Assembly: GCA_002687175.1 (NCBI GenBank)
Contig: NYZP01000034.1
Location: 27,951 to 91,950, forward strand
Length of the DNA: 64,000 bases
Direction of reading: 5' to 3'
Origin: Parcubacteria group bacterium
Lineage (GTDB): Bacteria > Patescibacteriota > Patescibacteriia > Buchananbacterales > UBA6539
Shown here: positions 1-64,000 of the stretch, one piece after another
Layout of the letters: every line of letters starts with the position of its first letter
How positions within the stretch are numbered: position 1 is the stretch's first letter
Made by a program: the position numbers and the translations under genes
Notes under the pieces: model-generated
Seen by the model: the letters and a program-made list of their open reading frames with translations, nothing else
Databases searched by the model: none
Told to the model about the DNA's origin: nothing

Positions 1-1
1 C

Positions 2-3000
2 TGTGCTCCAATTTATTGTAATAATGATTTTGAATGTCCAAATTTGTCTTGTAATGCCGATAAGGAACAGTTGGTCAGAGACGCCAAGCGGTTTGGTGAT
101 TTACGTGACTTACAGCTTGAGTTAGAAGACTATAAAGATGCTCAAGGTGGTTTTCCAACTTTAGGCGGTGGAACTTATATTCAGGACACCACTTTCTCGG
201 TCTGGCCTTCGTGGCAAAATACTTTAGCTTCGGAACTTGGTATTGGCATTGATATTGATCCACTTAATAAGTTTAAAGGGTGTGGTTTCCATTATTGTGA
301 TCAGAATTTTGATGGAGTTATCACTCCGGGATCAGAAACTAGGTTGTGCGAAATTGGCGACATCACCGCTTGCAGTAGCCAACCAGCCAACTGTTTACCG
401 CTTGATCCTGATCAACAGCAAACGTGTTGGGAAGAAGCCGCTGGCCAGTTTAGCTGTCCAGCAGACATGTTTGTTTATGCTTACCACTCAATTAATGGCG
501 GCGATGCTTATGAGCTGTACACTAATTTAGAATTTGAAGACGGTGAAGATTGGCGCACGGCCATTGACCCACTTTACCGTTTACCACTAACCGGACAAGC
601 GCCTAATGAACCGGAATGTCGGTTACTTGATTTAGAAATTTTTAAAGCCACGGTTTCCGGCAGTACCAAGGCAGCCAGTTGTGAGTTAGCCGGTGGTGAT
701 GCTGACGGTGACGGCATTTGTGATGATATTGATAACTGTAAGCCAACTGTTGATTGTGCCAATCCACTTGATTGTTTTAACCCTGATCAACGCGACAGCG
801 GGGGACTACCAGGGTTAGGTGATGCTTGTGACGTTACTTGTGCTGGTGACGCTGACAACGATGGTGTTTGTGACCAAGAAGATATCTGCCGGACGGTCAG
901 AAACCCAGCTGGAGTTTGTGGTCCTGGTCCTTTAGATGATCTTGGTCAGTGTGATTTTGATGAAGACGGTATTGGTGATGCTTGTGATCCTTGCAGTGAT
1001 ACTGATGGTGACGGTTGGGGGGATGTAAATACCCCGGGCACTGATTTACAAATTTGTCCGGTTGATAACTGTACTGAAGCAGCTGGATTTCTCTCGGCTG
1101 ACCACTTTGGCTACTGTAATGACAATATCACAGCATGTAGTTTAACTGGCACTGATATCTGTGGTGGTTTGGGCCTAGGAGAATGTACTGATTTTGGAAA
1201 TACTTATAATCCTTTGCAAGAAGATTTTGACAACGACCAAGTTGGGTATATTTGTGATGCTTGTTTGGATTTTGATGGTGACAGTTTTGGTGACTACTCA
1301 TTTTATACCGGTAACACAAGCCCTTGGTCAGTGTTTGATTTAACTCCCGATCAATACGAACATTTCCAAGCCTGTGAATCAACAGACCCTAGTTATCAAA
1401 TGCTGGAAAATCAACTGTGGCTATTAGATTTTGATGGTGATGATAACCTTGACAATGATGATATCAGCGGTCCGGAGGGCTACCTTACTTGGTTTAATGC
1501 TGATCCGCGACCATCTTGTCCGGTTGGTGATTGTGATGTTGATTATGATGGTGATATTGACGAAGCTGACAAAACAAAATTCCAAATAATTATAGCTACA
1601 AATTTTGGTGCAGTTGATATTAATAATAATCCAGATCTAGACATTTGTACGGCTGGCCCTAATGGGTATGATTGCTTTGATGAATTTGGTATTGAAGTTA
1701 GTTGTTTTAATCCGGCGGTGCCTATTTGGCAAGATTTGTTTGGTAACGATTATGAAAATAGTCAGGAAGATATTGATTTAGACCTTAAAGGTAATATTTG
1801 TGATGGGGCATCTTGCGGTGATGCGATTAGACAAGGTCCGGTCGAGGGATGTGATTGTGGTGATCCGCTCCATGGAATTTCCAATGACCCTAACAATCCC
1901 GATATTTGTACTGGTTTAAATGGTGCAGAGTGTGAAGTTGGTTATGGTTCAGGGCAAAGCTGTCGTTACTGTGATTTTAGCTGTACTTATACCACGCTGG
2001 TTGGGGCATTTTGCGGTGATGGCACGGTTGATACTGGTGAAGGGGAAGTGTGTGACGAGGGCTCGGCTAATAACACCATCGGCCGATGTGATGCTGACTG
2101 TCAATGGACATTTTGCGGTGACGGTATTGCCCAGTGGCCCAATGGCTCAGGGGTTTTTGAGGTTTGTGACGGTCTTGGCTGTAATGCCACTTGTAGCGAT
2201 ATTCTAACCGGCCCAGCTAATAATGTTTGTGAGTTAAGTGGTGGTTGGATATCGGCTCCTTTGCCAGCCAACGTTACCAGTCGAATTTATACTGCCGGCG
2301 ATTCTTCAGAAAATTTTGACTTTGCCTGCAGTGTCATTGAAAATAACGAAGTTAGTTCAACAATTGATATTGAGAATAATAGTATTCCCAAAATTGGTGT
2401 AGTGTTTGCCGTAGATTTATCTGGAAGCATGGAATATTGTTTAGATGGATCTAATCCTTGTCCCCCAGGAGAACAACGGGTAGATTTTTTGAAAGAAGCT
2501 TTGCCGCCAGTAATTGAAAATATGTACCTTGAACTTGAAGACGTTGAAATTGGTTTAGTTAGATTTAGAAATTTACTAGGCTGGGATTATTTTTCAGATT
2601 GGAAGTGTGATGGTAAGTCACTTTGTGCGGTGGACGACACCCTAATGGATGGTGCCACAGCTTATAGTGGATCGGTGCTAGATTATTTTAACGCCTCAAT
2701 TGCTTCATTTCCGCCAAACGGTGGGACACCAATGACATCAGGTCTTAATATTTCTCGGGATGTTTTGCAAGACTATATTGCCAGTTTTGATTTAGATAAA
2801 AAAATAATAATTTTAATGAGTGATGGATCACCTAATAGAGTACCAAACGCTAAAAATGCGGCCAATACTGCTAAAGCTTTGGGAATAGAAATTTATTCCG
2901 CCAGTTTCGGTGGTGTTGCCTCAACTATGAATTTATTATCTTCAAATTGTTCTGATTCTACTGATCAGGGTTCTTGCGATCCAAGCTCTTGTGGATCAGA

Positions 3001-3430
3001 TTTTTGCCATCAGTCATCTGACAATATATCGTCATTGTATAATGCAATTATATTTGAAATTGAAAATTCATTATTTGATGCATTTAATATTTTTATTGAT
3101 TTAAGCCAAACCAGTAAATCATTGAGCTATAATTTGCAAACCGGTACTGCCACCTACCAAGATGAGATTATAAATTTTGGATCCGATCTTTGTTCAAGTC
3201 CAACACATATTTTTCAACTTACAGACGTTGATGATAATTCAAATATAACGTTTAGCAATACTATGCTCAGGTATTGTCCAGTGGCTGACGCTGATGGCGA
3301 TGGCTTTATTAATGAGTTTTGGAATGGTAATGACTGTGATGATAACGACGCCACGATTAATCCGGGCGCAAGTGAAGAATGTGGCGACAGTATTGATCAA
3401 AATTGTGATGGCGTTGATTTATCATGTTAA
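2..3430 (+). CDS. Giant secreted Cys/Asp-rich surface protein, 5'-partial (frame is open to the window edge), with thrombospondin type-3-like Ca-binding repeats and a von Willebrand factor A domain
   Basis: The ORF 44..3430 continues upstream with no stop from position 2. Repeated DxDxDGxxDxxD/CxD motifs occur throughout. Around aa 780-950 there is a vWA-like MIDAS 'VFAVDLSGSM' motif followed by a 'LMSDGSPN' segment. Stop at 3428-3430. Confidence 0.6.
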   Translation, partial: CAPIYCNNDFECPNLSCNADKEQLVRDAKRFGDLRDLQLELEDYKDAQGGFPTLGGGTYIQDTTFSVWPSWQNTLASELGIGIDIDPLNKFKGCGFHYCDQNFDGVITPGSETRLCEIGDITACSSQPANCLPLDPDQQQTCWEEAAGQFSCPADMFVYAYHSINGGDAYELYTNLEFEDGEDWRTAIDPLYRLPLTGQAPNEPECRLLDLEIFKATVSGSTKAASCELAGGDADGDGICDDIDNCKPTVDCANPLDCFNPDQRDSGGLPGLGDACDVTCAGDADNDGVCDQEDICRTVRNPAGVCGPGPLDDLGQCDFDEDGIGDACDPCSDTDGDGWGDVNTPGTDLQICPVDNCTEAAGFLSADHFGYCNDNITACSLTGTDICGGLGLGECTDFGNTYNPLQEDFDNDQVGYICDACLDFDGDSFGDYSFYTGNTSPWSVFDLTPDQYEHFQACESTDPSYQMLENQLWLLDFDGDDNLDNDDISGPEGYLTWFNADPRPSCPVGDCDVDYDGDIDEADKTKFQIIIATNFGAVDINNNPDLDICTAGPNGYDCFDEFGIEVSCFNPAVPIWQDLFGNDYENSQEDIDLDLKGNICDGASCGDAIRQGPVEGCDCGDPLHGISNDPNNPDICTGLNGAECEVGYGSGQSCRYCDFSCTYTTLVGAFCGDGTVDTGEGEVCDEGSANNTIGRCDADCQWTFCGDGIAQWPNGSGVFEVCDGLGCNATCSDILTGPANNVCELSGGWISAPLPANVTSRIYTAGDSSENFDFACSVIENNEVSSTIDIENNSIPKIGVVFAVDLSGSMEYCLDGSNPCPPGEQRVDFLKEALPPVIENMYLELEDVEIGLVRFRNLLGWDYFSDWKCDGKSLCAVDDTLMDGATAYSGSVLDYFNASIASFPPNGGTPMTSGLNISRDVLQDYIASFDLDKKIIILMSDGSPNRVPNAKNAANTAKALGIEIYSASFGGVASTMNLLSSNCSDSTDQGSCDPSSCGSDFCHQSSDNISSLYNAIIFEIENSLFDAFNIFIDLSQTSKSLSYNLQTGTATYQDEIINFGSDLCSSPTHIFQLTDVDDNSNITFSNTMLRYCPVADADGDGFINEFWNGNDCDDNDATINPGASEECGDSIDQNCDGVDLSC

Positions 3431-3440
3431 ATTATTTTTC

Positions 3441-6400
3441 ATGAAATTTAGAAACAAAATTATTTTTCTACTAATTCCCTTGTTGCTGTTTTTAGGGTTA
3501 CTTGGTTTTGGCTTAACAGTTTTTGCCTTAGACTCTTGTCTGCCGACACAAGAGGGAACTACTCGTGATTGTGCTTTGCAAGAAGGTGTTTGTCAGGGTT
3601 CAGTTGAGTGGTGCTTGGGCGGTTTTTGGCAAGGCTGTGGCGCGCCAAATTATGGTGTTAACTATGAACTGTTTGAACTGAGTTGTGATGATACCTTGGA
3701 TAACGACTGTGATGGGTTAACAGACACCGAAAGTGGTATTGAAGATTCTGACTGTTGGTGTACTGTTGATTTTACACTGGCGGAAACCGAGTGTAATGAT
3801 GGTATTGATAATGATGGTGATACATTTTGTGATTTTGCAGGTTGTTGTGATGATGGCTCTGGTGAGCCACAGGCAAGTTGTAGTGGTACTTGGCTAGAAC
3901 CGGATCTTGGTTGTAACTCTGGCCAAGACAACAGCGAACTTAGTGCTAATACTATCTGTGGTAATCTTGTCTGTGAATTTGGGGAATCGTGCGCCGCTGA
4001 CTGTTCAACCGAAGCTTTTTGTAATGACGGGGTAGATAACGAAGAAAATGGCGAGGCTGATTGTGGCGACTCGGCATGCCTGGGTCAAGCTGACGGCACG
4101 GGCAGAATTTGTTGTTCTGGTGATGCCCAATGTGGCGGCTGTCAATACTGTCAACAAGGTCTACTAACAGAAGAGGCTGAATATGGTAATGGATCTACAA
4201 ATTTTATTAATCGTTGTGAGGTTCAAATAAATGGACCAAGTGGACGTTTATGTAATAATGACTGTTCTTTTTGTGATAATGGTTTTTGCACCAACAGAGA
4301 TGAAGGCGATACTACGGAATGTACCAGTGGATTTGTCTGCGATGAGCCTCCATCAGTAACTGATCCACCAACGGCGTCTTGCATATTAGCGATAACACCA
4401 TTTATTGCAACAACTTTTACTTCTCTTGGTATTGAGGCGGTAAATGGTGGAGCCCCTCCCAACCCAAACACTCTTATTATTTCAAATAGCGGAACCGGAA
4501 TTTTAGACTGGACTGCAACCGTAGATGTTCCCTGGCTTTCTTTAAATATTGCCAACGGTGGCAATGGACCAACAGAAGTTATTGTCTCTTACGATATTAA
4601 TGGCATGTCGGTTGGGTCTAATGTTGGCACAATTACTATTACCGACGATACCGCTACAAACGTTCCATTTTATATAACCATTACTTTAACCATTCAAGCA
4701 CCAACTATAGAGTTATCACCAACATTTTTTGAGGTTGAGGCAATGGAAGGTGATACACCAGCCAGCCAAACCTTGACCATTCAAAATAGTGGTGACGCTG
4801 TTTTAAATTGGCTGGCCGAAAATTTACCGGGCTGGCTTACCATTTTGCCATCTGGAGGAACTGTTACTGATGGTAGTTCAGAAAATGTTACTTTATCTTT
4901 TTCAGATTCTTTAATTCCTGATATTTATACTGATACGTTTGATATTTCAGATCCCAATGCCAGTAATGATCCTCAAACTGCAGATGTTGTATTAACCATT
5001 AATTCAGCACCATTACCAGTAATTTCTCTGTCTCAGACAACTTTTAGTAATTCAGCAGTTGAGGGTAGTAGTAATCCTGCTGATGAAATTTTAACTATCA
5101 CTAATAGTGGTGACAGTGGCTCAATCCTTACTTGGAGTTTTAGTGATAGTCCACCAGCTTGGTTAAGTTTTATTGGAGCTACCAGTGGCACATTAGCCCA
5201 AGGTGAGTCGGACAATGTTACCTTAAGATATGATATTTCAACTTTAAATCCAAGTATTAATAATTTTACTTTTGACGTAGAAGATCCAACGGCGCCAATC
5301 AGTCCTCAGACTGTTTCAGTTGATTTAGAAATTACCGCCGTGCCCGTGGCAACTATTTCACTGACTCCAGGTAGTTTTATAGCTAGTGCTGATGAAGGTT
5401 CCTCGCCGGCTAATCAAATTTTAAATATTGAAAATTCTGGTGGCGTTGGTTCCACGCTTACCTGGTCAGTGAGCAATGATCAGAGCTGGTTAAGTTTGTC
5501 ACCAGCTAGCGGCACAATTACTGCACCCGGTTCTACCAATGTTACTTTAAATTATACAACCGAGGGACTGGTTGATGGACCTCACTCAGACACAATTACC
5601 GTTGACGCCCCCGGTGCTACTAACGATCCGCAAACCGCCAGCGTGGATCTCACAATTATAAATGTTCCAGTCACTTTTCTTTTAACAGTTACTACTGATG
5701 GTGGGGGAACCGGCTCAGTTGTAACTGTTCCCTCAGGAGACATTAACTGTCCAGGAGACTGTAATCAAACTTATAACGAAGGTACTTTAGTTGAGTTAGC
5801 CGCTTCACCTGATGGTGGTTCTACTTTTAGGGAGTGGTCTGCTAACTGTGTAGTTAATGGAAATGGCAACTGTGAAGTTACAATGGATGCTGCTAGAGCA
5901 GTAACTGCCACTTTTGATCCTATTACAGAGTGTAATAATGGTAGTGATGATGATCTAGATGGCGACATAGATCTGCTAGACGGTGGTTGTGATGGTCCAT
6001 TAGACAACGATGAAACAAACTGTGGTGATGCCGTTTGTGAGGGTGGGGAATCTTGTTTAGCCGCTAGTTGTGCGGTCGATTGTGTTGAAGACATCCCTGG
6101 TGGTTGTACTACACTTGCCGGTGATGGGCCTGGTTTTTGTGGCAATGAATTTTGTGATCCAGGTGCTGGTGGTACCAGTGATAATGGTTGGATTTGTCAA
6201 CTTCGTGATTTTGATTGTGCTGGAACTTGTGGCCAGTGCACCGGTAGTGGTAGTTGTGAAATTAATCATAATTCTTGTACCGGCCAATGTTCTCAATGTG
6301 TATTTAATTCTGGTCCGGTATCTTATGATTGTGAGGGTGTATTTGACGAGCAAGATACCTATGGTGACCCGGGCAATAACGTTTTATGTAGTGCTGATGA

Positions 6401-7325
6401 AATTTATGTTGGTGGTGATTGTGCTGGTGTACCATGCACCTGTAATAGTATTGGTGTTTGTGTGTCCACTGCTGATACTGATTTAGATGGTCTGGGTGAT
6501 CCTTTTGATGTTTGTCCGTACGACCCAGACAACGATTTTGACGGTGATGGTATTTGTGCGGTTGGTTGTAATACTGGTTCATCACAGTTTGGCTCCAAGA
6601 CTAATGGGTTTATTTGTGATGCTGGCCCAGGCACCGTTGTTTATGACCAATGTCAGGGTGTTGGTAGTTGCGACAATTCTAACAGTTGTTGGGCGGCTTT
6701 TGGGGCCTCTGATTACCTTAATGTTTATTTAAATGGCACACTGGTGGTTGGAAATTTATATTTACCTGAGGTTGGTGGTTATAAAACTGCCGGTGAAATT
6801 ATTGGTAATGGCGGAAATCCTTATCCTGCCCTACCAGTGAAAGTGTACTTTAAGCCAGCTGATTATAATGTAACCAGTGGTGGTTCTGATGATGTTGTCA
6901 CTTTTGAAGGTTTAACTAATACTTGGTGGGACAGAAATATTAGCGGTGTTTTTATGAGTGTTGATGAAAGTGGTTTGTGCGATCATATCGATTTACCACA
7001 GAAGGCAACAGATTTAACCACAACGCCAACTTTGCCAGTAACTTGCTATACTCAAGATGATGCCAGCGATGGTGGTTTCTTAGGACCACCACCAAGTGAT
7101 TGGCAGGAGGCCTCTTTTGATGATACTGACATCGCACTTTGGCAAATTCCACAACCTGGTAATAACGCTTCAGTACCACTGTTATCAATCTCCTCCTCAC
7201 TCTGGGATGAAACTTATTCAATCTGGGGTCGGGAGTATAGTGACTTTCCAGCTACTTGTGGAGATTCGCCAAAATATTGTGAATTTAGCTTCAGTCATAC
7301 TTATTGTCGATCGGAAGTATTTTAA
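3441..7325 (+). CDS. Giant surface protein: signal/TM peptide, Cys-rich DNDxDG repeats, five tandem Ig-like (BACON/HYR-like) domains, an InlB B-repeat-like domain, and C-terminal thrombospondin type-3-like repeats
   Basis: The track ORF 3294..7325 is in a different frame from the upstream gene. The likely true start is the ATG at 3441, giving 'MKFRNKIIFLLIPLLLFLGLLG' (signal/TM), directly after the upstream stop. The motif 'L(T)IxNSGxxxLxWxxxxxxxWLSxxPxSGTxxxGxSxNVTL' recurs five times. 'GGGTGSVVTVPSGDINCPGDCNQTYNEGTLVELAASPDGGSTFREWS' is a divergent InlB B-repeat, and 'DTDLDGLGDPFDVCPYDPDNDFDGDGIC' is TSP3-like. Confidence 0.6.
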   Translation: MKFRNKIIFLLIPLLLFLGLLGFGLTVFALDSCLPTQEGTTRDCALQEGVCQGSVEWCLGGFWQGCGAPNYGVNYELFELSCDDTLDNDCDGLTDTESGIEDSDCWCTVDFTLAETECNDGIDNDGDTFCDFAGCCDDGSGEPQASCSGTWLEPDLGCNSGQDNSELSANTICGNLVCEFGESCAADCSTEAFCNDGVDNEENGEADCGDSACLGQADGTGRICCSGDAQCGGCQYCQQGLLTEEAEYGNGSTNFINRCEVQINGPSGRLCNNDCSFCDNGFCTNRDEGDTTECTSGFVCDEPPSVTDPPTASCILAITPFIATTFTSLGIEAVNGGAPPNPNTLIISNSGTGILDWTATVDVPWLSLNIANGGNGPTEVIVSYDINGMSVGSNVGTITITDDTATNVPFYITITLTIQAPTIELSPTFFEVEAMEGDTPASQTLTIQNSGDAVLNWLAENLPGWLTILPSGGTVTDGSSENVTLSFSDSLIPDIYTDTFDISDPNASNDPQTADVVLTINSAPLPVISLSQTTFSNSAVEGSSNPADEILTITNSGDSGSILTWSFSDSPPAWLSFIGATSGTLAQGESDNVTLRYDISTLNPSINNFTFDVEDPTAPISPQTVSVDLEITAVPVATISLTPGSFIASADEGSSPANQILNIENSGGVGSTLTWSVSNDQSWLSLSPASGTITAPGSTNVTLNYTTEGLVDGPHSDTITVDAPGATNDPQTASVDLTIINVPVTFLLTVTTDGGGTGSVVTVPSGDINCPGDCNQTYNEGTLVELAASPDGGSTFREWSANCVVNGNGNCEVTMDAARAVTATFDPITECNNGSDDDLDGDIDLLDGGCDGPLDNDETNCGDAVCEGGESCLAASCAVDCVEDIPGGCTTLAGDGPGFCGNEFCDPGAGGTSDNGWICQLRDFDCAGTCGQCTGSGSCEINHNSCTGQCSQCVFNSGPVSYDCEGVFDEQDTYGDPGNNVLCSADEIYVGGDCAGVPCTCNSIGVCVSTADTDLDGLGDPFDVCPYDPDNDFDGDGICAVGCNTGSSQFGSKTNGFICDAGPGTVVYDQCQGVGSCDNSNSCWAAFGASDYLNVYLNGTLVVGNLYLPEVGGYKTAGEIIGNGGNPYPALPVKVYFKPADYNVTSGGSDDVVTFEGLTNTWWDRNISGVFMSVDESGLCDHIDLPQKATDLTTTPTLPVTCYTQDDASDGGFLGPPPSDWQEASFDDTDIALWQIPQPGNNASVPLLSISSSLWDETYSIWGREYSDFPATCGDSPKYCEFSFSHTYCRSEVF

Positions 7326-7361
7326 TTAATAATAATTTTATTAAAAATTAACCATAAATTT

Positions 7362-8195
7362 ATGTTTGACGAAAAACCAATTCAACAAAATTCCGCTATT
7401 TCTCAACCTAGTGACAAGCCGGCCAATCCGCCACAAGATTTACCAATTGGCACACCAATTCCCGCGCCGGGAGCTCCTGACACCAGTGCTGGTCAACCGC
7501 CAAGTCAACCATCACCAGATAAACTGCCCGAAATACCGAAAGACCCGATACCCAGCCCTGATGCCGAGCCTCAAGATATTTTAGAGGGATTAGACAAGGG
7601 TGAAGATAAAGACGACCCAGTCAGAGGTCCGGCCGCTCCAATTGCTCCGCCGCCACCGATTATCGGTGACAAGTCACCAGTTCCCCCAGCGATGACACCA
7701 CCAGAAAAGCCAATCACTAAAGAGCCATTTTTTAAGGCGCACAAAAAGGCTTTCGTCGTTATTATTGTCTTACTGTTAGGCGGTGGTGCCTTAGCCTTTG
7801 GTGGTTACTATGGTTATTCTCTATTAGTAAATCCTGAGCCTACTGTTACGCCACCAGTTAATACCTCACAGACAAATCAAGGAACAACGAACACCAATCA
7901 GACAACTAACACCAATCAAGCTGTTAATCAAAATGCCAATGTTAATCAAGCACCGCCGCAACCAGTTGATACCGACCGTGATGGCCTGACCGACGAAGAC
8001 GAAGCCAAGTATGGTACCAGTCCAACGGAAGTTGATTCCGATCAAGATGGGTTAACCGATCGCGACGAAGTTAAGGTGTTTGATACTGATCCGAACAATG
8101 CCGACACTGATGGCGATACTTACCTTGATGGTGCCGAAGTTAGAGCTGGCTATGATCCAAAAGGTGATGGTCGTTTATTAGAGATTGAACCGTAA
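7362..8195 (+). CDS. Membrane-anchored protein with a Pro-rich N-terminus, one TM helix, a T/N/Q-rich low-complexity linker and TSP3-like Ca-binding repeats
   Basis: TM segment 'VVIIVLLLGGGALAFGG', linker 'TNTNQTTNTNQAVNQNANVNQ', and repeats 'DTDRDGLTDEDE', 'DSDQDGLTDRDE', 'DTDGDTYLDGAE'. Confidence 0.5.
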   Translation: MFDEKPIQQNSAISQPSDKPANPPQDLPIGTPIPAPGAPDTSAGQPPSQPSPDKLPEIPKDPIPSPDAEPQDILEGLDKGEDKDDPVRGPAAPIAPPPPIIGDKSPVPPAMTPPEKPITKEPFFKAHKKAFVVIIVLLLGGGALAFGGYYGYSLLVNPEPTVTPPVNTSQTNQGTTNTNQTTNTNQAVNQNANVNQAPPQPVDTDRDGLTDEDEAKYGTSPTEVDSDQDGLTDRDEVKVFDTDPNNADTDGDTYLDGAEVRAGYDPKGDGRLLEIEP

Positions 8196-8235
8196 AAAAA
8201 GTTAAACTGAACGGAAACAGAGATAAATATTCTTT

Positions 8236-9345
8236 ATGTTTAAATTAAAACCAAAAAAAACTGCAGAAAATTCGGAATTTCAGGCTTTAGCTGGTCAGAC
8301 CGAAAATTCTTCAAAAACCAAACGTCACAAAAAAGATCAAGAGCCTAAACCGCTTGATCCAAAAGTAAAGGAGCAAATTCATGTTATGCCCCAGCGGTTT
8401 TACGTTAAACCAAAAAAGAAACGCACTGGTTTAATTATTATTATTGTGGTGGGAGTTTTGTTGATTGGTGGTTTAGGCGGACTGGCTGTCTATTTAGCTC
8501 TTAATTTAGATAACACAAATCCTGCTCCACCAGTTAATACTAACCAAACCGAAACAACAAATACTAATCAAACTGAATCGGTTAACCAAAACAGTAGTAT
8601 TAACCAGAATGCCAATATCAATAACAATGCTAATGTTAACTTAAATACTAACGTTAATTCTAATACCAACGCTAACGTAAATGTTAACACCAACGTAAAT
8701 CAAAATAGTAATACTAACAGTAATCAAAGTGTTAACACCAACACTAATGAAACACCCGAGCCAGAAATTATCAGTTTAACACCTCTACCCCAAGCACCAG
8801 ACAGTGACAATGATGGCTTAACTTTAGCCGAAGAAAGTTTGTACGGTACTAATCCGGAGCTAGGGGATAGTGATGGTGACGGTTTTCTTGATGGTACAGA
8901 ATTACTTAATGGTTATGATCCAATTAGACCGGGAGTAACTTTAGTTGAAGGTGGTATTTTTACTGATTATCTGCATCAATCATATTCAATAATATTTCCC
9001 AAAAATTGGAGCTTGCAGGAACAGGGAGCGACCAAAGACCAAGTATTGTTCATATCAACTACCGGAGAGTTCATTGAAGTGTTGGTCATACCAAATGCCA
9101 ATAATCTATCTTTGACCAATTGGTATCAACAACAGTTTCCGGACATTAGCGTAAGTCAAACTACAGCAGTTACCATTAATAATTTTTTGGGGTTACGTCA
9201 TCCTGACCAGCGCAGTTATTATCTAGTGGCTAATCAAGATGATGACAATATATTTTTGCTAACTTATAATGTTGGAGAATTTACTAAAACGAATTTTACC
9301 ACCACCTTTCAGACTATGGTAAAGCAGTTCAAATATTTACCCTAA
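8236..9345 (+). CDS. Paralog of the 7362..8195 protein: basic N-terminus, one TM helix, long N/T/V-rich linker, TSP3-like repeats and a C-terminal globular domain
   Basis: TM 'LIIIIVVGVLLIGGLGGLAVYLAL'. The linker 'NTNVNSNTNANVNVNTNVNQNSNTNSNQ' is encoded by an AAT/ACT-rich imperfect tandem repeat (8520-8750). Repeats 'DSDNDGLTLAEE' and 'DSDGDGFLDGTE'. Confidence 0.5.
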   Translation: MFKLKPKKTAENSEFQALAGQTENSSKTKRHKKDQEPKPLDPKVKEQIHVMPQRFYVKPKKKRTGLIIIIVVGVLLIGGLGGLAVYLALNLDNTNPAPPVNTNQTETTNTNQTESVNQNSSINQNANINNNANVNLNTNVNSNTNANVNVNTNVNQNSNTNSNQSVNTNTNETPEPEIISLTPLPQAPDSDNDGLTLAEESLYGTNPELGDSDGDGFLDGTELLNGYDPIRPGVTLVEGGIFTDYLHQSYSIIFPKNWSLQEQGATKDQVLFISTTGEFIEVLVIPNANNLSLTNWYQQQFPDISVSQTTAVTINNFLGLRHPDQRSYYLVANQDDDNIFLLTYNVGEFTKTNFTTTFQTMVKQFKYLP

Positions 9346-9358
9346 AAATTATAAGAAT

Positions 9359-9805
9359 ATGATTAAGTTTGAGGTTAATCAGCAGGCTGGAAAAAAAATT
9401 TCTTTGAAACTCTGGCAAAAATGGATCAGTAAAATTACTAAAACTTTAAAATTAAAGAATGATTTAGAAATTTCTATTGCGGTTGTCGGAGACCAGAGAA
9501 TTAAAAAATTAAACGCCACTTACCGGCAGAAAAATAAAGTAACCGATGTTTTGAGTTTTGGTGCTTTAACTAAAACCAGTAAATTTAATAAAGTTAATCA
9601 GCAATATTTAGGAGAAATTGTTATTGGCTATCAGCAGGCCGTAAGGCAATCTAATAAAATTGGTCATTCAGTTAATCAAGAATTTGAAAAATTATTAGTT
9701 CACGGGTTCTTGCATTTATTAGGCTATGATCACGAAAAAGATAATGAGGCTAAGACAATGGAAAAACTTGAACAAAAAATCATCAGTAAAAATATTAATA
9801 AGTAG
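9359..9805 (+). CDS. ybeY: Endoribonuclease YbeY (rRNA maturation factor)
   Basis: Carries the 'HGFLHLLGYDHEKD' H-x3-H-x5-H metal-binding motif at the expected size of about 150 aa. Confidence 0.8.
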   Translation: MIKFEVNQQAGKKISLKLWQKWISKITKTLKLKNDLEISIAVVGDQRIKKLNATYRQKNKVTDVLSFGALTKTSKFNKVNQQYLGEIVIGYQQAVRQSNKIGHSVNQEFEKLLVHGFLHLLGYDHEKDNEAKTMEKLEQKIISKNINK

Positions 9806-9895
9806 TAAAGTTGTATAAATTATTGGTTAATCTAAGTTGTCTACTGAAATTTAATATGTTAAAGTATTTAATATCATAGTTAATAGGTTATCACT

Positions 9896-11152
9896 ATGGC
9901 AGAAAAAGAAATTATCGTCGGCCTTGATATCGGCTCAACCGCCATTAGATTGGCCGTGGGTCAAAATGTCGGTGACGATGAAGATAAAATTCATATCATT
10001 GGTTCAGCCGAAGTTCCGGCTGAAGGCATTAGCAAAGGTATCATCAGTAGTATTGAGGATGCTGTTTCTTCAATTTCTGCTTGTTTGGAAAAAGCTGAAC
10101 GGATGGTTGGTGTACCATTACAAACTGCCTGGGTAGGAATTTCCGGTAGTCATATAATTTCTCAAGAAAGTCAGGGAGTGGTCGCGGTAGCCAGAAGTAA
10201 TGGCGAAATTTCGGAAGATGATATTGAACGTTCAATCGATGCCGCCCGTATTGTGGCGACACCACCAGATTATGAAATTTTACACGTCATCCCAAAAAGT
10301 TTTACCGTTGATGGTCAGATAGGCATCAAAGATCCTTTGGGGATGACCGGCGTACGCCTGGAAGTTGATACTCAAATTATTCAAGGTTTAAGTTCACAGA
10401 TTAAAAATTTAACTAAGGCTGTTTATCGACCGGGAATTAATATTGAAGATTTAGTGCTGTCAATTTTGGCAACATCCGAAGCGGTGTTAAGTAGTCGACA
10501 AAAAGAATTAGGAGTTGTCGTTATTGATGTTGGTGGTGCGACGACCAGCATGGCAGTATTTGAAGAAGGAGATATTTTACACACCGCCGTGTTGCCGGTA
10601 GGTTCTGATCATATTACTTCGGACATCGCCATTGGTTTACGTATTGCCATTGATACTGCTGAAAAGATTAAGTTGGAATACGGTTCAGCCACCACTGACA
10701 AAATTTCCAAAAAAGACGAGATTGATATTGGTGAATTGGAGGGTCGAGAAAGCAATTTTGTGTCGAAAAAGTATGTCGTCGAGATAACCGAGGCTAGGGT
10801 GGAGGAAATCCTTGATAAGGTTGACGCCGAGTTGAAGAAGATTGATAAAAGTGGTAAACTTCCAGCAGGCGTTATTTTAACTGGCGGTGGAGCAAAATTA
10901 AACGGTTTAGTCGATGCAACTAAGAAAAATTTGCGTTTGCCGGCTAATTTAGGCAAGACTTTTAACATCACCAGCGCTATTGATAAGATCAATGATCCAG
11001 CTTTTTCTACTGCTATTGGCTTAGTTATCTGGGGATCCCAGTTAGTGGGTCAAAAAAGAGGTGGTGGTCTTGGTAAGTTGTTAAATAATCTACCAAACCT
11101 TAAAGGCTTAACAAACCAAGGTAAAAAATGGTTTAAAAAGATAATTCCTTAA
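9896..11152 (+). CDS. ftsA: Cell division protein FtsA
   Basis: N-terminal 'IVGLDIGSTAIRLAVGQ' actin-fold phosphate-1 motif. Length 418 aa, immediately upstream of ftsZ. Confidence 0.85.
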   Translation: MAEKEIIVGLDIGSTAIRLAVGQNVGDDEDKIHIIGSAEVPAEGISKGIISSIEDAVSSISACLEKAERMVGVPLQTAWVGISGSHIISQESQGVVAVARSNGEISEDDIERSIDAARIVATPPDYEILHVIPKSFTVDGQIGIKDPLGMTGVRLEVDTQIIQGLSSQIKNLTKAVYRPGINIEDLVLSILATSEAVLSSRQKELGVVVIDVGGATTSMAVFEEGDILHTAVLPVGSDHITSDIAIGLRIAIDTAEKIKLEYGSATTDKISKKDEIDIGELEGRESNFVSKKYVVEITEARVEEILDKVDAELKKIDKSGKLPAGVILTGGGAKLNGLVDATKKNLRLPANLGKTFNITSAIDKINDPAFSTAIGLVIWGSQLVGQKRGGGLGKLLNNLPNLKGLTNQGKKWFKKIIP

Positions 11153-11155
11153 TTT

Positions 11156-12325
11156 ATGGCTGAAATCAAACCGGAAATTGAAACGTTTGCGAAAATTAAA
11201 GTGGTAGGGGTTGGTGGTTCGGGGGGCGCTGCCATCAATAGGATGGTTCGCTCCAGATTAAAAGGAGTTGAATTTTTAGCGATTAATACCGATGTTCAGG
11301 CTTTACATCATTCTCAGGCTAATACTAAGCTTCATATTGGTAAAATGACCACCAGAGGCTTAGGGGCTGGTATGGATCCAGACATGGGAGGAAAAGCAGC
11401 TGAAGAAAGCCAGAGTGAAATACGCGATCTTTTAAAGGATGCTGACATGGTTTTTATAACCTGTGGTTTAGGCGGTGGTACGGGTACGGGCGCTGCGCCA
11501 ATTATTGCCAATATGGCAAAAGAAGCTGGGGCGTTGACCGTGGCCGTAGTCACTAAGCCATTTACCTTTGAAGGAGTGCAGCGACGTGAAATTGCCGAGC
11601 AAGGTTTTAATAATTTGAAAGACAAGGTAGATGCTATTGTAACGGTGCCAAATGATCGGCTGTTACAAATTATTGATAAAAAAACTTCTTTGCTGGAAGC
11701 TTTCAAAATATGTGATGATGTTTTAAAACAGGGTGTTCAGGGTATTGCTGAGTTAATAACTGTGCCGGGACTAGTTAATGTTGACTTTGCTGACGTTAAA
11801 ACCATTATGTCCGACACCGGTTCAGCTTTAATGGGTATTGGCCAGGGTAGTGGTGACAATCGGGCCGCTGAGGCTGCCAAGTCAGCAATCTCCAGTCCGC
11901 TTCTTGAATTATCAATTGATGGTGCTAGAGGAATTTTATTTACGGTTGTTGGTGGATCAAGCCTGGGAATGCACGAAGTTAACGAGGCTGCTAAAATTAT
12001 TACTCAATCGACTGATTCATCAGCGAAAGTTATTTTTGGCGCCGTGGTTGATGAAGATATGAAAGATGAGGTAAAAATTACGGTTATTGCTACTGGCTTC
12101 ACTGAACGAGACGGCAAGGGGATCAGTGAGTCGGTATTAAATCAAGATTCGGTTTATTCGCCCAGCGAGTTTGTTGCTAATCAAGAACCGGTTGAAGAAG
12201 TGCGCGAGGTTAAACGGGTACCAAAAAAGAAGGTAGCTAAGAAAACTGTTGTTAAAGATGTTGAAAAAACTGCCGAAGAGGAAGAATTAGAAATTCCCGC
12301 CTTCATTAGAAAAAAAATGAAATAA
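11156..12325 (+). CDS. ftsZ: Cell division GTPase FtsZ
   Basis: Tubulin signature 'GGGTGTGAAPIIA' and 'GVGGSGGAAINRM'. K/E-rich C-terminal tail. Confidence 0.9.
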   Translation: MAEIKPEIETFAKIKVVGVGGSGGAAINRMVRSRLKGVEFLAINTDVQALHHSQANTKLHIGKMTTRGLGAGMDPDMGGKAAEESQSEIRDLLKDADMVFITCGLGGGTGTGAAPIIANMAKEAGALTVAVVTKPFTFEGVQRREIAEQGFNNLKDKVDAIVTVPNDRLLQIIDKKTSLLEAFKICDDVLKQGVQGIAELITVPGLVNVDFADVKTIMSDTGSALMGIGQGSGDNRAAEAAKSAISSPLLELSIDGARGILFTVVGGSSLGMHEVNEAAKIITQSTDSSAKVIFGAVVDEDMKDEVKITVIATGFTERDGKGISESVLNQDSVYSPSEFVANQEPVEEVREVKRVPKKKVAKKTVVKDVEKTAEEEELEIPAFIRKKMK

Positions 12326-12413
12326 AACAAGAACAAAACCAATAAAAAAGTAAAATAATAAAAAAAGCAAAAAAGTTCCAAAAAGAAAAAAATAAAGTAG
12401 TGCGAGGTTGAAA

Positions 12414-12445
12414 ATTTATAATAAGACACCAGGTCTTATTTTTTA
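12414..12445 (+). terminator. Rho-independent terminator after ftsZ
   Basis: Stem 'ataagac'/'gtcttat' (12421-27 / 12433-39) with a 5-nt loop, followed by a T6 run. Confidence 0.55.
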
Positions 12446-12520
12446 GTCGCCAGAATGGTGAGCTAAACTTTTTTAGTCGCCAGAATTTCGGGCTAAACTT
12501 TTTTAGTCGATAATAACGGT
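12439..12520 (+). repeat. About 2.5 tandem copies of a 30-bp unit 'ttttttagtcgccagaatNNNgNgctaaac' in the nrdJ upstream region (possible operator/regulatory array)
   Basis: Copy 1 at 12439-12468 and copy 2 at 12469-12498 differ at 4 positions. A truncated third copy 'ttttttagtcga' follows at 12499-12510. Confidence 0.6.
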
Positions 12521-12587
12521 TGACATTTAATAGGTAGAATATTTCTAGCTGGTAAATGCTAATTGTTATACTTTATATATTAAAAAT

Positions 12588-14999
12588 ATGATATTAGGAT
12601 TAGGAGAACAAAAAGTAAAAATAGCAAAAAATGCCATGAAGGTGCTGGAAAGTCGTTATCTTCTTAAAGATGAAGAGGGTAACGTGATCGAAAAACCACT
12701 AGAAATGTTTAAGCGAGTGGCCAGTCACATTATTAAAGCTGAAGATCAATATAAGGTTGATAAAGAAAAGAAGGAACAGTTGGAAAAAGCCTTTTTGGAA
12801 ATCATGATTAATTTGGAGTTTTTGCCAAACAGTCCGACTTTTAGTGGAGCGGGAACTAAGCTTGGTCAACTAGCAGCTTGTTTTGTACTCCCAGTTGGCG
12901 ATTCGATGAATGAAATTTTTGAATCAATTAAAAATACTGCTTTAATACATAAGTCAGGTGGTGGTACGGGATTTGCTTTTTCACGTTTGCGACCGGCCAA
13001 AGACCCAGTTCGCTCAACCAGTGGTATGGCTTCCGGGCCAATTTCCTTTATGAACGTTTTTGATGCTGCTACCGAGACCATTAAACAAGGTGGTACCAGG
13101 CGCGGAGCTAACATGGGAATCCTCAGAGTGGATCATCCTGATATCATGGAATTCATTACCGCCAAAGAGGATAATGATAAATTAAATAATTTTAATATTT
13201 CGGTGGCTATTACTGATAAGTTTATGGAAGCCTTGGAGAAAGATGAAGAGTACGATTTAGTTAATCCTCATGACAATAAAGTTTTTGGTCAGTTAAAAGC
13301 TAAAGAAGTTTGGGCGAAGATTCTCCATCACGCTTGGAAGAATGGTGATCCTGGACTTATTTTTATTGATCAAATAAATCGACAGAATCCAACCAGACAC
13401 ATTGGTTTGATTGAAAGTACCAATCCTTGTGGTGAACAACCATTGTTGCCCTATGAATCATGCAATTTGGGGTCCATTAATTTGTCTAATTTTGTTAAAG
13501 AGAAAAAGATTGATTATAATAGATTGAAAGATGTAATTGAAGTATCGATTAGATTTTTGGACAATGTGATTGACATGAATCGTTATCCGCTTAAAGAGAT
13601 TGAGCAGATGACCAAAAATAATCGTAAAGTTGGTTTAGGCGTGATGGGCTGGGCGGATATGTTGATTAAGCTTGGCATTGCCTATAATTCTACAGAAGCG
13701 ATTGACCTTGCCGATGAACTGATGAGTTTCATTCGAAAACATGCTGATAAAGCTTCAGTGGCTTTGGCTAAAGAAAAAGGAGTTTTTCCAAATTTTGAAG
13801 GTAGTAGTTACGACACTCCTGACAGTGAAGGGATGCGAAATTCTACTCGAACGACAGTCGCGCCAACCGGTACTTTAAGTATTATTGCTTCCTGCTCTTC
13901 AGGGATTGAACCAATTTTTGCTTTAGCTTATGTTCGTCGGTCACACATTGGCAGAAAAGGTGACGATTGGGTTGAGTTAATTGAAGTTAATCCCGAGTTT
14001 GAACGTATTGCTAAAGAACGAGGATTTTACTCTAAGGAATTGATGGAAAAAATTTCGCAATCAAATTCCATTCAAGATTTTGAAGAAATTCCTGATGATG
14101 TTAAAAAAGTATTTGTCACTGCCTACGATACTTTGCCAGAATGGCATGTTCGAATGCAAGCAGCTTGGCAGAAACATATTGATCAAGCGGTGTCCAAGAC
14201 CATTAATTTCCCTAACGATGCTTCGGAAGCTGATGTTGCCAAAGCTTATATTTTGGCCCACGAAACTGGTTGCAAGGGAATTACTATTTATCGTGATGGC
14301 AGTCGGGCAGTGCAAGTTTTATCAACTGGTAAAACCAAAAAAGATGCTAAGGCTACTTCTGACTCGGAAGCGCCGGAACAGCCATTCTATAAAAGAGAAC
14401 GGCCAACAGCAATGCGAGGCACAACCTACAAGAATAATATTTCCTATGGAGATCTATATGTCACCATTAATGATGATGAACAAGGCAATCCGTTTGAAAT
14501 TTTTGCGACTATTGGCAAGGCCGGTGGATTTTTCTCGGCCAAGTCAGAAGCGATTTGTCGTTTAGCCTCCCTTTCTCTAAGGGCTGGTATTCCACCCGAA
14601 GAAGTTATTGCTCAAATCAAAGGGATTCGTGGACCAATGCCATCATGGAGTGAAGGTGGTATGGTGCTGTCATTACCAGATGCTATTGCTCAGATTATGA
14701 TAAGACACATTACTAAAGAACAACCTAAGCTCGGTTTAGAATTTAAGTCACAAAGCAGTGAACAAATTAGCAAAGAGGGCATGGGTCAGCCAGCAGTTAA
14801 CCCAATTGCTAACCCAGTTCCCAGCCCAATACCAGTTGCCGTTGGCACTGGTAATCAAAATGGTAATCCAAACGGGGTAACCATTAAACGTGAAATAGCT
14901 GATTACGGTACGGCTCCAGAATGTCCGGAGTGTAGCAGTATCCTAGAAATTTCTGAAGGCTGTTTAAAGTGTAACGGTTGTGGTTATACACATTGCTAG
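12588..14999 (+). CDS. nrdJ: Class II adenosylcobalamin-dependent ribonucleotide reductase (NrdJ) with a C-terminal Cys-rich tail
   Basis: Active-site region 'NPCGEQPLLPYESCNLGSINLS' and overall RNR class II architecture. C-terminal 'CPECSSILEISEGCLKCNGCGYTHC' tail. The start could alternatively be an internal ATG near 12636. Confidence 0.85.
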   Translation: MILGLGEQKVKIAKNAMKVLESRYLLKDEEGNVIEKPLEMFKRVASHIIKAEDQYKVDKEKKEQLEKAFLEIMINLEFLPNSPTFSGAGTKLGQLAACFVLPVGDSMNEIFESIKNTALIHKSGGGTGFAFSRLRPAKDPVRSTSGMASGPISFMNVFDAATETIKQGGTRRGANMGILRVDHPDIMEFITAKEDNDKLNNFNISVAITDKFMEALEKDEEYDLVNPHDNKVFGQLKAKEVWAKILHHAWKNGDPGLIFIDQINRQNPTRHIGLIESTNPCGEQPLLPYESCNLGSINLSNFVKEKKIDYNRLKDVIEVSIRFLDNVIDMNRYPLKEIEQMTKNNRKVGLGVMGWADMLIKLGIAYNSTEAIDLADELMSFIRKHADKASVALAKEKGVFPNFEGSSYDTPDSEGMRNSTRTTVAPTGTLSIIASCSSGIEPIFALAYVRRSHIGRKGDDWVELIEVNPEFERIAKERGFYSKELMEKISQSNSIQDFEEIPDDVKKVFVTAYDTLPEWHVRMQAAWQKHIDQAVSKTINFPNDASEADVAKAYILAHETGCKGITIYRDGSRAVQVLSTGKTKKDAKATSDSEAPEQPFYKRERPTAMRGTTYKNNISYGDLYVTINDDEQGNPFEIFATIGKAGGFFSAKSEAICRLASLSLRAGIPPEEVIAQIKGIRGPMPSWSEGGMVLSLPDAIAQIMIRHITKEQPKLGLEFKSQSSEQISKEGMGQPAVNPIANPVPSPIPVAVGTGNQNGNPNGVTIKREIADYGTAPECPECSSILEISEGCLKCNGCGYTHC

Positions 15000-15027
15000 T
15001 TAAAGTTTAAATATAAAAGAGAAATAA

Positions 15028-15062
15028 AAACAAACCCCTACTAGGCAGGGTTTGTTTTTTAA
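15028..15062. terminator. Bidirectional hairpin terminator between nrdJ and the convergent minus-strand gene
   Basis: Stem 'aaacaaacccct' ... 'agggtttgttt' followed by a T-run on the plus strand. Confidence 0.5.
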
Positions 15063-15137
15063 TATTATATAAAAAAACGGTAGTAAGCACTTAGCTTGCT
15101 ACCGATGAAGTACAATGAACCTTTGGTTGGTTCTGGT

Positions 15138-15659
15138 TTATGTCTCCTCTTGCCTGTTCTTTGCGAGAGCTTTTTCGAACATTTTTTGCATCTCTTCTTC
15201 CAGGCTCCACCGGGGAATCGGTTCTGCGTACCAGTTAGCGTCGAATAGGAGCTTGGAAAATTCCAGTAACTCTTCCCAGCTTGCGTCGCCATGAGTAAAT
15301 TGGAGAAATCCTACCTCAACTTCAGAGCTGTCCAATTCGACTGTTATCGCACTGAGAAGCGAGCATCCGGGCGGACCCATCGCTATTTCTCCTTCGTTGG
15401 TTAGTGTGGTAGTGGCGAGGTCGAACCAGAGCCAATGAGAGTCAGAAAACTCGAACCGCGGATTACGCCAGTCATCGCTACTCATACTCCGCCTAACACC
15501 AATGACGCCTGGGGCGAATTCCTGAACCTCCGCCGGAGATCCGTAGAAGGTCGGAGGGTCTTCCTCTTTGGCTACTACCAGAAGTTGCTTTCCTGTTAGC
15601 TTTTGCCGTTCTTCGGTATCGGTCATGACCTTTTCCTCTCGAGTCATTTTCACGATCAT
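15138..15659 (-). CDS. Hypothetical protein in a GC-elevated segment with its own promoter and terminator
   Basis: The listed ORF is 15138..15701; the likely start is 'MIVKMTREEK' (15659) or the 'MTDTEE' ATG (15626, preceded by a 'gagga' SD). A minus-strand promoter TTGACA-17-GATAAT lies around 15716-15688, and a minus-strand terminator hairpin at 15066-15110. GC is visibly higher than in neighbouring genes. Confidence 0.45.
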   Translation of the reverse strand: MIVKMTREEKVMTDTEERQKLTGKQLLVVAKEEDPPTFYGSPAEVQEFAPGVIGVRRSMSSDDWRNPRFEFSDSHWLWFDLATTTLTNEGEIAMGPPGCSLLSAITVELDSSEVEVGFLQFTHGDASWEELLEFSKLLFDANWYAEPIPRWSLEEEMQKMFEKALAKNRQEET

Positions 15660-15727
15660 TTTAGTTGACCTAGAACAATATATCTTATTATTATCACGCA
15701 TTATATTTAATTGTCAAGACTATCTTA

Positions 15728-16267
15728 TTGGTTTATAATAATGTAATGAAAAGCGACCTGGGAAAAATCCATGTCTACACTGGTGACGGCAAAGGAAAAA
15801 CCACTTCGTCATTTGGTTTAACCATGCGCGCCATTGGTGCCGGCTATAAAGTTTATATTATTCAGTTTCTCAAAGGTCAGGACTATAGTGAATTAAAGAT
15901 CATAAAAAAATTGCCTAAAGTTGGTTTTAAACGTTTTGGTCTAAAAACTTTTGTTTATCAAAAAGGCACCAGAGTGGACAAGAGTTTAGCCAAGCAGGCT
16001 TTAGACTGGTCATTCAAAATTGTTAAGTCGGGAAAATATGACATGGTAATCTTAGACGAAATATTTCCCGCAGTTTTTTTTAAACTTATTAAAAACAGTG
16101 ACATCATAAAAATTATCAAAGCCAAGCCAGAAAATGTTGAGCTGGTAATGACTGGCCGTCGGGCTCCTGAGCAAGTTATTAAATTGGCTGATTACGTTAC
16201 TGATATGAAAGAAGTTAAACATCCTTACCAAAAAGGCTTGGTGGCCAGGAAGGGGATTGAGGATTAG
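15728..16267 (+). CDS. cobO: Cob(I)alamin (corrinoid) adenosyltransferase, CobA/CobO/BtuR family
   Basis: 'IHVYTGDGKGKTTSSFGLTMRAIGAGYKVYIIQFLKG' matches the P-loop and N-terminal signature of CobA-type ATP:corrinoid adenosyltransferases. The start may be the ATG at 15746. Confidence 0.7.
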   Translation: MVYNNVMKSDLGKIHVYTGDGKGKTTSSFGLTMRAIGAGYKVYIIQFLKGQDYSELKIIKKLPKVGFKRFGLKTFVYQKGTRVDKSLAKQALDWSFKIVKSGKYDMVILDEIFPAVFFKLIKNSDIIKIIKAKPENVELVMTGRRAPEQVIKLADYVTDMKEVKHPYQKGLVARKGIED

Positions 16268-16270
16268 GTT
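16251..16270 (+). repeat. Direct repeat A (20/20 identical with 17998-18017): the 3' end of cobO, encoding '...VARKGIED*'
   Basis: 'aggggattgaggattaggtt' recurs 1.73 kb downstream. The second copy still encodes 'VVARKGIED*' but with synonymous codon changes (gcc agg -> gct aga). Confidence 0.8.
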
Positions 16271-16289
16271 GTAGGAGATTATTGTTGAT

Positions 16290-16540
16290 TGGCATTATCA
16301 TCAAGGTTGTCATAAATTTAGTGGCCCAGCCCTGAAGGGCAGGGCTATCGTGTAATTGTTATAAGCAGGTGACGAGAGTAGTCCCGCCGGAGGCGGGGCT
16401 TTATTGTATATCCCTGGACTAAAGGATTGGCCTGGGCGAAGGTGGGTACTGAGGTAGATCCATCCATCATTTTATGGGTACGGGGGGGTTGAGAAGGTTG
16501 GGGTAGGGTTTGAAATAGTAAGGGAGTTGATGTAATATAG
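16290..16540 (+). other. GC-rich, hairpin-dense noncoding segment at the left end of the insertion
   Basis: Hairpins 'gccc(a)gccct-UGAA-gggc(a)gggc' (16323-16344) and 'ccgcc-gga-ggcgg' (16385-16397), followed by a G-rich tract (16473-16512). Confidence 0.4.
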
Positions 16541-16544
16541 ATTT

Positions 16545-17978
16545 ATGGAAAGAGAATTAAATTACAATCCAGAAGCTGAGGTTCGCAAGGAACGCACTTC
16601 TCTAAGGGAAATTTTTACTTTAGCAAAAGGCAAAATAGTTGAAGAGCTAATAAAATTTTTGTCGAAAAAAGATGACGAAAAAGTTGAAGCATATGTTAAA
16701 AAGGTGGGAAAAATGGCTGATCTTAATAGAGCCACTGGAGATTTTTTTCGTTCACTTATACCACAATCCTTAAATCTCCCGCAACGGGAATATGAGCATA
16801 CCGATGAAAGAAATGTATATGAGCATCTTGTTGACAATGCGCAATCTGTCCAACAACGTCGTCATCAACAACCAGAAACTATCTCTGGAGAATCTTATAA
16901 AGATTATGCAGATAATCTAGATGACCCCAGTCTTTCTGAAGCCTCGGAAAAAATCAGTGCAGTAGAGGAATCTGAAACTGGTGGGGTTAAGACTCAAAGT
17001 GCAATAGCGTCATATTCACAGGAAGGTGGAAAGAATGTAGTTAGAGAATTTGTTTATAATAATTTTCATACAATGAAAGATGGCAGAGCAGTTAGTTTAT
17101 CATATGCCGCACTCTTGATCGTAGATATTAAAAGTGGTCAAGGAATCGAATTAAAACAATTACTGCCTACTGGCTATGAATTTGTTCCTTCTCAACTTAA
17201 CGAGAGGACTCTTGAATTAGTCAAGGAGAAGGGAGAATCAAGCTCAAAGCTCATCTCACGTTTAATGCGTCATGACCTTAAGGAATACAGAGGAACGAAA
17301 GAAGCAAAGGACAATTTTGTCCTTGCAGGGAAAAAGGTGGAGTATGGCGATCTAACTGAAAAAGGAGGTATGCTATCTCTCTTACATGAGATTGCTCATA
17401 GCTGGCAAAGGGCTCATGATTTGGCAGAAGGGCGATATAACTTTGAAGATTTTTATAAAGAAGTTGGCCTGGAAGTAGCAGTGTTAAATTCTATCAGGAA
17501 AGAAGTTGAAGCAGGAGAATGGGAGCAAGAAGATTATCAAAACAGAGTTCTACCCGAGACGATAGCTGACCTAAAGAAGATTGGTGTAGAAATTGACGAA
17601 GATTATTTTTACCAGACAGACAGACCTGGTCGAAAAGGAGAAATTCGGATAAGAAGGTTGGGCGAAGAGCTACCTAGTGGTGAGTACTCATATGATCACT
17701 TTTTTATCAAAACTGATAAACTTGCCCCCTTGGTTGATGATTACGCCAGAGAAGAACGAGATGCCTGGGCTCATGCCATTCGAGTTTTGCGTTTCTTAAG
17801 AAAAAAAGGGATTGATCTTGAACCACAGCTTAAGAGCTCAAAAGATTTTAGAGAAATTATTGACCCCGCTTTAGGCTCGTATCAAAAAAGTTTAGACAAG
17901 GAAGTTGAGTTTTCCGCCGAACCTGAAAGTAGAAAATTTCTTCGAAGAAAATCAATTGACCAAGCAGATGCGGTCTGA
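16545..17978 (+). CDS. Hypothetical 477-aa protein with an HExxH motif ('LLHEIAHSW'), possibly metallopeptidase-like, encoded inside the insertion
   Basis: The ORF is intact. I recognise no family fold beyond the HEIAH motif. GC is intermediate to high. Confidence 0.4.
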   Translation: MERELNYNPEAEVRKERTSLREIFTLAKGKIVEELIKFLSKKDDEKVEAYVKKVGKMADLNRATGDFFRSLIPQSLNLPQREYEHTDERNVYEHLVDNAQSVQQRRHQQPETISGESYKDYADNLDDPSLSEASEKISAVEESETGGVKTQSAIASYSQEGGKNVVREFVYNNFHTMKDGRAVSLSYAALLIVDIKSGQGIELKQLLPTGYEFVPSQLNERTLELVKEKGESSSKLISRLMRHDLKEYRGTKEAKDNFVLAGKKVEYGDLTEKGGMLSLLHEIAHSWQRAHDLAEGRYNFEDFYKEVGLEVAVLNSIRKEVEAGEWEQEDYQNRVLPETIADLKKIGVEIDEDYFYQTDRPGRKGEIRIRRLGEELPSGEYSYDHFFIKTDKLAPLVDDYAREERDAWAHAIRVLRFLRKKGIDLEPQLKSSKDFREIIDPALGSYQKSLDKEVEFSAEPESRKFLRRKSIDQADAV

Positions 17979-17982
17979 AATG

Positions 17983-18017
17983 ACGTGGTTGCTAGAAAGG
18001 GGATTGAGGATTAGGTT
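17983..18017 (+). pseudogene. Displaced partial duplicate of the cobO 3' end (direct repeat B)
   Basis: A short frame 'NDVVARKGIED*' ends in the same 20-bp sequence as cobO. The identity is higher at the protein level than at the DNA level. Confidence 0.6.
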
Positions 18018-18212
18018 ATAGTAAAGTTAATATAGTTTGCTAAATAAAATCGCCATAGTGATAGATGACGATTTTTTTGACAGAAATCAGTTTGATTATT
18101 TTCTTATTTCGTGATAAAACAAGCTTATTATTGCACTTTGAAATTACCATAACACAAATTTGTGTTTACCAATTTAAATCCGGAAGCGGGTAGCTTACAA
18201 GGAGAAGGCACC

Positions 18213-20003
18213 ATGAAAAATGAAGGTGAAGTTGTTAAGCTCTCGCTACCACGAGGGTATACTAAACTACCAGTTGAAGAACTGGAAAGTCTGTACCGCG
18301 AGATCGAGGATCGCCGCACCGATGATGCCGAGCTGGCCGAGACACTTAAGCATCGGTTAAGAAAGGTCATCAGACGTAGGAAAGGGTCTTTAAGTATTGC
18401 TACAACAACTCCGTCAATTGAGCTTGATTCCGGTTTGCCAAGTTTTCCGGTACACAACACCGGAGGTTTGCCGGTTGGCGGGGCGAATTGTCTGCTTGAT
18501 CCGATCTCAATTGTTCATGAACAATGGTTCAGAGTTGTTAAGGAAATTGCCTGCGGCCTGATTGGCCAAACCGATGGGATAACTCCTACATTCAGTATTG
18601 AGGAAGTGCGCGACGACAGAAAGAGTGCCGTCCGCTTTGTAGTTCGTTGGAGTATTCCACGATTTTTGAGTATTGAAGATCTGTTAGGGGTCTTCAAAGT
18701 TACTCAAGAATCTTTTAGGAGCCGTCAGGTGACTGGACACAAAAGCGTTGATCGACCAAAAGCCAGTGGCTGGGAGCAAGTTATTAGCTACTATGACGTT
18801 AATGACCATATTGTTAAAGGCCGCCGAGGTGTCTATTTTGGGCCTGAAGGTGATTGGGATAATCATGCTACTGGCGTAATCGTGTCGCGACAGTTCAAAA
18901 ATACTAGCGAAGCCATGTATCTGCAGTCGGAGTATCCGGACGAATTTCTTTCACGTTGGGCTCAAACAAAACCGAAAAAGTGTGAGACATTCATCGAAGT
19001 TCGACTGCCGTCAGAAAAGGAAAAGTTTACCCAGCAGGAAGACGCCTTGTATCTGGTGGTTCAGTTGGCGTTTTTGTTCGCCAAACAAAAACGTTTAGAA
19101 AAGCGTCTTCTAATGGCCGCTATTTTCAAAGCGCTCAACCGAGTCGGCACCGCGCCGATCGCCAGAGAGAAGCTGTTTGGTATGCGTGAAATTTTAGAGG
19201 CGGTTGAGCGTACTTTGTTACTGCCACTGGAACAACCAGTGCTGGCTCAAGAGCTGGGTATTGTTCCGGAATCCATTCTGGAGGTCGGCGTTAAGGGAGT
19301 GGGCAAGACTTTTCTGGCTCATTACCTGATGGCCGGTGATTACGCGGCCATTTTTGTGGCCATTAATTGCAGTTCGTTGTTGATCGATCTTCAGCAAAGA
19401 GGTGCTTCTATCTTGGAACGGATCGATCAGATTTCCGATGAATGCCAGCTACCGGTGGTGTTGATTATCGATGACATTGATATTGTTCTGGATAAAAAGG
19501 AAAAAACAGTGGCTATGGTACTCAACTGGATGCAAAGTATCCGGCAGAAAGGTTTTTACATTCTGGCCACCACCAACTATCCGGAACGGATCGATGACCG
19601 GATGATGGAACCTGGACGGTTGTCTCGCATCTTGCACGTTGACTTGCCTAATCCACAGGATCGTTGTGGAGTGTTAGACAGCCACACCAAGGATCTACCG
19701 ATTGCCGAAAAAGAACGGCAAGCGGTCATTAAGTGGTTGGCCAAGGAAACCAAGGGCTGGACCCAGCGTTTTCTTTGGGAGTTAGTCCAAGAGGCCGCCC
19801 GTAACTGTGGTTTGGCCTTACTTGGCGGAAAAATTCAAAGTCAGGCTAATGGCACCGAAGTGATGCTCAAGCGGGAGCACTTTGAACAAGCGTTAAAGGA
19901 ATTGTCCCAGCGCATTGATAAGAAAAGTATTGGTGAGGAGAACGATAGGGTTCATAAATTTGTGAGTAAGAAGAGGCAAGAGATTGGTTTTCGGACCGAT
20001 TGA
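18213..20003 (+). CDS. Classic-clade AAA+ ATPase (CDC48/FtsH-like ATPase module) with an uncharacterised N-terminal domain of about 330 aa
   Basis: Walker A 'GVKGVGKT', Walker B 'VVLIIDDID', and second region of homology 'LATTNYPERIDDRMMEPGRLSRILHVDLPNPQDR'. SD 'aaggag' precedes the ATG at 18213 (the track ORF starts at 18162). GC is clearly elevated. A 16-bp perfect palindrome 'aacacaaatttgtgtt' lies about 50 bp upstream. Confidence 0.65.
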   Translation: MKNEGEVVKLSLPRGYTKLPVEELESLYREIEDRRTDDAELAETLKHRLRKVIRRRKGSLSIATTTPSIELDSGLPSFPVHNTGGLPVGGANCLLDPISIVHEQWFRVVKEIACGLIGQTDGITPTFSIEEVRDDRKSAVRFVVRWSIPRFLSIEDLLGVFKVTQESFRSRQVTGHKSVDRPKASGWEQVISYYDVNDHIVKGRRGVYFGPEGDWDNHATGVIVSRQFKNTSEAMYLQSEYPDEFLSRWAQTKPKKCETFIEVRLPSEKEKFTQQEDALYLVVQLAFLFAKQKRLEKRLLMAAIFKALNRVGTAPIAREKLFGMREILEAVERTLLLPLEQPVLAQELGIVPESILEVGVKGVGKTFLAHYLMAGDYAAIFVAINCSSLLIDLQQRGASILERIDQISDECQLPVVLIIDDIDIVLDKKEKTVAMVLNWMQSIRQKGFYILATTNYPERIDDRMMEPGRLSRILHVDLPNPQDRCGVLDSHTKDLPIAEKERQAVIKWLAKETKGWTQRFLWELVQEAARNCGLALLGGKIQSQANGTEVMLKREHFEQALKELSQRIDKKSIGEENDRVHKFVSKKRQEIGFRTD

Positions 20004-20020
20004 TTGTTTACGGCTCGAGT

Positions 20021-20052
20021 CAAATAAGACTTGAGCCATTTTTTTAGAAGGA
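20021..20052 (+). terminator. Terminator after the AAA+ gene
   Basis: 'ggctcgagtc aaataa gacttgagcc' followed by a T7 run. Confidence 0.6.
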
Positions 20053-20161
20053 ATTTATATTAAATATCTAAGTGTGTCTTGACAAATTCGGTAATGTTTG
20101 ATAGTGTTTTATGATGTTAAAAATAGCGGCGGCTGTTCAAAGTTAGAGGAGGAAAATAGCT

Positions 20162-20416
20162 ATGAAAGTCGTAGTAATGAGAAATGCCTTAGATGAGCTG
20201 GGGAAGAGGATGGTTATGGGAATCGTCGAAGCCATTGGTGGTGAAATCCTCAGCGCTCCAGACACCATGGTTGCCTTGGCAAATGACGACTGCAAAGATG
20301 GTCCAAGTATCATTTGCAGCATCATGAAGGATGAGAGACAGACATTTACGGCTGTCGAAGAATTGGCAGGCAAACAAGAGATTGAGGTTGTCAATCTTGA
20401 CTTCATGAAGGTATAA
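20162..20416 (+). CDS. Small (84-aa) hypothetical protein with a strong RBS and its own terminator
   Basis: SD 'agaggagg' lies 8 nt upstream of the ATG. A perfect hairpin terminator 'aggtcgtcaaaa/ttttgacgacct' plus T-run at 20451-20480. Confidence 0.5.
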   Translation: MKVVVMRNALDELGKRMVMGIVEAIGGEILSAPDTMVALANDDCKDGPSIICSIMKDERQTFTAVEELAGKQEIEVVNLDFMKV

Positions 20417-20518
20417 CATTCTTGCAAAATGACCATGCTTTTTAACACAAAAGGTCGTCAAAATTTTGACGACCTCTTTTTTTATTTATGCTATCTACTT
20501 ATCCCCATCACGGTTTAT

Positions 20519-20547
20519 TTGACAGGACATCTCCAGTATTATACAAT
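20519..20547 (+). promoter_or_regulatory. Sigma70-like promoter (TTGACA-17-TACAAT) driving the riboswitch transcript
   Basis: -35 'ttgaca' at 20519-24, a 17-nt spacer, and -10 'tacaat' at 20542-47. Confidence 0.55.
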
Positions 20548-20571
20548 CATATTACCTTAAAAAATAGTTTT

Positions 20572-20760
20572 AATTTCAGGGAAGTGAGGTGTGATTCCTC
20601 CGCTGACCCGCAACTGTGAAACCTCTATCTAAATTAGGTAAGGGGTTAAGCCAGACCACTGAAATTAGAGCTAACTATAATTCACTAAGCTCTTCGAGGT
20701 ACGAGAGTCGGTGATGTCTGATATGGACATTTTCGCTCTCCCTTGAACAGGGAGATTTTT
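20572..20760 (+). promoter_or_regulatory. Cobalamin (AdoCbl) riboswitch with an SD-sequestering terminator-like expression platform
   Basis: 'cagGGAAGtgaGGTGtgAtTCCtccGCTGaCCCGCAACTGTgAA' matches the conserved 5' core of the cobalamin riboswitch. A B12-box-like 'AAGCCAGACCACTG' lies at about 20647-20660. The 3' hairpin 'ctccc ttgaaca gggag' plus U-run (20735-20760) pairs with the 'agggag' SD 9 nt upstream of the ATG at 20766. Confidence 0.7.
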
Positions 20761-20765
20761 AATTT

Positions 20766-22643
20766 ATGAGAACAAAAAGAAATGGTATTCTACCATTCTT
20801 GACTCCTCGGCTCGGAAATAAAAAGTCTAAGACTTTTTATTTCTCTCGCTCTACGTCGTCAATCAAGAATTTTTGTTTAAGCTTAGCGGCCGTGGCAATG
20901 TTGCTGCAGCCGGTTTTAGCTGCCGCCGGAGTTTCTGAAGGCGTTAGCTATTTGGAGGCACAAACTCAAGATCCATGGATTACCATGGCTTTAGTTGCTG
21001 CCGGTGAGTCTGGTATTTCTACCAGTCACTTAACTTCAGTTTCCGGAACTACGGCGACTGACTATGCTAAAACTATTTTAGCTTTAGCCGCAGTTAACGA
21101 AAATCCCGCAACTTTTGGGGTGATTGATTTTGTGGCCGAACTAAAAAGCTATCACCAAGGCGGTCAAATGGGTGATGACAGTTTGATTAACGACGATGCT
21201 TGGTCAATTTTGGCCTTATCATCAGTCGGTGAATCTGGTACGGACGAAATGGAAGATGCCAAAGATTTTATTTTAGACAATCAAAATCCTGATGGTGGTT
21301 GGAGTTGGGGCGTTGGTGGTGCTAGTGATACCAATGACACCTCAGCCATGATCATGGCGTTAATTGAGTCTGGCGTTAGTGCAGGGGACTCAGTTATTAC
21401 TTCAGCTTTAAATTATTTAGAAGAAACCCAAAACGACGATGGTGGTTTTGGTTTTGACGGAGACTCTGATTCTGATTCTGGTTCAGACTCTTGGGTAATT
21501 GCCGCTTTAATTAAAGCCGGCATTAATCCAAACAGTTGGCAAGAGGAAGGTAACAGTCCAATTGACCATCTAGAAACTTTGCAGGATGATGATGGTGGTT
21601 TTTGGTGGGTGCCAGAAGGTGAATCAGAATTTAACAATAAAGCGATGACTGCTTTTGCGGTAGTTGCTTTAAGTGGCTCATCTTATCCGGTTGGTTACTT
21701 TGCCGGTGGTGACGCAGGTCCGCTAGCTGGAACTTTTAGCCTAAGAATTGAAGGGGCTAGTCGCACCATCTGTGACAGTTTTGTTGAAGCGGAAAACGGT
21801 TTAGATATTGTAGAAAACGGTTCAGAAATTTGTGATTACACTTATACTATTGAAGATACCGCTTTTGGTCCTTACTTGTCAGAAGTGGCTGGTGAAGCGG
21901 CTGAAGGTCTTGAAGGTTGGCTTTATCTGGTTGATTATGTTTCACCGCCAATTGGTGCCGCTGATTATGTTTTAGTAGAAGGCGAAGAAGTACTTTGGTA
22001 CTATGGTGAGTGGGGAATTAGTCCACTGCGATTAATTGTTTCCGATGATGAAGTAGATTCTGGAGACAGCACCACAATTACCGTTGAATATTATGAAGAT
22101 GGTTCTTGGCTACCGTTGGCCGGTGCTACTATTAAAGGTGCTGACCAAGACTACACTGCTAACGGTTCAGGACAATTAGCTCTAGGTTTAGATGATGGTT
22201 TTTACAACCTTTACGCCGAAGAAGATGGTTATGTCAGAAGTGCTAAAGTCGGAGTTACCTTTGGCGAGGGAGTTTCCGGAAATATTGGTTTAACCGTTGA
22301 AATTGATCAAGGCGGTGGCGGTGGTGGCGGTGATGGTATTGGTTTAGACATCGATACCAGTAGTATTGACTTTGGTATTTTAAGTCCTGGTGAAATTGCT
22401 GAAAGTATTGTTGGTATCATCGGTAATGTTGGTACTATTGATATCACAGTCAGCGCCTCGGTTTCTGGTGACACACTGTTTACTTCAAATTTAACAATTA
22501 ACGCCGTTGCTCCTAGTCAGTATTCACAAGACTTTAATGCCGGTGAAGGTGGTTCCGCTACTGTCGCCTTAAGTGTGCCAGAAAATTATCTTGGTTCAGG
22601 TGTTAAAAACGGTGAGCTGATTTTTTGGGCCACGCCTCAATAA
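20766..22643 (+). CDS. Secreted protein with prenyltransferase/terpene-cyclase-like (alpha/alpha toroid) repeats plus C-terminal beta-rich domains; first gene of the riboswitch-controlled locus
   Basis: Signal peptide 'LSLAAVAMLLQPVLAAAG'. Repeats 'NPDGGWSWGVGG..AMIMALIESG', 'NDDGGFGFDG..WVIAALIKAG', 'DDDGGFWWVPEG..AFAVVALSG' are of the QxxDGGW type. A poly-Gly tract is present. Confidence 0.55.
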   Translation: MRTKRNGILPFLTPRLGNKKSKTFYFSRSTSSIKNFCLSLAAVAMLLQPVLAAAGVSEGVSYLEAQTQDPWITMALVAAGESGISTSHLTSVSGTTATDYAKTILALAAVNENPATFGVIDFVAELKSYHQGGQMGDDSLINDDAWSILALSSVGESGTDEMEDAKDFILDNQNPDGGWSWGVGGASDTNDTSAMIMALIESGVSAGDSVITSALNYLEETQNDDGGFGFDGDSDSDSGSDSWVIAALIKAGINPNSWQEEGNSPIDHLETLQDDDGGFWWVPEGESEFNNKAMTAFAVVALSGSSYPVGYFAGGDAGPLAGTFSLRIEGASRTICDSFVEAENGLDIVENGSEICDYTYTIEDTAFGPYLSEVAGEAAEGLEGWLYLVDYVSPPIGAADYVLVEGEEVLWYYGEWGISPLRLIVSDDEVDSGDSTTITVEYYEDGSWLPLAGATIKGADQDYTANGSGQLALGLDDGFYNLYAEEDGYVRSAKVGVTFGEGVSGNIGLTVEIDQGGGGGGGDGIGLDIDTSSIDFGILSPGEIAESIVGIIGNVGTIDITVSASVSGDTLFTSNLTINAVAPSQYSQDFNAGEGGSATVALSVPENYLGSGVKNGELIFWATPQ

Positions 22644-22661
22644 AGAAATAAAGAATAAACT

Positions 22662-23177
22662 ATGTTAAAGCGAAGCTGGTTGATCCTGATAATCTTATTT
22701 TTTGGAAGTTTAGTTTTTAGTCAATCAGCTTCTGCCGTAGGTGTTGGTGTAAAACCAAAAGAAGTTCAACTGGACGTTAGAGTAGGGCAAGAAACCACGA
22801 CCGAAATTTTAGTGATTAACATTGCTAAAGAACCGGCTCTTTACCAAGTGACGGCCGATGCCTTGGAAGATGAAATCAGCATCAGCCCTCAAGATTTTAA
22901 GATGGAAGCCGACACCAATAGACTTGTAACTATTATTGTTAAGCTTAAAACGCCGGGACTGTTCAACACTAATTTGTCAGTGGTGGCGCGTCCATTAGGC
23001 GCCGGTGGCTTAACCGCCGCTTCGGGCGTAAAAGTTCCAATAACCATTACTGCTTCGGGATTTCCTTTATGGTGGTGGGGAGCAGGCCTCTTCGTTCTAG
23101 TTTGCTTAAGTTGGTTATTTAGAGTAAAATTAAAAAAGAAACTTAGAAAAGCTAAAATCAGTAACCCAGAACTATGA
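22662..23177 (+). CDS. Cell-surface protein with a signal peptide, a beta-rich domain, and a C-terminal TM anchor with a basic tail
   Basis: N-terminal 'LILIILFFGSLVFSQSASA'. C-terminal 'LWWWGAGLFVLVCLSWLFRVKLKKKLRK'. Confidence 0.45.
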   Translation: MLKRSWLILIILFFGSLVFSQSASAVGVGVKPKEVQLDVRVGQETTTEILVINIAKEPALYQVTADALEDEISISPQDFKMEADTNRLVTIIVKLKTPGLFNTNLSVVARPLGAGGLTAASGVKVPITITASGFPLWWWGAGLFVLVCLSWLFRVKLKKKLRKAKISNPEL

Positions 23178-23629
23178 AGTTAATTGCCAAAATAATTATA
23201 ATCGTTACCATATTTGCTGCTGGTTTTTATATTGGTCAACAAGCCTTGGCACCAGCAAATGGCTCTAAAGTAGTAGGTGAAGAAAATAGTGAACAAATAA
23301 CAGTCAGTTTAATGTTTGACTTTGGTGATGGTGAAGTACGAACTTTTAATGATGTGGTTTTATCAAAGAATGCGACGATGCTTGAACTTTTAGAAAAAGT
23401 AACTACTGACAATGATTTAGAATTTAGGATCACAGATTATGGTGGTGGTTTAGGAGCGTTAATTGAGTCAATTAATAATTATTCATCTGATGCTCGGAAT
23501 AATCGCTATTGGCATTTCTGGGTGAATAATGTTTACTCCGACATTGGAGCCAGTAATTACATTTTAGAAAATAGTGATGTGGTTGAATGGAAATATACTT
23601 TAAATCAATTTAATTTAATAGTTAATTAA
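23174..23629 (+). CDS. DUF4430-like protein (beta-domain of the transcobalamin/intrinsic factor family; putative cobalamin-binding)
   Basis: N-terminal TM/signal. C-terminal 'NRYWHFWVNNVYSDIGASNYILENSDVVEWKY' matches the W-x-F-x-VNG..GA..Y.L..GD.V.W.Y signature of DUF4430. The start overlaps the previous gene (ATGA). Confidence 0.55.
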   Translation: MKLIAKIIIIVTIFAAGFYIGQQALAPANGSKVVGEENSEQITVSLMFDFGDGEVRTFNDVVLSKNATMLELLEKVTTDNDLEFRITDYGGGLGALIESINNYSSDARNNRYWHFWVNNVYSDIGASNYILENSDVVEWKYTLNQFNLIVN

Positions 23630-23635
23630 AAAGTT

Positions 23636-24175
23636 ATGGATAAAAGAACAAAATTGATCATCTCTTTCATCTTAATTGTTCTAGCAGTGGCAACCAGAAC
23701 ATTGCCACATCTTTGGAACTTTGCACCAATTGCGGCCATTGCCCTTTTTGCCGGTGTCTATATGGGCCGTAGTTATGCCTTAATTTTACCACCAGTTGCT
23801 ATGCTGGCTGGTGATATGTTTATTGGTTTTTACTCTTTACCTCTAATGGCCGTAGTTTATGGCAGTTTTATGTTGATTGGCTTGATTGGTGTTTGGATTA
23901 AAAAACACAAGAGTTTAGAAACAGTTATTGCTGCCAGCATTTCCGCTTCAGTGGTATTTTTTCTGGCCACTAATTTAACCTATTGGCAGTTCTCACCTTT
24001 ATATTCTCATGACCTAGCAGGTTTATTGACTGCATTTTCTAGTGCCTTACCATTTTTCCGTAATACTTTATTAGGTGATCTATTCTATACTGGAGTATTA
24101 TTTGGTGCTTACGAAGCAGTTATAATGTGGTCAAAACAGAAGAAATTAGCATTTCAGACTGCAAAAAATATCTAA
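23636..24175 (+). CDS. Small polytopic membrane protein, ECF-transporter S-component-like (putative cobalamin substrate-capture or transport component)
   Basis: 179 aa with about 5-6 predicted TM helices. Last gene of the riboswitch-controlled operon. Terminator at 24197-24228. Confidence 0.4.
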   Translation: MDKRTKLIISFILIVLAVATRTLPHLWNFAPIAAIALFAGVYMGRSYALILPPVAMLAGDMFIGFYSLPLMAVVYGSFMLIGLIGVWIKKHKSLETVIAASISASVVFFLATNLTYWQFSPLYSHDLAGLLTAFSSALPFFRNTLLGDLFYTGVLFGAYEAVIMWSKQKKLAFQTAKNI

Positions 24176-24196
24176 AATAATCTAAAAATATTATAA

Positions 24197-24228
24197 AAAA
24201 CTGTGGATAAGTATCCACAGTTTTTTTA
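24197..24228 (+). terminator. Terminator ending the B12 locus
   Basis: 'ctgtggata agt atccacag' followed by a T7 run. Confidence 0.6.
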
Positions 24229-24395
24229 TAATAAAATTTCTGTTTGTGGTATAATATATGAAGTTAGCTTAGAAGCGTTACAGTTGAATTTAATTTTATA
24301 AAAACTATATGACTTAAGATATTTCTATATAAAATACATTCGCCAAAACAAAAATAAAAATTTTAATCAATTTAATTTAATAAGTAAAAATATTT

Positions 24396-25094
24396 ATGAT
24401 TAAAATTAAAAGTCAGTTATCAAAAATGAGTCAATTTTTTCAAAGCGCGGCCGTAGTTGTAATAGCCTCGCTTTTTGTTATGTCGGTTGTTTATGCCGCT
24501 TCAACTATTGGTACAAACATAACGACCGAAGGTACGGTCGAGGTTTCCGGAGCTCATGCTTCAACCACTGGTTTCATGGTGATCGGTACTGCCTTAGACG
24601 CTACTCTGTCTCCATCAGCTGGTGATTTGTTTGTTTCAAATAACGCTACGGTGACTACATCACTACATGTGGGTAGCAACGCCACTATAACTAACACTTT
24701 AGAAATTAATGGTGCCTATGCTTCGACCACTGGTTATTTAGCAGTTGGTACAGACTTTTCGGCCCTGATGAGTGGTGGTGATATATTTAACTCAGGCAAT
24801 GCTACGTCCAGTGGGAATCTAAGTGTTGGTGGCTTTGCTTCAACAACCGGTTACTTAAAAGTTGGTGGTGGAGTTATTGATATGTCAACCGGAACCCCAA
24901 CTACTACCCCGGGAATATTTTCTCGTGATCGAACGAATTCAACATCAACTGTCAGTGTTGGTGATATTGATGATGGGAGCGCTGCAACTGTAAGCAATGG
25001 TTGTTTAGAAATGGCAGTTGAAGGAGTTTATTATAACTGTATGGTTGACGCCGGTGTTGGTGATCTAAATTGCGTCATTGGTAGATGTAATTAA
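24396..25094 (+). CDS. Secreted repeat protein of unknown function
   Basis: Signal peptide, then three repeats of 'GAxASTTGYLxVGT'. Confidence 0.4.
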   Translation: MIKIKSQLSKMSQFFQSAAVVVIASLFVMSVVYAASTIGTNITTEGTVEVSGAHASTTGFMVIGTALDATLSPSAGDLFVSNNATVTTSLHVGSNATITNTLEINGAYASTTGYLAVGTDFSALMSGGDIFNSGNATSSGNLSVGGFASTTGYLKVGGGVIDMSTGTPTTTPGIFSRDRTNSTSTVSVGDIDDGSAATVSNGCLEMAVEGVYYNCMVDAGVGDLNCVIGRCN

Positions 25095-25132
25095 AACAGA
25101 GAAAATTAATTAACCTTAAATCTTATAATATT

Positions 25133-26734
25133 ATGAGAAAGATTTTCTTGACAATATCAGGGGTTACCATATTTTCTCTGGCCTTAGGTTTGCCTTTGGC
25201 AGCCTTGGCAGCAGTTATAACTTTTGATGGTACTACAACTTTAGCTATGCCTAATGGTAGAAACGTGGATGTACTAACAGGCTCAACTGTTGAGGCCTTC
25301 ACAGTTAATGACGACTCAACTCTTTCACTTGATTTAGCTAGCGATTCCAACGTTAGTTTAGAGGCGACTGATAGCTGGATAATGTCAGTTTCTCCAGAAA
25401 TTGCCCAAAACAGTTGTTCCGGCACAACCGCTTCAATGAACATAACTTCGGCTACGACCCAAACAGTGACTGTTACAATCAGTGGTGACCTTTGTGGTGC
25501 TGCTGGTGGTGGTCCTGGAGGAGGCGGTGGCGGTGGCGGTGGCGGCGGTGTCCCAGCTGTACCACCAACTGAGACCTCGGCGGTGATTAATGGTGGTAAT
25601 GATCAAACGGACAGTGTTAATGTTACTTTAACTTTAGCGGCAACTTCGGCAACTCTTATGTTAGTTTCTAATACCTCCGATTTTTCTGATTCTGACTCCA
25701 CTTGGGAAGATTATGCTACCTCTAAATCATGGACTCTAACTTCTGATTTAGGAACCAAAACAGTCTATGTTAAATATCGCAGTTCCAGTGGCGGTGAATC
25801 AGCAGCTGTTACAGATACTATTGAATTAGTAGCTGCTACTGAACCGGAAAGTTCCGATGTCAGTGGTTCTGCTGGCGGTAGTGTGAGTTTAAGTGATGAT
25901 AGTGCAGCTGTTTCAGTACCAGCTGGCGCTATTACTGGAAGTGGTACAGTTAGTATTACCCCAACCACAAGTTATACTTCTCCTGGCGGCAGTGATAAAA
26001 TTGTTGGTGGTAAAGTTTATGATTTACTCTTAACCGTTGACGGTTCAACAGTGGCTACTTTTGATGAATTTGTTACTTTAACTTTTAGTTACAATGACGG
26101 CGATGTTAGTGGTATTGATGAGTCAACTTTATCGATTAAATATTGGAGTGAGGCAACGGCCGAGTGGCTTGATTTAGGTGGTACTGTTGACTCAGATAAT
26201 AATACAGTTACCGTTGAAACCGCTCACTTTACTCAGTTTGCTATTGTTGGACAACAGTTATCTGGTGGTGGTGAACTTGTAAAATTGGAGTGTGCCGCAG
26301 ATGCTGGTGTTAATGATCCCTGCAAAGCAGTCTATTATTTAGGTGACGATGGTAAGCGGTATGTTTTCCCTAATGAAAAAACTTACAACACCTGGTACAG
26401 TGATTTCTCGTCAGTAACAACTATCAGTGCCGACGATTTAGCTACTTATATGATTGGTGGCAATGTAACATATCGACCAGGAGTTAAATTGGTTAAGATT
26501 CAGACTAATTCAAAGGTTTACGCTATTAGCGGTGGCGGTGTCTTACGTTGGGTATCCACCGGAGAGGCTGCCGAAGGATTATACGGAAGTAGCTGGGCCA
26601 GTATGGTTGAAGATATTCCTGATGCTTTTTTCATTAATTACACTGAGGGGGCTGATATTGCGGAGACTGCTGATTATGATAAAGCGGCCATTTTGAATGT
26701 AGCTGTGGACATTAATACTGATAAAGGCTTGTAA
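25133..26734 (+). CDS. Secreted or surface protein with a poly-Gly tract
   Basis: Signal peptide. 'GGGPGGGGGGGGGGGVPAVPP' is encoded by a GGY tandem repeat at 25507-25548. Terminator at 26752-26790. Confidence 0.4.
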   Translation: MRKIFLTISGVTIFSLALGLPLAALAAVITFDGTTTLAMPNGRNVDVLTGSTVEAFTVNDDSTLSLDLASDSNVSLEATDSWIMSVSPEIAQNSCSGTTASMNITSATTQTVTVTISGDLCGAAGGGPGGGGGGGGGGGVPAVPPTETSAVINGGNDQTDSVNVTLTLAATSATLMLVSNTSDFSDSDSTWEDYATSKSWTLTSDLGTKTVYVKYRSSSGGESAAVTDTIELVAATEPESSDVSGSAGGSVSLSDDSAAVSVPAGAITGSGTVSITPTTSYTSPGGSDKIVGGKVYDLLLTVDGSTVATFDEFVTLTFSYNDGDVSGIDESTLSIKYWSEATAEWLDLGGTVDSDNNTVTVETAHFTQFAIVGQQLSGGGELVKLECAADAGVNDPCKAVYYLGDDGKRYVFPNEKTYNTWYSDFSSVTTISADDLATYMIGGNVTYRPGVKLVKIQTNSKVYAISGGGVLRWVSTGEAAEGLYGSSWASMVEDIPDAFFINYTEGADIAETADYDKAAILNVAVDINTDKGL

Positions 26735-26810
26735 AAATAAATTATTTAAAAAGAAGGTGCCATAATTTGGCACCTTCTTTTTTTTAGTAAAATATTGTAT
26801 AATAATTTAT

Positions 26811-27158
26811 ATGGTTCCTAAAAGTTTAAACAAAAATAAATCAACAAATAGATCATCTCAGTCGCCTCAGTCGACTAACCAACAAATTTTGGAGCTCAGG
26901 AAATTGGTAGAAGAAAATTTAGAAGTTTCAAAAAAGTTGTTAGAGACTAATGATAAACTTAGGCACTGGATTATTTTTCAACGTATTTGGACAGTGTTAA
27001 AATTATTAATAATTATCGTACCGTTAATTTTAGGAGCAATTTATCTACCGCCTTTACTAAGCCAGGCGATAGAACCTTATAAAGAACTCTTAAATCTGGG
27101 TCAAGGGGCTGATAGTTTAAATTTTATTGATCAGCTAAATGAAAAAATTAATCAGTAG
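26811..27158 (+). CDS. Hypothetical small membrane protein
   Basis: One TM helix 'LKLLIIIVPLILGAIYLPPLL'. Confidence 0.3.
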   Translation: MVPKSLNKNKSTNRSSQSPQSTNQQILELRKLVEENLEVSKKLLETNDKLRHWIIFQRIWTVLKLLIIIVPLILGAIYLPPLLSQAIEPYKELLNLGQGADSLNFIDQLNEKINQ

Positions 27159-27486
27159 TCAGTCAACTACAAGTTTGAGTGATTTTACTAAATTTGAACA
27201 ACAGGTCCTAAAATCAGTTAATCAGATACCAATTGGAAAAGTGACGACATATGTCTATTTAGCTCAAGCAATTAATAATTCAAAGGCTTCCAGAGCAGTG
27301 GGTAATGCCTTGCATAAAAATCCTTGGGCACCAAAAGTTCCTTGTCACCGAGTAGTCAGGAGTGATGGTTTAATCGGTGGTTATGGTGGAGGAGTAAAAA
27401 AGAAATTATTACTTTTGCAAAGTGAAGGGATAGAGGTTGAAAAAAATAGAATCAAAAATTTTAAACAATTGTTATACAAGTTTTAA
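27139..27486 (+). CDS. ogt: Methylated-DNA-protein-cysteine methyltransferase (Ogt/MGMT DNA-binding domain family)
   Basis: Active-site motif 'VPCHRVV'. Confidence 0.6.
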   Translation: MKKLISSQSTTSLSDFTKFEQQVLKSVNQIPIGKVTTYVYLAQAINNSKASRAVGNALHKNPWAPKVPCHRVVRSDGLIGGYGGGVKKKLLLLQSEGIEVEKNRIKNFKQLLYKF

Positions 27487-27489
27487 TTT

Positions 27490-27888
27490 ATGTCAAAAAG
27501 AACAGTAAAAATTTTTTCGATATTTGTTGCGGTAGCTATTGTTGGCAGTTTGTTTATATATTTTTTTCGTGGCTACGGTGATAGGTTGGTTAGCAGTTTT
27601 ATTTCGGAAATAACAATCTGTGGCAATATTGTCGATGAAGAAAGTTGCCAAGAAAAAAACTTTTGTGAAGGAATCTACGGTCCTAGTTGTCCCGGCTGTG
27701 AAGACTTGGAATTTAAACGTTGTCAAAGAGTACCATTAAATGCTTTAGTCCAAATGGAAGAGGAAAAAGTTTTATGTCAGGACACGGGAGGTGAGTGGTA
27801 TACCAACAAGTTAGGAAATTTTTGTTTATGTCAACAAGCTGGGTTAAATAAAATTTTTGATAAGGAATTAGGTTGTATTAATAAATAA
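27490..27888 (+). CDS. Small Cys-rich secreted/membrane protein
   Basis: N-terminal TM, then 10 Cys in about 100 aa. Confidence 0.3.
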   Translation: MSKRTVKIFSIFVAVAIVGSLFIYFFRGYGDRLVSSFISEITICGNIVDEESCQEKNFCEGIYGPSCPGCEDLEFKRCQRVPLNALVQMEEEKVLCQDTGGEWYTNKLGNFCLCQQAGLNKIFDKELGCINK

Positions 27889-27901
27889 ATTTGGATCAAC
27901 A

Positions 27902-29003
27902 ATGAAAAATATCAGCGAAAAATTTAATGAGCTGAAAAGTAAAATTTCAGCCACACGGAGGTTACTTTGACCTTAATGGTTTAAAAAAACAGATAAAAAA
28001 GTTTGAAGATGAGATGAGTAAGAAAAATTTTTGGCAGGATCAAGAAAGAGCAAAAAGCGTAAGTCAGCAAGCTGAAAATTTAAAATTAGTGATTGAACCA
28101 TGGGAAAAATTGACTCAAGAAGTTACTGAAAATTTGGAATTTTCCCAAGAAGCTTTGGCCGAAGAAGACACTTCTTTAATTAAAGAATTAACCAAGGATT
28201 ATAATCGTTTAATCAAAAAATTTGAGAAACTGGAGTTTCTCGTTTTGTTTTCCGAAAAGTATGATGTCAACGACGTCATCTTGTCTATTCATGCTGGTAC
28301 CGGAGGAGTGGAGGCTCAAGATTGGACCGAAATGCTTTTACGAATGTACCTAAGATATTGTGAGCGAAAAAAATTAACCACAAAAATAATTGATGAGAGT
28401 CGTGGACAAGAAGCGGGGATTAAAAGTGTTACTTTAGAAATTTCTGGTGCTTATGCTTATGGAAATTTAAAATCCGAAGCCGGAGTACATCGTTTAGTGA
28501 GAATTTCACCATTTGATGCCGAGAAGATGCGCCACACCTCTTTTGCTTTAGTAGAGGTTTTGCCAGTCCTGTCCGATTTAGATCAAGTGGACATTAAGGA
28601 AAGTGAGCTAAAAATTGATACTATGAAGTCGTCCGGTCCTGGTGGTCAAGGTGTTAATACTACTGATTCAGCTGTGCGCATTACCCATTTACCATCTGGG
28701 ATTGTGGTAAAGTGCCAAAATGAGCGATCTCAATTACAGAACAAAAAAACGGCTTTGAAGCTGTTGCAGGCTAAATTAGCTAAATTGCAAGAGCAAGCCC
28801 AAGGCAAAGAATTGGCTAAAATTAGAGGAGAAATACTGGCAGCTCAGTGGGGAAACCAAATAAGGTCTTATGTTTTACAGCCCTACAAGATGGTTAAGGA
28901 TCATCGGACTAATTTTGAGACTAAAGATCCTAGCAGAGTTTTAGACGGGGAACTTGACGATTTTAGTGAAAGTTATCTAAAATACATTAACAGCGCTAAA
29001 TAG
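27902..29003 (+). CDS. prfB: Peptide chain release factor 2 with a programmed +1 ribosomal frameshift
   Basis: ORF0 '[22 protein letters not shown]' ends at the CUU UGA C site (27965-27971), preceded by the SD-like 'ggagg' (27957-61). The +1 frame continues into the annotated ORF 28014..29003, which carries the RF2 'SPF' and 'GGQ' motifs. Confidence 0.85.
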
Positions 29004-29029
29004 TAAAATATGGTAGAAATCTAATAATT

Positions 29030-29965
29030 ATGAAAATTTTAGTTACCGGTGGTGCCGGGTTTATCGGTTCACATTTATGTAAGTTTTTGATAGATCAGGG
29101 AAACCAAGTTGTTTGTTTAGACAATTTTTTCAGTGGTCAAAAAAGAAATATTGAGCCTTTTTTGAATAACTCTAATTTTGAATTAATGGAGCATGATATT
29201 ACTGTTCCCTTTGATGTTGAAGTTGAGCAAATTTACAATTTAGCTTGCCCGGCCTCACCTCTTTATTATCAAAAAAATCCAGTAGAAACTGTGCGGACTT
29301 CAGTCTTGGGAGCGATTAATGTTTTAGACCTTGCCAAAAAATTGGGCGGGATAAAAGTTTTACAAGCTTCTACTTCAGAAGTTTATGGTGATCCGGAAAT
29401 TCATCCCCAAACCGAGGAGTATAATGGCAACGTTAACCCGATTGGTCCACGAGCATGTTATGATGAGGGTAAGCGTTGTGCGGAAACTTTATTTTTTAAT
29501 TATAATCGTGAGCACAACATTCCCATTAAGGTCGTCAGAATTTTTAATACTTATGGTCCGAACATGGCCCTTGATGATGGGCGAGTAGTTTCTAATTTTA
29601 TCACCCAGGCCCTGCGGGGAAATAAATTAACTGTCCATGGTGATGGTAGTCATACTAGATCGTTTTGTTATGTATCTGATATGGTTGAGGGAATATATAA
29701 GATGATGTTATCAACTGATTTTACGGGGCCGGTTAATTTAGGTAATCCTGACGAATTTACCATAAAAGAGTTGGCCGAAAAAATTACGGCAAAACTTGAT
29801 GGCAGTATTTCTTATGACGCGGTGCCAGCTGAAGACAGAGAAGGGGATCCTGAAAGACGTAAACCAGATATTAGTTTGGCTAAGAATAAACTTGATTGGA
29901 AGCCAAATATTAAACTAGACGACGGTCTAGATAAAACTATTAATTATTTTAAAGAAGTAATATGA
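29030..29965 (+). CDS. UDP-glucuronate decarboxylase (UDP-xylose synthase), SDR family
   Basis: '[14 protein letters not shown]' Rossmann motif. 'YDEGKRCAE' is the UXS-type YxxxK region. Confidence 0.6.
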
Positions 29966-30876
29966 AATCATTAGTCACTGGAGGTGCTGGGTTTATTGGT
30001 AGTAATTGCGTTGATGCTTTAATTGATAAGGGTCACGAAGTTATTATCATTGATAATCTTTCAACTGGGAAAAAAGAAAACATAAATTCTAAAGCTAAAT
30101 TTATTGAAGCTGATATAACTAATCTTGAAGAAATTAAACCTCACTTTGAAGGAGTTGATTATGTTTTTCATTTTGCCGCTTTACCGCGTGTTCAAGTTTC
30201 AATTGAAGATCCAATCAGTACCCATAATATTAATATTAACGGAACTTTAAATGTTTTGTTGGCTGCCAGAGATGCCAAGGTAAAACGTTTAGTTTATTCC
30301 GCCTCATCATCGGCTTATGGTGACAATGATCAAATGCCATTGCAAGAAGATTTTTTGCCAGCTCCAATGAGCCCTTACGGTTTGCATAAGTACGTTGGTG
30401 AACATTATGCTCGGTTATTCTCTTTGCTTTATGGTTTGGAAACTGTCAGCCTACGTTACTTTAATGCTTATGGTCCGCGGATGGCTTTTGAAGGATCATA
30501 TTTTACGGTGGTCGCTACTTTTTTATTGCAGAAAAAGCAAGGGAAAATATTAACTATCGTTGGTGACGGTAACCAGACTCGTGATTTTACTTATGTTGGA
30601 GATATAGTAAATGCTAATATTGCAGCCGCCACTAGTACTAAGGTTGGTAAAGGAGAAGTGATAAATATTGGTGCCGGGAAAAATTATTCAGTTAATGAAA
30701 TTGCTAAAAGAATCGGTGGGGAAACTACTAATATTGATCCACGTATTGAACCAAAGGACACTCTAGCCGATAACACTAAAGCCAAGGAATTACTTGATTG
30801 GCAGCCAGAGGTTGATTTAGATGAAGGGTTAAAAAATAGCATTGATTGGTTTGATTCAGTTGATTATATAAATTAA
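29962..30876 (+). CDS. NAD-dependent sugar-nucleotide epimerase/dehydratase
   Basis: '[12 protein letters not shown]' and the 'YGLHKYVGE' YxxxK motif. Confidence 0.6.
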
Positions 30877-30883
30877 ATAAATT

Positions 30884-31423
30884 ATGGATAGAGACTATTT
30901 AGATCAAAGAATTCGTAAAATTCCCAATTTTCCTAAAGAGGGGATTTTATTTTATGATGTTACAACTTTATTTGAAGATGGTGAGGCTTATAAAAAAGTT
31001 ATTGATGAAATGTGCAAGAAATATGAAGGCCAACAGATTGATAAAGTTGTTGGTATTGATGCCCGTGGTTTTTTGTTGGCCTCAACCATAGCCTATAAAT
31101 TAGGTGCCGGTGTATCAGTAGTTCGTAAAAAAGGTAAGTTGCCTTATAAAACACGTTTATCTGTCTACGAGAAAGAGTATGGCCCGGACACTATAGAGAT
31201 GCATGATGACACAATTAAGCCTGGTGAAAAAGTGATTATTGTTGATGATCTGTTAGCTACTGGTGGTACGATGCTGGCTTCAATAGATTTGGTTCAACAG
31301 CTTCAGGGAGAAATTATTGGTATTGATTTTATTATCAATCTTTCTTTTTTGCCAGGAATGGAAAAACTCAAAGATTATCGGGCTCATTTTTTAATTGATT
31401 ACGACAACGAGGATATTAATTAA
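30884..31423 (+). CDS. apt: Adenine phosphoribosyltransferase
   Basis: PRPP-binding 'IIVDDLLATGGTM'. Size 179 aa. Confidence 0.75.
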   Translation: MDRDYLDQRIRKIPNFPKEGILFYDVTTLFEDGEAYKKVIDEMCKKYEGQQIDKVVGIDARGFLLASTIAYKLGAGVSVVRKKGKLPYKTRLSVYEKEYGPDTIEMHDDTIKPGEKVIIVDDLLATGGTMLASIDLVQQLQGEIIGIDFIINLSFLPGMEKLKDYRAHFLIDYDNEDIN

Positions 31424-31427
31424 AAAC

Positions 31428-32219
31428 ATGTCAGAGAAAAATATTAAAATTGGAGTGATTGGTGGTTCAGGTCTTGATGACCCTAAATTGTTAACTGATT
31501 TTGAAGAGCTTGAGGTGGATACTAATTTTGGTAAGCCATCGTCAAAATTAATTTCTGGAAAAATTGGTGATCGTCAAGTAGTATTTATTGCTCGTCATGG
31601 ACAAGGTCATACTATTTCGCCAACTAAAGTTCCGTTTCGGGCAAATATTCAGGCCTTGAAAGACGTCGGCTGTTCGCATATCTTAGCGGCCACGGCTTGT
31701 GGGTCGTTACGTGAAGAATTAAAACCCGGTGATATTATTTTTTTAGATCAATTTATTGATAATACAAAACTAAGAACCATAACTTTTTTTGAAGATTTTA
31801 AGGATAAGGTGGTTCATACTCCAATGGCTGAACCATTTTGTCATAACTTACGTCAGATATTTATTGAAGCAGCTAAAAATTTAAGTTTGTCATTTCATGA
31901 AAAGGGCACAATGGTGACCATTGAAGGTCCGCGGTTTTCCACTAAGGCCGAATCACACATGTTCCGCAGCTGGGGAGCAGATCTTATTAACATGTCTACG
32001 GTACCAGAAGTAAGCTTAGCCAGAGAGATTGGTATTTGTTACAGTTCGGTAGCGATGTCAACTGATTATGATTGCTGGAAAGAAGATGAAGAACCAGTAA
32101 CCTGGGAACAGATTAAAAAAATTATGGATCAAAATTCAGAAAATGTAAAAAAATTATTTTTGGAAGTTATACCCAAAATTAATTTTTATGACTGTAGTTG
32201 TAAAGGGACATTAGGATAA
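31428..32219 (+). CDS. mtnP: 5'-methylthioadenosine/purine nucleoside phosphorylase
   Basis: 'KIGVIGGSGL' and 'FIARHGQGHTISPTKVPFRANIQAL'. The track start 31395 overlaps apt; the ATG at 31428 is more likely. Confidence 0.65.
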   Translation: MSEKNIKIGVIGGSGLDDPKLLTDFEELEVDTNFGKPSSKLISGKIGDRQVVFIARHGQGHTISPTKVPFRANIQALKDVGCSHILAATACGSLREELKPGDIIFLDQFIDNTKLRTITFFEDFKDKVVHTPMAEPFCHNLRQIFIEAAKNLSLSFHEKGTMVTIEGPRFSTKAESHMFRSWGADLINMSTVPEVSLAREIGICYSSVAMSTDYDCWKEDEEPVTWEQIKKIMDQNSENVKKLFLEVIPKINFYDCSCKGTLG

Positions 32220-32239
32220 TCAACAATTAGAATTTTAAA

Positions 32240-33922
32240 ATGATTTTTAGCTCGCCTAAAACTCGAACCATCTTTATTGTTATTTTTTTAGTAGCGACGA
32301 TTCTACGTTTGTGGTCTTTGAGTTCAGCCGACATGTTCAATGATGAAGTTTATTATGGTTTAAGGTCGATTGGCTATATTGATTATGTTGGCCTAACCAC
32401 TCAAACTACGCCAATTGATTGGTTTGATCCTTTACCTAAATGGACTAGGCTTTCTTTTCATGATCATCCACCTCTGGTGTTTTTTATCCAACATATCTTT
32501 TTTAGTCTTTTTGGCGTATCGGTTTTTGTCACCAGATTACCGTTTGTTTTGGCCGGGTTGATTTCTATTTTTTTAATTTTTATAATAAGCAAAAAATTAT
32601 TTGATGAAAGAACCGCCTTGGTCGCTTCGGCTTTAGCAGCCATATTATCTTTGTCGGTTTGGGTTTCACGGCTGGCCTTAATGGAATCAATGGTAATAAT
32701 GCTTATTCTGATAGCTTGGTATTTATTCCTAAAAGTTTTGGAAGATAAGAAGTATTTTTATTATTGGGGCGCAGTAATTGGTCTATGTTTTTTAGCTAAA
32801 TACACAACTTTTCCCATCCTGATTGTTTTTTTAATTTATTTGGCAGTTTATAAGCGTCAGGTTTTCAAAAACTACCGTATTTATTTGAGTCTTCTGTTGG
32901 CGTTAGTTATTTTTAGTCCAGTGTTGATTTATAATATTTTACTATTTCAAAATACTGGACATTTTGATTTACAAATTGCCGCTTTTCTTAATCAAGATGT
33001 GCCTGAATGGCAAACTTTAACTGACAAGATATCTGGGGGGCCAATTGATAATTTTTTGGCTATTGGTCCGGGATTGCTGGGGGCTTTTTCTCCGGCCAGC
33101 TTGACCCTTTTAATTTTGGCGGTATTTTTCTCACTTGTTAAATGGTTGAAGCGAAAAGAGTCCAGCCCGTTTTTGTTAGTTTTATTTTTAGCATTTTATT
33201 TTTTATTATTCATTGCTATCAAATCTCCTCCACGTTTCATTACTCTTATTTTTCCTTTTGTTGTAATTTTAATTGCCTATTGTTTAACAGCGGTATGGAA
33301 TAATACTGATGGTGTGAAAAATATTTTTTTAGGTATTGGAATAGCTTTATTTTTTATTTATGAATTATTTTTTTCAATCAACACCAATTTAACTATCATT
33401 TCTTATGGTCTACCTAACATAACATTTTCGATGGTTAGACCTTTTTCTTCTGATTTTGCGGTGAGTAAGCTTGATAAATATTTAACTGATGAATTATCTG
33501 GCACAACCTCAGCGGTGATTCCACAAAGTGGCAACAATTTTTTGGATGAATTTATTGCTAATCGAGCTAACAAAGTTGATTTAAGTAAAACACCAGCTTA
33601 TACTTTGTTTGTTTATGACACTCGGCTTTCGGAAATCGTGACCCTCTGGCTTTTCGAGAGACGATTTATCTACGACGCCATTCCCACAACTTATTCTGAT
33701 GATTTTATGAAGCTACTTGATGCCAAGGGTCAAAATACTTTTAACAATTACAATATCTATTATATTACCGGTACCACTTTTGCTCAGTGGCGCCAGGCTT
33801 ATGCCGTTAAAACTCAATCAATTGAACTGGAAAATCGTTTAATTTCTCAAGGTTTAGAACCAGACATAATTTACAACAATTCAAATGTACCAATCTTTAA
33901 AGTTTATAAATTTAGTTTTTAA
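32240..33922 (+). CDS. Polytopic membrane glycosyltransferase, GT39/GT83 (ArnT/PMT-like) family
   Basis: About 12 TM helices; N-terminal loop carries the 'DE' and 'DHPPL' motifs. Confidence 0.5.
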   Translation: MIFSSPKTRTIFIVIFLVATILRLWSLSSADMFNDEVYYGLRSIGYIDYVGLTTQTTPIDWFDPLPKWTRLSFHDHPPLVFFIQHIFFSLFGVSVFVTRLPFVLAGLISIFLIFIISKKLFDERTALVASALAAILSLSVWVSRLALMESMVIMLILIAWYLFLKVLEDKKYFYYWGAVIGLCFLAKYTTFPILIVFLIYLAVYKRQVFKNYRIYLSLLLALVIFSPVLIYNILLFQNTGHFDLQIAAFLNQDVPEWQTLTDKISGGPIDNFLAIGPGLLGAFSPASLTLLILAVFFSLVKWLKRKESSPFLLVLFLAFYFLLFIAIKSPPRFITLIFPFVVILIAYCLTAVWNNTDGVKNIFLGIGIALFFIYELFFSINTNLTIISYGLPNITFSMVRPFSSDFAVSKLDKYLTDELSGTTSAVIPQSGNNFLDEFIANRANKVDLSKTPAYTLFVYDTRLSEIVTLWLFERRFIYDAIPTTYSDDFMKLLDAKGQNTFNNYNIYYITGTTFAQWRQAYAVKTQSIELENRLISQGLEPDIIYNNSNVPIFKVYKFSF

Positions 33923-33925
33923 ATT

Positions 33926-34909
33926 ATGAATAGAAGTATGCCCGCCAAAGGCGGGTCCGCCTCTGGCGGAAAACAAAAAATTCTAGTGGCCGGTAGTGTA
34001 GCTTATGATCGGATAATGAATTTCCCAGGGTATTTTAAAGATAATATCTTGCCTAATAAAATTCATATCCTAAACGTTTCTTTTTTTATTCAGGATTTAA
34101 AAGAGAGTTTTGGTGGTACTGCCGGTAATATTGTTTATACTCTAGGACTATTAGGTGTTAAGCCAACTCTGTTAGCCAACGTTGGAGCCAAAGATTTTTC
34201 AGTTTATAAAAAATGGTTTCAAAAAAATAAAATTGATATTTCTAAAGTAAAAATTGTTAAAAATCAACAAACTGCCTCAGCATATATAATTACCGATAAG
34301 GCTGATAACCAGATTACTGGATTTTATCCTGGAGCAATGAAAGATCCAATAACTAAGAGTAAAATTGATTTAGCAAAAGTTGGCTTAGCTATTGTATCTC
34401 CTCAGCACCCGGTTGATATGGTAAATCTACCAAAAATTTTTCGAGCAAAAAAAATTCCTTATATATTTGATCCTGGTCAACAAGTAGCCTCACTGTCTGG
34501 TGCTCAATTAAAAAGCGCCATTATTGGCAGCAAGGTTTTAATTGGTAATGATTACGAAATCGCTCTGATACGGAAAAAAACCAGTTTATCTATAAACCAA
34601 CTTCTTAAAAAAACTAATATTTTGATAACCACCTTAGGGGCCAGTGGATCAATGTTGCGACAAGGGAGCAATACAATTAAAATTCCAGCCGCTAAACGAG
34701 CCAATACTCTTGATCCAACTGGTGGGGGCGACGCCTATCGGGCCGGTCTGATTAAAGGGCTAGTAGATGATTTACCTCTACAAAAAGTAGGTCAATTGGC
34801 TACGGTGACAGCTGTTTATTCAGTTGAAAAATATGGCACTCAAGTCCATAAGTTTACCAAGACTGGTTTAGTCAAGAGGTATCGACAAAATTTTAAAGAA
34901 CCTATATAA
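33926..34909 (+). CDS. PfkB-family carbohydrate/nucleoside kinase (likely adenosine kinase) with an N-terminal palindromic-element-encoded insertion
   Basis: 'DPTGGGDAYRAGLIKG' ATP-site motif. N-terminal 'AKGGSASGGK' is encoded by the palindromic unit at 33941-33974. Confidence 0.6.
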   Translation: MNRSMPAKGGSASGGKQKILVAGSVAYDRIMNFPGYFKDNILPNKIHILNVSFFIQDLKESFGGTAGNIVYTLGLLGVKPTLLANVGAKDFSVYKKWFQKNKIDISKVKIVKNQQTASAYIITDKADNQITGFYPGAMKDPITKSKIDLAKVGLAIVSPQHPVDMVNLPKIFRAKKIPYIFDPGQQVASLSGAQLKSAIIGSKVLIGNDYEIALIRKKTSLSINQLLKKTNILITTLGASGSMLRQGSNTIKIPAAKRANTLDPTGGGDAYRAGLIKGLVDDLPLQKVGQLATVTAVYSVEKYGTQVHKFTKTGLVKRYRQNFKEPI

Positions 34910-34940
34910 TTATTTAGTAATTAAATAACTCCAAGTAAAA

Positions 34941-36203
34941 ATGCCACACGACGTTACTTCCCTCAAATTAGCACCTCAAGGTAAAAAAAGAATTGAATGG
35001 GCAGCTCAAGACATGCCCGTCTTAGAAGAGATAAAAGATCGTTTTACAAAGTCAAAACCCTTAAAAGGTTTAAAAGTTTCTTGTTGCTTGCACGTTACTG
35101 CAGAAACTGCCAATTTAGTTCGGGTGCTAAAGGCCGGTGGCGCTAACGTACTTTTGTGTGCTTCCAATCCACTGTCCACCCAAGATGATGTGGCGGCAGC
35201 TTTAGTTAAAAGTTATGGGATTAAAGTTTATGCCAGAACTGGTGAGGATCGGACAACTTATTATAAACATTTAGAAGCGGCTCTGAAACATAAGCCGGAA
35301 GTAACCATGGATGATGGCGCTGATTTACTGTCATTACTTCACTCCAATAAATACCAAAAACAAGCCCTACAAGTCAAAGGTTCTATGGAAGAAACCACCA
35401 CTGGGGTTATTCGTCTGCAGGCTATGGAAAAAGCGGAAAAATTGATGGTCCCGATTATTGCAGTTAACGATGCTAAAACAAAAAATATGTTTGATAATCG
35501 GTATGGCACCGGACAATCAACTTTGGACGGAATAATCAGAGCAACCGATCTTTTACTGGCTGGTAAAACAGTAGTGGTGGTAGGTTATGGTTGGTGCGGT
35601 CGGGGATTTGCCATGCGCGCTCGAGGGATGGGGGCCAATGTTATTGTAACTGAAGTTGATCAGATTAAAGGCCTAGAAGCCGTAATGGACGGTTTTCGAG
35701 TGATGCCAATGAGTCGAGCCGCCAGCGTGGGAGATTTATTCTGCACCTTAACTGGCGATATTCATGTTTTAAGAAAAGAGCATTTTAAAAAAATGAAAGA
35801 CGGAGCGACTATTTGTAATTCAGGCCATTTTGATGTGGAAATCGATATTCCGGCACTTAAAAAATTGTCTCGTAAATTTAGAAAAAATGTTCGTGATTTT
35901 GTTGATGAATATACCTTGCCCGGCAACAGAAGAATTTATTTACTAGGCCAGGGGAGACTGATCAATTTAGCCGCGGCCGAAGGTCACCCAGCCTCGGTTA
36001 TGGATATGAGTTTTTCAACACAGGTTTTAGCGACCGAGTATGTCTTGAAAAATCACAAGAAATTATTAAACAAAGTTTATTACGTTCCAGAAAAAATTGA
36101 AAATTGGATTGCCAAAGCAAAGTTAAAGTCTTTTGGTATCAGTATTGATAAGTTAACCAAAGAGCAGGAGAAGTACTTAGCCAGCTGGGATATCGGAACA
36201 TAG
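34941..36203 (+). CDS. ahcY: S-adenosyl-L-homocysteine hydrolase
   Basis: NAD site '[28 protein letters not shown]'. 420 aa. Confidence 0.8.
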
Positions 36204-36277
36204 ATAATGAGACCCTGAAACAAGTTCAGGGTCTCATTAAGAGAAATCAACATAGCGCCCCTTTAACGGGGGCGCTT

Positions 36278-36796
36278 TTGCTTAAGCAAAATATGATAAA
36301 AGAACGAAAATTAAATAGATATTCAAACTATAATTATAATTTACCAGGTTATTATTTTATTACGATATGTGTCCAGGATCGTATAAAGTATTTTGGAAAA
36401 ATTGGTGATGGTCGGATGATTTTAAATAAATACGGAAAAATTGCAATTAAATATTTAATGAAAATCCCAAATTTTTATACGAACGTTGCCATTGATGAAT
36501 TTGTGATAATACCAAATCATATTCACATTATTATTGAAATTAAATCCGTAGGGACAGAACAATGTTCTGTCCCTACGGGGGTCAAAAATATTAATTATGG
36601 TTTATTGTCAAAGGTGGTTAAATCCTTTAAAGACGTTACAACCAAAGAAATTCACGGTGCATTGAATGATTACCATTTTCAATGGCAACGTTCCTTTTAT
36701 GATCATATTATTCGAGATGAAAATGGTTTATATAATATTAGGCAATATATAATTAATAATCCTTCGCAGTGGAACAGAGACAGAAATAATGTTTAA
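36278..36796 (+). mobile_element. IS200/IS605-like Y1 (HuH) transposase, REP-associated tyrosine transposase (RAYT)-like
   Basis: HuH 'NHIHIIIE' and catalytic-Tyr region 'RSFYDHIIRDE'. GC-rich hairpins lie upstream at 36212-36270. A 33-bp perfect palindrome sits inside the CDS at 36546-36578. Confidence 0.6.
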
Positions 36797-38171
36797 CACA
36801 AATTCCAAAATTTTTAGATTTTTTTTAATCTGTTTTATTATAGGTGTCGCTCTGGCATCATTTATTGCAATTAATGATTTTTGGTTGTTTTTGATGGGAT
36901 TATTGATAATGATTGGTTCAGTTTTTTTATGGTCAAAAAAATTTTGGCGCTTTATATTTATCGGCGTAATTATTATTGTTGTAGGAATTTGGCGTTATCA
37001 ATTTTCTGTACCAAAAATAGATGAAACAAAAATATCTTTTTATGTAGAGCAACAAGTTTTTTTTAAAGGTCTGGTAGTCAAAGAAGCTGATCAAAGAATT
37101 AACCATACAAAATTAACTGTTGAGGTTCAAGGATTAGAGAATAAAAAAGTTAACGGTAAAGTCTTAGTCGGTGTACCGTTATATCCTAAGTATCAATATG
37201 GTGACTTGGTTAGCATTAGCTGTAAATTGAGGTCGCCCGAGCCATTCAACGGTTTTGCTTATGATCGATATTTGGCAAAAAGTGATATCTACTCTCAATG
37301 TAGCTTCCCTCGAGTTAAATTAATTAGCCGTGGTAATGGAGACTATCTGTTAACTAAAATTTTTGAATTTAAAAATAAATTAAAATTAATCATTAATAAA
37401 AATTTACCAGAACCACAGGCCAGTTTATTTTCGGCTATTTCGTTAGGGTCACGGCGTGGTGTGCCTCAAGAATTGTCTGACAAATTCAGCATTACTGGCA
37501 CTAGCCATTTGATTGCTATTTCGGGAATGCATATTACCATTATCACAGTCATTCTGATGAAAATTGGTTTAGCGCTTTACCTGCCTCGCAAAAAAGTTTT
37601 CTGGTTAGTTACTTTAATGCTAATTGGCTATGTAACGATGATTGGTTTTCCAGCATCAGCGGTTCGCGCTTCCACCATGGGTTTTTTAGCAATGTGGGCT
37701 TTGTATCTCGGTCGACTTAATCAATCGGTGAATGCTTTAATCTTTGCCGCTTTTGTCATGATTTTGGTAAATCCTAAAATTTTGCGTGACGACATTGGTT
37801 TTCAGCTATCTTTTTGTGCGGTTATAGGTTTAATTTATATGTCACCAATGTTTGAGAAGTGGTTGGCAAAAATGCCGTCGTATTTGGGAATTAAAGAATC
37901 GTTACAAATGACCCTGGCGGCTCAGATTACCACTATGCCATTAATTATTTTTAATTTTGGTCGGTTATCTTTAATTGGTCTGTTAGCAAATCTTCTAGTT
38001 TTACCAGTTTTACCTTATTTAATGATCGTTGGTTTTAGCGCTTTATTATTAAGTCTTGTCTTTACAAGCTACAGTTTTTATTTATTTTGGCCAGTATTTT
38101 TTATTTTATCTTATCTAATTAAAGTAATAGAGTGGTTAAGTCTAGTACCGTTAGCGGCAATAAATTTTTGA
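36789..38171 (+). CDS. comEC: ComEC/Rec2 competence channel, membrane (competence) domain
   Basis: 'SHLIAISGMHITIIT' motif with multiple TM helices. Confidence 0.65.
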   Translation: MFNTNSKIFRFFLICFIIGVALASFIAINDFWLFLMGLLIMIGSVFLWSKKFWRFIFIGVIIIVVGIWRYQFSVPKIDETKISFYVEQQVFFKGLVVKEADQRINHTKLTVEVQGLENKKVNGKVLVGVPLYPKYQYGDLVSISCKLRSPEPFNGFAYDRYLAKSDIYSQCSFPRVKLISRGNGDYLLTKIFEFKNKLKLIINKNLPEPQASLFSAISLGSRRGVPQELSDKFSITGTSHLIAISGMHITIITVILMKIGLALYLPRKKVFWLVTLMLIGYVTMIGFPASAVRASTMGFLAMWALYLGRLNQSVNALIFAAFVMILVNPKILRDDIGFQLSFCAVIGLIYMSPMFEKWLAKMPSYLGIKESLQMTLAAQITTMPLIIFNFGRLSLIGLLANLLVLPVLPYLMIVGFSALLLSLVFTSYSFYLFWPVFFILSYLIKVIEWLSLVPLAAINF

Positions 38172-38199
38172 AGAAAAACCGCAGCTTCATTTATATCCT

Positions 38200-39063
38200 A
38201 TGCGATCAAATGTCAAAAAAATTATTATTAGCTTGTTTGCTATTTTGATAGCCACTTTTATGATTATCACTTATGTGATTTTTTTGGCCAGCAAGCCATC
38301 GGATTTAAAATTTTATGTTTTTGATATTGGTCAAGGTGATGCGATGTTGATTAGAACTCCCAGCCATCACAATATTTTAATTGATGGTGGTCCGGACAAT
38401 AGCGTTGTCTATAAGTTAGGGGAGTATTTGCCATTTTATGACCGCACTATTGATTTAATGATTTTGTCACATCCTCACACTGATCATTTAGCTGGTCTTA
38501 ATGAAGTCTTAGCTAGATACAAAGTGAAACATATCTTAACAACTGGAATTTTTTATAAGTCAGCGTTTTATGCAGCTTGGCTTAATAGTATTTTAGAAAA
38601 AAATATATTTATGGAAATAGTAACTAAATCAAAAAAAATTTTTTTGGGTGAAACAGAATTAAATATTATATTACCAAATCAAAACTATATTAATCAAGAA
38701 ATCAAAAATTTAAATAATGCTTCGATTGTGATCAAATTAAATTTTGCCAGCACCTCAATTATGCTAACCGGTGACTACGAAGACGAAGAAAGCCTAGTTG
38801 GTGTTCATGATTTAAATGCTGATATTTTAAAAGTAGGTCATCACGGTTCTCACAATGCTAATAGCTTTGAATTTTTATCTGCAGTTAATCCTGCTTACGC
38901 CACTATTTCTAGCGGTGTTGATAATAAATTTGGTCATCCTCATTTATCAACCCTAAATGACTTAAGTAGCTTAGAAGTTAAGGTTTTTAATACTGCTTTA
39001 GCTGGCGATATTATTTTTAGCTCTGACGGAGAGGTTATTACCTACTACTTGAAAAATAAATAA
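38200..39063 (+). CDS. ComEC-type metallo-beta-lactamase domain protein (split from the membrane domain)
   Basis: 'MILSHPHTDHLAGL', 'VGHHGSHN', and 'KFGHPH'. Confidence 0.65.
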   Translation: MRSNVKKIIISLFAILIATFMIITYVIFLASKPSDLKFYVFDIGQGDAMLIRTPSHHNILIDGGPDNSVVYKLGEYLPFYDRTIDLMILSHPHTDHLAGLNEVLARYKVKHILTTGIFYKSAFYAAWLNSILEKNIFMEIVTKSKKIFLGETELNIILPNQNYINQEIKNLNNASIVIKLNFASTSIMLTGDYEDEESLVGVHDLNADILKVGHHGSHNANSFEFLSAVNPAYATISSGVDNKFGHPHLSTLNDLSSLEVKVFNTALAGDIIFSSDGEVITYYLKNK

Positions 39064-39083
39064 AACCTGTTATAATAGTTAAT

Positions 39084-39461
39084 ATGGAAAACAATAGTCA
39101 CAAAATTTTACTAGTAGAAGATGACCCCACTCTACTAGAAATGTACTCAATTAAGGCTAAAGAGGACGGTTTGAATTTAATAGAAGCCGAAGATGGCTTA
39201 ACCGGTTTAGAGTTAGCCCAACAAGAATTACCAGACGTCATTTTACTGGATATTATGATGCCTAAAATGGATGGTTTTGCGGTTTTAACAGAACTAAAAA
39301 AAGATGAGAAAACAAAAAATATTCCGGTTGTGATGTTAACTAATTTGGGCCAAAAGGCTGACGTTGAAAAAGGGAAAAAACTGGGAGCCGTTGATTATGT
39401 CGTCAAAGCTTCGATGACCCCAACTCAAGTAATTGAAAAAGCTAAATCATATTTAAAGTAA
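39084..39461 (+). CDS. Stand-alone response-regulator receiver domain
   Basis: 'ILLVEDDP' and 'VILLDIMMPKMDGF'. Confidence 0.7.
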   Translation: MENNSHKILLVEDDPTLLEMYSIKAKEDGLNLIEAEDGLTGLELAQQELPDVILLDIMMPKMDGFAVLTELKKDEKTKNIPVVMLTNLGQKADVEKGKKLGAVDYVVKASMTPTQVIEKAKSYLK

Positions 39462-39470
39462 TTGTAAATA

Positions 39471-40073
39471 ATGGCAGATCTAAAAAAGGAAAGAACATTG
39501 GTTATTATTAAACCAGATGGTGTGCAACGGTCTTTAATCGGGGAAATTATAAGACGAATTGAAAGAACCGGATTAAAATTCGTTGCTTTTAAATTTTTAG
39601 TGGCAACCGAAGATCAATGCTGGGAACATTATCACAAGGAAGAAGCTTGGTTTTTAGAAAAAGGTAATAGAATAACCCAAGACAGAAAAAATCAAAATTT
39701 ACCAATCGAGAAAGAGCCTTTGGAATACGGCAAAGATATTATTCAATCAAATGTTGATCTTTTTACTTCCGGACCGGTTTTAGCGATGGTGGTGGAAGGA
39801 AATGGTGCGGTTGGTATTACTAAAAAATTAATTGGCGCGACCGAGCCGACAACTTCTGATGTTGGCACAATTAGGGGTGATTACACGTTGGATTCTTATG
39901 AGCTATCAAGTATTGATAATCGGGCAGTCAGAAACTTAGTTCATTGTTCTGACAGTACAGAAGAAGCTGGTCGTGAGATCAAAATTTGGTTTGATGATAA
40001 GGATATAATTAAATACAGATTAGTTGCAGATCAAATTTTATACGATGTAAATTTAGACGGAATTTTAGAGTAG
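39471..40073 (+). CDS. ndk: Nucleoside diphosphate kinase (long form)
   Basis: 'ERTLVIIKPDGVQRSLIGEIIRRIE' and 'NLVHCSDS' (catalytic His region). Confidence 0.75.
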   Translation: MADLKKERTLVIIKPDGVQRSLIGEIIRRIERTGLKFVAFKFLVATEDQCWEHYHKEEAWFLEKGNRITQDRKNQNLPIEKEPLEYGKDIIQSNVDLFTSGPVLAMVVEGNGAVGITKKLIGATEPTTSDVGTIRGDYTLDSYELSSIDNRAVRNLVHCSDSTEEAGREIKIWFDDKDIIKYRLVADQILYDVNLDGILE

Positions 40074-40170
40074 GTAGATCATATAACATACAGCATGTAG
40101 CAATTAATGTTCAACAAGGCGCAGAAATGCGTTTTTTTGATTATATTTAATCTGGAGAGTTATTTTTATT

Positions 40171-40522
40171 GTCATCCCTGCGAAAGCAGGGATCCAGAAA
40201 TACTATGAGAAGTTACTATACATATATTTTAGCCAGTAAGAGAAATGGAACGCTTTATATTGGTGTTACTAATGATTTAGTCAGGAGAGTTAATGAGCAC
40301 AAAGAAGGTTTGATTAAAGGTTTTACCAGAAAATATAAAGTTAAAATGCTAGTTTATTATGAAGAATTTGATGACATTGGCTTGGCAATTCAAAGGGAGA
40401 AAAATTTGAAGAAGTGGAAGCGCAATTGGAAGTTACTATTAATTGAAAACTTTAATTCTAACTGGGAGGATTTGTACTTCAAGTTATTTTAAATGCTGGA
40501 TCCCTGCTTTCGCAGGGATGAC
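40171..40522 (+). mobile_element. Compact 352-bp mini-element: a GIY-YIG nuclease ORF bracketed by 27-bp perfect inverted-repeat hairpins
   Basis: IR-L 'gtcatccctgcgaaagcagggatccag' (40171-97) and IR-R 'ctggatccctgctttcgcagggatgac' (40496-522). Each is also a GAAA-tetraloop hairpin. Confidence 0.6.
40205..40492 (+). CDS. Small GIY-YIG endonuclease (UPF0213-like)
   Basis: 'YYTYILASKRNGTLYIGVTNDLVRRVNEH' GIY-YIG motif. The true start is the ATG at 40205. Confidence 0.7.
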   Translation: MRSYYTYILASKRNGTLYIGVTNDLVRRVNEHKEGLIKGFTRKYKVKMLVYYEEFDDIGLAIQREKNLKKWKRNWKLLLIENFNSNWEDLYFKLF

Positions 40523-40727
40523 AAATAAAGGAGCAGTACGTTAAATAGTTGCTACAGGCTTTGTGCTATATGTTACATGAAAATAGCCTAAAATAGGCTG
40601 TTTTTTTATTATGGTCGCCAAAAGTGTACTGGACAATGATGGACAGTGGATATCTTATGCTTGACAATGCTGGACAAGATCTTTAAAATTAAGTCAAGTT
40701 GACCAGATTGGTCGCTAAACAAAAACT

Positions 40728-40904
40728 GTGCCAAACTATAATGTTCTAACCCTCGAAGAGGTTGCAAAGATCATGAAGGTAAGCCTTAAAACGGTTTACC
40801 GCTGGGTTGGTTCAAAAAAATTACGGGCAGCGAAGATAGGGCACAAAACATATCGGGTTTTAGAGAAAGATCTAATTAAGTTCATAAACGATCATATGGA
40901 ATGA
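40728..40904 (+). CDS. Unannotated 58-aa excisionase/MerR-type HTH DNA-binding protein (Xis family)
   Basis: 'LTLEEVAKIMKVSLKTVYRWVGSKKLRAAKIGHKTYRV' matches the excisionase-family HTH. GTG start at 40728, stop at 40902-04. Absent from the ORF track, presumably because it is short. Two approximately 17-bp direct repeats lie upstream at 40633-40680. Confidence 0.55.
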   Translation: MPNYNVLTLEEVAKIMKVSLKTVYRWVGSKKLRAAKIGHKTYRVLEKDLIKFINDHME

Positions 40905-40955
40905 ACTGATTAGGTCTTTTTTGCTACCTAATTTTTATAAGTCGTTAGTTAAACA

Positions 40956-41273
40956 ATGTCACCATACTTAAGTAAAAATTACCGCTTCAAGAAAAAGCCA
41001 CGACTGCAATCGCTTCGTGAAGCCGGGCTTTTTGTTGGCTTTTCTATGTTGGCGATAATGTTGACCTTGTTTGTCTTGGGATGGATTGCCTATGCCTTTG
41101 AAGCTCAAGCCGCTTCGGGAATTAACCAACAGCTAAACTACCAGGGTAAGATGACCGATTCGTCTGGGTTGACCGTATCAGATGCTTCATGGAACTTTAA
41201 GTTTGAACCAGAGGCCACCACCGAAGAGATTGTGGTTGAGGATGGAGACACTGTGCAAACAAGTTCACTATAA
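40956..41273 (+). CDS. Hypothetical small membrane protein
   Basis: One TM helix 'LFVGFSMLAIMLTLFVLGWIAYAF'. Confidence 0.35.
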   Translation: MSPYLSKNYRFKKKPRLQSLREAGLFVGFSMLAIMLTLFVLGWIAYAFEAQAASGINQQLNYQGKMTDSSGLTVSDASWNFKFEPEATTEEIVVEDGDTVQTSSL

Positions 41274-41332
41274 CGTGTTATCCTGAACTTGTTTCAGTAT
41301 CTCATTCAACGAGATTCCGAAACAAGTTCGGA

Positions 41333-42967
41333 ATGACAATAAAAAGGTTTAAACTCATGTTTAAAATAAAAATCGCATTACTAACAGTACTGTCCGGAGT
41401 AGTTATGTGGCTGGCCCATAATTATTCTATTTTGTGGTTCGTCTCTTTGATTGGTTTAATTCCAATACTGTATATAGTCTACACCCAAAATTTAAAGCAT
41501 TATCAAAATTTTTTGGTTGGTTTTGTTGCCGGTACTATCATGCTGGCCGGTGTCATGCTGTGGCACTGGAATATGTTGCCGCTTGATTGGGCTGGCATTA
41601 ACAATTCAGCCAGCGAACTATTTTTAGTTTTTTATATCTGGATATTGTCGTCAACTACCGCTGGCCTCATTGGGCTTTGGACATTAGGCTTAGGATATTT
41701 AAAAAGAAATAATTGGTTTGACTTATTATTGGCTCCGGCGTTGTGGGTGGTGATTGAGTTTATTAGATCAATTGTTGTTTCAATTTTGTGGCATGGCGAG
41801 GGCTCGACAATTGGATCACACTGGAGCATATCTTTTGTTGGTTATGATCTAGCAGCAGCAAATTTTTTGTTACCATTTGGGGCCATCGGCGGCGTGTACA
41901 TTTTAAGTTTCATCGTTATTCTGTTTAACCTACTTTTATTTTTTTATTTCAGAGATTATTTAGAAAAACAGAATTTAACAATTCATTATAAATTAGCCGG
42001 GGTTGTTATTTTAGTTATTGTTATTTTTAACATTGGCAATTCAATTATTCGTCATCAGTCAGAGCCAGAAAAAATTGTTCCAGTGGCTGTGGTTAATACT
42101 TACTTAGAATCATTTTCGCGAATAACCAAAGATCAGTTTGGAGATATCACTGATAGCCATAAGGCTCTGCTTAGCACTATCAAAAAGGAGAATCGTTCTC
42201 CTAAAATAATAATTTTTCCTGAAGACTCAAGGTTCTTAGTTGGTTTAACAGTTGCCGAAGAACAAAATTTTTTAAAAGAAATATTTAATGATCAAGAAGT
42301 TTTAATTATTGATTCTGCAAGAATACCCAAAGAAGAAGGCAAACCAGTAGCTTTAACTTTTAATTTTTTAAACATCACGGAAGATCAAATCGTTTTTTCT
42401 GATAAACAATTTTTAATACCACATGGTGAATACATTCCTTATTTAAGCGCCGGTATTCTTAGATTAACCGGCAATGGCGAATGGGTAGATAATTTCAGTG
42501 CCTCCCGTGGATTTTCCAAAGGGAAAAATGTAAAATTAGTTGACTTTATGGATTTTAAAATTGGTGCCTTGGCCTGCTCCGAAGCAATGTCATTATCATT
42601 TAATCGTAAACTGGTTGATCAAGGAACTGGTTTTATTATAAACATAGCCTCACACTCATTATTTAACGGTTCAAAAATTTTGTATAATCAGATTTTAAAC
42701 ATGGGCAAGTTACGGGCTATTGAAAATAATCGATACTACGTTCATGCCGGAAATTTTGTTCCTTCGTTTGTTATTGATAATCAAGGCAGGTTAGTTCAAG
42801 AGTCTGATTGGGGAGAGGATTCATTAATTTATCAAGATATTGCGATTATTGAAAGTGATTCTTTCTACAACCGTTTTGGACGCTGGATCTTTTCTGGATT
42901 ATTCATACTAATTATCTTCATAGGTCTATTAGTTAGATTAAAGCCTAAATTTGGGAAATATATCTGA
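41333..42967 (+). CDS. lnt: Apolipoprotein N-acyltransferase-like (TM domain plus CN-hydrolase domain)
   Basis: Six to seven N-terminal TM helices. C-terminal nitrilase-fold domain with a Cys in 'IGALACSE'. Confidence 0.5.
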   Translation: MTIKRFKLMFKIKIALLTVLSGVVMWLAHNYSILWFVSLIGLIPILYIVYTQNLKHYQNFLVGFVAGTIMLAGVMLWHWNMLPLDWAGINNSASELFLVFYIWILSSTTAGLIGLWTLGLGYLKRNNWFDLLLAPALWVVIEFIRSIVVSILWHGEGSTIGSHWSISFVGYDLAAANFLLPFGAIGGVYILSFIVILFNLLLFFYFRDYLEKQNLTIHYKLAGVVILVIVIFNIGNSIIRHQSEPEKIVPVAVVNTYLESFSRITKDQFGDITDSHKALLSTIKKENRSPKIIIFPEDSRFLVGLTVAEEQNFLKEIFNDQEVLIIDSARIPKEEGKPVALTFNFLNITEDQIVFSDKQFLIPHGEYIPYLSAGILRLTGNGEWVDNFSASRGFSKGKNVKLVDFMDFKIGALACSEAMSLSFNRKLVDQGTGFIINIASHSLFNGSKILYNQILNMGKLRAIENNRYYVHAGNFVPSFVIDNQGRLVQESDWGEDSLIYQDIAIIESDSFYNRFGRWIFSGLFILIIFIGLLVRLKPKFGKYI

Positions 42968-43260
42968 ATCCTTGACTAATTTAATTAGATAGATTATCAT
43001 AATTAAAACTATGACTTCCCAACGAATTAACATTTCGACTGCGCTCAGTGCAGGCATTATTATTAACATTATTATCCAGCCTTTAGGTGGAAGTCTTTCG
43101 ATGAAGTAAACACTAAGCAATACGATCTGACAGACCTTCCACCAGGAAGGTTTTTTTGATTGTTTTGCTTGGGCAGAACATATACTTAGGAGGAGGGCAC
43201 CTGCTCTTTGTCACAACTTAACCAGAAACTTTGGAAAATTTACAGAAGGAGAAACATAAC

Positions 43261-43890
43261 ATGAGTTCAGGTAGTCTTTTAATGAATGACGTTCCCGACG
43301 GGAGTGTAGCTACTCGTTTTCAAACTGAAGACTATATTAAGGCGATGATCGGTACCATTGATTTTGGTGACGTAACGATTGGACCGGAAATTGTAACAAA
43401 GGTTTTCCACCGTTGTCAGGAATTGGCAACTCAAGGAGTTACCTTTGACGAAGCTCAAGCTTCGTTTATACTACTGGTCTTGGAAGAATTTGGTTTAGAG
43501 TTAGCCCAGTTCAAATGCTTGTCCGGTCAGGTTACAGTATCTTTTGGCGAGGACAGAGAATCGATATGTGACGCAACCATAAAGGTTGATACCGGCGTCG
43601 ATGAGCCAAAGCATGTAGCTTATGAGGATGCTACACCAGTTAGAGCCTTAAACGGTGCTTTGCAGAAAGTTGTTGTTTCTTTAGCTGACGGGATTACCTT
43701 AGGCAATGTTGTTAAGGAACGTATTCCAACTTCTGATGGCGCTCCAGAGGTTTATCGGGCTACTATTACCTTGGAAAATTGTACTGATACGTGGACCTCT
43801 GTTGGCGTTGGACCGAACCTGATTGAGGCCTTTATTAAGGCCTTGCTCGATGGCTATCGCTATGCCGCTTATCGGCACAATTTGCCATAA
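43261..43890 (+). CDS. Hypothetical protein with a LeuA-allosteric-domain-like C-terminus
   Basis: 'TDTWTSVGVGPNLIEAFIKALLDGY' resembles the GxGPxxAxxxAL motif of the 2-isopropylmalate synthase regulatory domain. SD 'aaggag' precedes the ATG at 43261. Terminator at 43899-43937. Confidence 0.35.
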   Translation: MSSGSLLMNDVPDGSVATRFQTEDYIKAMIGTIDFGDVTIGPEIVTKVFHRCQELATQGVTFDEAQASFILLVLEEFGLELAQFKCLSGQVTVSFGEDRESICDATIKVDTGVDEPKHVAYEDATPVRALNGALQKVVVSLADGITLGNVVKERIPTSDGAPEVYRATITLENCTDTWTSVGVGPNLIEAFIKALLDGYRYAAYRHNLP

Positions 43891-43956
43891 TCCTGGTTAA
43901 AATGCTCATAGCTGGTCACTTTTTAGTGATCAGCTTTTTTTGTGGAAAAGTAAGAT

Positions 43957-44010
43957 TTTCCGCCAGAGGTAGCCTGTCCGTCCTCTGGCGGAGATGCGCC
44001 TATGGCGCAG
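43957..44010. repeat. Intergenic GC-rich palindromic units (CCGCCAGAGG...CCTCTGGCGG; GCGCC-tat-GGCGC)
   Basis: 10-bp stem 'ccgccagagg'/'cctctggcgg' (43961-70 / 43982-91). Same family as the in-frame units at 33941 and 63188. Confidence 0.6.
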
Positions 44011-44255
44011 ACATCCATAAATTAATATAAATTACTAATATAGATGTGGGGTTGACATCATCTGCCAGTCTGTTAACCTAACTATATGAGATTTATTGCT
44101 CGAACAAACCTACTGGGTTTACTGCTAGCCAACAGCTAGGTGGTTTGAGTTGTAGATAAAAAATACAAGTAATCAATCATCTAGTTCAAATCTGGGCTAG
44201 TTTTTTTGTTGTTTGAAATTGAATTGATCTTTTAACAAAAAGAGGAGAATATATT

Positions 44256-44636
44256 ATGGCCAGTATGGAGTCTTGCTGGGAACTAGCTGATGTTAGATTA
44301 TCTACTGTTAGGTGTGGAGAACAAATGGTTTTTGTTAATCTAAGATTTGGTCAGGAAAATCATAATGATACCTCAAATGACAGCTGTCTTTTTTCAGCCG
44401 TGATTAAAGCTATTGCCAGAGCAACAGACATTGAACTATCTTTGATTCAATTTAATGTCCGGCAGGTAAATGATCACGAGGTAGAAGTTCACGCTACAAT
44501 TCGCAGCAATGGACAATTAACTATTGTTACTGGAATTGATAATGATATTATCTCAGCTTTTGCCAAGGTGGTGGTTGCGGCTGTTAACCGTTCTTTAGAG
44601 AAAAATAAGACGCCAGGATTTATACCTGGATGTTAA
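44256..44636 (+). CDS. Hypothetical protein, LeuA-allosteric-domain-like (paralog-like of 43261..43890)
   Basis: 'GQLTIVTGIDNDIISAFAKVVVAAVNRSL'. Confidence 0.35.
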   Translation: MASMESCWELADVRLSTVRCGEQMVFVNLRFGQENHNDTSNDSCLFSAVIKAIARATDIELSLIQFNVRQVNDHEVEVHATIRSNGQLTIVTGIDNDIISAFAKVVVAAVNRSLEKNKTPGFIPGC

Positions 44637-44689
44637 ATAGAAGATATTTTTGACCGTGTTCGTATTTATTACAGCCCGGTCTTTTTTTA

Positions 44690-44756
44690 CCCCCCACTTT
44701 TTTAATAAAAGTGTGGGGGTTTATTTGACCACGTCGTTCGCGAACGACGTGGTTGA
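44690..44756 (+). terminator. Two consecutive strong hairpins (terminators) after the 44256..44636 gene
   Basis: 'cccccac(t)ttt..aaaagtgtggggg' and the 26-bp perfect palindrome 'ccacgtcgttcgcgaacgacgtgg'. Confidence 0.5.
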
Positions 44757-44786
44757 CAAATTTTTTATATTTGTTAGAATTTAATT

Positions 44787-44940
44787 TCAACGGCGGCCTG
44801 TTGTAGTCGAAAGCTAGTGAGAGAGGTCTCTCCTCCTGGGTTCTAAGAGATCTGATGCTTTCTGAGCGTCTTCTGGAATTACAGACGCTTACCGACAAGA
44901 CTCCAGGCCGCCGTTCCTTATTTGTTCTTTATTTTTTTTG
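44787..44940 (+). ncRNA. Candidate structured small RNA with its own promoter, a 12-bp terminal closing helix and a 3' U-tract
   Basis: Promoter TTGACA (44753-58), 16-nt spacer, TAGAAT (44775-80). 5' 'aacggcggcctg' (44789-800) pairs with 3' 'caggccgccgtt' (44904-15). Internal hairpins are present. U-run at 44932-39. No plausible ORF; the minus-strand track ORF 44620..44898 is likely spurious. Confidence 0.35.
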
Positions 44941-45041
44941 GACTCTATCCATTAGCTGGCTGGTCGTGAAAGGTGCCTCTGAAATTCTTCACAAGGGGTG
45001 AAGATTATTAAAGAGGTTCACGGAACCCAGGAAAGAGTCCT

Positions 45042-45111
45042 CGGCGTGTAGCTCAGGAAGAGCGCCTTGCTTGGGGCAAGGAGGTCGTAGGTGAAAATCC
45101 TGCCACGCCAA
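45042..45111 (+). tRNA. tRNA-like element, possibly tRNA-Pro(UGG), with an atypical T-loop and a short D-loop (could be a pseudo-tRNA or att remnant)
   Basis: Acceptor 'cggcgtg'/'cacgcca' (C1-A72 mismatch), U8 A9, D-stem gctc/gagc, anticodon stem ccttg/caagg, loop 'cuUGGgg' (T33, G37), variable 'aggtc', T-stem gtagg/cctgc. The T-loop is 'tgaaaat' rather than TTCRANY. Confidence 0.3.
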
Positions 45112-45392
45112 CTCAATCTTCCGGTCCTAGACAAATTAGTCTAGGACCTTTTTTTATTTGACATATTTTTTTCAATGATATAGTCTTTATATATAGTATG
45201 AAAAAAGCAATTTCTGAAAATTTAGCCCATAAGTGGTTTTTCGTCACTTATTTTACTGACCGAACAGGTTAGCTGGCTTTATTTATAGTAATTGTTTAAA
45301 CAAAAACTTAAAAAATAAAGTCAACTGACCGACATAAGGCCAGTTTTTTGTTTTTTGGGAGTAGCATGGAACCTTATAACAGGGAGGAAAAA

Positions 45393-45866
45393 ATGGAAAC
45401 TCAAGCCGAAGGAGATATTGTGGGGTTCGAAGTCCAACTGGGTAGTGCTGTTTGTAGTGTTTTAACTACACTGCCAGATAAGAATATTACTGACCGGGAG
45501 TTGGTGATCAAGAAGGCCTTACTTTATGTCTCGGTTAATGGGTCACAAAGGGCCAAGGCCAATAAAACTATTCGTCAGTTAGTGGCGGCAACACCAGTTT
45601 GTTACGGCGTACTGCGCAAGAATACGTTTTGGCGAATAGTTTTGGACTATTTGACTGTTGAAGAAGCGGTTCAGGCATATTTGGTACGTTTCCCAAAAAC
45701 CTTGACTGATCGACAACGTCAAAGTATCATTGACTATTTGGTTGACGAAAGAAAGTTTTCATTCGAGTTAGTCAATCAGTGCATGGTTAAGTTTGGCCGC
45801 CGTCGACGAATTGGCTACAAACATAGCTGTACCCGTAAAAGTCATCATGGTTTTGTATCCAACTAG
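45393..45866 (+). CDS. Hypothetical protein
   Basis: SD 'agggagg' precedes the ATG at 45393 (the track ORF starts at 45348). Basic C-terminus. Confidence 0.35.
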   Translation: METQAEGDIVGFEVQLGSAVCSVLTTLPDKNITDRELVIKKALLYVSVNGSQRAKANKTIRQLVAATPVCYGVLRKNTFWRIVLDYLTVEEAVQAYLVRFPKTLTDRQRQSIIDYLVDERKFSFELVNQCMVKFGRRRRIGYKHSCTRKSHHGFVSN

Positions 45867-45879
45867 GAGGATAGTTTAT

Positions 45880-46074
45880 ATGAGTGGAACGTGTTTGGTG
45901 ATCAAAAAAGGTCAAGAGGATCTTATTGAGAGAGTGTTATCGGCTGCTTTTCCCGGCCTGGAATTTGAACCAGTTACTAACGATTCGAAGCATATGCTTC
46001 GGGTCAAAGGTGATTCCGACCAAGTCGGAGAAGTTCGTTCTTTGTTTAATGGAGTAGAGCAAGTTGCCTACTAG
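45880..46074 (+). CDS. Hypothetical small protein (64 aa)
   Basis: SD 'aggagg' lies 8 nt upstream of the ATG at 45880. Terminator hairpin at 46083-46113. Confidence 0.35.
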   Translation: MSGTCLVIKKGQEDLIERVLSAAFPGLEFEPVTNDSKHMLRVKGDSDQVGEVRSLFNGVEQVAY

Positions 46075-46154
46075 AAGCTTATGTCCAGAGTGTTTAACAT
46101 TCTGGACTTTTTTTATAATTGACATTGCTTTTTTTGGGTGATAAAATATAAATG

Positions 46155-46417
46155 AACTTCACTTTCATGATTGGTAAAAGTTTTGGGACAACCTGTGATA
46201 GTAGGGATTCTATAGCGGATGCAACTGTGGTTGTTAACCTGCGAACCCAAAGGTCAAACGCAGCAAATCTTACGTTAAAGTGTATCATATACTTTAAAGG
46301 TAATATTTACTGACACGGCTGGCTTTCACTTAGCCAAAATCTTTGGCCAGTTATAAGTGGAGTTCTATAATTGGGAATTCTACCAATAAAACCTGAATTT
46401 ACCAGGTTTATTTTTTT
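46155..46417 (+). ncRNA. Promoter-to-terminator noncoding transcription unit of about 260 nt (candidate sRNA or cis-regulatory leader of the downstream gene)
   Basis: TTGACA (46119-24), 17-nt spacer, TAAAAT (46142-47). Terminator 'aaacctg aattta ccaggttt' plus T9 (46388-46417). No ORF longer than a spurious minus-strand one. Internal hairpins, e.g. 'ctgcg..cgcag'. Confidence 0.35.
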
Positions 46418-46422
46418 GCCTT

Positions 46423-47208
46423 ATGGATAAAGATTTAAAAAAACTTATCGAGATTTCTCAAAGCGGGGGAGCGGTTTTAAAAAAGTATTTTGGAAAAAAG
46501 CTTGATGTTATTAATGAAAAGTATAATGCCTCTGACTTGCAAACCACCGTCGATCTAGAATCCGAAAAAGTTATTATTGATCAGCTTAAAAAATATTTTC
46601 CTGATTATAATATTTTATCGGAAGAAGTTGGCAAGATTGACAACGGTTCTAAATTTACTTTTGTTATTGACCCACTTGACGGTACAAACAATTTTGTTTT
46701 GGGAATAGCTAATTTTACCTCGGTCATTGGTTTACTAGAAGGAGACAAAGGAATTATGGCGGCGGTTAATAGTCCAATGACTAATGAAACATTTTATGCG
46801 GCCAGTGGCAGGGGGGCGTTTTTAAATGGTAAAAAAATTAAGGTTAATACTGAATCAGACATGACGAGGTCAACAATCTCCCATGAAGTTGATTATCATC
46901 ACGACCAAACCAGAACGCTTAATATTAGGCACGAACTAGGTGCAAATATTAAGGTAAAGCGATTGTTAACTGACTGGTCTCCACAGTTTATGATATGTTT
47001 GTTGGCAGCTGGTCGGCTTGAAGGTATTATCAGAGAAGAAGGTGAGATTCATGATTATGTGGCTGGTAAAATAATTGCCCGTGAAGCTGGCGCTAAAATA
47101 ACAGATTATCAAGGTAAGCCGGATCAAAGTGATAAAACTGATAAATTTATTATGAGTAATGGTACCCAGGTTCATGACAGGCTGATTGAAGTAGTAAATA
47201 AAAAATAA
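46423..47208 (+). CDS. Inositol monophosphatase family protein
   Basis: 'VIDPLDGTNNF' and 'EE.G' motifs. Confidence 0.7.
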   Translation: MDKDLKKLIEISQSGGAVLKKYFGKKLDVINEKYNASDLQTTVDLESEKVIIDQLKKYFPDYNILSEEVGKIDNGSKFTFVIDPLDGTNNFVLGIANFTSVIGLLEGDKGIMAAVNSPMTNETFYAASGRGAFLNGKKIKVNTESDMTRSTISHEVDYHHDQTRTLNIRHELGANIKVKRLLTDWSPQFMICLLAAGRLEGIIREEGEIHDYVAGKIIAREAGAKITDYQGKPDQSDKTDKFIMSNGTQVHDRLIEVVNKK

Positions 47209-47218
47209 TTCTAAATTT

Positions 47219-47818
47219 ATGTCCAAGTTTCCTTATCCTAAAAATGATGCCGCTACTGACGCACCATTAATCGACGTCATTAAAAAACGTTGGAGTCCTT
47301 TGGCCTTTTCTAATAAACCAATTGAGCCAGAGAAGATTCAAGCTTTACTTGAGGCTATGCGTTGGGCTCAGTCATCACGCAATGAACAACCGTGGCGGTT
47401 GATCTATGCTACCAAAGATGATGCTGAAGATTTTGAACGACTATCTTCTCTTTTAACCGAAGGTAATAGTTGGGCCAAGGATGCTTATTTTTTAGCATTA
47501 GGCTGTACAGTACCAAATCACGTTTATAAAAATAAACCAAACCGGATGGCCATGTACGACACTGGAGGAGCAATTAGTAATATTTTTCTTCAGGCGGTTG
47601 GTATGGATCTAGTGGCTCATGAAATGGGTGGTTACGATAAAGAAGCCGCCTACAAAGTTTTGGAAATTCCCCAGGACATTATTGTTACGGCAATGATAGC
47701 CATTGGTTATCCTGGTGATGAAAGTAAGATTGACCAAGACAAACAAAAAAAGCGTTTTGATCAACATCAAGAACGCAAGGATTTACCAGAAGTAGCTTTT
47801 AAAGGTAAGTGGCAATAA
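47219..47818 (+). CDS. Nitroreductase family protein
   Basis: 'KRWSPLAFSNKPI' and 'RNEQPWRLIY'. Confidence 0.55.
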   Translation: MSKFPYPKNDAATDAPLIDVIKKRWSPLAFSNKPIEPEKIQALLEAMRWAQSSRNEQPWRLIYATKDDAEDFERLSSLLTEGNSWAKDAYFLALGCTVPNHVYKNKPNRMAMYDTGGAISNIFLQAVGMDLVAHEMGGYDKEAAYKVLEIPQDIIVTAMIAIGYPGDESKIDQDKQKKRFDQHQERKDLPEVAFKGKWQ

Positions 47819-48252
47819 AAAATATGGACAAATTATTTCCCAATGAAGAAGTTATCGTATCTGAATACTTTGACGTACATCAAGATTGGGAAGTGCCAAT
47901 TCCTGGATTTTTTATTCTGGCGGCTAAGAGAAAAGTTAGATCAATCGCCGAATTTACCGACGATGAGTCTAAGGAATTTATTTTTCTAGTAAGAAGTATC
48001 CGGCAAGGAATGAAAGAAGTTTTAGATATTAATGATGTTTATATTTTTCAAAATGAAGACACTGAACATAATTTTCATCTTTGGATATTTCCTCGCTATG
48101 ATTGGATGGAAAAGTTTGGTCGAAAGATAGAGTCAGTAAGGCCAATTATGTTATATGCCCAGAAGGAAATGATAGATGAAAAAACGGCCCAAGAAGTTAA
48201 GACGATGGCCGCTATGATGAATGATTATATGAAAGAGAATTTTAATAAATAA
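47809..48252 (+). CDS. HIT-like hydrolase (weak)
   Basis: 'HNFHLWIFPR' resembles the histidine-triad region. Confidence 0.3.
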   Translation: MAIKNMDKLFPNEEVIVSEYFDVHQDWEVPIPGFFILAAKRKVRSIAEFTDDESKEFIFLVRSIRQGMKEVLDINDVYIFQNEDTEHNFHLWIFPRYDWMEKFGRKIESVRPIMLYAQKEMIDEKTAQEVKTMAAMMNDYMKENFNK

Positions 48253-48296
48253 AAAATAGGGTATTAAAAAAATAATGACAGGTTATTATCCCATCA

Positions 48297-48506
48297 TTAT
48301 TTTTTTGTTTCCTTATTTTTCTTTGCCTTGTCCCTATTGTTGGACTTAGCAAGATTCTTTAGACAGCTGGTGCAAATGGATATTTTTTTGCCATCAATTT
48401 TTTTAGACTGAAGGTTTAATTTTTGTCGTCTGATGGTTTTAACCTGAGAATGACTTTTCCAGTTTGCTTTTAATGGCTGCCGTTTACAGATATCGCACTG
48501 AGCCAT
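48297..48506 (-). CDS. rpmB: Ribosomal protein L28
   Basis: 'MAQCDICKRQP...SHSQVKTIRRQKLNLQ...ICTSCLK' matches the L28 family. Confidence 0.7.
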   Translation of the reverse strand: MAQCDICKRQPLKANWKSHSQVKTIRRQKLNLQSKKIDGKKISICTSCLKNLAKSNNRDKAKKNKETKK

Positions 48507-48588
48507 AAATTTAATGATTATTAATTTATACTTTATCCTAGCAGATTTATTTTAATAAATCAAGTCCCTGTGTTATTATATAAGTATT

Positions 48589-49239
48589 ATGGAAGGAATT
48601 ATTTTTCTAATTTTTATTGTCACCTTTATTTTAGCGGTTATTTTTCATGAGGTGGCTCATGGCTGGGTGGCTAACTATTTTGGTGATGATACTGCCAGAA
48701 TCTCTGGACGCTTATCATTAAATCCAATTGTTCATATTGATCCAATTGGTTCTATTTTGGTTCCGGTTTTATTGTGGATTTCATCAACCGGTTTTTTATT
48801 TGGTTGGGCTAAACCAGTACCGGTGAACCCTCATCGGCTTAGAGGTGGTGCTCAGTCTTATCGTTTGGTGACCATGGCGGGTATATTTACCAATTTGGTC
48901 TTAGCAGTCGTGGCGGCTTTAGTTTTAAAGTTAACAACTCAATTTTTATCAATCCCAACTAATAATTTAGGAGTAACTTTTTTTACGGCTATGTTACAGA
49001 TCAACCTGGTTTTAGCGGTTTTTAATTCTTTGCCTTTGCCAGGATTTGATGGATTTAATTTTTTAACCACCTTTAGCTGGTTTTCTGGCTTGGTTAAGCG
49101 AACACCGTTGGCTGATCCGATGTTTATGGCTCGGTATGGTTTGTTTGCCTCTATATTGTTGATTTTTTTATTTATGCCATTTATTGGAGCAATTTTTTCT
49201 TTTGTTTTTGGCTGGTTTATCCTCATATTTGGCTTATAA
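48589..49239 (+). CDS. Site-2-protease family (M50) membrane metalloprotease
   Basis: 'FHEVAHGW' HExxH within a TM helix, and the 'NSLPLPGFDG' LDG-type motif. Confidence 0.65.
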   Translation: MEGIIFLIFIVTFILAVIFHEVAHGWVANYFGDDTARISGRLSLNPIVHIDPIGSILVPVLLWISSTGFLFGWAKPVPVNPHRLRGGAQSYRLVTMAGIFTNLVLAVVAALVLKLTTQFLSIPTNNLGVTFFTAMLQINLVLAVFNSLPLPGFDGFNFLTTFSWFSGLVKRTPLADPMFMARYGLFASILLIFLFMPFIGAIFSFVFGWFILIFGL

Positions 49240-49261
49240 TTATCTTTACCTCTAAAATTCT

Positions 49262-49300
49262 AATCGGGGTTGACGACATCAGTAAAATTAGTTAGTATAC
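49262..49300 (+). promoter_or_regulatory. str operon promoter candidate
   Basis: 'cggggTTGACGacatcagtaaaattagtTAGTATact'. The 'cggggttgac' motif also precedes tuf at 52866. Confidence 0.4.
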
Positions 49301-49355
49301 TTTTGTATTTATAAACTGCCATTAGGGCAGATTTTTAAGACCAAAATTTTAAAAA

Positions 49356-49832
49356 ATGCCTACAATCAATCAGTTAATTAGAAAAAAGAGAAAGTCTCAG
49401 CCTAAGAAAGCCAAAACTCCGGCTTTAAGGTTAGTTTCTAATACCTTAAAACGTAAAAAGAAAGAGAACCCTAAGGGGGCGGCTTTTAAGCGTGGTGTTT
49501 GTTTGAAAGTTACTACTACTACCCCAAAGAAACCAAACTCAGCTTTAAGAAAAATTGCTAGGGTTCGTTTATCTAATGGCATGGAAGTTACCGCTTACAT
49601 TCCTGGTGAAGGACATAATTTACAAGAGCATTCAGTGGTTTTACTTCGTGGCGGTCGAGTTAAAGATTTGCCTGGTGTACGATATCATATTGTACGTGGT
49701 GTTTACGATACCACCGGGGTTGATGGCCGTAAACAAAGCCGAAGTTTATACGGGGCTAAGAAAAGTGCTGGTGGATCCAAGGCCAAAGCTCCGGCGACTG
49801 AGGTTGCTCCAGCAGAAGCTAAAACAGAATAA
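49356..49832 (+). CDS. rpsL: Ribosomal protein S12 (with an N-terminal insertion and an A/K-rich C-terminal tail)
   Basis: '[59 protein letters not shown]'. Confidence 0.9.
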
Positions 49833-49835
49833 TAT

Positions 49836-50300
49836 ATGCGTGGAAAAACTCCAATCAGAAAAATTAAACCTGACCCTAAATATCAAAGTGTTAATATTGC
49901 AAAACTTATTAATCAAGTGATGCGCAAGGGCAACAAATCAACTGCCCAAAAAGTTGTTTATGACTGTTTTGATATTATTAAAGAAAAGACCAAAAAAGAT
50001 CCTTTGGAAATTTTTGATGGAGCTTTAAGAAATCTTGGTCCGGAAGTGGAAGTTAAGTCTCGACGAATTGGTGGCGGTAACTATCAAATTCCAGTAGCGG
50101 TAGTTGGTAACCGTCGCAACACCTTGGCCTTTCGTTGGCTGATTGGTGCTGCTAATGCTCGTAAGGGTGCGCCGATGAGACAAAAATTAGCCGATGAATT
50201 GATTGCCGCTTTTAATAAAGAAGGTGCTGCTATTAAAAAGCGTACCGATATTTATAAGATGGCTGAATCTAATCGTGCCTTTGCTCACTTTATTCGATAA
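49836..50300 (+). CDS. rpsG: Ribosomal protein S7
   Basis: 'GKKSTAQKVVYD...VEVKSRRIGGGNYQIPV'. Confidence 0.9.
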   Translation: MRGKTPIRKIKPDPKYQSVNIAKLINQVMRKGNKSTAQKVVYDCFDIIKEKTKKDPLEIFDGALRNLGPEVEVKSRRIGGGNYQIPVAVVGNRRNTLAFRWLIGAANARKGAPMRQKLADELIAAFNKEGAAIKKRTDIYKMAESNRAFAHFIR

Positions 50301-50316
50301 ATTTTTTTAATAAATT

Positions 50317-52428
50317 ATGGCTCGTGACTACACTCTAGATAAAACTCGTAATATTGGAATTATCGCACACATTGACGCCGGTAAGACTACTGTCACCGAG
50401 CGTATTTTGTTTTACACTGGAAAAAAACATAAAATTGGTGAAGTTCATGAAGGTGAAGCGGAGATGGACTGGATGGAACAAGAGCGTGAGCGGGGAATTA
50501 CCATTACTTCGGCCGCGACAACTTGCTTTTGGGCACCTCGTGGTGAGGAAGACAATAAATGCCGAATTAATATTATTGATACACCTGGCCACATTGATTT
50601 TACGGCCGAGGTTCAGCGTTCACTCCGTGTATTGGACGGTGGCGTTGTGGTGTTTGACGGCGTAGCTGGTGTAGAACCACAATCAGAAACGGTTTATCAT
50701 CAAGCCGAAAAGTTTAAAGTTCCCTTGATGGCGTTCATTAATAAGATGGATCGAACCGGTGCTGATTTTTATTCTGATTTAGATGGTATTAGAGACCGGC
50801 TTACCAAAAATGCTTATCCGATTCAGTTACCCATTGGTGCTGAAGACAAATTTTTAGGAGTGATTGATTTATTAACTCAAAGAGCTTACATTTTTAAAGA
50901 CGATATGGGTAAGGAAGTTGAAGAAACTGATGTCCCTGATGACATGAAAGAAAAAGCGGATAAGTACCGAGCGGAAGTTATTGAAGCAATTGTTCAGCAT
51001 GATGAAGCTTTAATGAATAAATATTTGGGCGGTGAAACCGTTGAGCTTAAAGATTTAAAAAGAGTTTTACGACAAGCCACTATTGATAACGAAATAATGC
51101 CAGTTTTAGTTGGCTCGGCTTTAAAAAATAAAGGTGTCCAGCAGTTACTTGATGCTGTTTGTGACTATTTACCAAATCCTTTAGAGATTCCACCAGTCGT
51201 CGGTTTTCATCCAAAGAACGAAGAGACCGAAGAAAAACGTGAAGCTAATGATGATGATCCTTTTTCCGCTTTGGCTTTTAAAATTGCCGTTGATCCTTAC
51301 GTTGGTAAGCTCTGTTTTTTTAGAGTTTATTCCGGTACTGTTGAAGCAGGTTCTTATATTTTAAATTCCTCAACAGGTAAAAAAGAACGAATTGGTCGGA
51401 TCGTTAGAATGCATGCTAACTCTCGCGAAGAAGTAAAAAAAGTTTATGCCGGGGAAATTGCTGCCGGCGTTGGCTTAAAAGATACTTTCACGGGACATAC
51501 TTTATGCGATGAAACTAACCCTGTAGTGTTAGAATCGATTACTTTTCCTGATCCGGTTATCTCAGTCGCCATTGAACCAAAGACTAAAGCTGATCAAGAA
51601 AAAATGGGTCTAGCACTACAGAAACTGGCTGAAGAAGATCCAACCTTTGTGGTTAAAGGAGATGAAGAAACCATGCAGACAATTATATCTGGTATGGGTG
51701 AACTTCACTTGGAAGTTTTGGTTGACCGAATGAAACGAGAATTTAAAGTTGAAGCTGGTGTTGGTAAACCACAAGTTGCTTTTAAAGAAACTATTAAGGC
51801 CGAGGCTGATGCGGAAGGTAAATATATTAAACAGTCTGGTGGTCGTGGCCAATATGGTCATTGTTTAATCAAGATTGAACCTCAAGGTCAAGGTGAAGGA
51901 TTTGAATTTATTGATAAAGTTAAAGGTGGTACTATTCCTAAAGAGTATATTCCAGCCATCAAAAAAGGAATTAAAGAAGCTATGGACAAAGGAGTGATTG
52001 CTGGGTATCCTTTGATTGATATTAAAGCCACTGTTTACGATGGATCTTTCCATGAAGTTGACTCCTCGGAAGTAGCTTTTAAAATTGCCGCTTCAATGGC
52101 CTTACAAGCTGCTGTTAAAAAAGCCAATCCAATTCTACTTGAACCAATGATGAGAGTTGAAGTGATTACCCCAGAAAGTTTTATGGGAGATGTGATTGGT
52201 AACTTGAATTCTAAACGTGGTCAGATTGAAGAAATGCGTGATCGAGGTCAAACAAAAGTGATTGATGCTAGAGTTCCCTTGGCCGAGATGTTTGGTTATG
52301 CCACTGAGCTTCGCTCAATGTCTCAAGGTAGAGCTTCTTACAGTATGGAATTTGACGATTTTGGTGAAGTACCATCAAACGTTGCTGAGGAAATTAAAGG
52401 TCAAGATAGTAAGCCAACTAAAAAATAA
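50317..52428 (+). CDS. fusA: Elongation factor G
   Basis: '[14 protein letters not shown]' and 'DTPGHIDF'. 703 aa. Confidence 0.95.
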
Positions 52429-52469
52429 TTTTTATTTTGTGGAGGGCTAAGTAATAAATATTTAAACTT

Positions 52470-52847
52470 ATGCCTAATTCCTTTGACAAGATCATTAACT
52501 TGATCAATAAAACTGGAGACAACTGTGTTGTTTTAGATCATCAAGGCAATCCTGCTTATGTGGTGGTTAAATTCGATAAATACCAGAGTATGATTCTCAA
52601 TAAATCAGAAGTAGCTGGATTAACCGAGGATGAGCTATTGGACAAAATCAATCGCGATGTAGCAACTTGGAAAGCCAATCAGGATGCCGAGGATCAAGAC
52701 AATTGGCAAGCGGTAAATAGTGCTGTTGAAGAGATAAAAATTAGCAGAGAGATTGATGATACGGACAATAAATTGCTTAATAAAGCAAAAAATGATCAGG
52801 ATAAAAATGACACTGACGAAAAATACTATTTTGAGCCGATTGATTAG
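52470..52847 (+). CDS. Acidic hypothetical protein inserted between fusA and tuf
   Basis: 125 aa with a D/E/K-rich C-terminus and no recognisable motif. Confidence 0.4.
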   Translation: MPNSFDKIINLINKTGDNCVVLDHQGNPAYVVVKFDKYQSMILNKSEVAGLTEDELLDKINRDVATWKANQDAEDQDNWQAVNSAVEEIKISREIDDTDNKLLNKAKNDQDKNDTDEKYYFEPID

Positions 52848-52865
52848 TCTTTATTCGTTGCCGAA

Positions 52866-52905
52866 CGGGGTTGACATCTCGTAGCAATTTATTATATACT
52901 CAAGA
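52866..52905 (+). promoter_or_regulatory. tuf promoter candidate
   Basis: 'cggggTTGACAtctcgtagcaatttattATATACt' (-35 at 52872-77). Confidence 0.4.
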
Positions 52906-53010
52906 GTGCATTTTATTAAATCATTATTAAATATTAATACGATCTGTTCTGGTAAAATAAATTTCAGAACTGGTTCATAAAAGATCGTAAAAAAGGGAAA
53001 ATTTAAAAAT

Positions 53011-54201
53011 ATGGCAGATAAATTCGACAGAAGTAAACCTCATCTTAATGTTGGTACAATTGGTCACGTTGACCATGGTAAAACAACTTTAACGGCGGCA
53101 CTTTTAGCTTACCTAAACAAAAAGGGTAATAAAGCTAGTGACAAGTCAGTTGATCAGATTGACAGTGCACCAGAAGAAAAAGATAGAGGAATTACTATTG
53201 CCACCGCTCATGTTGAGTATGAGAGTGACTCTCGTCACTACGCTCACATTGACTGTCCAGGTCACGCTGATTACGTTAAAAACATGATTACCGGTGCTGC
53301 TCAAATGGATGGTGCTATTTTAGTTGTTGCCGCTACTGACGGCCCAATGCCTCAAACTCGTGAGCACATTTTGCTGGCCAGACAAGTTGGTGTACCAGCG
53401 ATGGTAGTATTTCTAAATAAAGTTGATCAAGTTAAAGATCCTGAGTTAATTGATCTAGTTGAGGAAGAAATTAGAGATCTTCTTAAAAAATATGAATTCC
53501 CAGGAGATGAAGTACCAATCATCAGAGGCTCAGCTTTAAAGGCATTAGAAAATCCTGACGATGCTGAAGCTATTAAACCAATGGAAGAGTTAGTTAAAGC
53601 AATTGATGAATATATTCCAGAACCTACTCGGGATGTTGATAAACCTTACTTAATGGCGATTGAAGATATTTTTTCAATTGAAGGTCGTGGTACCGTTGTT
53701 ACTGGTAAAATTGACCGTGGAATTATTAAGGTTAATGAAGAAGTTGAAATTGTCGGACTTCGGGACACTCAAAAAACAACAGTTACAGGTGTTGAGATGT
53801 TTAACAAGTCATTAGATGAAGGACAGGCTGGAGATAATGCTGGTATCCTGATTCGTGGAACCAAGAAGGATGAAGTCGAACGCGGACAAGTTTTGGCTAA
53901 ACCAGGTAGTATTACTCCACATACAGAATTTGAAGGTGAAACCTATATCTTAACCAAAGAAGAAGGTGGCCGTCACAGCCCATTCTTTAAAGGTTACAAG
54001 CCACAATTTTATATTGGTACGGCCGATGTAACCGGTGATGTTGAATTACCAGAAGGTGCTGAAATGGTTATGCCAGGTGACACTGTTAGCATTAAGATCA
54101 AATTAATTAAAGCAGTTGCCTTGGAAGAAAAACAACGATTTGCTATTCGAGAAGGTGGAAAAACTATAGGCGCTGGTGTGGTAACTAAAATTATTAAATA
54201 A
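53011..54201 (+). CDS. tuf: Elongation factor Tu
   Basis: '[18 protein letters not shown]' and 'DCPGHADY'. Confidence 0.95.
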
Positions 54202-54273
54202 AAAATTTGTAGCGATCCCGAGAAATCGGGGTCGCTACTTAGATTAAATATAAACTAATGTTCTTTCAACCAG

Positions 54274-54639
54274 ATGGCAATTAAGAAAATTCCGGTTTCC
54301 TCTCGTAAAGCTGATGAGGAATCCGAAGAAGGTAAACAAAAAATCAGAATTAAAATTAAAGCTTACGATCATAAAATAATTGATCAGTCTACCAAGACAA
54401 TCATGGAAACGGTTGAGCGTACCGGGGCTAAAGTTTTAGGTCCTGTACCTTTGCCAACCGAGAAGAAAAAATACACTGTTATGAAATCTTCGTTCGTTCA
54501 TAAAGATTCACGTGAACAGTACGAGATGCGTATCCATAAAAGACTACTAGACATTGTTAACCCGGGACCGAAGACCATTGATTCGTTACAGAATTTAAAC
54601 TTACCAGCTGGAGTAGACGTTGAAATTAAAATGGCCTGA
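54274..54639 (+). CDS. rpsJ: Ribosomal protein S10
   Basis: '[16 protein letters not shown]...' at the head of the S10 operon. Confidence 0.85.
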
Positions 54640-54814
54640 CATTAGGCAAAATAATCTTTAGAAATATAGAGAAAGCTTCCGATCACCAGATTGAGAAAAA
54701 CCTCTGTAGTTCCCAATGATTATTCAAGGAGATTAAAAACTTATAAAATTAAAGCCATACAATTCGCCAAGATTTAATCTGGCTTCTTGAGGCAGATTTT
54801 TATTTTTAATAAAT

Positions 54815-55660
54815 ATGAAATTCATTCTTGCAGAAAAAAAAGAAATGACCCAGAAATTTGAAGAAAACGGAACAGTAATTCCGGTGACTAAGGTTATTGC
54901 AAATCCTTGTGTTGTAACACAGCTTAAGGACATTAAAAAAGACGGCTATACTGCCGTTCAAATTGGTTTTGGTAGTAAGAGGAATTTATCTAAATCGGTC
55001 AAAGGACATTTAAAAAATTTAGGCAACTTTCGTTATCTTAAGGAATTTAAAATATCCGATGAAGACGCTAAAAAGTTAGCCGTTGGTAATAAAATAACAG
55101 TTAATATTTTTCAATCAGGTGACAAGGTTAAGGTATCCGGCACCTCTAAAGGTAAAGGTTTTCAGGGGGTAGTGAAACGTCATGGTTTTCATGGTTCTCT
55201 GGCTTCTCATGGTCACAAAGATCAGTTAAGAATGCCGGGGTCAATTGGCGCTACTGGACCAGCCCATGTTTTTAAAGGTAAAAAAATGCCAGGTCAAATG
55301 GGTAATAGCCAAGTAACGGTTACAAATTTAGAGATTGTTGAGATTGATTCTGATAAAAATGAAATTTTTATAAAAGGTGCTGTTCCGGGAGCCCGGAATA
55401 ATTTACTATTAATTTCTGGTGTTGGTGATTTAGTAATTGAAGAAGAAAAGTCAGTTGACGATTCAGGCAATAGACAAGAAACAACCACAGAAAATGAAGA
55501 TAAAGATACTAAGGATTCTGTCGAAGCAAAAAAATCACCAGAAGTTGAGTCTAGCAAAAAAGAAGATGAACCAATTAAAGATTCTGTTGAGAAACAAGAG
55601 ACTACGGAAGTTAAAGCAGAAGAAAAAAAGCCAGAGGCTAAAATTGAGGCCAGTAAATAA
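54815..55660 (+). CDS. rplC: Ribosomal protein L3 with a C-terminal K/E-rich extension of about 70 aa
   Basis: 'SKGKGFQGVVKRHGF' plus the C-terminal KE-rich tail. Confidence 0.85.
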   Translation: MKFILAEKKEMTQKFEENGTVIPVTKVIANPCVVTQLKDIKKDGYTAVQIGFGSKRNLSKSVKGHLKNLGNFRYLKEFKISDEDAKKLAVGNKITVNIFQSGDKVKVSGTSKGKGFQGVVKRHGFHGSLASHGHKDQLRMPGSIGATGPAHVFKGKKMPGQMGNSQVTVTNLEIVEIDSDKNEIFIKGAVPGARNNLLLISGVGDLVIEEEKSVDDSGNRQETTTENEDKDTKDSVEAKKSPEVESSKKEDEPIKDSVEKQETTEVKAEEKKPEAKIEASK

Positions 55661-55663
55661 TTT

Positions 55664-56446
55664 ATGGAAAAAGTAACGGTTTACAATATTAAGGGTGAAA
55701 AAGTAAAAGAAATGGATTTAAATCCAGACATTTTTGGTCTGGAAATAAAACCAGAATTAGTTCAACAGGCCGTTATAGCTCAACAGGCAAATTCTCGACA
55801 AAATTTGGCTCACACTAAAGATCGTAGCGATATTCGTGGTGGTGGTAAAAAACCATGGCGTCAAAAAGGTACTGGTCGAGCACGACACGGTTCAATTCGT
55901 TCACCACTATGGATAGGTGGTGGAGTAACATTTGGTCCCAGAAAAAATAGAAACTATTCAACGAAGATTAATAGAAAAGCCAAGAGTAAAGCAATGCTAA
56001 TGAGTTTATCTGACAAAGCTACTAATCACAAAATTGTGCTTTTAGATAAGCTGGAGCTTGAAGAAGCTAAAACTAAAAAAGTTTTTGAAATGTTACAAAA
56101 TTTAAAATTACGACAGAAAAAGGAAGTTCAAAAAAAGTCCAAACAAACTGAAAAAAAAGAGGCTGATAAAAAAGCAGTCAATAAAGTTAAAAATAAAAAG
56201 CCCTCAGTTAAAAGTGTTTTAGTGGTTCTGCCAAGCAAAAATGATAAGGTTAAAAGAGCTACTAGCAACATTAATAAAGTGGACACTATTTTAGCTGATA
56301 GTCTCAACGTTGTTGATATCTTAAAAAATCAATATTTATTATTACCGGTTGATTCACTGGAAAAAATTAAAAAAACTTTTATTTCCGTTTCAGCGCCAAC
56401 TAAAGTTAGTGCAAAGGCTGAGATTAAGGCGAACAAGAAAAAATAA
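55664..56446 (+). CDS. rplD: Ribosomal protein L4 (K-rich C-terminal extension)
   Basis: 'RGGGKKPWRQKGTGRARHGSIRSP'. Confidence 0.85.
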   Translation: MEKVTVYNIKGEKVKEMDLNPDIFGLEIKPELVQQAVIAQQANSRQNLAHTKDRSDIRGGGKKPWRQKGTGRARHGSIRSPLWIGGGVTFGPRKNRNYSTKINRKAKSKAMLMSLSDKATNHKIVLLDKLELEEAKTKKVFEMLQNLKLRQKKEVQKKSKQTEKKEADKKAVNKVKNKKPSVKSVLVVLPSKNDKVKRATSNINKVDTILADSLNVVDILKNQYLLLPVDSLEKIKKTFISVSAPTKVSAKAEIKANKKK

Positions 56447-56450
56447 TTAT

Positions 56451-56996
56451 ATGGGAATTTTTGATAAATTTAAAAAACAAGATGACAAACGCCAATCAGA
56501 TAGTAAAGCTGATGATAAAGTTGCTAAAGTAGCTGAACAAAAACAGCCAGAAGAGTCAGCTGGTAAATCAGCTAAAGAGAAAATTGATTCGCCAAAAATT
56601 GATTCCCCGGTGAAAAAGGTAAAATCTGATAAGGTAAAACCAAATGTTGCTAAACCAGGTAAAGTAGCCACTGACAAAAAAGGGAAATCAGATGTTATAA
56701 AAGGTAAGACCGCTCAAGCTTACAAAGTCTTAGTCAAGCCGTTAGTAACCGAGAAGGCTAGCGATTTGGGAGTTTTAAATAAATATGTTTTTGCAATTGC
56801 TGTTGGTATGAATAAAATAGAGGTTAAAAAAGCAATTCGTACAATTTATAAAGTTGAACCAGTCAAAATTAATATAGCTAATTTTAAGGGAAAAAATGTT
56901 CGGTATGGACGTGTTAAAGGTAAAACTAAATCATGGAAAAAAGCCGTGGTAACCTTAAAACCCGGCGATAAGATTGAAGTTTACGAAGGAGTTTAA
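56451..56996 (+). CDS. rplW: Ribosomal protein L23 with an N-terminal K-rich extension of about 85 aa
   Basis: The L23 core '[13 protein letters not shown]...[17 protein letters not shown]' sits at the C-terminus. The start is likely the ATG at 56451, directly after the rplD stop (the track ORF begins at 56349). Confidence 0.8.
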
Positions 56997-56998
56997 AT

Positions 56999-57844
56999 AT
57001 GGGTATTAAAGTTTACAAACCAACTACTCCAGGTCGCCGAAAAACATCGGTTGATACTTTTTCTGATATTACCAAAAAACGACCAGAAAGAAAGTTAACT
57101 AAGATTAAAAAAAGACAAGGTGGTCGAAATGCTCAAGGTAGAATTACCGTTCGTCATCGAGGTGGGGGAGCAAAACAGTTTTATCGTTTAATTGATTATA
57201 AGCGAAATAAGTTTGATATGCCGGCCACTGTGAAAGCCATTGAATATGATCCAAACCGTAATGCTCGTATTGCTTTGGTTGAATATCAAGATGGTGAAAA
57301 ACGTTACATTATTTTACCAGTTGATCTTAAAGTTGGTGCTCAGGTTATTTCTTCAGAAAATCGGACAGAAATTCAACCTGGTAACCGTATGCCTCTTGAA
57401 CATTTGCCTTTAGGTTCAATAATTTATAATATTGAGATTACTCCTGGCAAGGGTGCCCAGTTAGTTAGAACGGCCGGATCTAATGCTAAATTAATGGCCG
57501 TTGAAGGAAAGTATGCTACAATCAGAATGCCTTCAGGAGAGGTTAGGTTAATTTCTAAAAAATCTCATGCCACCATTGGTCAAGTTTCTAACCCCGATGC
57601 GATGCATATCAGAATTGGTAAGGCTGGTCGTAAAAGACATATGGGTATTAGACCAACTGTTCGTGGTAAGGCAATGAATCCTGTTGATCATCCTCATGGT
57701 GGTGGTGAAGGAAGTAATCCAATTGGTCTTAAGGCACCAAAAACACCTTGGGGTAAAAAAGCCCTTGGAGTATTAACTAGAAAGAAGAAAAAATATTCTG
57801 ATAAATTTATTGTTAGAAATCGTAAAAAGAAGAGAAGAAAATAA
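56999..57844 (+). CDS. rplB: Ribosomal protein L2
   Basis: '[17 protein letters not shown]' and 'HPHGGGEG'. Confidence 0.95.
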
Positions 57845-57856
57845 TTATTTAAAAAT

Positions 57857-58195
57857 ATGCCAAGAAGTTTAAAAAAAGGTCCATACGTTAATGAAAGATT
57901 ATTAAAAAAACTCAAGAATTTAAAGCCGGGTGACAAAACGGTGGTAAAAACTTGGGATCGTGCCTGTATGATAACCCCAGAGATGGTTGGTTATACAGTG
58001 GGAGTTCATAACGGCAAAACACACGTTCCTGTTTTAGTTATCGAAAATATGGTTGGTCATCGCTTAGGTGAATTTTCACCAACCAGAAAGTTTATTATTC
58101 ATGGTGGTAAAATTGCTAAGGAACAACAAAAAGCGGCAGCCCAAAAAGCCGCTGATGATAGAAAGAAAGCCTTAGCTGCAGACGAAAAGAAATAA
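57857..58195 (+). CDS. rpsS: Ribosomal protein S19 (C-terminal A/K extension)
   Basis: '[10 protein letters not shown]' and '[11 protein letters not shown]'. Confidence 0.9.
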
Positions 58196-58205
58196 TTACA
58201 GATAA

Positions 58206-58856
58206 ATGGTAAAAGATGATAAAAAATTAAATAAAGATGTAGCTAAATCCGATAAAGCTAAAGTTGCTGTCAAGCAAGAAGCTAAAGCTGTAGAAAAAAA
58301 GGATGACAAGAAACAGACAATAGTCTCGGAAGTTAAGGCTAGTGCACGGTTTATTAAAATTGCACCACGCAAGGTTCGTTTAACGATTAATCAGTTAACA
58401 GGTCTAGAGGTTGAAAAATCTTTAGATCACTTAAAATTTGTACATAAAGGTGCGGTGAAGCCAGTTACCAAATTAATTAAATCAGCTATTGCTAATGCGG
58501 AAAATAATTTTAAATTAGATAAAAAGGATTTATTTATCAAAAAAATTGCGGCTGATGACGGCCCAATTATTAAAAGATTTAAACCAAGAGCTTATGGTCG
58601 TTCAGCCCCAATCAGAAAAAGAACCAGTCATATTTCGTTAATTTTAGGTGTTAAGGAAGGGGCCAAACTAAGAGTTGATACTAAAAAGGCTGATAAACAA
58701 GTTAAAAAAGAAGAAAGCAAAAAAGAGGAAGTTAAAGTAGTAAAACCAGAGGAAGTTAAGAAAGAAGGACCAAAGGGAAGCAATAAGGGACCAGAAGAAA
58801 AAGGTCAGAGCAAAGAAGGATTTTTAAAGGGAATGTTTAGGAGAAAAACAGGTTAA
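58206..58856 (+). CDS. rplV: Ribosomal protein L22 with N- and C-terminal K/E-rich extensions
   Basis: Core 'ARFIKIAPRKVRLTINQLTG...' located centrally. Confidence 0.8.
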   Translation: MVKDDKKLNKDVAKSDKAKVAVKQEAKAVEKKDDKKQTIVSEVKASARFIKIAPRKVRLTINQLTGLEVEKSLDHLKFVHKGAVKPVTKLIKSAIANAENNFKLDKKDLFIKKIAADDGPIIKRFKPRAYGRSAPIRKRTSHISLILGVKEGAKLRVDTKKADKQVKKEESKKEEVKVVKPEEVKKEGPKGSNKGPEEKGQSKEGFLKGMFRRKTG

Positions 58857-58870
58857 TAATTAAAATTACT

Positions 58871-59548
58871 ATGGGACAAAAAGTACATCCAAAAATATTT
58901 CGTATCGGCGGTGTTTACACCTGGAATTCAAAGTGGTTTTCTAAACGAGACTACGCTAAGTTTTTGCAGCAAGATATTTTAATTAGAAAATTTTTAAAAA
59001 GTGAATTAAAGGAAGCAGCAATATCTCAAGTTGAGATAGAACGTTCAGCTACTGTAACCACAGTGATAATTCATTCTGCTAAACCAGGCATCATCATTGG
59101 CCGTGGTGGTCAAGGCGTTGAACAATTAAAGAAAAAAGTTAAGGCTAAATTTTTGGAGCCCAAATCAAGTTTAAATATAAATATCAAAGAGATAACTAAC
59201 CCAAACATAGAAGCAGAACTTGTTGTTCAGTCTATTATTATAGATTTGGAAAAAAGAATGCCTTACCGTCGTGTAATGAAACAAGCTATTAACCGCGTGG
59301 AAAAAACTGAAGCTAAAGGTATTAAAATCATAGTTGCTGGAAGATTAAATGGTGCGGAAATTGCCAGAACAGAAACTTTGACTTCTGGTAGCTTACCATT
59401 ACACACCTTAAGAGCTGATATTAATTATTCCAGAGGAGTTGCTAGAACAACTTATGGTGCCATTGGTGTTAAAGTATGGATTTATCGTGGAGAAATATTT
59501 AAGAAAGACCAAGGCAAGAGCAATGAGTCACTAAATAAGACCAAGTAA
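58871..59548 (+). CDS. rpsC: Ribosomal protein S3
   Basis: '[13 protein letters not shown]' and the KH domain. Confidence 0.95.
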
Positions 59549-59550
59549 TT

Positions 59551-59955
59551 ATGTTATCACCCAGAAAAGTAAAACATAGAAAATGGCATAAAGGTGTTTT
59601 AAGAGGTAATGCAACTTCTAATACTAAGATTAATTTTGGTAAATACGGAATAAAAGCCATGGGTAATTGTTGGTTAACTGCTCGTCAAATTGAGTCTGCT
59701 CGTAGAGCAATGACCCGTTTTGTTAAGCGTGGCGGTAAGATTTGGATTCGAGTTTTTCCTGATAAGCCAGTTACCAAAAAAGGTGAACAATCAACTATGG
59801 GTTCCGGTAAAGGAGCTGTTGATCATTACGTAGCAGTTATTAAACCAGGAATGATTTTATTTGAAATGGATGGTGTACCAGAAGATGTAGCCAAACAGGC
59901 CTTGCATTTGGCCGCTTATAAATTACCCGTCAAAACCAGTTTTGTTGTTAAATGA
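59551..59955 (+). CDS. rplP: Ribosomal protein L16
   Basis: '[15 protein letters not shown]'. Confidence 0.95.
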
Positions 59956-60062
59956 TAACTAGGTTGTAGCTTTTTAGCTTCTTAAGTTTTTAGGGGACTG
60001 GATCAAGTTCAGTAAAACAAAGTTTAAGAATCTAAAAAGCTAATAACCTAAAAACCTAAACT

Positions 60063-60311
60063 ATGAAGTATAAAGAGTTAAAAAATAAATCAGATAAAGA
60101 GCTTAATAAAATTTTGACTGACTGGCAGGAAAAATTAAGAGATTTAAAATTTAAAACAGCGGCTGATCAGTTGAAAAATATAAGAGAACTTAGAGATGTA
60201 AAAAAGACTATTGCTAAGACCATCTTTCTATTAAGCCAGAAAAATAAAGATAATGTTCCCGCGAAGGTAATCCAGATAAAAGATCAATCCAGTGATAATA
60301 AAACTAAATAA
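60063..60311 (+). CDS. rpmC: Ribosomal protein L29
   Basis: 'ELKNKSDKELNKIL..KLRDLKFK'. Confidence 0.8.
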   Translation: MKYKELKNKSDKELNKILTDWQEKLRDLKFKTAADQLKNIRELRDVKKTIAKTIFLLSQKNKDNVPAKVIQIKDQSSDNKTK

Positions 60312-60316
60312 TTTTT

Positions 60317-60577
60317 ATGACTACCGAAGATAAAAAAGACCATAAAAAGGTAACCAAAAGAAAATTTGAAGGAATTGTGGCTTCTGATAAAGGTGACAAA
60401 ACTATTATTGTTGAAGTCAGAAGAACAAAAATTCATTCAAAGTATTTAAAAAGATTTATTGTTTCTAAAAAATATGCTGTTCATGATCCGGCAAACAAGT
60501 ACAAGGTCGGTGATAAAGTTTCATTTGTTGAAACTAGGCCTATCAGTAAAAATAAACGGTGGATAGTTATTAACTAG
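60317..60577 (+). CDS. rpsQ: Ribosomal protein S17
   Basis: 'KFEGIVASDKGDKTIIVEV'. Confidence 0.85.
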   Translation: MTTEDKKDHKKVTKRKFEGIVASDKGDKTIIVEVRRTKIHSKYLKRFIVSKKYAVHDPANKYKVGDKVSFVETRPISKNKRWIVIN

Positions 60578-60591
60578 CCGTAAGATAAATT

Positions 60592-60963
60592 ATGATTCAA
60601 GTCCAAACAATGTTAAAAGTCGCTGATAATACTGGTGCTAAAAGGCTGCAATGTATTAAAGTTTTAGGTGGCACCAAAAGACGCTACGCCCATGTCGGTG
60701 ATTTAGTGACAGTTTCAGTTAAAGAAGCAGTACCACACAGCACGGTCAAGAAGGGGGAAGTATTGCATGCGGTGATTGTTCGGACGAGAAAAGAAATCAG
60801 ACGGACAGATGGTTCTTACGTTCGTTTTGGTGACAACGCTGCGGTGATTATTGATAAAAAAAGTAAAGAGCCTAAGGGTACCAGAATTTTTGGTCCTGTT
60901 GCTCGAGAGTTAAGAAACAAAGGATTTAGTAAAATTATATCATTAGCACCTGAAGTTTTATAG
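60592..60963 (+). CDS. rplN: Ribosomal protein L14
   Basis: '[17 protein letters not shown]'. Confidence 0.95.
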
Positions 60964-60968
60964 AATAT

Positions 60969-61277
60969 ATGAGAATTATAAAAGGCGATAAAGTAAAAAT
61001 ATTAAGTGGTAAAGACAAGGGCAAGATTGGTAAGGTATTGCAGATTTTTAATAAGAAAAATAGAGTAACAGTGGAAGGTGCTAATTTACTTTTTAAAAAT
61101 GTCCGTCCTAAAAAGCAAGGGGAAAAGGGACAACGAATTCAGTTTCCTTCTCCACTGATGGTTTCCAATGTAGCATTGGTTTGTCCGAAGTGTAATAAAC
61201 CAACCAGAGTAGGTTTTAAAATTTTAGAAGGCAAGACTAAAACTAGATCTTGCAAGAAATGTAAACAAACTATTTAA
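60969..61277 (+). CDS. rplX: Ribosomal protein L24 with a C-terminal CxxC...CxxC zinc-ribbon tail
   Basis: KOW 'IKGDKVKILSGKDKGKIGKV'. C-terminal 'CPKCNKPTRVGFKILEGKTKTRSCKKC'. Confidence 0.85.
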   Translation: MRIIKGDKVKILSGKDKGKIGKVLQIFNKKNRVTVEGANLLFKNVRPKKQGEKGQRIQFPSPLMVSNVALVCPKCNKPTRVGFKILEGKTKTRSCKKCKQTI

Positions 61278-61279
61278 AT

Positions 61280-61825
61280 ATGAGTAGAATTAAAGAAAAA
61301 TATAATAAAACAGTTATTGCGGCATTAACCGAGAAGTTTGGTTATAAAAATAAAATGGCAGTACCAAAAATTGAGAAGGTAGTGGTTAACGTTGGTACCG
61401 GTCGTGGTTTAAGCGATTCAAAGTTTAATCAAGTTGTTGAAGATACTTTGCAGAGAATAACTGGTCAAAAACCAGTTAAAGGAAGTGCCAAAAAATCAAT
61501 TTCTAATTTTAAAATCAGAGCTGGGCAAACTGTTGGTATGACTGTTACTTTACGTGGTCAAACCATGGATCACTTTATTGATAAGCTAGTTAATATTACT
61601 TTACCTCGAGTTAGAGATTTTCGTGGTTTAAATCATAAATCAGTTGACTCGCAGGGAAATTTAAATATTGGTTTTACCGAGCACATTGCTTTTCCAGAGA
61701 TTAAGTCTGATGAGGTTGAAAAAATTCATGGATTAGAGGTTGCAGTGGTGACTAGCGCTAAGACTAAAGAAGAGGGTTTAGAATTACTAACACTTTTGGG
61801 TTTTCCCTTCCAAAAACAGGAGTAA
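61280..61825 (+). CDS. rplE: Ribosomal protein L5
   Basis: 'RDFRGLN' and '[12 protein letters not shown]'. Confidence 0.95.
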
Positions 61826-61827
61826 AT

Positions 61828-62013
61828 ATGGCAACATCAGCTAGAATAGCAAAATCAAAAAAGAAAGCTAAGTTTACCACGCGGGTAGTACATCGTTGTT
61901 GGCGTTGTGGTAGAAATCGAAGTTATATGAGAGACTTTAATCTATGCCGAATTTGCTTCAGAGAACTGGCCAATAATGGCCAAATACCCGGTGTTAGAAA
62001 ATCAAGTTGGTAA
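61828..62013 (+). CDS. rpsN: Ribosomal protein S14 type Z (zinc-binding)
   Basis: 61 aa with '[20 protein letters not shown]'. Confidence 0.9.
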
Positions 62014-62036
62014 GATAAACTTTAAATAATATTTAT

Positions 62037-62438
62037 ATGACAGACCCAATTGCTGACATGCTTACAAGAATAAGAAACGCCCAGGCCGTTAGAAAGCCAG
62101 AGGTTGTTTTACCATTTTCAAAATTAAAAATGGCTGTCGCGGAAATTTTAAAAGAACAAGATTATATTAGAAAGATTGAAAAAATTGAAAAAGGTAATAA
62201 TGGTGGTAACCATGAAGAGCTGAAGTTAATTTTGAAATATCAAGGTAGTCAACCAGCCATTTCCATGTTAAAGAAAATAAGTAAACCGGGCCGTCGAATC
62301 TATGTTACGGCTGACAAATTACCAGTAGTTTTAAATAATTTTGGTATTGCCATTATTTCTACTTCTAATGGTCTAATGACCAATAAAGAAGCCAAAAAGA
62401 AAAAATTGGGTGGCGAAGTAATTTGTGAAATTCATTAA
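62037..62438 (+). CDS. rpsH: Ribosomal protein S8
   Basis: 'MTDPIADMLTRIRNA'. Confidence 0.95.
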   Translation: MTDPIADMLTRIRNAQAVRKPEVVLPFSKLKMAVAEILKEQDYIRKIEKIEKGNNGGNHEELKLILKYQGSQPAISMLKKISKPGRRIYVTADKLPVVLNNFGIAIISTSNGLMTNKEAKKKKLGGEVICEIH

Positions 62439-62991
62439 TATTATGAGTAGAGTAGGCAAACAACCAATAAAGATTCCCGAAGGCGTTGACGTTAAAGTTG
62501 AAGATTTTAACGTGAAAGTTAAAGGACCAAAAGGTGAGTTAAATCAACAAGTTCATCGCTTAGTTAATATTGATCAAAAAGATAATGAATTAATGGTGTC
62601 GGTAAAAAATCCAGAGGAAAAATTACAAAAATCTTTATGGGGATTATTCCAAAGATTAATTGTCAACATGATTACTGGTGTTACTGAAGGATATTCAAAA
62701 AAATTGGAAGTCAATGGTGTTGGCTATAAGGCAGCCGTCGCTGGCGACATTTTGAATTTGCAGCTTGGCTATTCTCATCCAATTGATTATAAAATTCCTG
62801 AAGGTATTAAAGTTGAGGTGGAAAAAAATGTTATTACTGTTTCCGGAATTGATAAACAACAAGTTGGCCAAATTTCCGCAGAGATTAGAGCAAAAAGAAA
62901 ACCAGAACCTTACAAAGGTAAAGGTATTAAATATGCTGACGAGGTGATCAGAAGAAAAGTTGGTAAGACCGCTTCCAAAGGGGCTGAATAA
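62425..62991 (+). CDS. rplF: Ribosomal protein L6
   Basis: 'SRVGKQPIKIPEGV'. Confidence 0.95.
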   Translation: MKFINIMSRVGKQPIKIPEGVDVKVEDFNVKVKGPKGELNQQVHRLVNIDQKDNELMVSVKNPEEKLQKSLWGLFQRLIVNMITGVTEGYSKKLEVNGVGYKAAVAGDILNLQLGYSHPIDYKIPEGIKVEVEKNVITVSGIDKQQVGQISAEIRAKRKPEPYKGKGIKYADEVIRRKVGKTASKGAE

Positions 62992-63002
62992 AAATTATTA
63001 CT

Positions 63003-63392
63003 ATGGCTAATAAAGAAAAAATTAAATTAGAGAAGAAAATTAGACGTAAAGGCCGAGTGCGGGTTAAAATTTCGGGAACCGCCAAGAAACCAAGGCTTAA
63101 TGTTTTTCGTAGTTTAAAACATATTTTTGTTCAATTAATTGATGATCAGAAAAGTGTTACGGTAGTTTCAGTTAAAGACTCCGAGATTTCCGCCAAAGGC
63201 GGATCCGCCTCTGGCGGAAAAGAAAGTAAAGTCAAAAAAACTGACATTGCATTTAAAGTAGGGGAACTAGTTGCTGTTAAAGCTAAAGAAAAAGGAATCA
63301 CCGAAATTGTTTTTGATAAATCTAGTAATAAATATCATGGCCGCATTAAAGCTGTAGCTGAAGGAGCCAGAAAAGGCGGCTTAATTTTTTAA
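63003..63392 (+). CDS. rplR: Ribosomal protein L18 carrying an in-frame palindromic-element insertion ('AKGGSASGGK')
   Basis: L18 core 'RLNVFRSLKHIFVQLIDD' and 'KVGELVAVKAKEKGITEIVFD'. The palindromic unit at 63188-63221 is identical in sequence family to 33941-33974. Confidence 0.85.
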   Translation: MANKEKIKLEKKIRRKGRVRVKISGTAKKPRLNVFRSLKHIFVQLIDDQKSVTVVSVKDSEISAKGGSASGGKESKVKKTDIAFKVGELVAVKAKEKGITEIVFDKSSNKYHGRIKAVAEGARKGGLIF

Positions 63393-63396
63393 AATT

Positions 63397-63960
63397 ATGG
63401 CAGATAATAAAAAAACCAGTAAATTTGGTAATGATAAAAGAGGTGGACGAGTAGTTGATCGTGAGTTTGATCAGGTTATCGTTGATATTGCCCGAGTGAC
63501 TCGAGTAATGGCTGGAGGCAAAAGAATGAGGTTTCGTGCTTGTGTGGCCATTGGTGACCGAAAAGGTAGAGTAGCCCAAGCCGTGGCAAAAGGAGCAGAT
63601 GTTACCTTGGCGGTTAATAAAGCAGTCGCTAAAGCTAAAAAGGTGATGATAACTGTACCAATCGTTAATGGTACCATTCCTCATCGAGTTGATATCAAGC
63701 TTGGTGCCGCTAAACTTTTGATCAAGCCGGCTCCTAAAGGAACAGGAATTATTGCTGGCGGAGCTGTGAGAACAGTTCTAGATTTGGCTGGTATTGCCGA
63801 TGTGGTGGCAAAAATATTAGGAACTAATAATAAGATTAACAACGTTAAAGCAACCATTGAAGCATTAAAAAGATTGAAACGAGTTGAGAAAACACCGGCT
63901 CAAGTTAAAGAAGAGCAGAAAAAAGTTGTTGAAACTGTTGAAAAAACCAAATCAGTATAA
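63397..63960 (+). CDS. rpsE: Ribosomal protein S5
   Basis: 'VVDIARVTRVMAGGKRMRFRACVAIGD'. Confidence 0.95.
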   Translation: MADNKKTSKFGNDKRGGRVVDREFDQVIVDIARVTRVMAGGKRMRFRACVAIGDRKGRVAQAVAKGADVTLAVNKAVAKAKKVMITVPIVNGTIPHRVDIKLGAAKLLIKPAPKGTGIIAGGAVRTVLDLAGIADVVAKILGTNNKINNVKATIEALKRLKRVEKTPAQVKEEQKKVVETVEKTKSV

Positions 63961-63963
63961 AAT

Positions 63964-64000
63964 ATGTCTGAACTATCCCTACACAATTTAAAGGTAAATA
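63964..64000 (+). CDS. rplO: 3'-partial ORF, probably ribosomal protein L15 (no L30 gene between rpsE and this ORF)
   Basis: 'MSELSLHNLKVN' resembles L15 N-termini, and the position follows rpsE. Confidence 0.35.
   Translation, partial: MSELSLHNLKVN

What the first reader, a model, noticed from the sequence alone, without database searches (positions are those of the whole stretch)
33941..33974. GC-rich palindromic unit inserted in-frame in a kinase gene and again in ribosomal protein L18 (RPE-like behaviour)
The near-identical 30-nt sequence 'ccgccaaaggcgg(g/a)tccgcctctggcggaaaa' occurs inside the PfkB kinase gene (33941-33974) and inside rplR (63188-63221). In both places it encodes the same peptide 'AKGGSASGGK'. 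Related CCGCC-N3-GGCGG hairpins sit intergenically at 43957-44010 and 16385-16397. A dispersed palindromic element that inserts in frame into housekeeping genes, including a universally conserved r-protein, is reminiscent of Rickettsia palindromic elements. It is striking to find this together with a RAYT-type transposase in the same window.
Basis: seen in the sequence. Interest (0 to 1): 0.65.

Follow-up and report, generated by a model that had tools for sequence, protein, structure and literature searches.

The report
Tiny palindromic insert inside essential genes
A 30-base palindromic DNA unit has been inserted, without breaking the reading frame, into a ribosomal-protein gene and a kinase gene of this marine bacterium; the same unit is scattered through genes of many uncultured bacterial phyla and sits at the edge of tiny nuclease genes next to tRNA genes, which points to a very small mobile DNA family that I could not find described.

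Summary
An exact 30-bp unit made of two 15-nt hairpins, [Y-CCGCC-nnA-GGCGG-R][T-CCGCC-Tnn-GGCGG-A], lies at 33941-33970, directly after the ATG of a PfkB kinase. A second copy lies at 63189-63218 inside rplR. The nearest L18 orthologs are exactly 10 residues shorter, so the insert is lineage-specific.

They show the same unit in CPR/Patescibacteria, Omnitrophota, the PVC group, Ignavibacteria and other phyla.
- It is always a clean 30-bp insertion with no target duplication.
- The sites are TTY|RAA-like.
- In long ORFs it is read as S-A-x-G-G-S-A-x-G-G in 106 of 127 cases, against 45% expected.
- Hosts include DnaK, RpoC, RecG and aminoacyl-tRNA synthetases.
- Stem changes are compensatory.

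The RAYT link is not supported: one homolog lies nearby in 240 loci. Instead, about 80-aa Slx1-like GIY-YIG nuclease genes, looked up independently of the hairpin, carry these hairpins. In 9 of 10 look-ups they are preceded by a duplicated tRNA fragment with a hairpin (or its degenerate trace) in one of its loops. Seven of those carry the CCGCC type.

Best reading: a miniature, non-autonomous, RPE-like selfish palindrome, probably tied to these nuclease cassettes. I found no description of it in the searchable literature.

The parts
33941..33970 (.). Copy 1 of the 30-bp double-hairpin unit: [CCCGCC-AAA-GGCGGG][TCCGCC-TCT-GGCGGA]. It is inserted directly after ATG 33938-33940 of the PfkB-family kinase.
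   Evidence: Deleting it gives ATG|AAA CAA AAA = MKQKILVAGS. The closest solved homolog (3b1n) starts 2 residues before ILVAGS. It folds as two 6-bp hairpins, -13.7 kcal/mol as DNA, z = -4.5.
63189..63218 (.). Copy 2 of the unit: [TCCGCC-AAA-GGCGGA][TCCGCC-TCT-GGCGGA]. It lies inside rplR (L18) between codons ATT (Ile) and AAA (Lys).
   Evidence: The window L18 is 129 aa and its nearest homologs are 119 aa. Removal restores DSEI|KESKVKK, which matches the orthologs. An AlphaFold model puts the insert in a coil between strand 52-58 and helix 79-96, with pLDDT below 50 at residues 66-74.
33926..34909 (+). Host gene 1: PfkB-family carbohydrate/nucleoside kinase.
   Evidence: Pfam PfkB, E = 1.4e-33. 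PDB ribokinase/adenosine kinase homologs. NCBI annotates the start at 33938 (MAF14285.1).
63003..63392 (+). Host gene 2: ribosomal protein L18 (rplR), within the ribosomal-protein operon.
16383..16397 (.). Single 15-nt hairpin unit C-CCGCC-GGA-GGCGG-G, intergenic, in the G-rich leader upstream of ORF 16545-17978. It could be a solo half-unit, or simply part of another structured element.
   Evidence: Membership is not established.
43960..44008 (.). Intergenic variant: CCGCCAGAGG-(12 nt)-CCTCTGGCGG long hairpin preceded by TTTT, followed by a GCGCC-TAT-GGCGC hairpin. It is possibly a degenerate relative, because its outer arms are identical to a canonical AGA/TCT unit.
   Evidence: -20.4 kcal/mol, z = -5.7. 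Relationship is inferred only.
40171..40522 (+). A related kind of cassette in the same window: a small Slx1-like GIY-YIG nuclease ORF (40205-40492). It is bracketed by perfect 27-nt inverted repeats (40171-40197 and 40496-40522), each of which is itself a hairpin (TCCCTGC-N4-GCAGGGA).
   Evidence: The hairpin sequence differs from the CCGCC unit. This shows only that hairpin-plus-minimal-GIY-YIG modules exist in this genome.
36278..36796 (+). RAYT-like Y1 transposase ORF. It was considered as a mobiliser and no link was found.
   Evidence: Pfam Y1_Tnp 23.4 bits (cut-off 23). NCBIfam REP_Tyr_transpos 57 bits (cut-off 80). Its upstream intergenic region holds an ordinary terminator-like hairpin and no CCGCC unit; its 3' end overlaps the next ORF (36789-38171).

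Best explanation
The unit is a miniature selfish palindromic insertion, a 'double-hairpin' element of exactly 30 bp made of two inverted 15-nt hairpins.

SHOWN
- It is copied into TTY|RAA-like sites without target duplication.
- Because 30 bp is 10 codons, it never shifts the reading frame.
- Because it is a palindrome, either orientation gives the same three possible peptides.
- In real genes, almost only the phase read as S-A-x-G-G-S-A-x-G-G survives. That peptide is small, flexible and loop-like.
- In L18 the insert sits in a disordered loop. In the kinase it extends the N-terminus.
- The hairpin stems are kept by compensatory change, so a folded form (single-stranded DNA, cruciform or RNA) is what matters.
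- The same hairpins form the boundary of a family of about 80-aa, Slx1-like (UPF0213) GIY-YIG nuclease cassettes lodged at tRNA genes. The arrangement is: a duplicated tRNA fragment carrying the hairpin(s) in its D-, anticodon or T-loop; then 5-10 nt more of tRNA sequence; then the nuclease ORF; then the intact tRNA.

INFERRED
- The solo 30-mers are the non-autonomous, MITE-like form of this system.
- The structure-specific nuclease makes breaks at or near loop-like TTN|NAA sites or at the hairpin.
- Repair then copies the hairpin, and occasionally the ORF plus tRNA piece, into the break.
- The copies in rplR and the kinase are tolerated passengers, not adaptations.
For: Clean insertion
- Window L18 is 129 aa against 119 aa in its nearest homologs, with a 10-residue gap exactly at the unit.
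- The kinase insert precedes the residue where solved homologs begin.
- Exact 10-residue gaps appear in comparisons for seven other insert-bearing host proteins, including DnaK, CysRS and T9SS-tail proteins.
- Hosts identified by Pfam are Hsp70, RpoC, RecG, class II aaRS, CysRS and a solute-binding protein.
- Deleting the 30-mer restores an ARAGORN-detectable tRNA-Val call (weak acceptor stem) and a tRNA-Leu.

Spread

Anatomy
- The sixth base pair covaries: T-A 87, C-G 24, T-G 4, C-A 5.
- Loops are variable and independent of each other.
- Flanks show T at -3 in 84% and A at +3 in 83%, in coding and non-coding copies alike. This was replicated.
- Compensated stem variants occur: CCTCC/GGAGG, CCGCT/AGCGG, CAGCC/GGCTG and CCACC/GGTGG.

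Reading phase
- 106 of 127 copies in frames of at least 200 codons are read as SAxGG.
- The share of available TTY|RAA sites in that phase is 45.5%, p about 1e-18.
- Frames under 100 codons show no bias.

GIY-YIG link
- The most recurrent ORF family in element-bearing loci is a small GIY-YIG nuclease. Its ORF lies 122 nt or less from a hairpin in 4 of 9 loci, and in one further locus in the replicate set (L214).
- Ten GIY-YIG homologs were looked up by protein identity alone. Nine show the arrangement tRNA fragment with a hairpin (degenerate in L155), then ORF, then intact tRNA. Seven of these carry CCGCC-type hairpins.
- One of them (L143) carries the very 30-mer found in the window's rplR.
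- In 7 of 7 asymmetric doublets the C-G unit is distal to the ORF and the T-A unit is proximal.
- The nucleases best match PDB 1zg2 and 1ywl. PMC1564403 classes these as minimal bacterial Slx1-family GIY-YIG domains, and Slx1 is a structure-specific endonuclease.
Against: - No transposition or cleavage has been observed, and no filled/empty polymorphism between near-identical strains was found. Mobility is inferred from comparisons between species.
- About 97% of copies have no GIY-YIG gene within the fetched flank. Genome-level co-occurrence could not be tested.
- The window's own GIY-YIG cassette uses a different hairpin (TCCCTGC). No CCGCC-associated nuclease is visible in the 74 kb of this genome that I could read.
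- The nuclease association could be indirect. Hairpins might simply accumulate in dead tRNA fragments that the cassettes create. However, the constant 5-10 nt spacing between hairpin and fragment end argues for coupling.
- Loops differ between copies within one genome. Simple copy-paste from one master would not predict this.
- How a fixed 30-bp sequence is delivered to the break is unknown.
Confidence: 0.6

Rival explanations
1. REP/REPIN-type element mobilised by the RAYT-like tyrosine (Y1/HUH) transposase encoded at 36278-36796. The two inverted hairpins would form a very short REPIN recognised as folded single-stranded DNA.
For: - A RAYT-like ORF lies 2.3 kb from copy 1.
- The doublet of inverted hairpins resembles REPIN/BIME architecture.
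- Hairpin covariation fits recognition of a folded strand.
- One locus (L108) has a RAYT homolog 1.2 kb from a unit.
Against: - The ORF is below the NCBIfam RAYT cut-off (57 bits against 80).
- Its upstream intergenic region carries no unit, whereas RAYT genes are typically flanked by their REPs (PMC3733652).
- A homolog is nearby in only 1 of 240 element-bearing loci.
- There is no GTAG or CGTC tag and no 5' guide tetranucleotide. The flanks are TTY and RAA (definitions in PMC3733652 and PMC6006769).
- Most copies are intragenic.
- The same sequence recurs across phyla, whereas REP families are mostly lineage-specific.
Confidence: 0.1
2. A host-beneficial nucleic-acid motif kept in place by selection. 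Examples would be an RNA double hairpin that stabilises mRNA or slows translation, or a DNA site for a conserved binding protein. On this reading it is not selfish mobile DNA.
For: - Stems are conserved with compensatory changes while loops drift.
- Few decayed copies exist: 11 with 1-3 mismatches against 134 perfect.
- The predicted structure is stable, -24 kcal/mol as RNA.
Against: - Positions are not conserved between orthologs.
- Hosts are functionally unrelated.
- Copies occur in coding, intergenic and broken-tRNA contexts alike.
- The unit has T-run/A-run polarity that cannot terminate transcription on either strand.
- No Rfam family matches.
- The perfect-stem excess is partly an ascertainment effect of the search pattern.
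Confidence: 0.1
3. The hairpins are repair scars or safe-haven passengers that are unrelated to the GIY-YIG genes. The cassettes create dead tRNA fragments whose TTN|NAA loops are neutral landing sites for an element mobilised by something else.
For: - tRNA loops fit the general target consensus.
- Most copies are far from any GIY-YIG gene.
Against: - The hairpin (or its degenerate trace in L155) is present in 9 of 10 independently sampled cassettes.
- It is always 5-10 nt from the fragment/cassette boundary.
- It has a fixed polarity relative to the ORF in 7 of 7 asymmetric cases.
Confidence: 0.15
4. The peptide is the selected object: convergent acquisition of a flexible GGSASGG-type linker. 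Alternatively, the unit is removed at the RNA level like a mini-intron.
For: The peptide is glycine/serine-rich and linker-like, and it sits in loops.
Against: - Identity is at the nucleotide level, including synonymous sites, in genomes of 27-58% GC.
- The same DNA occurs in non-coding DNA and in the other two frames.
- If the unit were spliced out, there would be no phase bias, yet 83% of copies are in one phase.
Confidence: 0.03

Closest known systems
Rickettsia palindromic elements (RPEs)
   Same: Palindromic selfish DNA that inserts in frame into unrelated housekeeping genes. It is translated as an extra peptide that the protein fold tolerates (PMC10969869, citing Ogata et al. 2000).
   Different: - RPEs are about 150 bp and fall into ten families within one genus. 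This unit is 30 bp, with one core sequence found across many phyla.
- Here there is a defined TTY|RAA target and a candidate partner gene.
- There is no sequence similarity to RPEs.
REP / REPIN elements with RAYT transposases
   Same: Short GC-rich hairpins, often paired in inverted orientation, and thought to be recognised as folded single strands. REPs are occasionally found inside genes (PMC3733652).
   Different: - No GTAG or CGTC tag and no guide tetranucleotide.
- The two hairpins abut directly, giving 30 bp in total.
- Copies are mostly intragenic.
- The unit is not species-specific.
- There is no RAYT association.
Free-standing GIY-YIG homing endonucleases in tRNA gene regions (phage T4 SegB)
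   Same: A GIY-YIG nuclease gene lodged among tRNA genes. It is inherited together with flanking tRNA DNA after cleavage (PMC2330249). SegB-driven segmental amplification has also been reported (abstract of PMC13096335).
   Different: - The nucleases here are about 80 aa and consist of the catalytic domain alone. They are of the Slx1/UPF0213 type, not the I-TevI/Seg type with a DNA-binding domain.
- They are bacterial and chromosomal.
- They are always paired with a GC hairpin inside a broken tRNA copy.
- The hairpin also spreads on its own.
[quoted passage not shown]
   Same: Coding DNA with dyad symmetry, so that both orientations encode a similar peptide. PARCELs are patchily distributed across distant microbes and are thought to move horizontally (PMC2996958).
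   Different: PARCELs encode 25-residue amphipathic repeats in tandem arrays within proteins of unknown function. They are not single 10-residue inserts in conserved enzymes, and they have no hairpin-stem conservation of this kind.
GC clusters and double-hairpin elements of fungal mitochondria (from my own knowledge; not checked against a paper here)
   Same: Very short GC-rich palindromes or double hairpins in AT-rich genomes. They insert into coding and RNA genes and are suspected to be mobile.
   Different: They are organellar, differ in sequence and size, and have no linked nuclease cassette of this type.
Bacterial MITEs
   Same: Non-autonomous derivatives that greatly outnumber the gene-carrying form. 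They have inverted-repeat structure.
   Different: MITEs have terminal inverted repeats plus target-site duplications, are usually larger than 50 bp, and derive from IS transposases. This unit has no duplication, is 30 bp, and its candidate partner is a nuclease rather than a transposase.

Membership tests
Rickettsia palindromic elements | About 100-150 bp palindromic repeat belonging to one of the RPE families of Rickettsia | tested here: not met
   The unit is 30 bp. The host is a marine Parcubacteria-group MAG. RPE size is taken from PMC10969869.
Rickettsia palindromic elements | In-frame insertion into unrelated protein-coding genes, translated with the host protein | tested here: met
   Translation is inferred from intact ORFs and the phase bias, not observed directly.
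REP / REPIN-RAYT | GTAG or CGTC tag, or a 4-nt guide, at the 5' foot of the hairpin | tested here: not met
   The flank profile of 121 + 108 copies is T-rich on the left and A-rich on the right, with no tag. Definitions come from PMC3733652 and PMC6006769.
REP / REPIN-RAYT | RAYT gene flanked by, or co-located with, its REPs | tested here: not met
   The upstream intergenic region of the window's RAYT-like ORF lacks the unit. tblastn found a homolog in 1 of 120 and 0 of 120 element-bearing loci.
REP / REPIN-RAYT | Predominantly extragenic location | tested here: not met
   About half of all copies lie in stop-free frames of at least 200 codons.
MITE (IS-derived) | Terminal inverted repeats with a target-site duplication | tested here: not met
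   Removing exactly 30 bp restores the ortholog sequence, and there is no direct repeat at the flanks.
Intrinsic terminator | GC hairpin followed by a U-run on the transcribed strand | tested here: not met
   The T-run precedes the hairpins and the A-run follows them on both strands.
Known structured RNA (Rfam) | Match to a curated covariance model | tested here: not met
   No family was found at the gathering threshold in the window. Only chance-level hits appeared at E <= 1 around the rplR copy.
Slx1-like / UPF0213 minimal GIY-YIG nucleases (the associated ORFs) | GIY-YIG catalytic domain alone, about 80-100 aa, closest to the bacterial Slx1-family structures 1zg2 and 1ywl | tested here: met
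   Pfam GIY-YIG. phmmer against the PDB: 1zg2 at E = 8e-8 and 1ywl at E = 5e-5 for the L047 protein; 1ywl at E = 3e-5 for the window protein. Classification is from PMC1564403.
Slx1-like / UPF0213 minimal GIY-YIG nucleases (the associated ORFs) | Structure-specific cleavage of branched or hairpin DNA | not testable with these tools
   This needs biochemistry. It is inferred from family knowledge only.
Homing endonuclease gene | The nuclease cleaves the cassette-free allele, and the cassette is copied in by repair | not testable with these tools
   Only the footprint is seen: duplicated tRNA fragments and a decayed earlier ORF copy (86-nt direct repeat in L129).

The most novel reading that the evidence does not exclude
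The 15-nt hairpin module together with an about 80-aa, domain-minimal, Slx1-like GIY-YIG nuclease forms a previously unrecognised kind of mobile system. It would be nuclease-driven rather than transposase-driven. Its non-autonomous form is only 30 bp, which to my knowledge would make it one of the smallest mobile units described. That form has spread across at least ten bacterial phyla, and it colonises essential genes and tRNA genes by exploiting a reading phase that encodes a harmless Gly/Ser/Ala loop.
Probability: 0.35. Interest if true: 0.9.

Novelty: new variant of a known kind. Interest (0 to 1): 0.75.

Why it matters
- It would be an extreme case of selfish DNA living inside essential genes (L18, RpoC, DnaK, aaRS, RecG), in organisms with the smallest known bacterial genomes. 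It would also be a recurrent source of 10-residue length variation in 'universal' marker proteins used for phylogeny.
- The out-of-phase readings of the unit (FRQRRIRLWRK-like and PPEADPPLAE-like) may also seed spurious ORF calls where copies lie in non-coding DNA.
- It gives a concrete, testable substrate hypothesis for the large and functionally obscure family of minimal bacterial GIY-YIG (UPF0213/Slx1-like) proteins.
- A hairpin-guided 80-aa nuclease with a defined TTN|NAA insertion outcome would interest people working on mobile-element mechanisms and on tool development.
- Its presence across phyla in groundwater, marine and sediment communities makes it a possible tracer of DNA exchange among ultra-small bacteria.

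Tried and rejected
- RAYT link. The upstream flank of the window gene was read, and tblastn of the RAYT-like protein was run against 240 element-bearing loci. There was only one nearby homolog, so the link was rejected as the main explanation.
- Known RNA family. Rfam was run at the gathering threshold and at a permissive E-value. Nothing was found.
- Literature. Exact-sequence and peptide strings, CPR plus palindromic elements, Patescibacteria plus REP/RAYT, and GIY-YIG plus tRNA plus hairpin were all searched. No description of this unit or of the cassette architecture was found. Only open-access texts and preprints are covered.
- Peptide-motif search of the 5.8-billion protein set.
- The search for related loci with a five-sequence GIY-YIG alignment. 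I replaced it with a protein search plus exact look-ups.
- Strain polymorphism. An apparent 48-nt difference between L137 and L138 turned out to be a difference in gene calls, not an indel. No empty-site allele of the window L18 exists in the protein database; the next hit is 66% identical.
- Cultured-organism records. No match was found in PLSDB plasmids or GenBank phages at E <= 1.
- Assembly artefact or adaptor. Rejected, because there are identical copies in four independent assemblies, the ORFs are intact, and loops vary naturally.
- Extended flank pairing, meaning insertion only at tips of long palindromes. Flank positions beyond +/-4 pair at about the random rate. It holds for tRNA loops and for Omnitrophota heptamer palindromes, but not in general.
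Full report
**1. The observation**

Both copies are present. CCGCCAAAGGCGG(G/A)TCCGCCTCTGGCGGAAAA lies at 33942-33973 and 63190-63221, with none expected in shuffles. The half-motif CCGCC-N3-GGCGG occurs five times in the window against 0.02 expected. Both copies are in frame and encode AKGGSASGGK.

The window is a 33-46% GC, almost single-stranded gene array. It comes from a marine Parcubacteria-group MAG sampled by Tara at station 37, mesopelagic, 0.1-0.22 um; the NCBI proteins are MAF14327.1 and MAF14285.1. The identical 30-mer is present in rplR in four independent assemblies, so it is not an assembly artefact.

**2. Boundaries and lineage specificity**

- The window L18 is 129 aa. Its closest database relatives (60-69% identity) are almost all 118-119 aa. 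The alignment shows one 10-residue gap exactly at the unit, with the flanking Ile and Lys conserved in the orthologs: DSEI|K against DIEVK, DAEIK and DSEIK.
- Staphylococcus L18 in solved ribosomes shows the same gap.
- The insert is therefore 63189-63218 = TCCGCCAAAGGCGGA + TCCGCCTCTGGCGGA, with no target duplication.
- A distant L18 (P0069, 46% identical) carries SAKGGSASGGK in the same loop. Intermediate relatives lack it, so the loop appears to have been hit independently.
- In the kinase, the unit (33941-33970) follows ATG 33938-33940. Removing it gives MKQKILVAGS, and the closest solved homolog begins two residues before the ILVAGS-equivalent.
- An AlphaFold model of the window L18 (mean pLDDT 83.5) puts the insert in a coil between strand 52-58 and helix 79-96, with pLDDT below 50 at 66-74. 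That is a disordered loop. Whether it faces solvent in the ribosome was not tested.

**3. The unit is widespread**

It also hit five IMG/VR contigs, two of which hold clearly the same unit.

From the 80 record titles shown, the hosts include:
- many CPR lineages (Saccharibacteria, Kaiser-, Lipton-, Magasanik-, Doudna-, Moran-, Portnoy-, Buchanan- and Daviesbacteria, among others);
- Omnitrophota;
- Kiritimatiellae, Verrucomicrobiota, Lentisphaerae and Planctomycetes;
- Ignavibacteria and Bacteroidota;
- MAGs labelled Gammaproteobacteria;
- Dehalococcoidia, Firestonebacteria and Clostridia-type MAGs.

A few hits in genomes above 60% GC look like chance and were excluded from the statistics. No match exists in PLSDB plasmids or GenBank phages.

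**4. Anatomy from 121 + 108 copies**

- Each half is a 6-bp stem with a 3-nt loop. The sixth pair covaries: T-A 87, C-G 24, T-G 4, C-A 5.
- The left loop is nnA and the right loop is Tnn, so the two halves are inverted copies of one 15-nt module. Their variable loop bases are independent of each other: loops are complementary in 19 of 121 copies, about the chance rate.
- Outside the 30-mer the only conserved positions are T-rich on the left (-4 to -2: T 55%, T 84%, T/C) and A-rich on the right (+2 to +4: A/G, A 83%, A 57%). The profile is the same in coding and non-coding copies.
- Ortholog alignments show that these flanks are ancestral, so they describe a TTY|RAA-like target and are not part of the element.
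- In 0.95 Mb there are 134 perfect copies and only 11 with 1-3 stem mismatches. Several of those are compensated (CCTCC/GGAGG, CCGCT/AGCGG, CAGCC/GGCTG).
- The unit is predicted to fold stably: -14 to -15 kcal/mol as DNA and -21 to -24 kcal/mol as RNA, with z between -3.4 and -5.6.
- The T-run/A-run polarity rules out a terminator on either strand. Rfam has nothing matching.

**5. Behaviour in genes**

- In comparisons for seven other insert-bearing host proteins, a homolog lacking the unit shows an exact 10-residue gap. These include DnaK, CysRS, a solute-binding protein, T9SS C-terminal domains, and homologs of two window ORFs.
- Hosts confirmed by Pfam are Hsp70, RNA polymerase beta-prime, RecG, a class II aaRS, CysRS and an SBP.
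- The three reading phases give SAxGGSAxGG, (F)RQRRIRLWRK and (F)PPEADPPLAE. Because of the palindrome, both orientations give the same set.
- In stop-free frames of at least 200 codons the counts are 54/7/5 in genomes and 52/2/7 in metagenomes. In frames under 100 codons they are about even.
- TTY|RAA sites in long frames are distributed 45.5% / 10.4% / 44.1% over the corresponding phases. The 106 of 127 excess therefore has p of about 1e-18.
- This is the signature of selection on a translated insert. It also argues against removal at the RNA level.

**6. What travels with it**

It has no unit in its upstream intergenic region. A homolog appears near the unit in only 1 of 240 loci.

*GIY-YIG.* Clustering all ORFs of the element-bearing loci gave one stand-out family, small GIY-YIG nucleases. 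They occur in 10 loci including the window, and in 4 of 9 the ORF is 122 nt or less from a hairpin.

Reading those loci showed a fixed architecture:
1. a duplicated fragment of the neighbouring tRNA gene, with the hairpin(s) inserted in its D-loop or anticodon loop;
2. 5-10 nt more of tRNA sequence;
3. a short leader;
4. the about 80-aa ORF;
5. the intact tRNA a few bases after the stop codon.

L072 is the mirror arrangement.

*Test without circularity.* I searched for homologs of one such nuclease and looked up ten of them by exact protein sequence only. Nine of ten show the same architecture. Seven carry CCGCC-type hairpins; two (tRNA-Arg cassettes, one from the cultured Winogradskyella immobilis) carry a different hairpin, CCTGCC...GGCAGG, in the D-loop.

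| Locus | tRNA and site | Hairpins |
|---|---|---|
| L129, L132, L135 | tRNA-Ser, D-loop and/or anticodon loop | CCGCC type |
| L136 | T-loop, GGTTC\|GAATCC, with two tandem ORFs | CCGCC type |
| L143 | tRNA-Asn | The same 30-mer as the window's rplR copy |
| L151 | Woesebacteria | CCACC/GGTGG + CCGCC doublet |
| L154 | Azambacteria, tRNA-Glu D-loop | CCGCC type |
| L155 | tRNA-Glu anticodon loop | Degenerate CCGCC type |

Further points:
- L214 from the metagenome replicate repeats the pattern.
- In all seven asymmetric doublets the C-G unit is distal to the ORF and the T-A unit is proximal.
- In L129 the upstream copy also retains a decayed 3' end of an earlier ORF (86-nt direct repeat), which indicates repeated duplication at the site.
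- The nucleases match the bacterial UPF0213 structures 1zg2 and 1ywl best. PMC1564403 classes these as minimal, domain-only members of the Slx1 family of structure-specific endonucleases.
- The window itself holds a related module with another hairpin: GIY-YIG ORF 40205-40492 between perfect 27-nt hairpin-forming inverted repeats.

**7. Interpretation**

*Shown:*
- a discrete 30-bp palindromic insertion with a target preference;
- lineage-specific presence;
- distribution across phyla;
- selection for one reading phase;
- structural conservation of the stems;
- tight physical and polar association with a family of minimal GIY-YIG cassettes at tRNA genes.

*Inferred:*
- The solo 30-mers are the non-autonomous form of that system.
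- The nuclease provides the break, at loop-like TTN|NAA sites or a fixed short distance from a bound hairpin.
- Repair installs the hairpin.
- The copies in rplR and the kinase are neutral passengers.

I put about 0.85 on 'selfish, repeatedly inserted 30-bp element' and about 0.45 on 'the GIY-YIG nuclease is its mobiliser'. For the combined statement I give 0.6.

*Main weaknesses:*
- no observed mobility and no empty-site polymorphism;
- no genome-level co-occurrence test;
- no CCGCC-linked nuclease in the 74 kb of the source genome that I could read;
- loop variation within genomes that remains unexplained.

**8. Comparison with known systems and novelty**

- It behaves like RPEs (in-frame, translated palindromes), but it is five times shorter and not genus-bound.
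- It resembles REP/REPINs in being paired hairpins. It fails their defining tag, their extragenic location and their RAYT association.
- The cassettes recall free-standing GIY-YIG homing endonucleases in tRNA regions (T4 SegB, PMC2330249), but they have a different, minimal nuclease type and an obligatory hairpin.
- PARCELs share only the property of coding equally in either orientation.
- Six literature searches found no description of the unit or of the cassette architecture. The library covers only open-access papers and preprints, so prior description elsewhere cannot be excluded.
- I classify it as a new variant of a known kind, namely palindromic selfish DNA in genes. There is a substantial chance (about 0.35) that the hairpin-plus-minimal-nuclease system is a new kind of mobile element.

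Noticed in passing
window 16231-18021: Direct repeats 16231-16274 and 17978-18021 are 84% identical. They duplicate the 3' end of the cobO-like ORF 15728-16267. Between them lie a G-rich, possibly structured leader (16268-16544) and ORF 16545-17978 (477 aa), which has no Pfam, NCBIfam or PHROG hit and no Rfam hit. This looks like an insertion with target duplication, of unknown type.
   Followed up: partly
window 40171-40522: GIY-YIG ORF (40205-40492) flanked by perfect 27-nt inverted repeats: GTCATCCCTGCGAAAGCAGGGATCCAG and its complement. Each repeat is itself a hairpin, giving a compact TIR-nuclease-TIR cassette. The hairpin occurs only at these two places in the window.
   Followed up: partly
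L084 6107 and 7397; L108 713 and 2425; L053 3243 (Omnitrophota): The double hairpin sits at the apex of long palindromes built from tandem heptamers: (GTTACAG)n on the left and (CTGTAAC)n on the right. L108 also carries a RAYT homolog 1.2 kb away.
   Followed up: no
L013 4588 and 6409; L077 7326; L008 4485; L044 676 (Kiritimatiellae/Verrucomicrobia): The double hairpin is the 5' part of a longer repeat, CATAGGAATTTT[unit]ACAATCCGTCTTTGTTGTCATTCCGAGCGTAG..GAGGAATCTC... In L008 a second hairpin type of the same style lies directly upstream of a GIY-YIG ORF.
   Followed up: no
L115 about 2400-2560; L037 4062; L202 2425: L115 has tandem partial tRNA 5' halves, each with a double hairpin in the D-loop. 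L037 has a tRNA 5' fragment with a hairpin just upstream of an intact tRNA-Val. In L202, deleting the unit restores a complete tRNA-Leu(TAA) with the junction in the anticodon loop. Whether any such tRNA is functional is unknown.
   Followed up: partly
L047, L041, L132 (tRNA-Ser 3' ends): The hairpin arm TCCGCC(A) is identical to the 3' end of the tRNA-Ser genes next to several cassettes (...CTCCGCCA). This could be coincidence or a hint to the origin of the hairpin module. It was not tested.
   Followed up: no
window 20553-20717: AdoCbl riboswitch (Rfam RF01482, 57.6 bits) upstream of ORF 20766-22643, downstream of the cobO-like gene region.
   Followed up: no
window 12439-12498 and 8614-8751: An exact-register 30-nt tandem duplication (TTTTTTAGTCGCCAGAAT...GCTAAAC, twice) lies in an intergenic region. 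Separately, an AAT/AAC-rich 24-nt periodic repeat lies inside ORF 8236-9345.
   Followed up: no

What the first reader, a model, noticed from the sequence alone, without database searches (positions are those of the whole stretch)
36205..36796. RAYT/IS200-like HuH transposase with a 33-bp perfect palindrome embedded in its coding sequence
The HuH ('HIHIII') and catalytic-Tyr ('SFYDH') motifs identify a REP-associated tyrosine-transposase-like gene. It is preceded by GC-rich hairpins (36212-36270). Inside the ORF, 'ccgtagggacagaaca-a-tgttctgtccctacgg' (36546-36578) is a perfect 16/16 palindrome of exactly 11 codons. That is either an in-frame palindromic-element insertion in the very gene family that mobilises such elements, or a cis-acting recognition hairpin.
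Basis: seen in the sequence. Interest (0 to 1): 0.5.

Follow-up and report, generated by a model that had tools for sequence, protein, structure and literature searches.

The report
REP palindrome inside its own transposase gene
A small bacterial gene for a REP-associated tyrosine transposase (RAYT) carries, in frame, a copy of the DNA hairpin this enzyme family recognises; this arrangement was described in 2018, and this is one more example of it, with the DNA rather than the encoded peptide being what is conserved.

Summary
The 33-nt perfect palindrome (36546-36578) is real and far beyond chance. It lies in a 167-aa HuH/Y1 gene (36293-36796) whose motifs (NHIH, WQ, YIINNP) match TnpA-REP/RAYT subclass 2.4 (Bertels group 4). 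Its 29-nt core, GTAG-GG...CC-CTAC, is a "double-foot" REP. Quentin et al. 2018 (PMC6006769) already reported REPs inserted in frame between the HuH and Tyr motifs as typical of this subclass, so the kind is known.

What I add:
- Of 158 homologous genes from many phyla, 140 carry a perfect stem of at least 8 bp at this spot (7 after codon shuffling). Most footed palindromes are exactly 28 or 29 nt.
- In 12 independent genes encoding VGTEQCSVPT (mean 56% protein identity), every paired codon is identical in all 12. Synonymous sites elsewhere vary freely.
- Amino-acid changes come as compensatory pairs. The peptide is a passenger in a low-confidence, unstructured surface loop.
- No other copy of this palindrome exists in the 64-kb window.

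The upstream hairpins look like terminators, not REPs.

What the hairpin does (self-recognition site, autoregulation or retained REP copy) is inferred, not shown.

The parts
36293..36796 (+). RAYT / TnpA-REP gene of subclass 2.4 type, 167 aa. An alternative TTG start lies at 36278. The stop overlaps the comEC ATG (36789) by 8 nt.
   Evidence: ORF list. 100% match to P0001. Pfam PF01797 at 23.4 bits. NCBIfam NF047646 at 57 bits. AF2 model with pLDDT 85.9. Foldseek top hit 4er8_A. Only one copy in the window.
36518..36526 (+). HuH motif, H76-I77-H78, within PNHIHIII.
   Evidence: Aligns with H59-M60-H61 of 4ER8 (residue roles from PMC3479197). H76 and H78 are nearly invariant in alignment A1.
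36546..36578 (.). 33-nt perfect palindrome with 16-bp arms and one central nucleotide. The outer CC/GG pairs are specific to this lineage.
   Evidence: The flanking bases differ in the other VGTEQCSVPT genes.
36548..36576 (.). 29-nt family-conserved core, GTAG-GG-ACAGAACA-A-TGTTCTGT-CC-CTAC. This is a 'double-foot' REP with 14-bp arms and encodes V86-T95 (VGTEQCSVPT).
   Evidence: GTAG/CTAC feet and the GGG/CCC stem base match the subclass 2.4 REP description. The arms are identical in 12 of 12 independent genes, while the centre base and the first base after the foot vary. 10 of 14 pairs show compensatory changes across 20 distinct sequences.
36683..36706 (+). WQRSFYDH, the region homologous to the GTAG-binding residues of E. 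coli TnpA-REP (W94, Q95, W99, E100, H101). It is not the catalytic Tyr motif.
   Evidence: hmmsearch alignment to 4er8_A. Residue roles from PMC6006769 section 12.
36746..36763 (+). YIINNP, the catalytic tyrosine motif. Y152 corresponds to Y115 of 4ER8 and N156 to N119.
   Evidence: Y152 is invariant in A1. It matches the subclass 2.4 signature YIxNNP.
36205..36239 (.). Hairpin with a 15-bp stem immediately after the ahcY stop codon. It is context, not a REP: no GTAG foot and unique in the window.
   Evidence: In the syntenic relative L172 this position holds a degenerate REP instead.
36254..36276 (+). Intrinsic-terminator-like hairpin, a GC stem followed by TTTT, ending 17 nt before the RAYT ATG. 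It is context only.

Best explanation
The palindrome is the cognate REP of the enzyme the gene encodes. It is a GTAG...CTAC 'double-foot' hairpin of the type associated with subclass 2.4 (group 4) RAYTs. It is carried in frame in the DNA that codes for the loop between strand beta3 (which ends with the HuH motif) and helix alphaC.

What is conserved is the nucleic-acid palindrome: its two feet, its GGG/CCC base and its specific arms. The decapeptide VGTEQCSVPT is a by-product, tolerated in a low-confidence, unstructured loop of the model.

Because both strands read GTAG at their 5' end, either strand can fold into the same footed hairpin when single-stranded, for example during replication or transcription.

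Inferred, not shown: the RAYT binds, and perhaps nicks, this hairpin. That would keep one copy of its substrate physically linked to the enzyme gene, and might feed back on the gene's own expression.

In this Parcubacteria genome the gene is single-copy and sits among housekeeping genes (ahcY, then RAYT, then comEC). The internal REP is the only copy of its sequence in 64 kb.
For: Identity
- The motifs NHIH, WQ and YIINNP equal the subclass 2.4 signature, and that subclass is reported to have REPs inserted in frame between HuH and Y.
- The fold matches TnpA-REP, with 4er8_A as the top hit.

Generality
- 140 of 158 homologous genes have a perfect stem of at least 8 bp in this loop DNA, against 7 of 158 after codon shuffling and 9 of 158 in an equal-length upstream part of the gene.
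- 84 carry a GT[AG]-footed palindrome, and 74 of those are exactly 28 or 29 nt.
- Density is 2.8 per kb in the loop, 0.11 per kb in the rest of the gene and 0.06 per kb in the flanks.
- The reading frame that would create a TAG stop is never used.
- Anchoring on GTAG alone, 82 of 146 sites in loops start a palindrome with at least 12 of 14 pairs, against 38 of 1247 in the flanks.

Nucleotide-level constraint
- In 12 independent VGTEQCSVPT genes (49-82% protein identity, mean 56%), all 8 codons whose third base is paired are identical in 12 of 12.
- The centre base (CAA 8, CAG 4) and the first base past the foot (ACG 5, ACA 5, ACC 1, ACT 1) vary.
- None of 22 invariant-residue columns elsewhere uses a single codon.
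- Pairwise, the same codon is used in 528 of 528 comparisons inside the palindrome and in 49% outside.

Covariation
- Peptide variants are mirror-paired: VGAEQCSAPT, VGTGHCPVPT, VGTEYYSVPT, VGTAQCAVPT, VGTKHCFVPT, VETGLKPVST.
- 10 of 14 pairs show changes on both sides, with 99.6% of cells paired.

Co-diversification
- Arm distance tracks core-protein distance (Spearman r = 0.23; 0 of 999 permutations reach it).
- Where flanking REPs exist they are the same as, or close variants of, the internal one.

Passenger peptide
- Residues 84-103 of the model have no secondary structure, and mean pLDDT for residues 91-100 is 53.

Orthology
- The syntenic orthologue L172 (about 60% protein identity) keeps the REP at the same codon offset from the HuH motif.
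Against: - No binding or cleavage data exist for any subclass 2.4 enzyme. The E. coli enzyme needs a bulged, imperfect hairpin and loses binding when the bulge is repaired (PMC3479197). Here the hairpin is perfect.
- Close homologues without any palindrome exist (P0093/L176, 52% identity). About 18 of 158 genes lack a stem of at least 8 bp, so the element is dispensable for the protein.
- Loops with tandem partial copies (P0031, P0035, L015) look like local instability rather than a tuned site.
- Only 64 kb of the genome could be searched for other copies.
- The same REP class also sits in frame in an unrelated gene (queH in L167). This shows that simple insertion into coding DNA does happen.
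Confidence: 0.7

Rival explanations
1. Neutral passenger. A REP mobilised by the enzyme landed in the only permissive spot of its own gene, a surface loop, and is simply tolerated. It has no role for gene or host. This is the implicit reading in the 2018 paper.
For: [quoted passage not shown]
- Close relatives without a REP exist.
- Loop length and copy number vary widely.
- REPs of the same class lie in frame in queH of L167.
Against: - A neutral relic should decay. Instead, 28 paired nucleotides are identical in 12 lineages whose synonymous sites elsewhere are only 49% the same codon.
- The syntenic orthologue keeps the palindrome at the same codon.
- No donor copy exists in the 64-kb window, nor in the 10-kb flanks of most genes of this clade.
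- A 28- or 29-nt element is not a multiple of 3, so a plain insertion would shift the reading frame.
Confidence: 0.15
2. RNA-level element. The hairpin acts in the mRNA (-28 kcal/mol) to slow translation, set mRNA half-life or serve as an RNase site. This would keep RAYT (and downstream comEC) expression low, independently of recognition by the protein.
For: - The predicted RNA hairpin is strong.
- IS200 tnpA is known to be restrained by an mRNA hairpin (cited in PMC3733652).
- The RAYT is translationally coupled to comEC through an 8-nt overlap.
Against: - The strictly conserved GTAG/CTAC feet on both strands are the ssDNA recognition tetranucleotide of TnpA-REP. An RNA-only stem has no reason to keep them.
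- Mismatches in near-perfect copies show no G-U bias: 6 GT/TG, 4 AC/CA and 11 other.
- The specific arm sequence, not merely the pairing, is conserved.
- Identical copies occur in intergenic DNA in either context.
Confidence: 0.1
3. The conserved decapeptide VGTEQCSVPT is a functional protein motif, for example a Cys-containing ligand or an interaction loop, and the palindrome is incidental.
For: The peptide is at least 90% conserved among the 60 closest homologues.
Against: - The synonymous codons are fixed.
- Substitutions come as mirror-paired double changes that alter chemistry, such as E/S to G/P and T/V to A/A.
- Across the family the same DNA element is read in two frames and in two lengths, giving unrelated peptides: VG..PT, VG..[SP]LQ and xRG..APT.
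- The loop has low pLDDT.
Confidence: 0.03

Closest known systems
TnpA-REP / RAYT subclass 2.4 (Bertels group 4) with REPs inside the tnpA-REP gene (Quentin, Siguier, Chandler & Fichant 2018, BMC Genomics 19:475)
   Same: - It has the same motif signature: NH[IFV]H, WQ, YIxNNP.
[quoted passage not shown]
- The REP is of the 'double-foot' type, with 5' GT[AG]G, 3' C[TC]AC and three G-C pairs at the stem base.
- The gene is low-copy and scattered across phyla.
   Different: - The host here is a Parcubacteria (CPR) MAG, a group not named among the taxa listed for this subclass in the sections I read.
- No REPs flank the gene within 1 kb, and no copy of this REP is found in 64 kb.
- The paper treats the inserts as probably inconsequential, whereas the arms here are under nucleotide-level conservation.
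E. coli TnpA-REP (YafM) REPtron, PDB 4ER8 (Messing et al. 2012; Ton-Hoang et al. 2012)
   Same: - It shares the HuH/Y1 fold and is the Foldseek top hit.
- The HuH, catalytic Tyr and WQ..[WY][ED]H..R GTAG-binding residues align.
- The substrate is a GTAG-footed hairpin.
   Different: - Sequence identity is 19%.
- The E. coli REPs are extragenic, imperfect (a bulge is essential), have a single foot and are present in hundreds of copies flanking the gene.
- E. coli lacks the extended beta3-alphaC loop.
- H123 is replaced by W here.
IS200/IS605 TnpA (IS608, ISDra2)
   Same: It has the same Y1 HuH fold and also recognises ssDNA hairpins.
   Different: - The IS hairpins are subterminal to a mobile unit, and the Tyr motif is Y...Q.
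- The gene is multi-copy and mobile.
- Here the gene is single-copy, embedded in housekeeping operons and has no IS ends.
REP/RPE elements inserted in frame in protein-coding genes (Rickettsia palindromic elements; GTAG and CGTC REPs inside genes, Di Nocera et al. 2013, PMC3733652)
   Same: - A palindromic repeat is translated as a short extra peptide in a permissive region.
- The same thing is seen here in queH of L167.
   Different: - Those are sporadic, lineage-specific insertions in unrelated genes.
- Here the element occupies the same loop in most members of a whole enzyme subclass, and it is the enzyme's presumed own substrate.

Membership tests
HuH Y1 transposase superfamily (Pfam PF01797, Y1_Tnp) | The Pfam profile scores above its gathering threshold. 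| tested here: met
   23.4 bits against a cutoff of 23, E = 6.7e-05. This passes only just.
HuH Y1 transposase superfamily (Pfam PF01797, Y1_Tnp) | An HuH metal-binding motif and a single catalytic Tyr on the following helix. | tested here: met
   H76-I-H78 aligns with H59-M-H61, and Y152 with Y115 of 4ER8. Both are conserved in A1.
HuH Y1 transposase superfamily (Pfam PF01797, Y1_Tnp) | The Y1 HuH fold. | tested here: met
   AF2 model with pLDDT 85.9. Foldseek finds 4er8_A at E = 7.8e-06 and TM 0.60, followed by ISDra2 and IS608 TnpA.
REP-associated tyrosine transposase (NCBIfam NF047646, equivalog) | The score reaches the curated equivalog cutoff. | tested here: not met
   57.1 bits against a cutoff of 80. 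The gene is related to, but not an equivalog of, the E. coli-type enzyme.
TnpA-Y1 subclass 2.4 (Quentin 2018), equal to RAYT group 4 (Bertels 2017) | Motif signature NH[IFV]H / WQ / YIxNNP. | tested here: met
   NHIH, WQ and YIINNP are read in the translation and compared with Table 1 of PMC6006769. The authors' HMMs were not available.
TnpA-Y1 subclass 2.4 (Quentin 2018), equal to RAYT group 4 (Bertels 2017) | A variable insertion between beta3 and alphaC that contains REP sequence in frame. | tested here: met
   The model has no secondary structure at residues 84-103, between E76-83 and H104-124. The REP lies at 36548-36576.
TnpA-Y1 subclass 2.4 (Quentin 2018), equal to RAYT group 4 (Bertels 2017) | Canonical REPs within about 1 kb on either side of the gene (REPtron arrangement). 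| tested here: not met
   No GTAG-footed hairpin lies in the flanks, and the upstream hairpins lack the foot. The syntenic relative L172 has one degenerate copy upstream. The paper describes this as true of a 'large majority', so it is not obligatory.
REP (GTAG type, 'double foot') | A 5' GT[AG]G at the foot of a stem-loop, its reverse complement at the 3' end, and G-C pairs at the stem base. | tested here: met
   GTAG GGG ... CCC CTAC.
REP (GTAG type, 'double foot') | Repetitive: many dispersed, mostly extragenic copies in the genome. | tested here: not met
   There is one copy in 64 kb, and it is intragenic. The rest of the genome could not be searched. One unrelated GTAG...CTAC hairpin lies at 54209-54238.
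REP (GTAG type, 'double foot') | Bound and cleaved by the cognate RAYT as ssDNA. | not testable with these tools
   This needs biochemistry.

The most novel reading that the evidence does not exclude
The internal REP is a selected cis element, not a tolerated insertion. In subclass 2.4 RAYTs the enzyme gene and one copy of its substrate form a single heritable unit. In REP-poor, streamlined genomes such as this Parcubacteria the enzyme's own gene may be its only substrate. The hairpin could extrude on either strand during transcription or replication. The RAYT would then bind or nick it, giving negative autoregulation. Alternatively the internal copy is a retained 'seed' from which REP populations can be re-founded after horizontal transfer. 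The near-invariant 'protein motif' VGTEQCSVPT would then be a pure shadow of DNA-level selection.
Probability: 0.3. Interest if true: 0.55.

Novelty: new member of a known kind. Interest (0 to 1): 0.3.

Why it matters
For the scan, this is a correct call of an arrangement that has been in the literature since 2018, so it is not a discovery.

Three points are still useful:
- It extends intragenic-REP RAYTs to CPR/Patescibacteria. These genomes are tiny and here appear to hold no other copy of the REP. That makes them a clean system for asking what a domesticated RAYT does when it has no REP population to manage.
- The synonymous-site result (528 of 528 codon pairs identical inside the arms, against 49% outside) argues that the inserts are maintained, not merely tolerated. 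As far as I could find, nobody has published this.
- It is a caution for annotation. Near-invariant peptides such as VGTEQCSVPT, VGNGLKPFPT and VGARHAVPLQ in these 'transposases' are translated palindromes, not protein motifs. They will distort alignments and profile models.

Tried and rejected
- **Other copies of the arm or of GTAGGG...CCCTAC in the window:** none found. A 3-mismatch hit near 63982 is not a hairpin.
- **Upstream hairpins 36205-36276 as flanking REPs:** rejected. They have no GTAG foot, are unique in the window and look like terminators.
- **Rfam:** no family matches the palindrome region, even at E up to 1.
- **Peptide-motif reading:** rejected on codon usage, paired substitutions and multiple reading frames.
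- **G-U wobble bias, to separate an RNA role from a DNA role:** too few mismatches (21) and no bias, so inconclusive.
- **Genome and metagenome scans:** DNA of the VGTEQCSVPT clade had to be fetched protein by protein.
- **Pair counting on alignment A3:** this is partly circular, because most rows were chosen for being palindromic. I therefore rely on the shuffle control, the upstream-gene control and the GTAG-anchored control.
- **Search for an 'empty site':** P0093/L176 has a loop of similar length with no palindrome and no recognisable remnant. It shows the element is dispensable, but not where an insertion would have had its boundaries.
- **Viral contig scan for the 29-mer:** one intergenic hit in a GC-rich contig, uninformative about function.

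Full report
**1. The observation**

The sequence at 36546-36578 is CCGTAGGGACAGAACA-A-TGTTCTGTCCCTACGG. It is a perfect palindrome with 16-nt arms and 1 nt between them.

- It is the longest perfect hairpin in the 64-kb window.
- Twenty mononucleotide shuffles of the window gave no stem of 12 bp or more.
- As single-stranded DNA it folds at -17.5 kcal/mol (z = -8.1). As RNA it folds at -28.4 kcal/mol (z = -6.8).
- The arm occurs nowhere else in the window, even with mismatches allowed.

The palindrome lies inside ORF 36293-36796 (167 aa). That ORF is 100% identical to a database protein from a Parcubacteria MAG, which sources name 'transposase / REP element-mobilizing transposase RayT'. The MAG is GCA_002434675.1, and the same sequence is also on a TARA scaffold.

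**2. The gene**

- Pfam Y1_Tnp is only just met (23.4 bits, cutoff 23).
- NCBIfam REP_Tyr_transpos matches at E = 1.8e-15 but falls below its equivalog cutoff.
- An AlphaFold model built on 60 homologues has pLDDT 85.9. Its best PDB match is 4er8_A, E. coli TnpA-REP bound to a REP hairpin, followed by the ISDra2 and IS608 transposases.
- A profile alignment to 4ER8, read with the residue roles from Messing et al. 2012 (PMC3479197) and Quentin et al. 2018, places three features:
  - the HuH motif at H76-I-H78 (36518-36526);
  - the GTAG-binding segment at WQRSFYDH (36683-36706, aligning with W94, Q95, W99, E100, H101);
  - the catalytic tyrosine at Y152 in QYIINNP (36746-36763, aligning with Y115 and N119).

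**3. This arrangement is already described**

Quentin, Siguier, Chandler and Fichant (BMC Genomics 2018, PMC6006769) divide TnpA-Y1 proteins into subclasses.

- Subclass 2.4 (Bertels' RAYT group 4) has the motifs NH[IFV]H, WQ and YIxNNP. The window gene has NHIH, WQ and YIINNP.
[quoted passage not shown] - Subclass 2.4 REPs are either long hairpins with three G-C pairs at the stem base or 'double foot' REPs, with 5' GT[AG]G and 3' C[TC]AC.
- The core of our palindrome, GTAG-GGG...CCC-CTAC (36548-36576), fits that description exactly.

I found no later paper that examines these internal REPs.

**4. How general the arrangement is**

I fetched 160 related loci from genome and metagenome collections. 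With the window this gave 161 loci, and in 158 of them I could locate the stretch between the HuH and WQ motifs.

- The longest perfect stem in that stretch has median 13 bp. It is at least 8 bp in 140 of 158 genes.
- After codon shuffling the same measure is at least 8 bp in only 7 of 158 genes. In an equal-length upstream part of the same genes it is 9 of 158.
- 84 genes have a GT[AG]-footed palindrome that pairs perfectly from the foot. 74 of these are exactly 28 or 29 nt, with 14-bp arms.
- Density is 2.8 per kb in the loop, 0.11 per kb in the rest of the gene and 0.06 per kb in the flanks.
- Anchoring only on GTAG, 82 of 146 sites in loops start a 28- or 29-nt palindrome with at least 12 of 14 pairs, against 38 of 1247 in the flanks.
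- The foot is read as GTA-GGN in 68 genes and as xGT-AGG in 16. It is never read in the frame that would create a TAG stop.

Frame and length together explain the recurrent peptide families VG......PT, VG.....[SP]LQ and xRG....APT.

In about 25 loci, identical or near-identical palindromes also sit next to the gene. The internal element is therefore the same family as the flanking REPs.

**5. What is conserved is the DNA, not the peptide**

- VGTEQCSVPT is at least 90% conserved among the 60 closest homologues.
- I collected 12 independent genes with this peptide from different lineages (mean 56% protein identity).
- The eight codons whose third base is paired in the palindrome (V, G, T, E, C, S, V, P) use one single codon in all 12 genes.
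- The two codons whose third base is unpaired vary. These are Q, which holds the central base (CAA 8, CAG 4), and T, whose third base is the first past the foot (ACG 5, ACA 5, ACC 1, ACT 1).
- None of the 22 invariant-residue columns elsewhere in the gene uses a single codon.
- Over all 66 pairs, identical residues share the same codon in 528 of 528 cases inside the arms and in 49% of 4967 cases outside.
- Peptide variants are mirror-paired double changes that keep the pairing. T/V becomes A/A, E/S becomes G/P, A/A or K/F, Q/C becomes Y/Y, and G/P becomes E/S.
- On 20 distinct 29-mers, 10 of 14 pairs show changes on both sides and 99.6% of cells are paired. This count is partly circular, because most rows were picked as palindromes.
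- Arm sequence co-varies with core-protein distance (Spearman r = 0.23; 0 of 999 permutations reach it).
- In the model the encoded residues fall in a stretch with no secondary structure (residues 84-103), where mean pLDDT for residues 91-100 is 53.

**6. The local picture**

- The gene is single-copy in the window.
- It lies between ahcY (34941-36203) and a comEC-like gene (36789-38171), and its stop overlaps the comEC start by 8 nt.
- A relative with about 60% protein identity (L172) has the same order: PfkB, AhcY, RAYT, ComEC, metallo-beta-lactamase. It keeps the same REP at the same offset from the HuH motif. It also has a degenerate extra REP right after the ahcY stop.
- In the window that position holds a different, unique hairpin (36205-36239), followed by a terminator-like hairpin (36254-36276). 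Neither has a GTAG foot.
- In this clade, extra copies within 10 kb on either side are rare.

**7. How it most likely works**

*Shown:* the element is a GTAG double-foot REP of the type tied to this enzyme subclass. It is maintained at the nucleotide level, it co-diversifies with the enzyme, and its peptide product sits in a low-confidence, unstructured loop of the model.

*Inferred:*
- The enzyme recognises this hairpin as ssDNA through the conserved WQ..YDH..R segment.
- Because both strands carry a 5' GTAG, either strand presents the same footed hairpin when unwound.
- Keeping one copy inside the gene links enzyme and substrate, and may give feedback on expression.

*Evidence against:*
- No biochemistry exists for subclass 2.4.
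- The E. coli enzyme requires a bulged hairpin.
- Close homologues without the palindrome exist (P0093/L176).
- Some loops hold tandem partial copies.
- The same REP class is found in frame in queH of one genome (L167), so plain insertion into coding DNA does occur.

*Rivals:*
- A neutral passenger insertion is contradicted by the synonymous-site data.
- An RNA-only hairpin does not explain the conserved feet and arm sequence, and the mismatches show no G-U bias.
- A functional peptide motif is effectively excluded.

**8. Verdict**

Three corrections apply: the catalytic Tyr, the upstream hairpins, and a refutation criterion that is met literally without refuting.

The kind is known, so this is a new member, here in a CPR bacterium. 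Interest is modest. The open and testable part is whether the internal REP is a selected cis element, for which the synonymous-site pattern gives a first argument.

Noticed in passing
window 54209-54238: A second GTAG...CTAC 'double-foot' hairpin, GTAGCGATCCCGA-GAAA-TCGGGGTCGCTAC. It has a 13-bp stem with one T-G pair and a GNRA-type loop. It lies in the spacer between tuf (53011-54201) and rpsJ (54274-54639). Its stem is unrelated to the RAYT palindrome. It could be a second REP type or simply an mRNA 3' hairpin. It is absent from the 174 loci held at the time of the search.
   Followed up: partly
window 44728-44917: A perfect 26-nt palindrome, ACCACGTCGTTCGCGAACGACGTGGT (62% GC), directly abuts a promoter-like TTGACA-N17-TAGAAT. 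It looks like an operator. Downstream is a non-coding stretch of about 125 nt closed by a long-range stem (44792-44800 with 44908-44917), and then a tRNA at 45042-45111. No Rfam family reaches its threshold, and the only weak hit is RsaF at 25.9 bits against a gathering score of 60.
   Followed up: partly
window 16268-16544: An intergenic region with two adjacent GC-rich hairpins (around 16321-16400) in an AT-rich genome. Only sub-threshold Rfam hits were found. It may be a small RNA or a leader.
   Followed up: partly
window 20553-20717: An AdoCbl (B12) riboswitch above the Rfam gathering score (57.6 bits). Perfect palindromes lie on both sides, at 20452-20475 and 20815-20843.
   Followed up: no
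window 36254-36296 and 36789-36796: A terminator-like hairpin ends only 17 nt before the RAYT ATG, which leaves no room for a promoter. The RAYT stop overlaps the comEC start by 8 nt. RAYT and comEC expression would then depend on read-through from ahcY.
   Followed up: no
L168, L174, L167, L170, L172 and the window: RAYTs of this clade sit directly beside DNA-processing genes in unrelated contigs: uvrA twice (L168, L174), recJ and recG (L167), a NERD/UPF0102 nuclease (L170), and comEC (window, L172). This was not tested against chance.
   Followed up: no
L167:559-1137 (queH): In an Omnitrophota contig, queH lies 9 kb from the RAYT. Its product contains VGTAHCAVPT, encoded by the footed palindrome GTAGGGACAGCACACTGTGCTGTCCCTAC. 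A second peptide of the same VG......PT form, VGDGFKPSPT, also occurs in the protein, but I did not check its DNA.
   Followed up: partly
L106 and L112: Two homologues have a stop codon right after the REP-encoded segment (...VGAIH*...VENRHTCFLQCVNQ*). They are possibly pseudogenes created at the REP, or assembly errors at the palindrome.
   Followed up: no
L172:3011-3511: The syntenic orthologue of the window gene has a degraded C-terminus. It reads YIKYNYLKNSNS in place of YIxNNP..W, which loses the NP of the Tyr motif, yet it keeps a perfect internal REP.
   Followed up: no
L175:9954-9982 (IMG/VR contig): The identical 29-mer occurs once in a GC-rich viral or proviral contig, at the junction between two minus-strand ORFs and overlapping the first codons of one of them (9504-9968). 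No RAYT ORF is within about 500 bp.
   Followed up: partly

What the first reader, a model, noticed from the sequence alone, without database searches (positions are those of the whole stretch)
40171..40522. 352-bp GIY-YIG mini-element flanked by 27-bp perfect inverted-repeat tetraloop hairpins
A 95-aa GIY-YIG nuclease gene is bracketed precisely by 'gtcatccctgcgaaagcagggatccag' and its reverse complement. The true start codon lies 8 nt inside IR-L and the stop 3 nt before IR-R. This is a minimal, apparently mobile nuclease cassette of the homing-endonuclease or selfish type.
Basis: seen in the sequence. Interest (0 to 1): 0.55.

Follow-up and report, generated by a model that had tools for sequence, protein, structure and literature searches.

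The report
SsnA nuclease gene with hairpin flanks
The 352-bp unit is real, but it is a new example of a family described in 2025: a small Ssn-type GIY-YIG nuclease gene bracketed by the DNA hairpin repeats that such nucleases bind and cut in single-stranded DNA, here in a marine Parcubacteria genome.

Summary
A perfect 27-nt inverted repeat lies at 40171-40197 and 40496-40522. Each arm is an 8-bp stem with a tetraloop. The arms bracket a 95-aa GIY-YIG ORF (40205-40492).

It is not a homing endonuclease. It belongs to the Ssn family (Chenal et al. 2025, PMC11893778). These are about 94-aa single-domain nucleases that bind NTS/SRM hairpin repeats in single-stranded DNA and cut just 5' of them. 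The arm is the Neisseria NTS consensus with two compensated stem pairs changed. The protein is 60% identical to the N. gonorrhoeae ssnA locus. Tight hairpin bracketing recurs in relatives from many phyla.

Points beyond the paper:
- The same MAG carries a second cassette between tRNA-Pro and tRNA-Gly. Its ORF is only 75% identical in DNA, with synonymous sites saturated, yet its hairpin ends are identical.
- The closest relatives keep the ndk/HTH synteny without the cassette.
- The same hairpin occurs in at least 119 metagenome contigs, nearly always without ssnA, mostly as about 70-bp inverted doublets.
- A decayed doublet lies at 41273-41337.

Self-mobility remains plausible but unproven. 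Verdict: new member of a known kind, with modest interest.

The parts
40171..40197 (+). Left SRM/NTS-type hairpin (GTC head, 8-bp stem ATCCCTGC/GCAGGGAT, GAAA loop, CCAG tail). The recognised strand is the top strand.
   Evidence: It differs from the NTS consensus CGTCATTCCCGCGMAVGCGGGAATCYRG at 5 of 28 positions, and 4 of these form two compensated pairs. Covariance model R1 gives 43.5 bits, E 2.7e-9. DNA fold -8.6 kcal/mol.
40205..40492 (+). ssnA-type gene: a 95-aa single-domain GIY-YIG nuclease (stop codon included).
   Evidence: Pfam PF01541, E 1.5e-19. 60% identity to the N. gonorrhoeae ssnA locus. More than 6,000 homologues, 67-77% identical across phyla. Y7, Y18 and E65 are invariant.
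40496..40522 (-). Right SRM/NTS-type hairpin, the exact reverse complement of the left one. The recognised strand is the bottom strand.
41310..41337 (-). Third SRM-like hairpin, GTCATTCCGAACTTGTTTCGGAATCTCG (8-bp stem, 5-nt loop), in the intergenic region before lnt. Its 5' flank TTTATT is the same as that of the left hairpin.
   Evidence: Generic hairpin scan: 0.04 expected per shuffled window. R1 gives 26.8 bits, E 7.8e-5. Fold -6.5 kcal/mol. A similar CTGAA-type doublet sits next to an ssnA cassette in L180.
41273..41300 (+). Decayed partner of the third hairpin (GTTATCCTGAACTTGTTTCAGTATCTCA). The head has mutated from GTC to GTT and the stem has one mismatch. Together they form an inverted (+,-) doublet at 41273-41337.
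   Evidence: Read directly from the sequence. The whole doublet folds at -14.3 kcal/mol, z -5.0. The model did not detect it on its own.
40116..40135 (+). Context: terminator-like hairpin after ndk. It lies inside the roughly 500-nt segment that the closest relatives lack.
40579..40605 (+). Context: terminator-like hairpin conserved in relatives, where it directly follows ndk. It marks the right edge of the extra segment.

Best explanation
This is an ssnA cassette: a gene for an Ssn-family, single-domain GIY-YIG nuclease bracketed by two copies of its cognate SRM/NTS hairpin in inverted orientation.

Mechanism shown for Neisseria and Wolbachia homologues in PMC11893778, and inferred here: when DNA is single-stranded (replication, repair, DNA uptake), the GTCAT-stem-loop-stem-ATCCAG strand folds into a hairpin. 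The nuclease binds that strand sequence-specifically and nicks a few nucleotides 5' of it. It ignores the complementary strand, double-stranded DNA and RNA.

With the geometry seen here, the predicted nicks fall just outside the cassette. One is on the top strand left of 40171 and one is on the bottom strand right of 40522.

In this Parcubacteria genome the cassette is an accessory unit. It occurs at two or more unrelated loci and is absent from the orthologous site of relatives. It relates to dispersed hairpin doublets in the way a RAYT gene relates to REPINs. Whether the nuclease itself spreads the hairpins or the cassette, or serves the host (for example by trimming incoming single-stranded DNA), is not decided.
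For: Protein:
- GIY-YIG domain only, 95 aa.
- 60% identity, E 4e-38 pairwise and 8e-19 database-wide, to the N. gonorrhoeae ssnA locus, which is itself embedded in canonical NTS repeats.
- The residues mutated in the paper (Y6, Y17, E64 of the 94-aa Nm protein) correspond to the invariant Y7, Y18 and E65 here.

Hairpin:
- It equals the NTS consensus with two compensated pair changes.
- One covariance model scores the window arms at 43.5 bits and the Neisseria NTS copies at 36-44 bits.

Family-wide anatomy, in 79 homologous genes from many phyla:
- 67 have at least one GTC-stem-loop-stem-C hairpin within 200 nt.
- 35 have the same (+) upstream and (-) downstream arrangement.
- The hairpins mostly end 1-19 nt before the ATG and mostly start 0-9 nt after the stop.
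- Stems differ between loci and between the two arms of a locus, but stay paired. Seven of 8 pairs show double changes.

Accessory status:
- A second cassette lies on DJKP01000073 of the same MAG. It co-occurs with the first in three data sets at similar coverage (5.2x and 5.4x). It has identical 33-nt and 28-nt ends and a 75%-identical ORF with pN 0.125 and pS 0.79.
- Relatives with NDK 84-85% identical keep AdoHcyase-ComEC-MBL-RR-NDK-HTH_17 but have no ssnA and no SRM.

Dispersed repeats:
- At least 119 metagenome contigs (GC 0.33-0.68) carry the same hairpin. Only 4 have an ssnA homologue.
- 68 of 84 neighbouring hairpin pairs are (+,-), with a modal 15-16-nt spacer.
Against: - No biochemistry exists for this protein.
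- The CDD family cd10448, which the paper uses to define Ssn, could not be checked.
- The paper's degenerate SRM search string does not match this hairpin, because of the T:A pair in the stem.
- In Neisseria the NTS copies nearest ssnA have the opposite orientation to those here.
- Only three intact hairpins exist in 64 kb, so this genome has few targets for the nuclease.
- No sigma-70-like promoter is seen between the ndk terminator and the ATG.
- That both cassettes belong to one genome rests on a MAG bin plus co-occurrence and coverage.
Confidence: 0.85

Rival explanations
1. Autonomous mobile element. The SRM-ssnA-SRM unit moves itself, with the nuclease nicking at its own ends in single-stranded DNA. 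The roughly 70-bp hairpin doublets are its non-autonomous derivatives, analogous to IS200/IS605 or RAYT/REPIN but driven by a GIY-YIG enzyme.
For: - Terminal inverted repeats with predicted nicks just outside both ends (geometry).
- Two cassettes with identical ends at unrelated loci in one MAG.
- Absence at the orthologous site of relatives.
- About 70% protein identity across phyla, implying horizontal spread.
- Doublets share the cassette's (+,-) geometry.
- The L030 cassette has a CCCTGC arm on the left and a TCCCGC arm on the right, like the commonest doublets.
- The paper raises the same idea.
Against: - The two copies are anciently diverged, not recent transposition products.
- No target-site duplication and no base-precise empty site were found. 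The extra segment in the window is about 500 nt, larger than the cassette.
- The predicted nicks fall on opposite strands, which does not excise a strand as IS200/IS605 chemistry does.
- GIY-YIG enzymes hydrolyse and do not form the covalent intermediates used for strand transfer (established knowledge).
- No phage carriage was found in curated phage genomes.
Confidence: 0.3
2. Domesticated host function without mobility. The nuclease trims or restricts single-stranded DNA (for example DNA taken up through ComEC) at hairpin sites, as shown for N. meningitidis transformation. The flanking hairpins only regulate or mark the gene.
For: - In N. meningitidis, SsnA lowers integration of NTS-bearing DNA.
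- Both paralogues are under strong purifying selection (pN 0.125 against pS 0.79).
- The hairpin ends are kept identical while the ORFs diverged, which fits selection for recognition.
- The genome encodes ComEC nearby.
Against: - With only a handful of hairpins in 64 kb there is little self-DNA marking.
- Close relatives do without the gene.
- The ComEC neighbourhood is conserved in relatives that lack ssnA, so the linkage is coincidental.
Confidence: 0.3
3. The hairpins act at the RNA level only, as mRNA-stabilising or terminator/attenuator stem-loops of a small housekeeping nuclease gene, and have no role as DNA sites.
For: They sit immediately outside the ORF and would be part of the transcript. 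REP-like hairpins can stabilise mRNA (established knowledge).
Against: - No T-run follows either hairpin. Separate terminators lie at 40116-40135 and 40579-40605.
- The unpaired GTC head and CCAG tail are conserved and orientation-specific.
- The same hairpin is dispersed far from any ssnA gene.
- Homologues bind the DNA form and not RNA.
Confidence: 0.05
4. A free-standing GIY-YIG homing endonuclease that cuts a cassette-less allele and is copied in by repair.
For: It has a GIY-YIG domain. NCBIfam gives a weak sub-threshold similarity to group I intron endonucleases (18.9 bits against a cut-off of 56). The gene shows presence/absence among relatives.
Against: - It has no DNA-binding domain (95 aa in all).
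- It has no intron, intein or phage context.
- The family is specific for single-stranded DNA and recognises the hairpins it carries with it.
Confidence: 0.03

Closest known systems
Ssn family (SsnA) with NTS/SRM hairpin repeats. Chenal et al., Nat Commun 2025, PMC11893778.
   Same: - A single-domain GIY-YIG protein of 94-95 aa.
- 60% identity to a Neisseria ssnA locus.
- The catalytic Tyr/Tyr/Glu residues are conserved.
- The hairpin is the NTS consensus with compensated changes.
- The gene is flanked on both sides. The paper reports this for 42% of homologues.
   Different: - The host is a marine Parcubacteria (CPR), a group the paper does not name.
- The hairpin variant escapes the paper's degenerate search string.
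- The arms are oriented (+) upstream and (-) downstream, hugging the ORF. In the Neisseria locus examined the nearest copies are oriented the other way.
- This genome has very few hairpins rather than hundreds.
- It has two diverged paralogous cassettes with identical ends.
RAYT/REPIN systems (TnpA-REP with REP/BIME repeats)
   Same: A low-copy gene flanked by inverted copies of a short hairpin repeat. The repeat is otherwise dispersed through genomes, mostly as inverted doublets. The hairpin is recognised in single-stranded DNA.
   Different: The enzyme is a hydrolytic GIY-YIG nuclease, not a HUH/Y1 transposase. There is no GTAG/CGTC head. This is analogous, not homologous.
IS200/IS605 insertion sequences
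   Same: Small elements whose ends are hairpins recognised as single-stranded DNA.
   Different: IS200/IS605 ends are subterminal hairpins on the same strand, not terminal inverted repeats. The transposase forms covalent 5'-phosphotyrosine intermediates. Here the predicted nicks are on opposite strands.
GIY-YIG homing endonucleases (I-TevI, I-BmoI)
   Same: The GIY-YIG catalytic fold.
   Different: Homing enzymes carry a long linker and a DNA-binding domain, cut double-stranded DNA, and sit in introns or between phage genes. None of these features is present here.
UPF0213 / YhbQ-type small GIY-YIG proteins (PDB 1ywl, 1zg2)
   Same: The nearest solved structures. They are of similar size (96-107 aa).
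   Different: Only remote similarity (E 2.6e-5 and 3.4e-3). It is a different subfamily with no known hairpin association.
Neisseria dRS3 repeats / NIMEs
   Same: The stem-loop core ATTCCC-N8-GGGAAT is the same hairpin type. Copies occur as inverted pairs.
   Different: dRS3 was defined without the oriented GTC/CCAG flanks. [quoted passage not shown]

Membership tests
Ssn nuclease family (SsnA) | Single-domain GIY-YIG protein of about 94-100 aa with no accessory domain | tested here: met
   95 aa. Pfam GIY-YIG covers residues 4-76 and there is no other domain. Homologues are 94-97 aa.
Ssn nuclease family (SsnA) | Homology to Neisseria SsnA (paper's criterion: tblastn E < 1e-10) | tested here: met
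   tblastn against N. gonorrhoeae chromosomes filed as plasmids gives 59.6% identity over residues 7-95, E 8e-19. Pairwise: 53/89 identical, E 4e-38. Caveat: this was tested against the gonococcal locus, which lacks an in-frame start there, not against the N. meningitidis protein itself.
Ssn nuclease family (SsnA) | [quoted passage not shown] | not testable with these tools
   No CDD search is available. NCBIfam has no specific model.
Ssn nuclease family (SsnA) | Catalytic residues equivalent to Y6, Y17 and E64 of the N. meningitidis enzyme | tested here: met
   Y7, Y18 and E65 are invariant in 27 homologues and align to Y, Y and E of the Neisseria sequence. The paper's mutants are described.
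Ssn nuclease family (SsnA) | Gene flanked by SRM/NTS hairpins (oriented head GTC, palindrome, C after the palindrome) | tested here: met
   Both flanks carry the hairpin. There are 5/28 differences from the NTS consensus, and 4 of them are compensatory. The same covariance model hits the window arms (43.5 bits) and the Neisseria NTS copies (36-44 bits).
Ssn nuclease family (SsnA) | Match to the published degenerate SRM string HGTCWYN(0-2)YYVSBRHN(0-5)WNVSBRGN(0-2)RNCYNB | tested here: not met
   The regex gives no match in the window. The T:A pair in the stem (CCCTGC/GCAGGG) violates the S positions. This is a limit of a hand-made search string, not of the biology.
Ssn nuclease family (SsnA) | Site-specific cleavage of single-stranded DNA 5' of the hairpin, with no activity on dsDNA or RNA | not testable with these tools
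   Needs purified protein and oligonucleotides.
GIY-YIG homing endonuclease | C-terminal DNA-binding domain joined by a linker | tested here: not met
   The 95-aa protein is the catalytic domain only. TIGR01453 scores 18.9 bits against a cut-off of 56.
GIY-YIG homing endonuclease | Location in an intron or intein, or free-standing in a phage genome | tested here: not met
   It is intergenic, between ndk and an HTH gene on a bacterial chromosome. There is no match in 50,697 phage records.
Insertion sequence / transposon | Terminal inverted repeats | tested here: met
   A perfect 27-nt repeat, or 34 nt at 94%.
Insertion sequence / transposon | Several near-identical copies in a genome | tested here: not met
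   Two copies were found in the MAG. The ORFs are 75% identical with synonymous sites saturated, and only the ends are identical.
Insertion sequence / transposon | Target-site duplication and a base-precise empty site | tested here: inconclusive
   No direct repeat abuts either cassette. Relatives lack the cassette, but the indel is about 500 nt and the relatives are about 15% diverged in NDK.
RAYT/REPIN system | HUH/Y1 (IS200-like) transposase | tested here: not met
   The gene encodes a GIY-YIG domain. The resemblance is in architecture only.
RAYT/REPIN system | Low-copy gene flanked by inverted hairpin repeats that are also dispersed as inverted doublets | tested here: met
   In this window there is only one decayed doublet.

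The most novel reading that the evidence does not exclude
The SRM-ssnA-SRM cassette is the autonomous form of a GIY-YIG-driven mobile element that acts on single-stranded DNA. The roughly 70-bp (+,-) hairpin doublets found across many phyla are its non-autonomous derivatives. This would be a second, mechanistically independent 'REPIN/RAYT-like' system. Within a genome the ends are kept matched to the nuclease while paralogous nuclease genes diverge.
Probability: 0.3. Interest if true: 0.7.

Novelty: new member of a known kind. Interest (0 to 1): 0.3.

Why it matters
The Ssn family was only described in 2025. Its role outside Neisseria, and the origin of its hairpin repeats, are open questions. 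This locus is a clean, minimal case: a reduced CPR genome with very few hairpins, two diverged nuclease paralogues sharing identical ends, and relatives that lack the cassette at the same site. It is therefore a good place to test whether Ssn cassettes move and whether the nuclease spreads the hairpins. It also shows that the published SRM search string misses common hairpin variants, so the reported hairpin-gene association is probably an underestimate. On the practical side, each new Ssn/hairpin pair is a candidate sequence-specific single-stranded-DNA cutter.

Tried and rejected
- **Rfam, whole window, gathering thresholds:** nothing at the locus, only an AdoCbl riboswitch and a tRNA elsewhere.
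- **Literature searches:** COG2827, hairpin/inverted-repeat terms, REPIN/RAYT plus GIY-YIG, and the peptide strings that the hairpin encodes (VIPAKAGIQ and others) found nothing relevant. The dRS3 plus GIY-YIG search found the key paper. No later paper on Ssn is held.
- **Published NTS and SRM strings:** no exact match in the window.
- **P0004 look-up:** not on record.
- **Empty site for the second cassette, via the neighbouring sulfotransferase:** the nearest homologue is only 48% identical, so no orthologous context was available.
- **Promoter scan:** no sigma-70-like site upstream of ssnA.
- **PADLOC:** no defence-system match for the nuclease.
- **The downstream HTH_17 / excisionase-family ORF (40728-40904) as a partner of the cassette:** rejected, because the same gene follows ndk in relatives that lack ssnA.
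- **Linkage to comEC:** rejected on the same grounds.
- **The 107-aa TTG start:** rejected, because it reads through the hairpin, as do many mis-called N- and C-terminal extensions of homologues.
- **Covariation counts on A4:** these are partly circular, because the hairpins were collected by requiring a perfect stem. The non-circular evidence is the enrichment of such hairpins at fixed positions next to homologous genes, compared with shuffles.

Full report
**1. Observation**

The sequence is as described. GTCATCCCTGCGAAAGCAGGGATCCAG lies at 40171-40197 and its exact reverse complement lies at 40496-40522. No other copy exists in the 64-kb window at up to 3 mismatches, and none appeared in 100 shuffles. 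Each arm is itself a hairpin with an 8-bp stem and a GAAA loop. As single-stranded DNA it folds at -8.6 kcal/mol, z about -4.4.

Between the arms lies one ORF, from ATG 40205 to stop 40490-40492. It encodes 95 aa and matches Pfam GIY-YIG at E 1.5e-19 with no other domain. The arm ends 7 nt before the ATG, and the other arm starts 3 nt after the stop.

The organism is a marine Parcubacteria-group bacterium (Tara Oceans assemblies; MAG GCA_002434675.1, contig DJKP01000003). All nine contigs that encode exactly this protein show the same ndk context.

**2. What it is**

The protein has more than 6,000 detectable homologues. The best 120 are 66-77% identical, even though they come from many phyla: Pseudomonadota, Omnitrophota, Ignavibacteria, Planctomycetota, Cyanobacteria and several CPR lineages.

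Gene calls that start too early or end too late in homologues read through peptide strings such as VIPAKAGIQ, SWPAKAGHP or GFPSARE. IR-L read in its own frame gives exactly V-I-P-A-K-A-G-I-Q. The hairpin is therefore a family-wide companion of the gene.

In 80 loci fetched from one-genome-per-species contigs, I scanned 79 genes with a simple detector: GTC, a perfect stem of at least 6 bp, a loop, the complementary stem, then C.
- 67 genes have at least one such hairpin within 200 nt.
- 35 have the window's arrangement, with (+) upstream and (-) downstream.
- The upstream hairpin mostly ends 1-19 nt before the start codon, and the downstream one mostly starts 0-9 nt after the stop.
- The stricter form of the detector (stem of at least 8 bp, loop of at most 8 nt) finds 0.04 hits per shuffled 64-kb window.
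- Stems differ between loci, and in 19 of 21 loci between the two arms of a locus, but they stay paired.
- On 54 distinct hairpins, 7 of 8 stem pairs show changes on both sides. That count is partly circular, because a perfect stem was required when collecting them.

**3. The known family**

A literature search on dRS3 plus GIY-YIG found Chenal et al. 2025 (PMC11893778). They define the Ssn family. SsnA of N. meningitidis is a 94-aa single-domain GIY-YIG protein (CDD cd10448). Their findings:
- It binds the repeat NTS (CGTCATTCCCGCGMAVGCGGGAATCYRG, which contains the dRS3 palindrome) only as single-stranded DNA, and only on that strand.
[quoted passage not shown] It is inactive on dsDNA and RNA.
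- Y6A, Y17A and E64A abolish cutting.
- 71% of homologous genes have an SRM nearby, and 42% have one on both sides.
- In N. meningitidis the enzyme lowers integration of NTS-bearing transforming DNA.
- The authors note that NTS-ssnA-NTS looks like an insertion sequence and compare it to RAYT/REP. They show no mobility.

**4. Membership**

The window's arm differs from the NTS consensus at 5 of 28 positions. Four of these are two compensated stem pairs (T:A to C:G, and C:G to T:A). The fifth is the first base.

A covariance model built from environmental hairpins scores the window arms at 43.5 bits (E 2.7e-9). It scores eleven canonical NTS copies around the N. gonorrhoeae ssnA locus at 36-44 bits.

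That gonococcal locus was available because two chromosomes are filed as plasmids. It is 60% identical to the window protein over residues 7-95 (E 8e-19 database-wide, 4e-38 pairwise). Window residues Y7, Y18 and E65 are invariant among homologues and align with the residues mutated in the paper.

Two items fall short:
- The paper's hand-made degenerate SRM string does not match this hairpin.
- The cd10448 assignment cannot be checked here.

I therefore file the locus as a member of the Ssn/SRM family. The nearest solved structures are only the remote UPF0213 proteins 1ywl and 1zg2.

**5. What is added here**

(a) *A second cassette in the same MAG.* P0003 is 76% identical in protein and 75% in DNA. 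It lies on contig DJKP01000073 of the same MAG, in the same ENA assembly at similar coverage (5.4x against 5.2x), and in the same Tara sample. It sits between tRNA-Pro(tgg) and tRNA-Gly(tcc).
- Its ends are identical to those in the window: 33 nt on the left (ATTGTCATCCCTGCGAAAGCAGGGATCCAGAAA) and 28 nt on the right.
- The flanks beyond the ends are unrelated.
- In the ORF, pS is 0.79 (saturated) and pN is 0.125.
- So both genes are old and under purifying selection, yet all 61 end positions are unchanged. At the ORF's per-site identity that would have probability about 2e-8.
- The ends are therefore held constant, either by selection for recognition or by conversion. They are not recent copies.

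(b) *Absence in relatives.* The closest relatives by NDK (84-85% identical) keep AdoHcyase-ComEC-MBL-response regulator-NDK-HTH_17 but have no ssnA. In them ndk is followed directly by the terminator that in the window lies at 40579-40605. A third relative carries a disrupted 23S-rRNA-IVP gene at the same spot. The extra segment in the window is about 500 nt (roughly 40074-40570) and includes its own terminator (40116-40135). This is therefore a presence/absence difference, not a base-precise empty site.

Only 4 of these carry an ssnA homologue.
- Hairpin density in these contigs is 2.9 per 10 kb. Shuffles gave 2 hits in 779 kb.
- 68 of 84 neighbouring pairs are (+,-), the cassette geometry, with a modal spacer of 15-16 nt (binomial p 8e-27).
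- These are roughly 70-bp REPIN-like doublets.
- In the protein-anchored genome loci, inverted pairs also dominate (31 against 4 direct).

(d) *Other hairpins in the window.* The model finds one more significant hairpin at 41310-41337 (-) (E 7.8e-5). Next to it is a decayed (+) partner at 41273-41300. Together they form a doublet in the spacer before lnt. A similar CTGAA-type doublet accompanies an ssnA cassette with the same arms in metagenome contig L180.

**6. How it most likely works**

Shown for homologues, inferred here: in single-stranded DNA the GTCAT...ATCCAG strand folds, the nuclease binds it, and it nicks a few nt 5'. With the left hairpin on the top strand and the right one on the bottom strand, each strand of the cassette carries one recognisable site at its 5' end. 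The predicted nicks therefore lie just outside the unit, on opposite strands.

This differs from IS200/IS605 chemistry, where both cuts are on one strand and involve covalent intermediates. It would not by itself excise the element.

Whether nicking leads to copying of hairpins or cassettes through replication or repair, or serves the host in handling incoming single-stranded DNA, is open. My estimates are about 0.3 for self-mobility and about 0.3 for a purely host-serving role, with the remainder undecided or both.

The homing-endonuclease reading is rejected. There is no DNA-binding domain, no intron or phage context, and the family acts on single-stranded DNA.

An RNA-only role for the hairpins is unlikely. 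No T-run follows them, the single-stranded flanks are conserved and oriented, copies are dispersed away from genes, and homologues do not bind RNA.

**7. Verdict**

The feature is real and correctly described. It is a new member of a recently described kind, so overall interest is modest (0.3). The most interesting residue is the evidence that the cassette is accessory, that its ends are kept matched across diverged paralogues, and that it shares geometry with dispersed doublets. This keeps alive, but does not prove, the idea of a GIY-YIG-based REPIN/RAYT-like mobile system.

Noticed in passing
window 41273-41337: An inverted doublet of a second hairpin type (GTCAT-TCCGAA-CTTGT-TTCGGA-ATC) lies between a 105-aa ORF and lnt. 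The (+) copy is decayed. The ATGAC of the (-) copy supplies a possible ATG at 41333, upstream of the lnt start that gene callers use.
   Followed up: partly
window 40164-40170, 40523-40529, 41338-41343: All three intact hairpins have nearly the same AT-rich 5' flank on their recognised strand (TTTATT, TTATTT, TTTATT). This is where an Ssn enzyme would be expected to cut. It may be a target preference, part of the repeat, or just AT-rich intergenic DNA.
   Followed up: no
window 40628-40690 (also L094 4676-4745, L095 2930-3005): Repeated TGGACAATG / TTGACAATG motifs overlap a strong promoter-like site (TTGACA-17-TAAAAT) upstream of the 58-aa HTH_17 / excisionase-family gene. They are conserved in relatives, so they are probably operator sites of that regulator.
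   Followed up: no
L097 4604-5040: In a relative, the same ndk/terminator junction holds a disrupted 23S-rRNA-intervening-sequence-protein gene (PF05635, E 8e-15) instead of ssnA. Short inverted sequences (ACATATAACA / TGTTATATG) flank the extra DNA, both there and in the window. The junction looks like a hot spot for small inserted genes.
   Followed up: partly
L272 1491-1770 (N. gonorrhoeae NZ_CP119142.1, filed as a plasmid): The gonococcal ssnA homologue has no in-frame ATG, GTG or TTG before residue 25 or so and is unannotated, so it may be a pseudogene in this strain. Two 2.17-Mb gonococcal chromosomes are labelled as plasmids in PLSDB. Eleven NTS copies lie within 3.3 kb, mostly as (+,-) pairs about 53 nt apart.
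   Followed up: no
L090 1477-2338: The second cassette is inserted in a tRNA cluster (Ile, Phe, Pro | cassette | Gly). It is followed by a sulfotransferase gene whose closest homologue is only 48% identical, so that gene is itself accessory.
   Followed up: partly
L217-L271 (IMG/VR contigs): 55 contigs classed as viral encode Ssn relatives. 15 of the 43 genes scanned have flanking hairpins, 7 of them on both sides. No curated phage genome has a match. These may be prophage-adjacent host DNA or real carriage.
   Followed up: partly
window 1-64000: Nearly all long ORFs are on the + strand. An AdoCbl riboswitch lies at 20553-20717 and a tRNA at 45042-45111.
   Followed up: no
L056 (contig binned as Halobacteria archaeon): An ssnA homologue with a canonical NTS (CGTCATTCCCGCGCAGGCGGGAATCCAG) lies on a contig assigned to an archaeal MAG. 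This is either transfer into archaea or a binning error.
   Followed up: no
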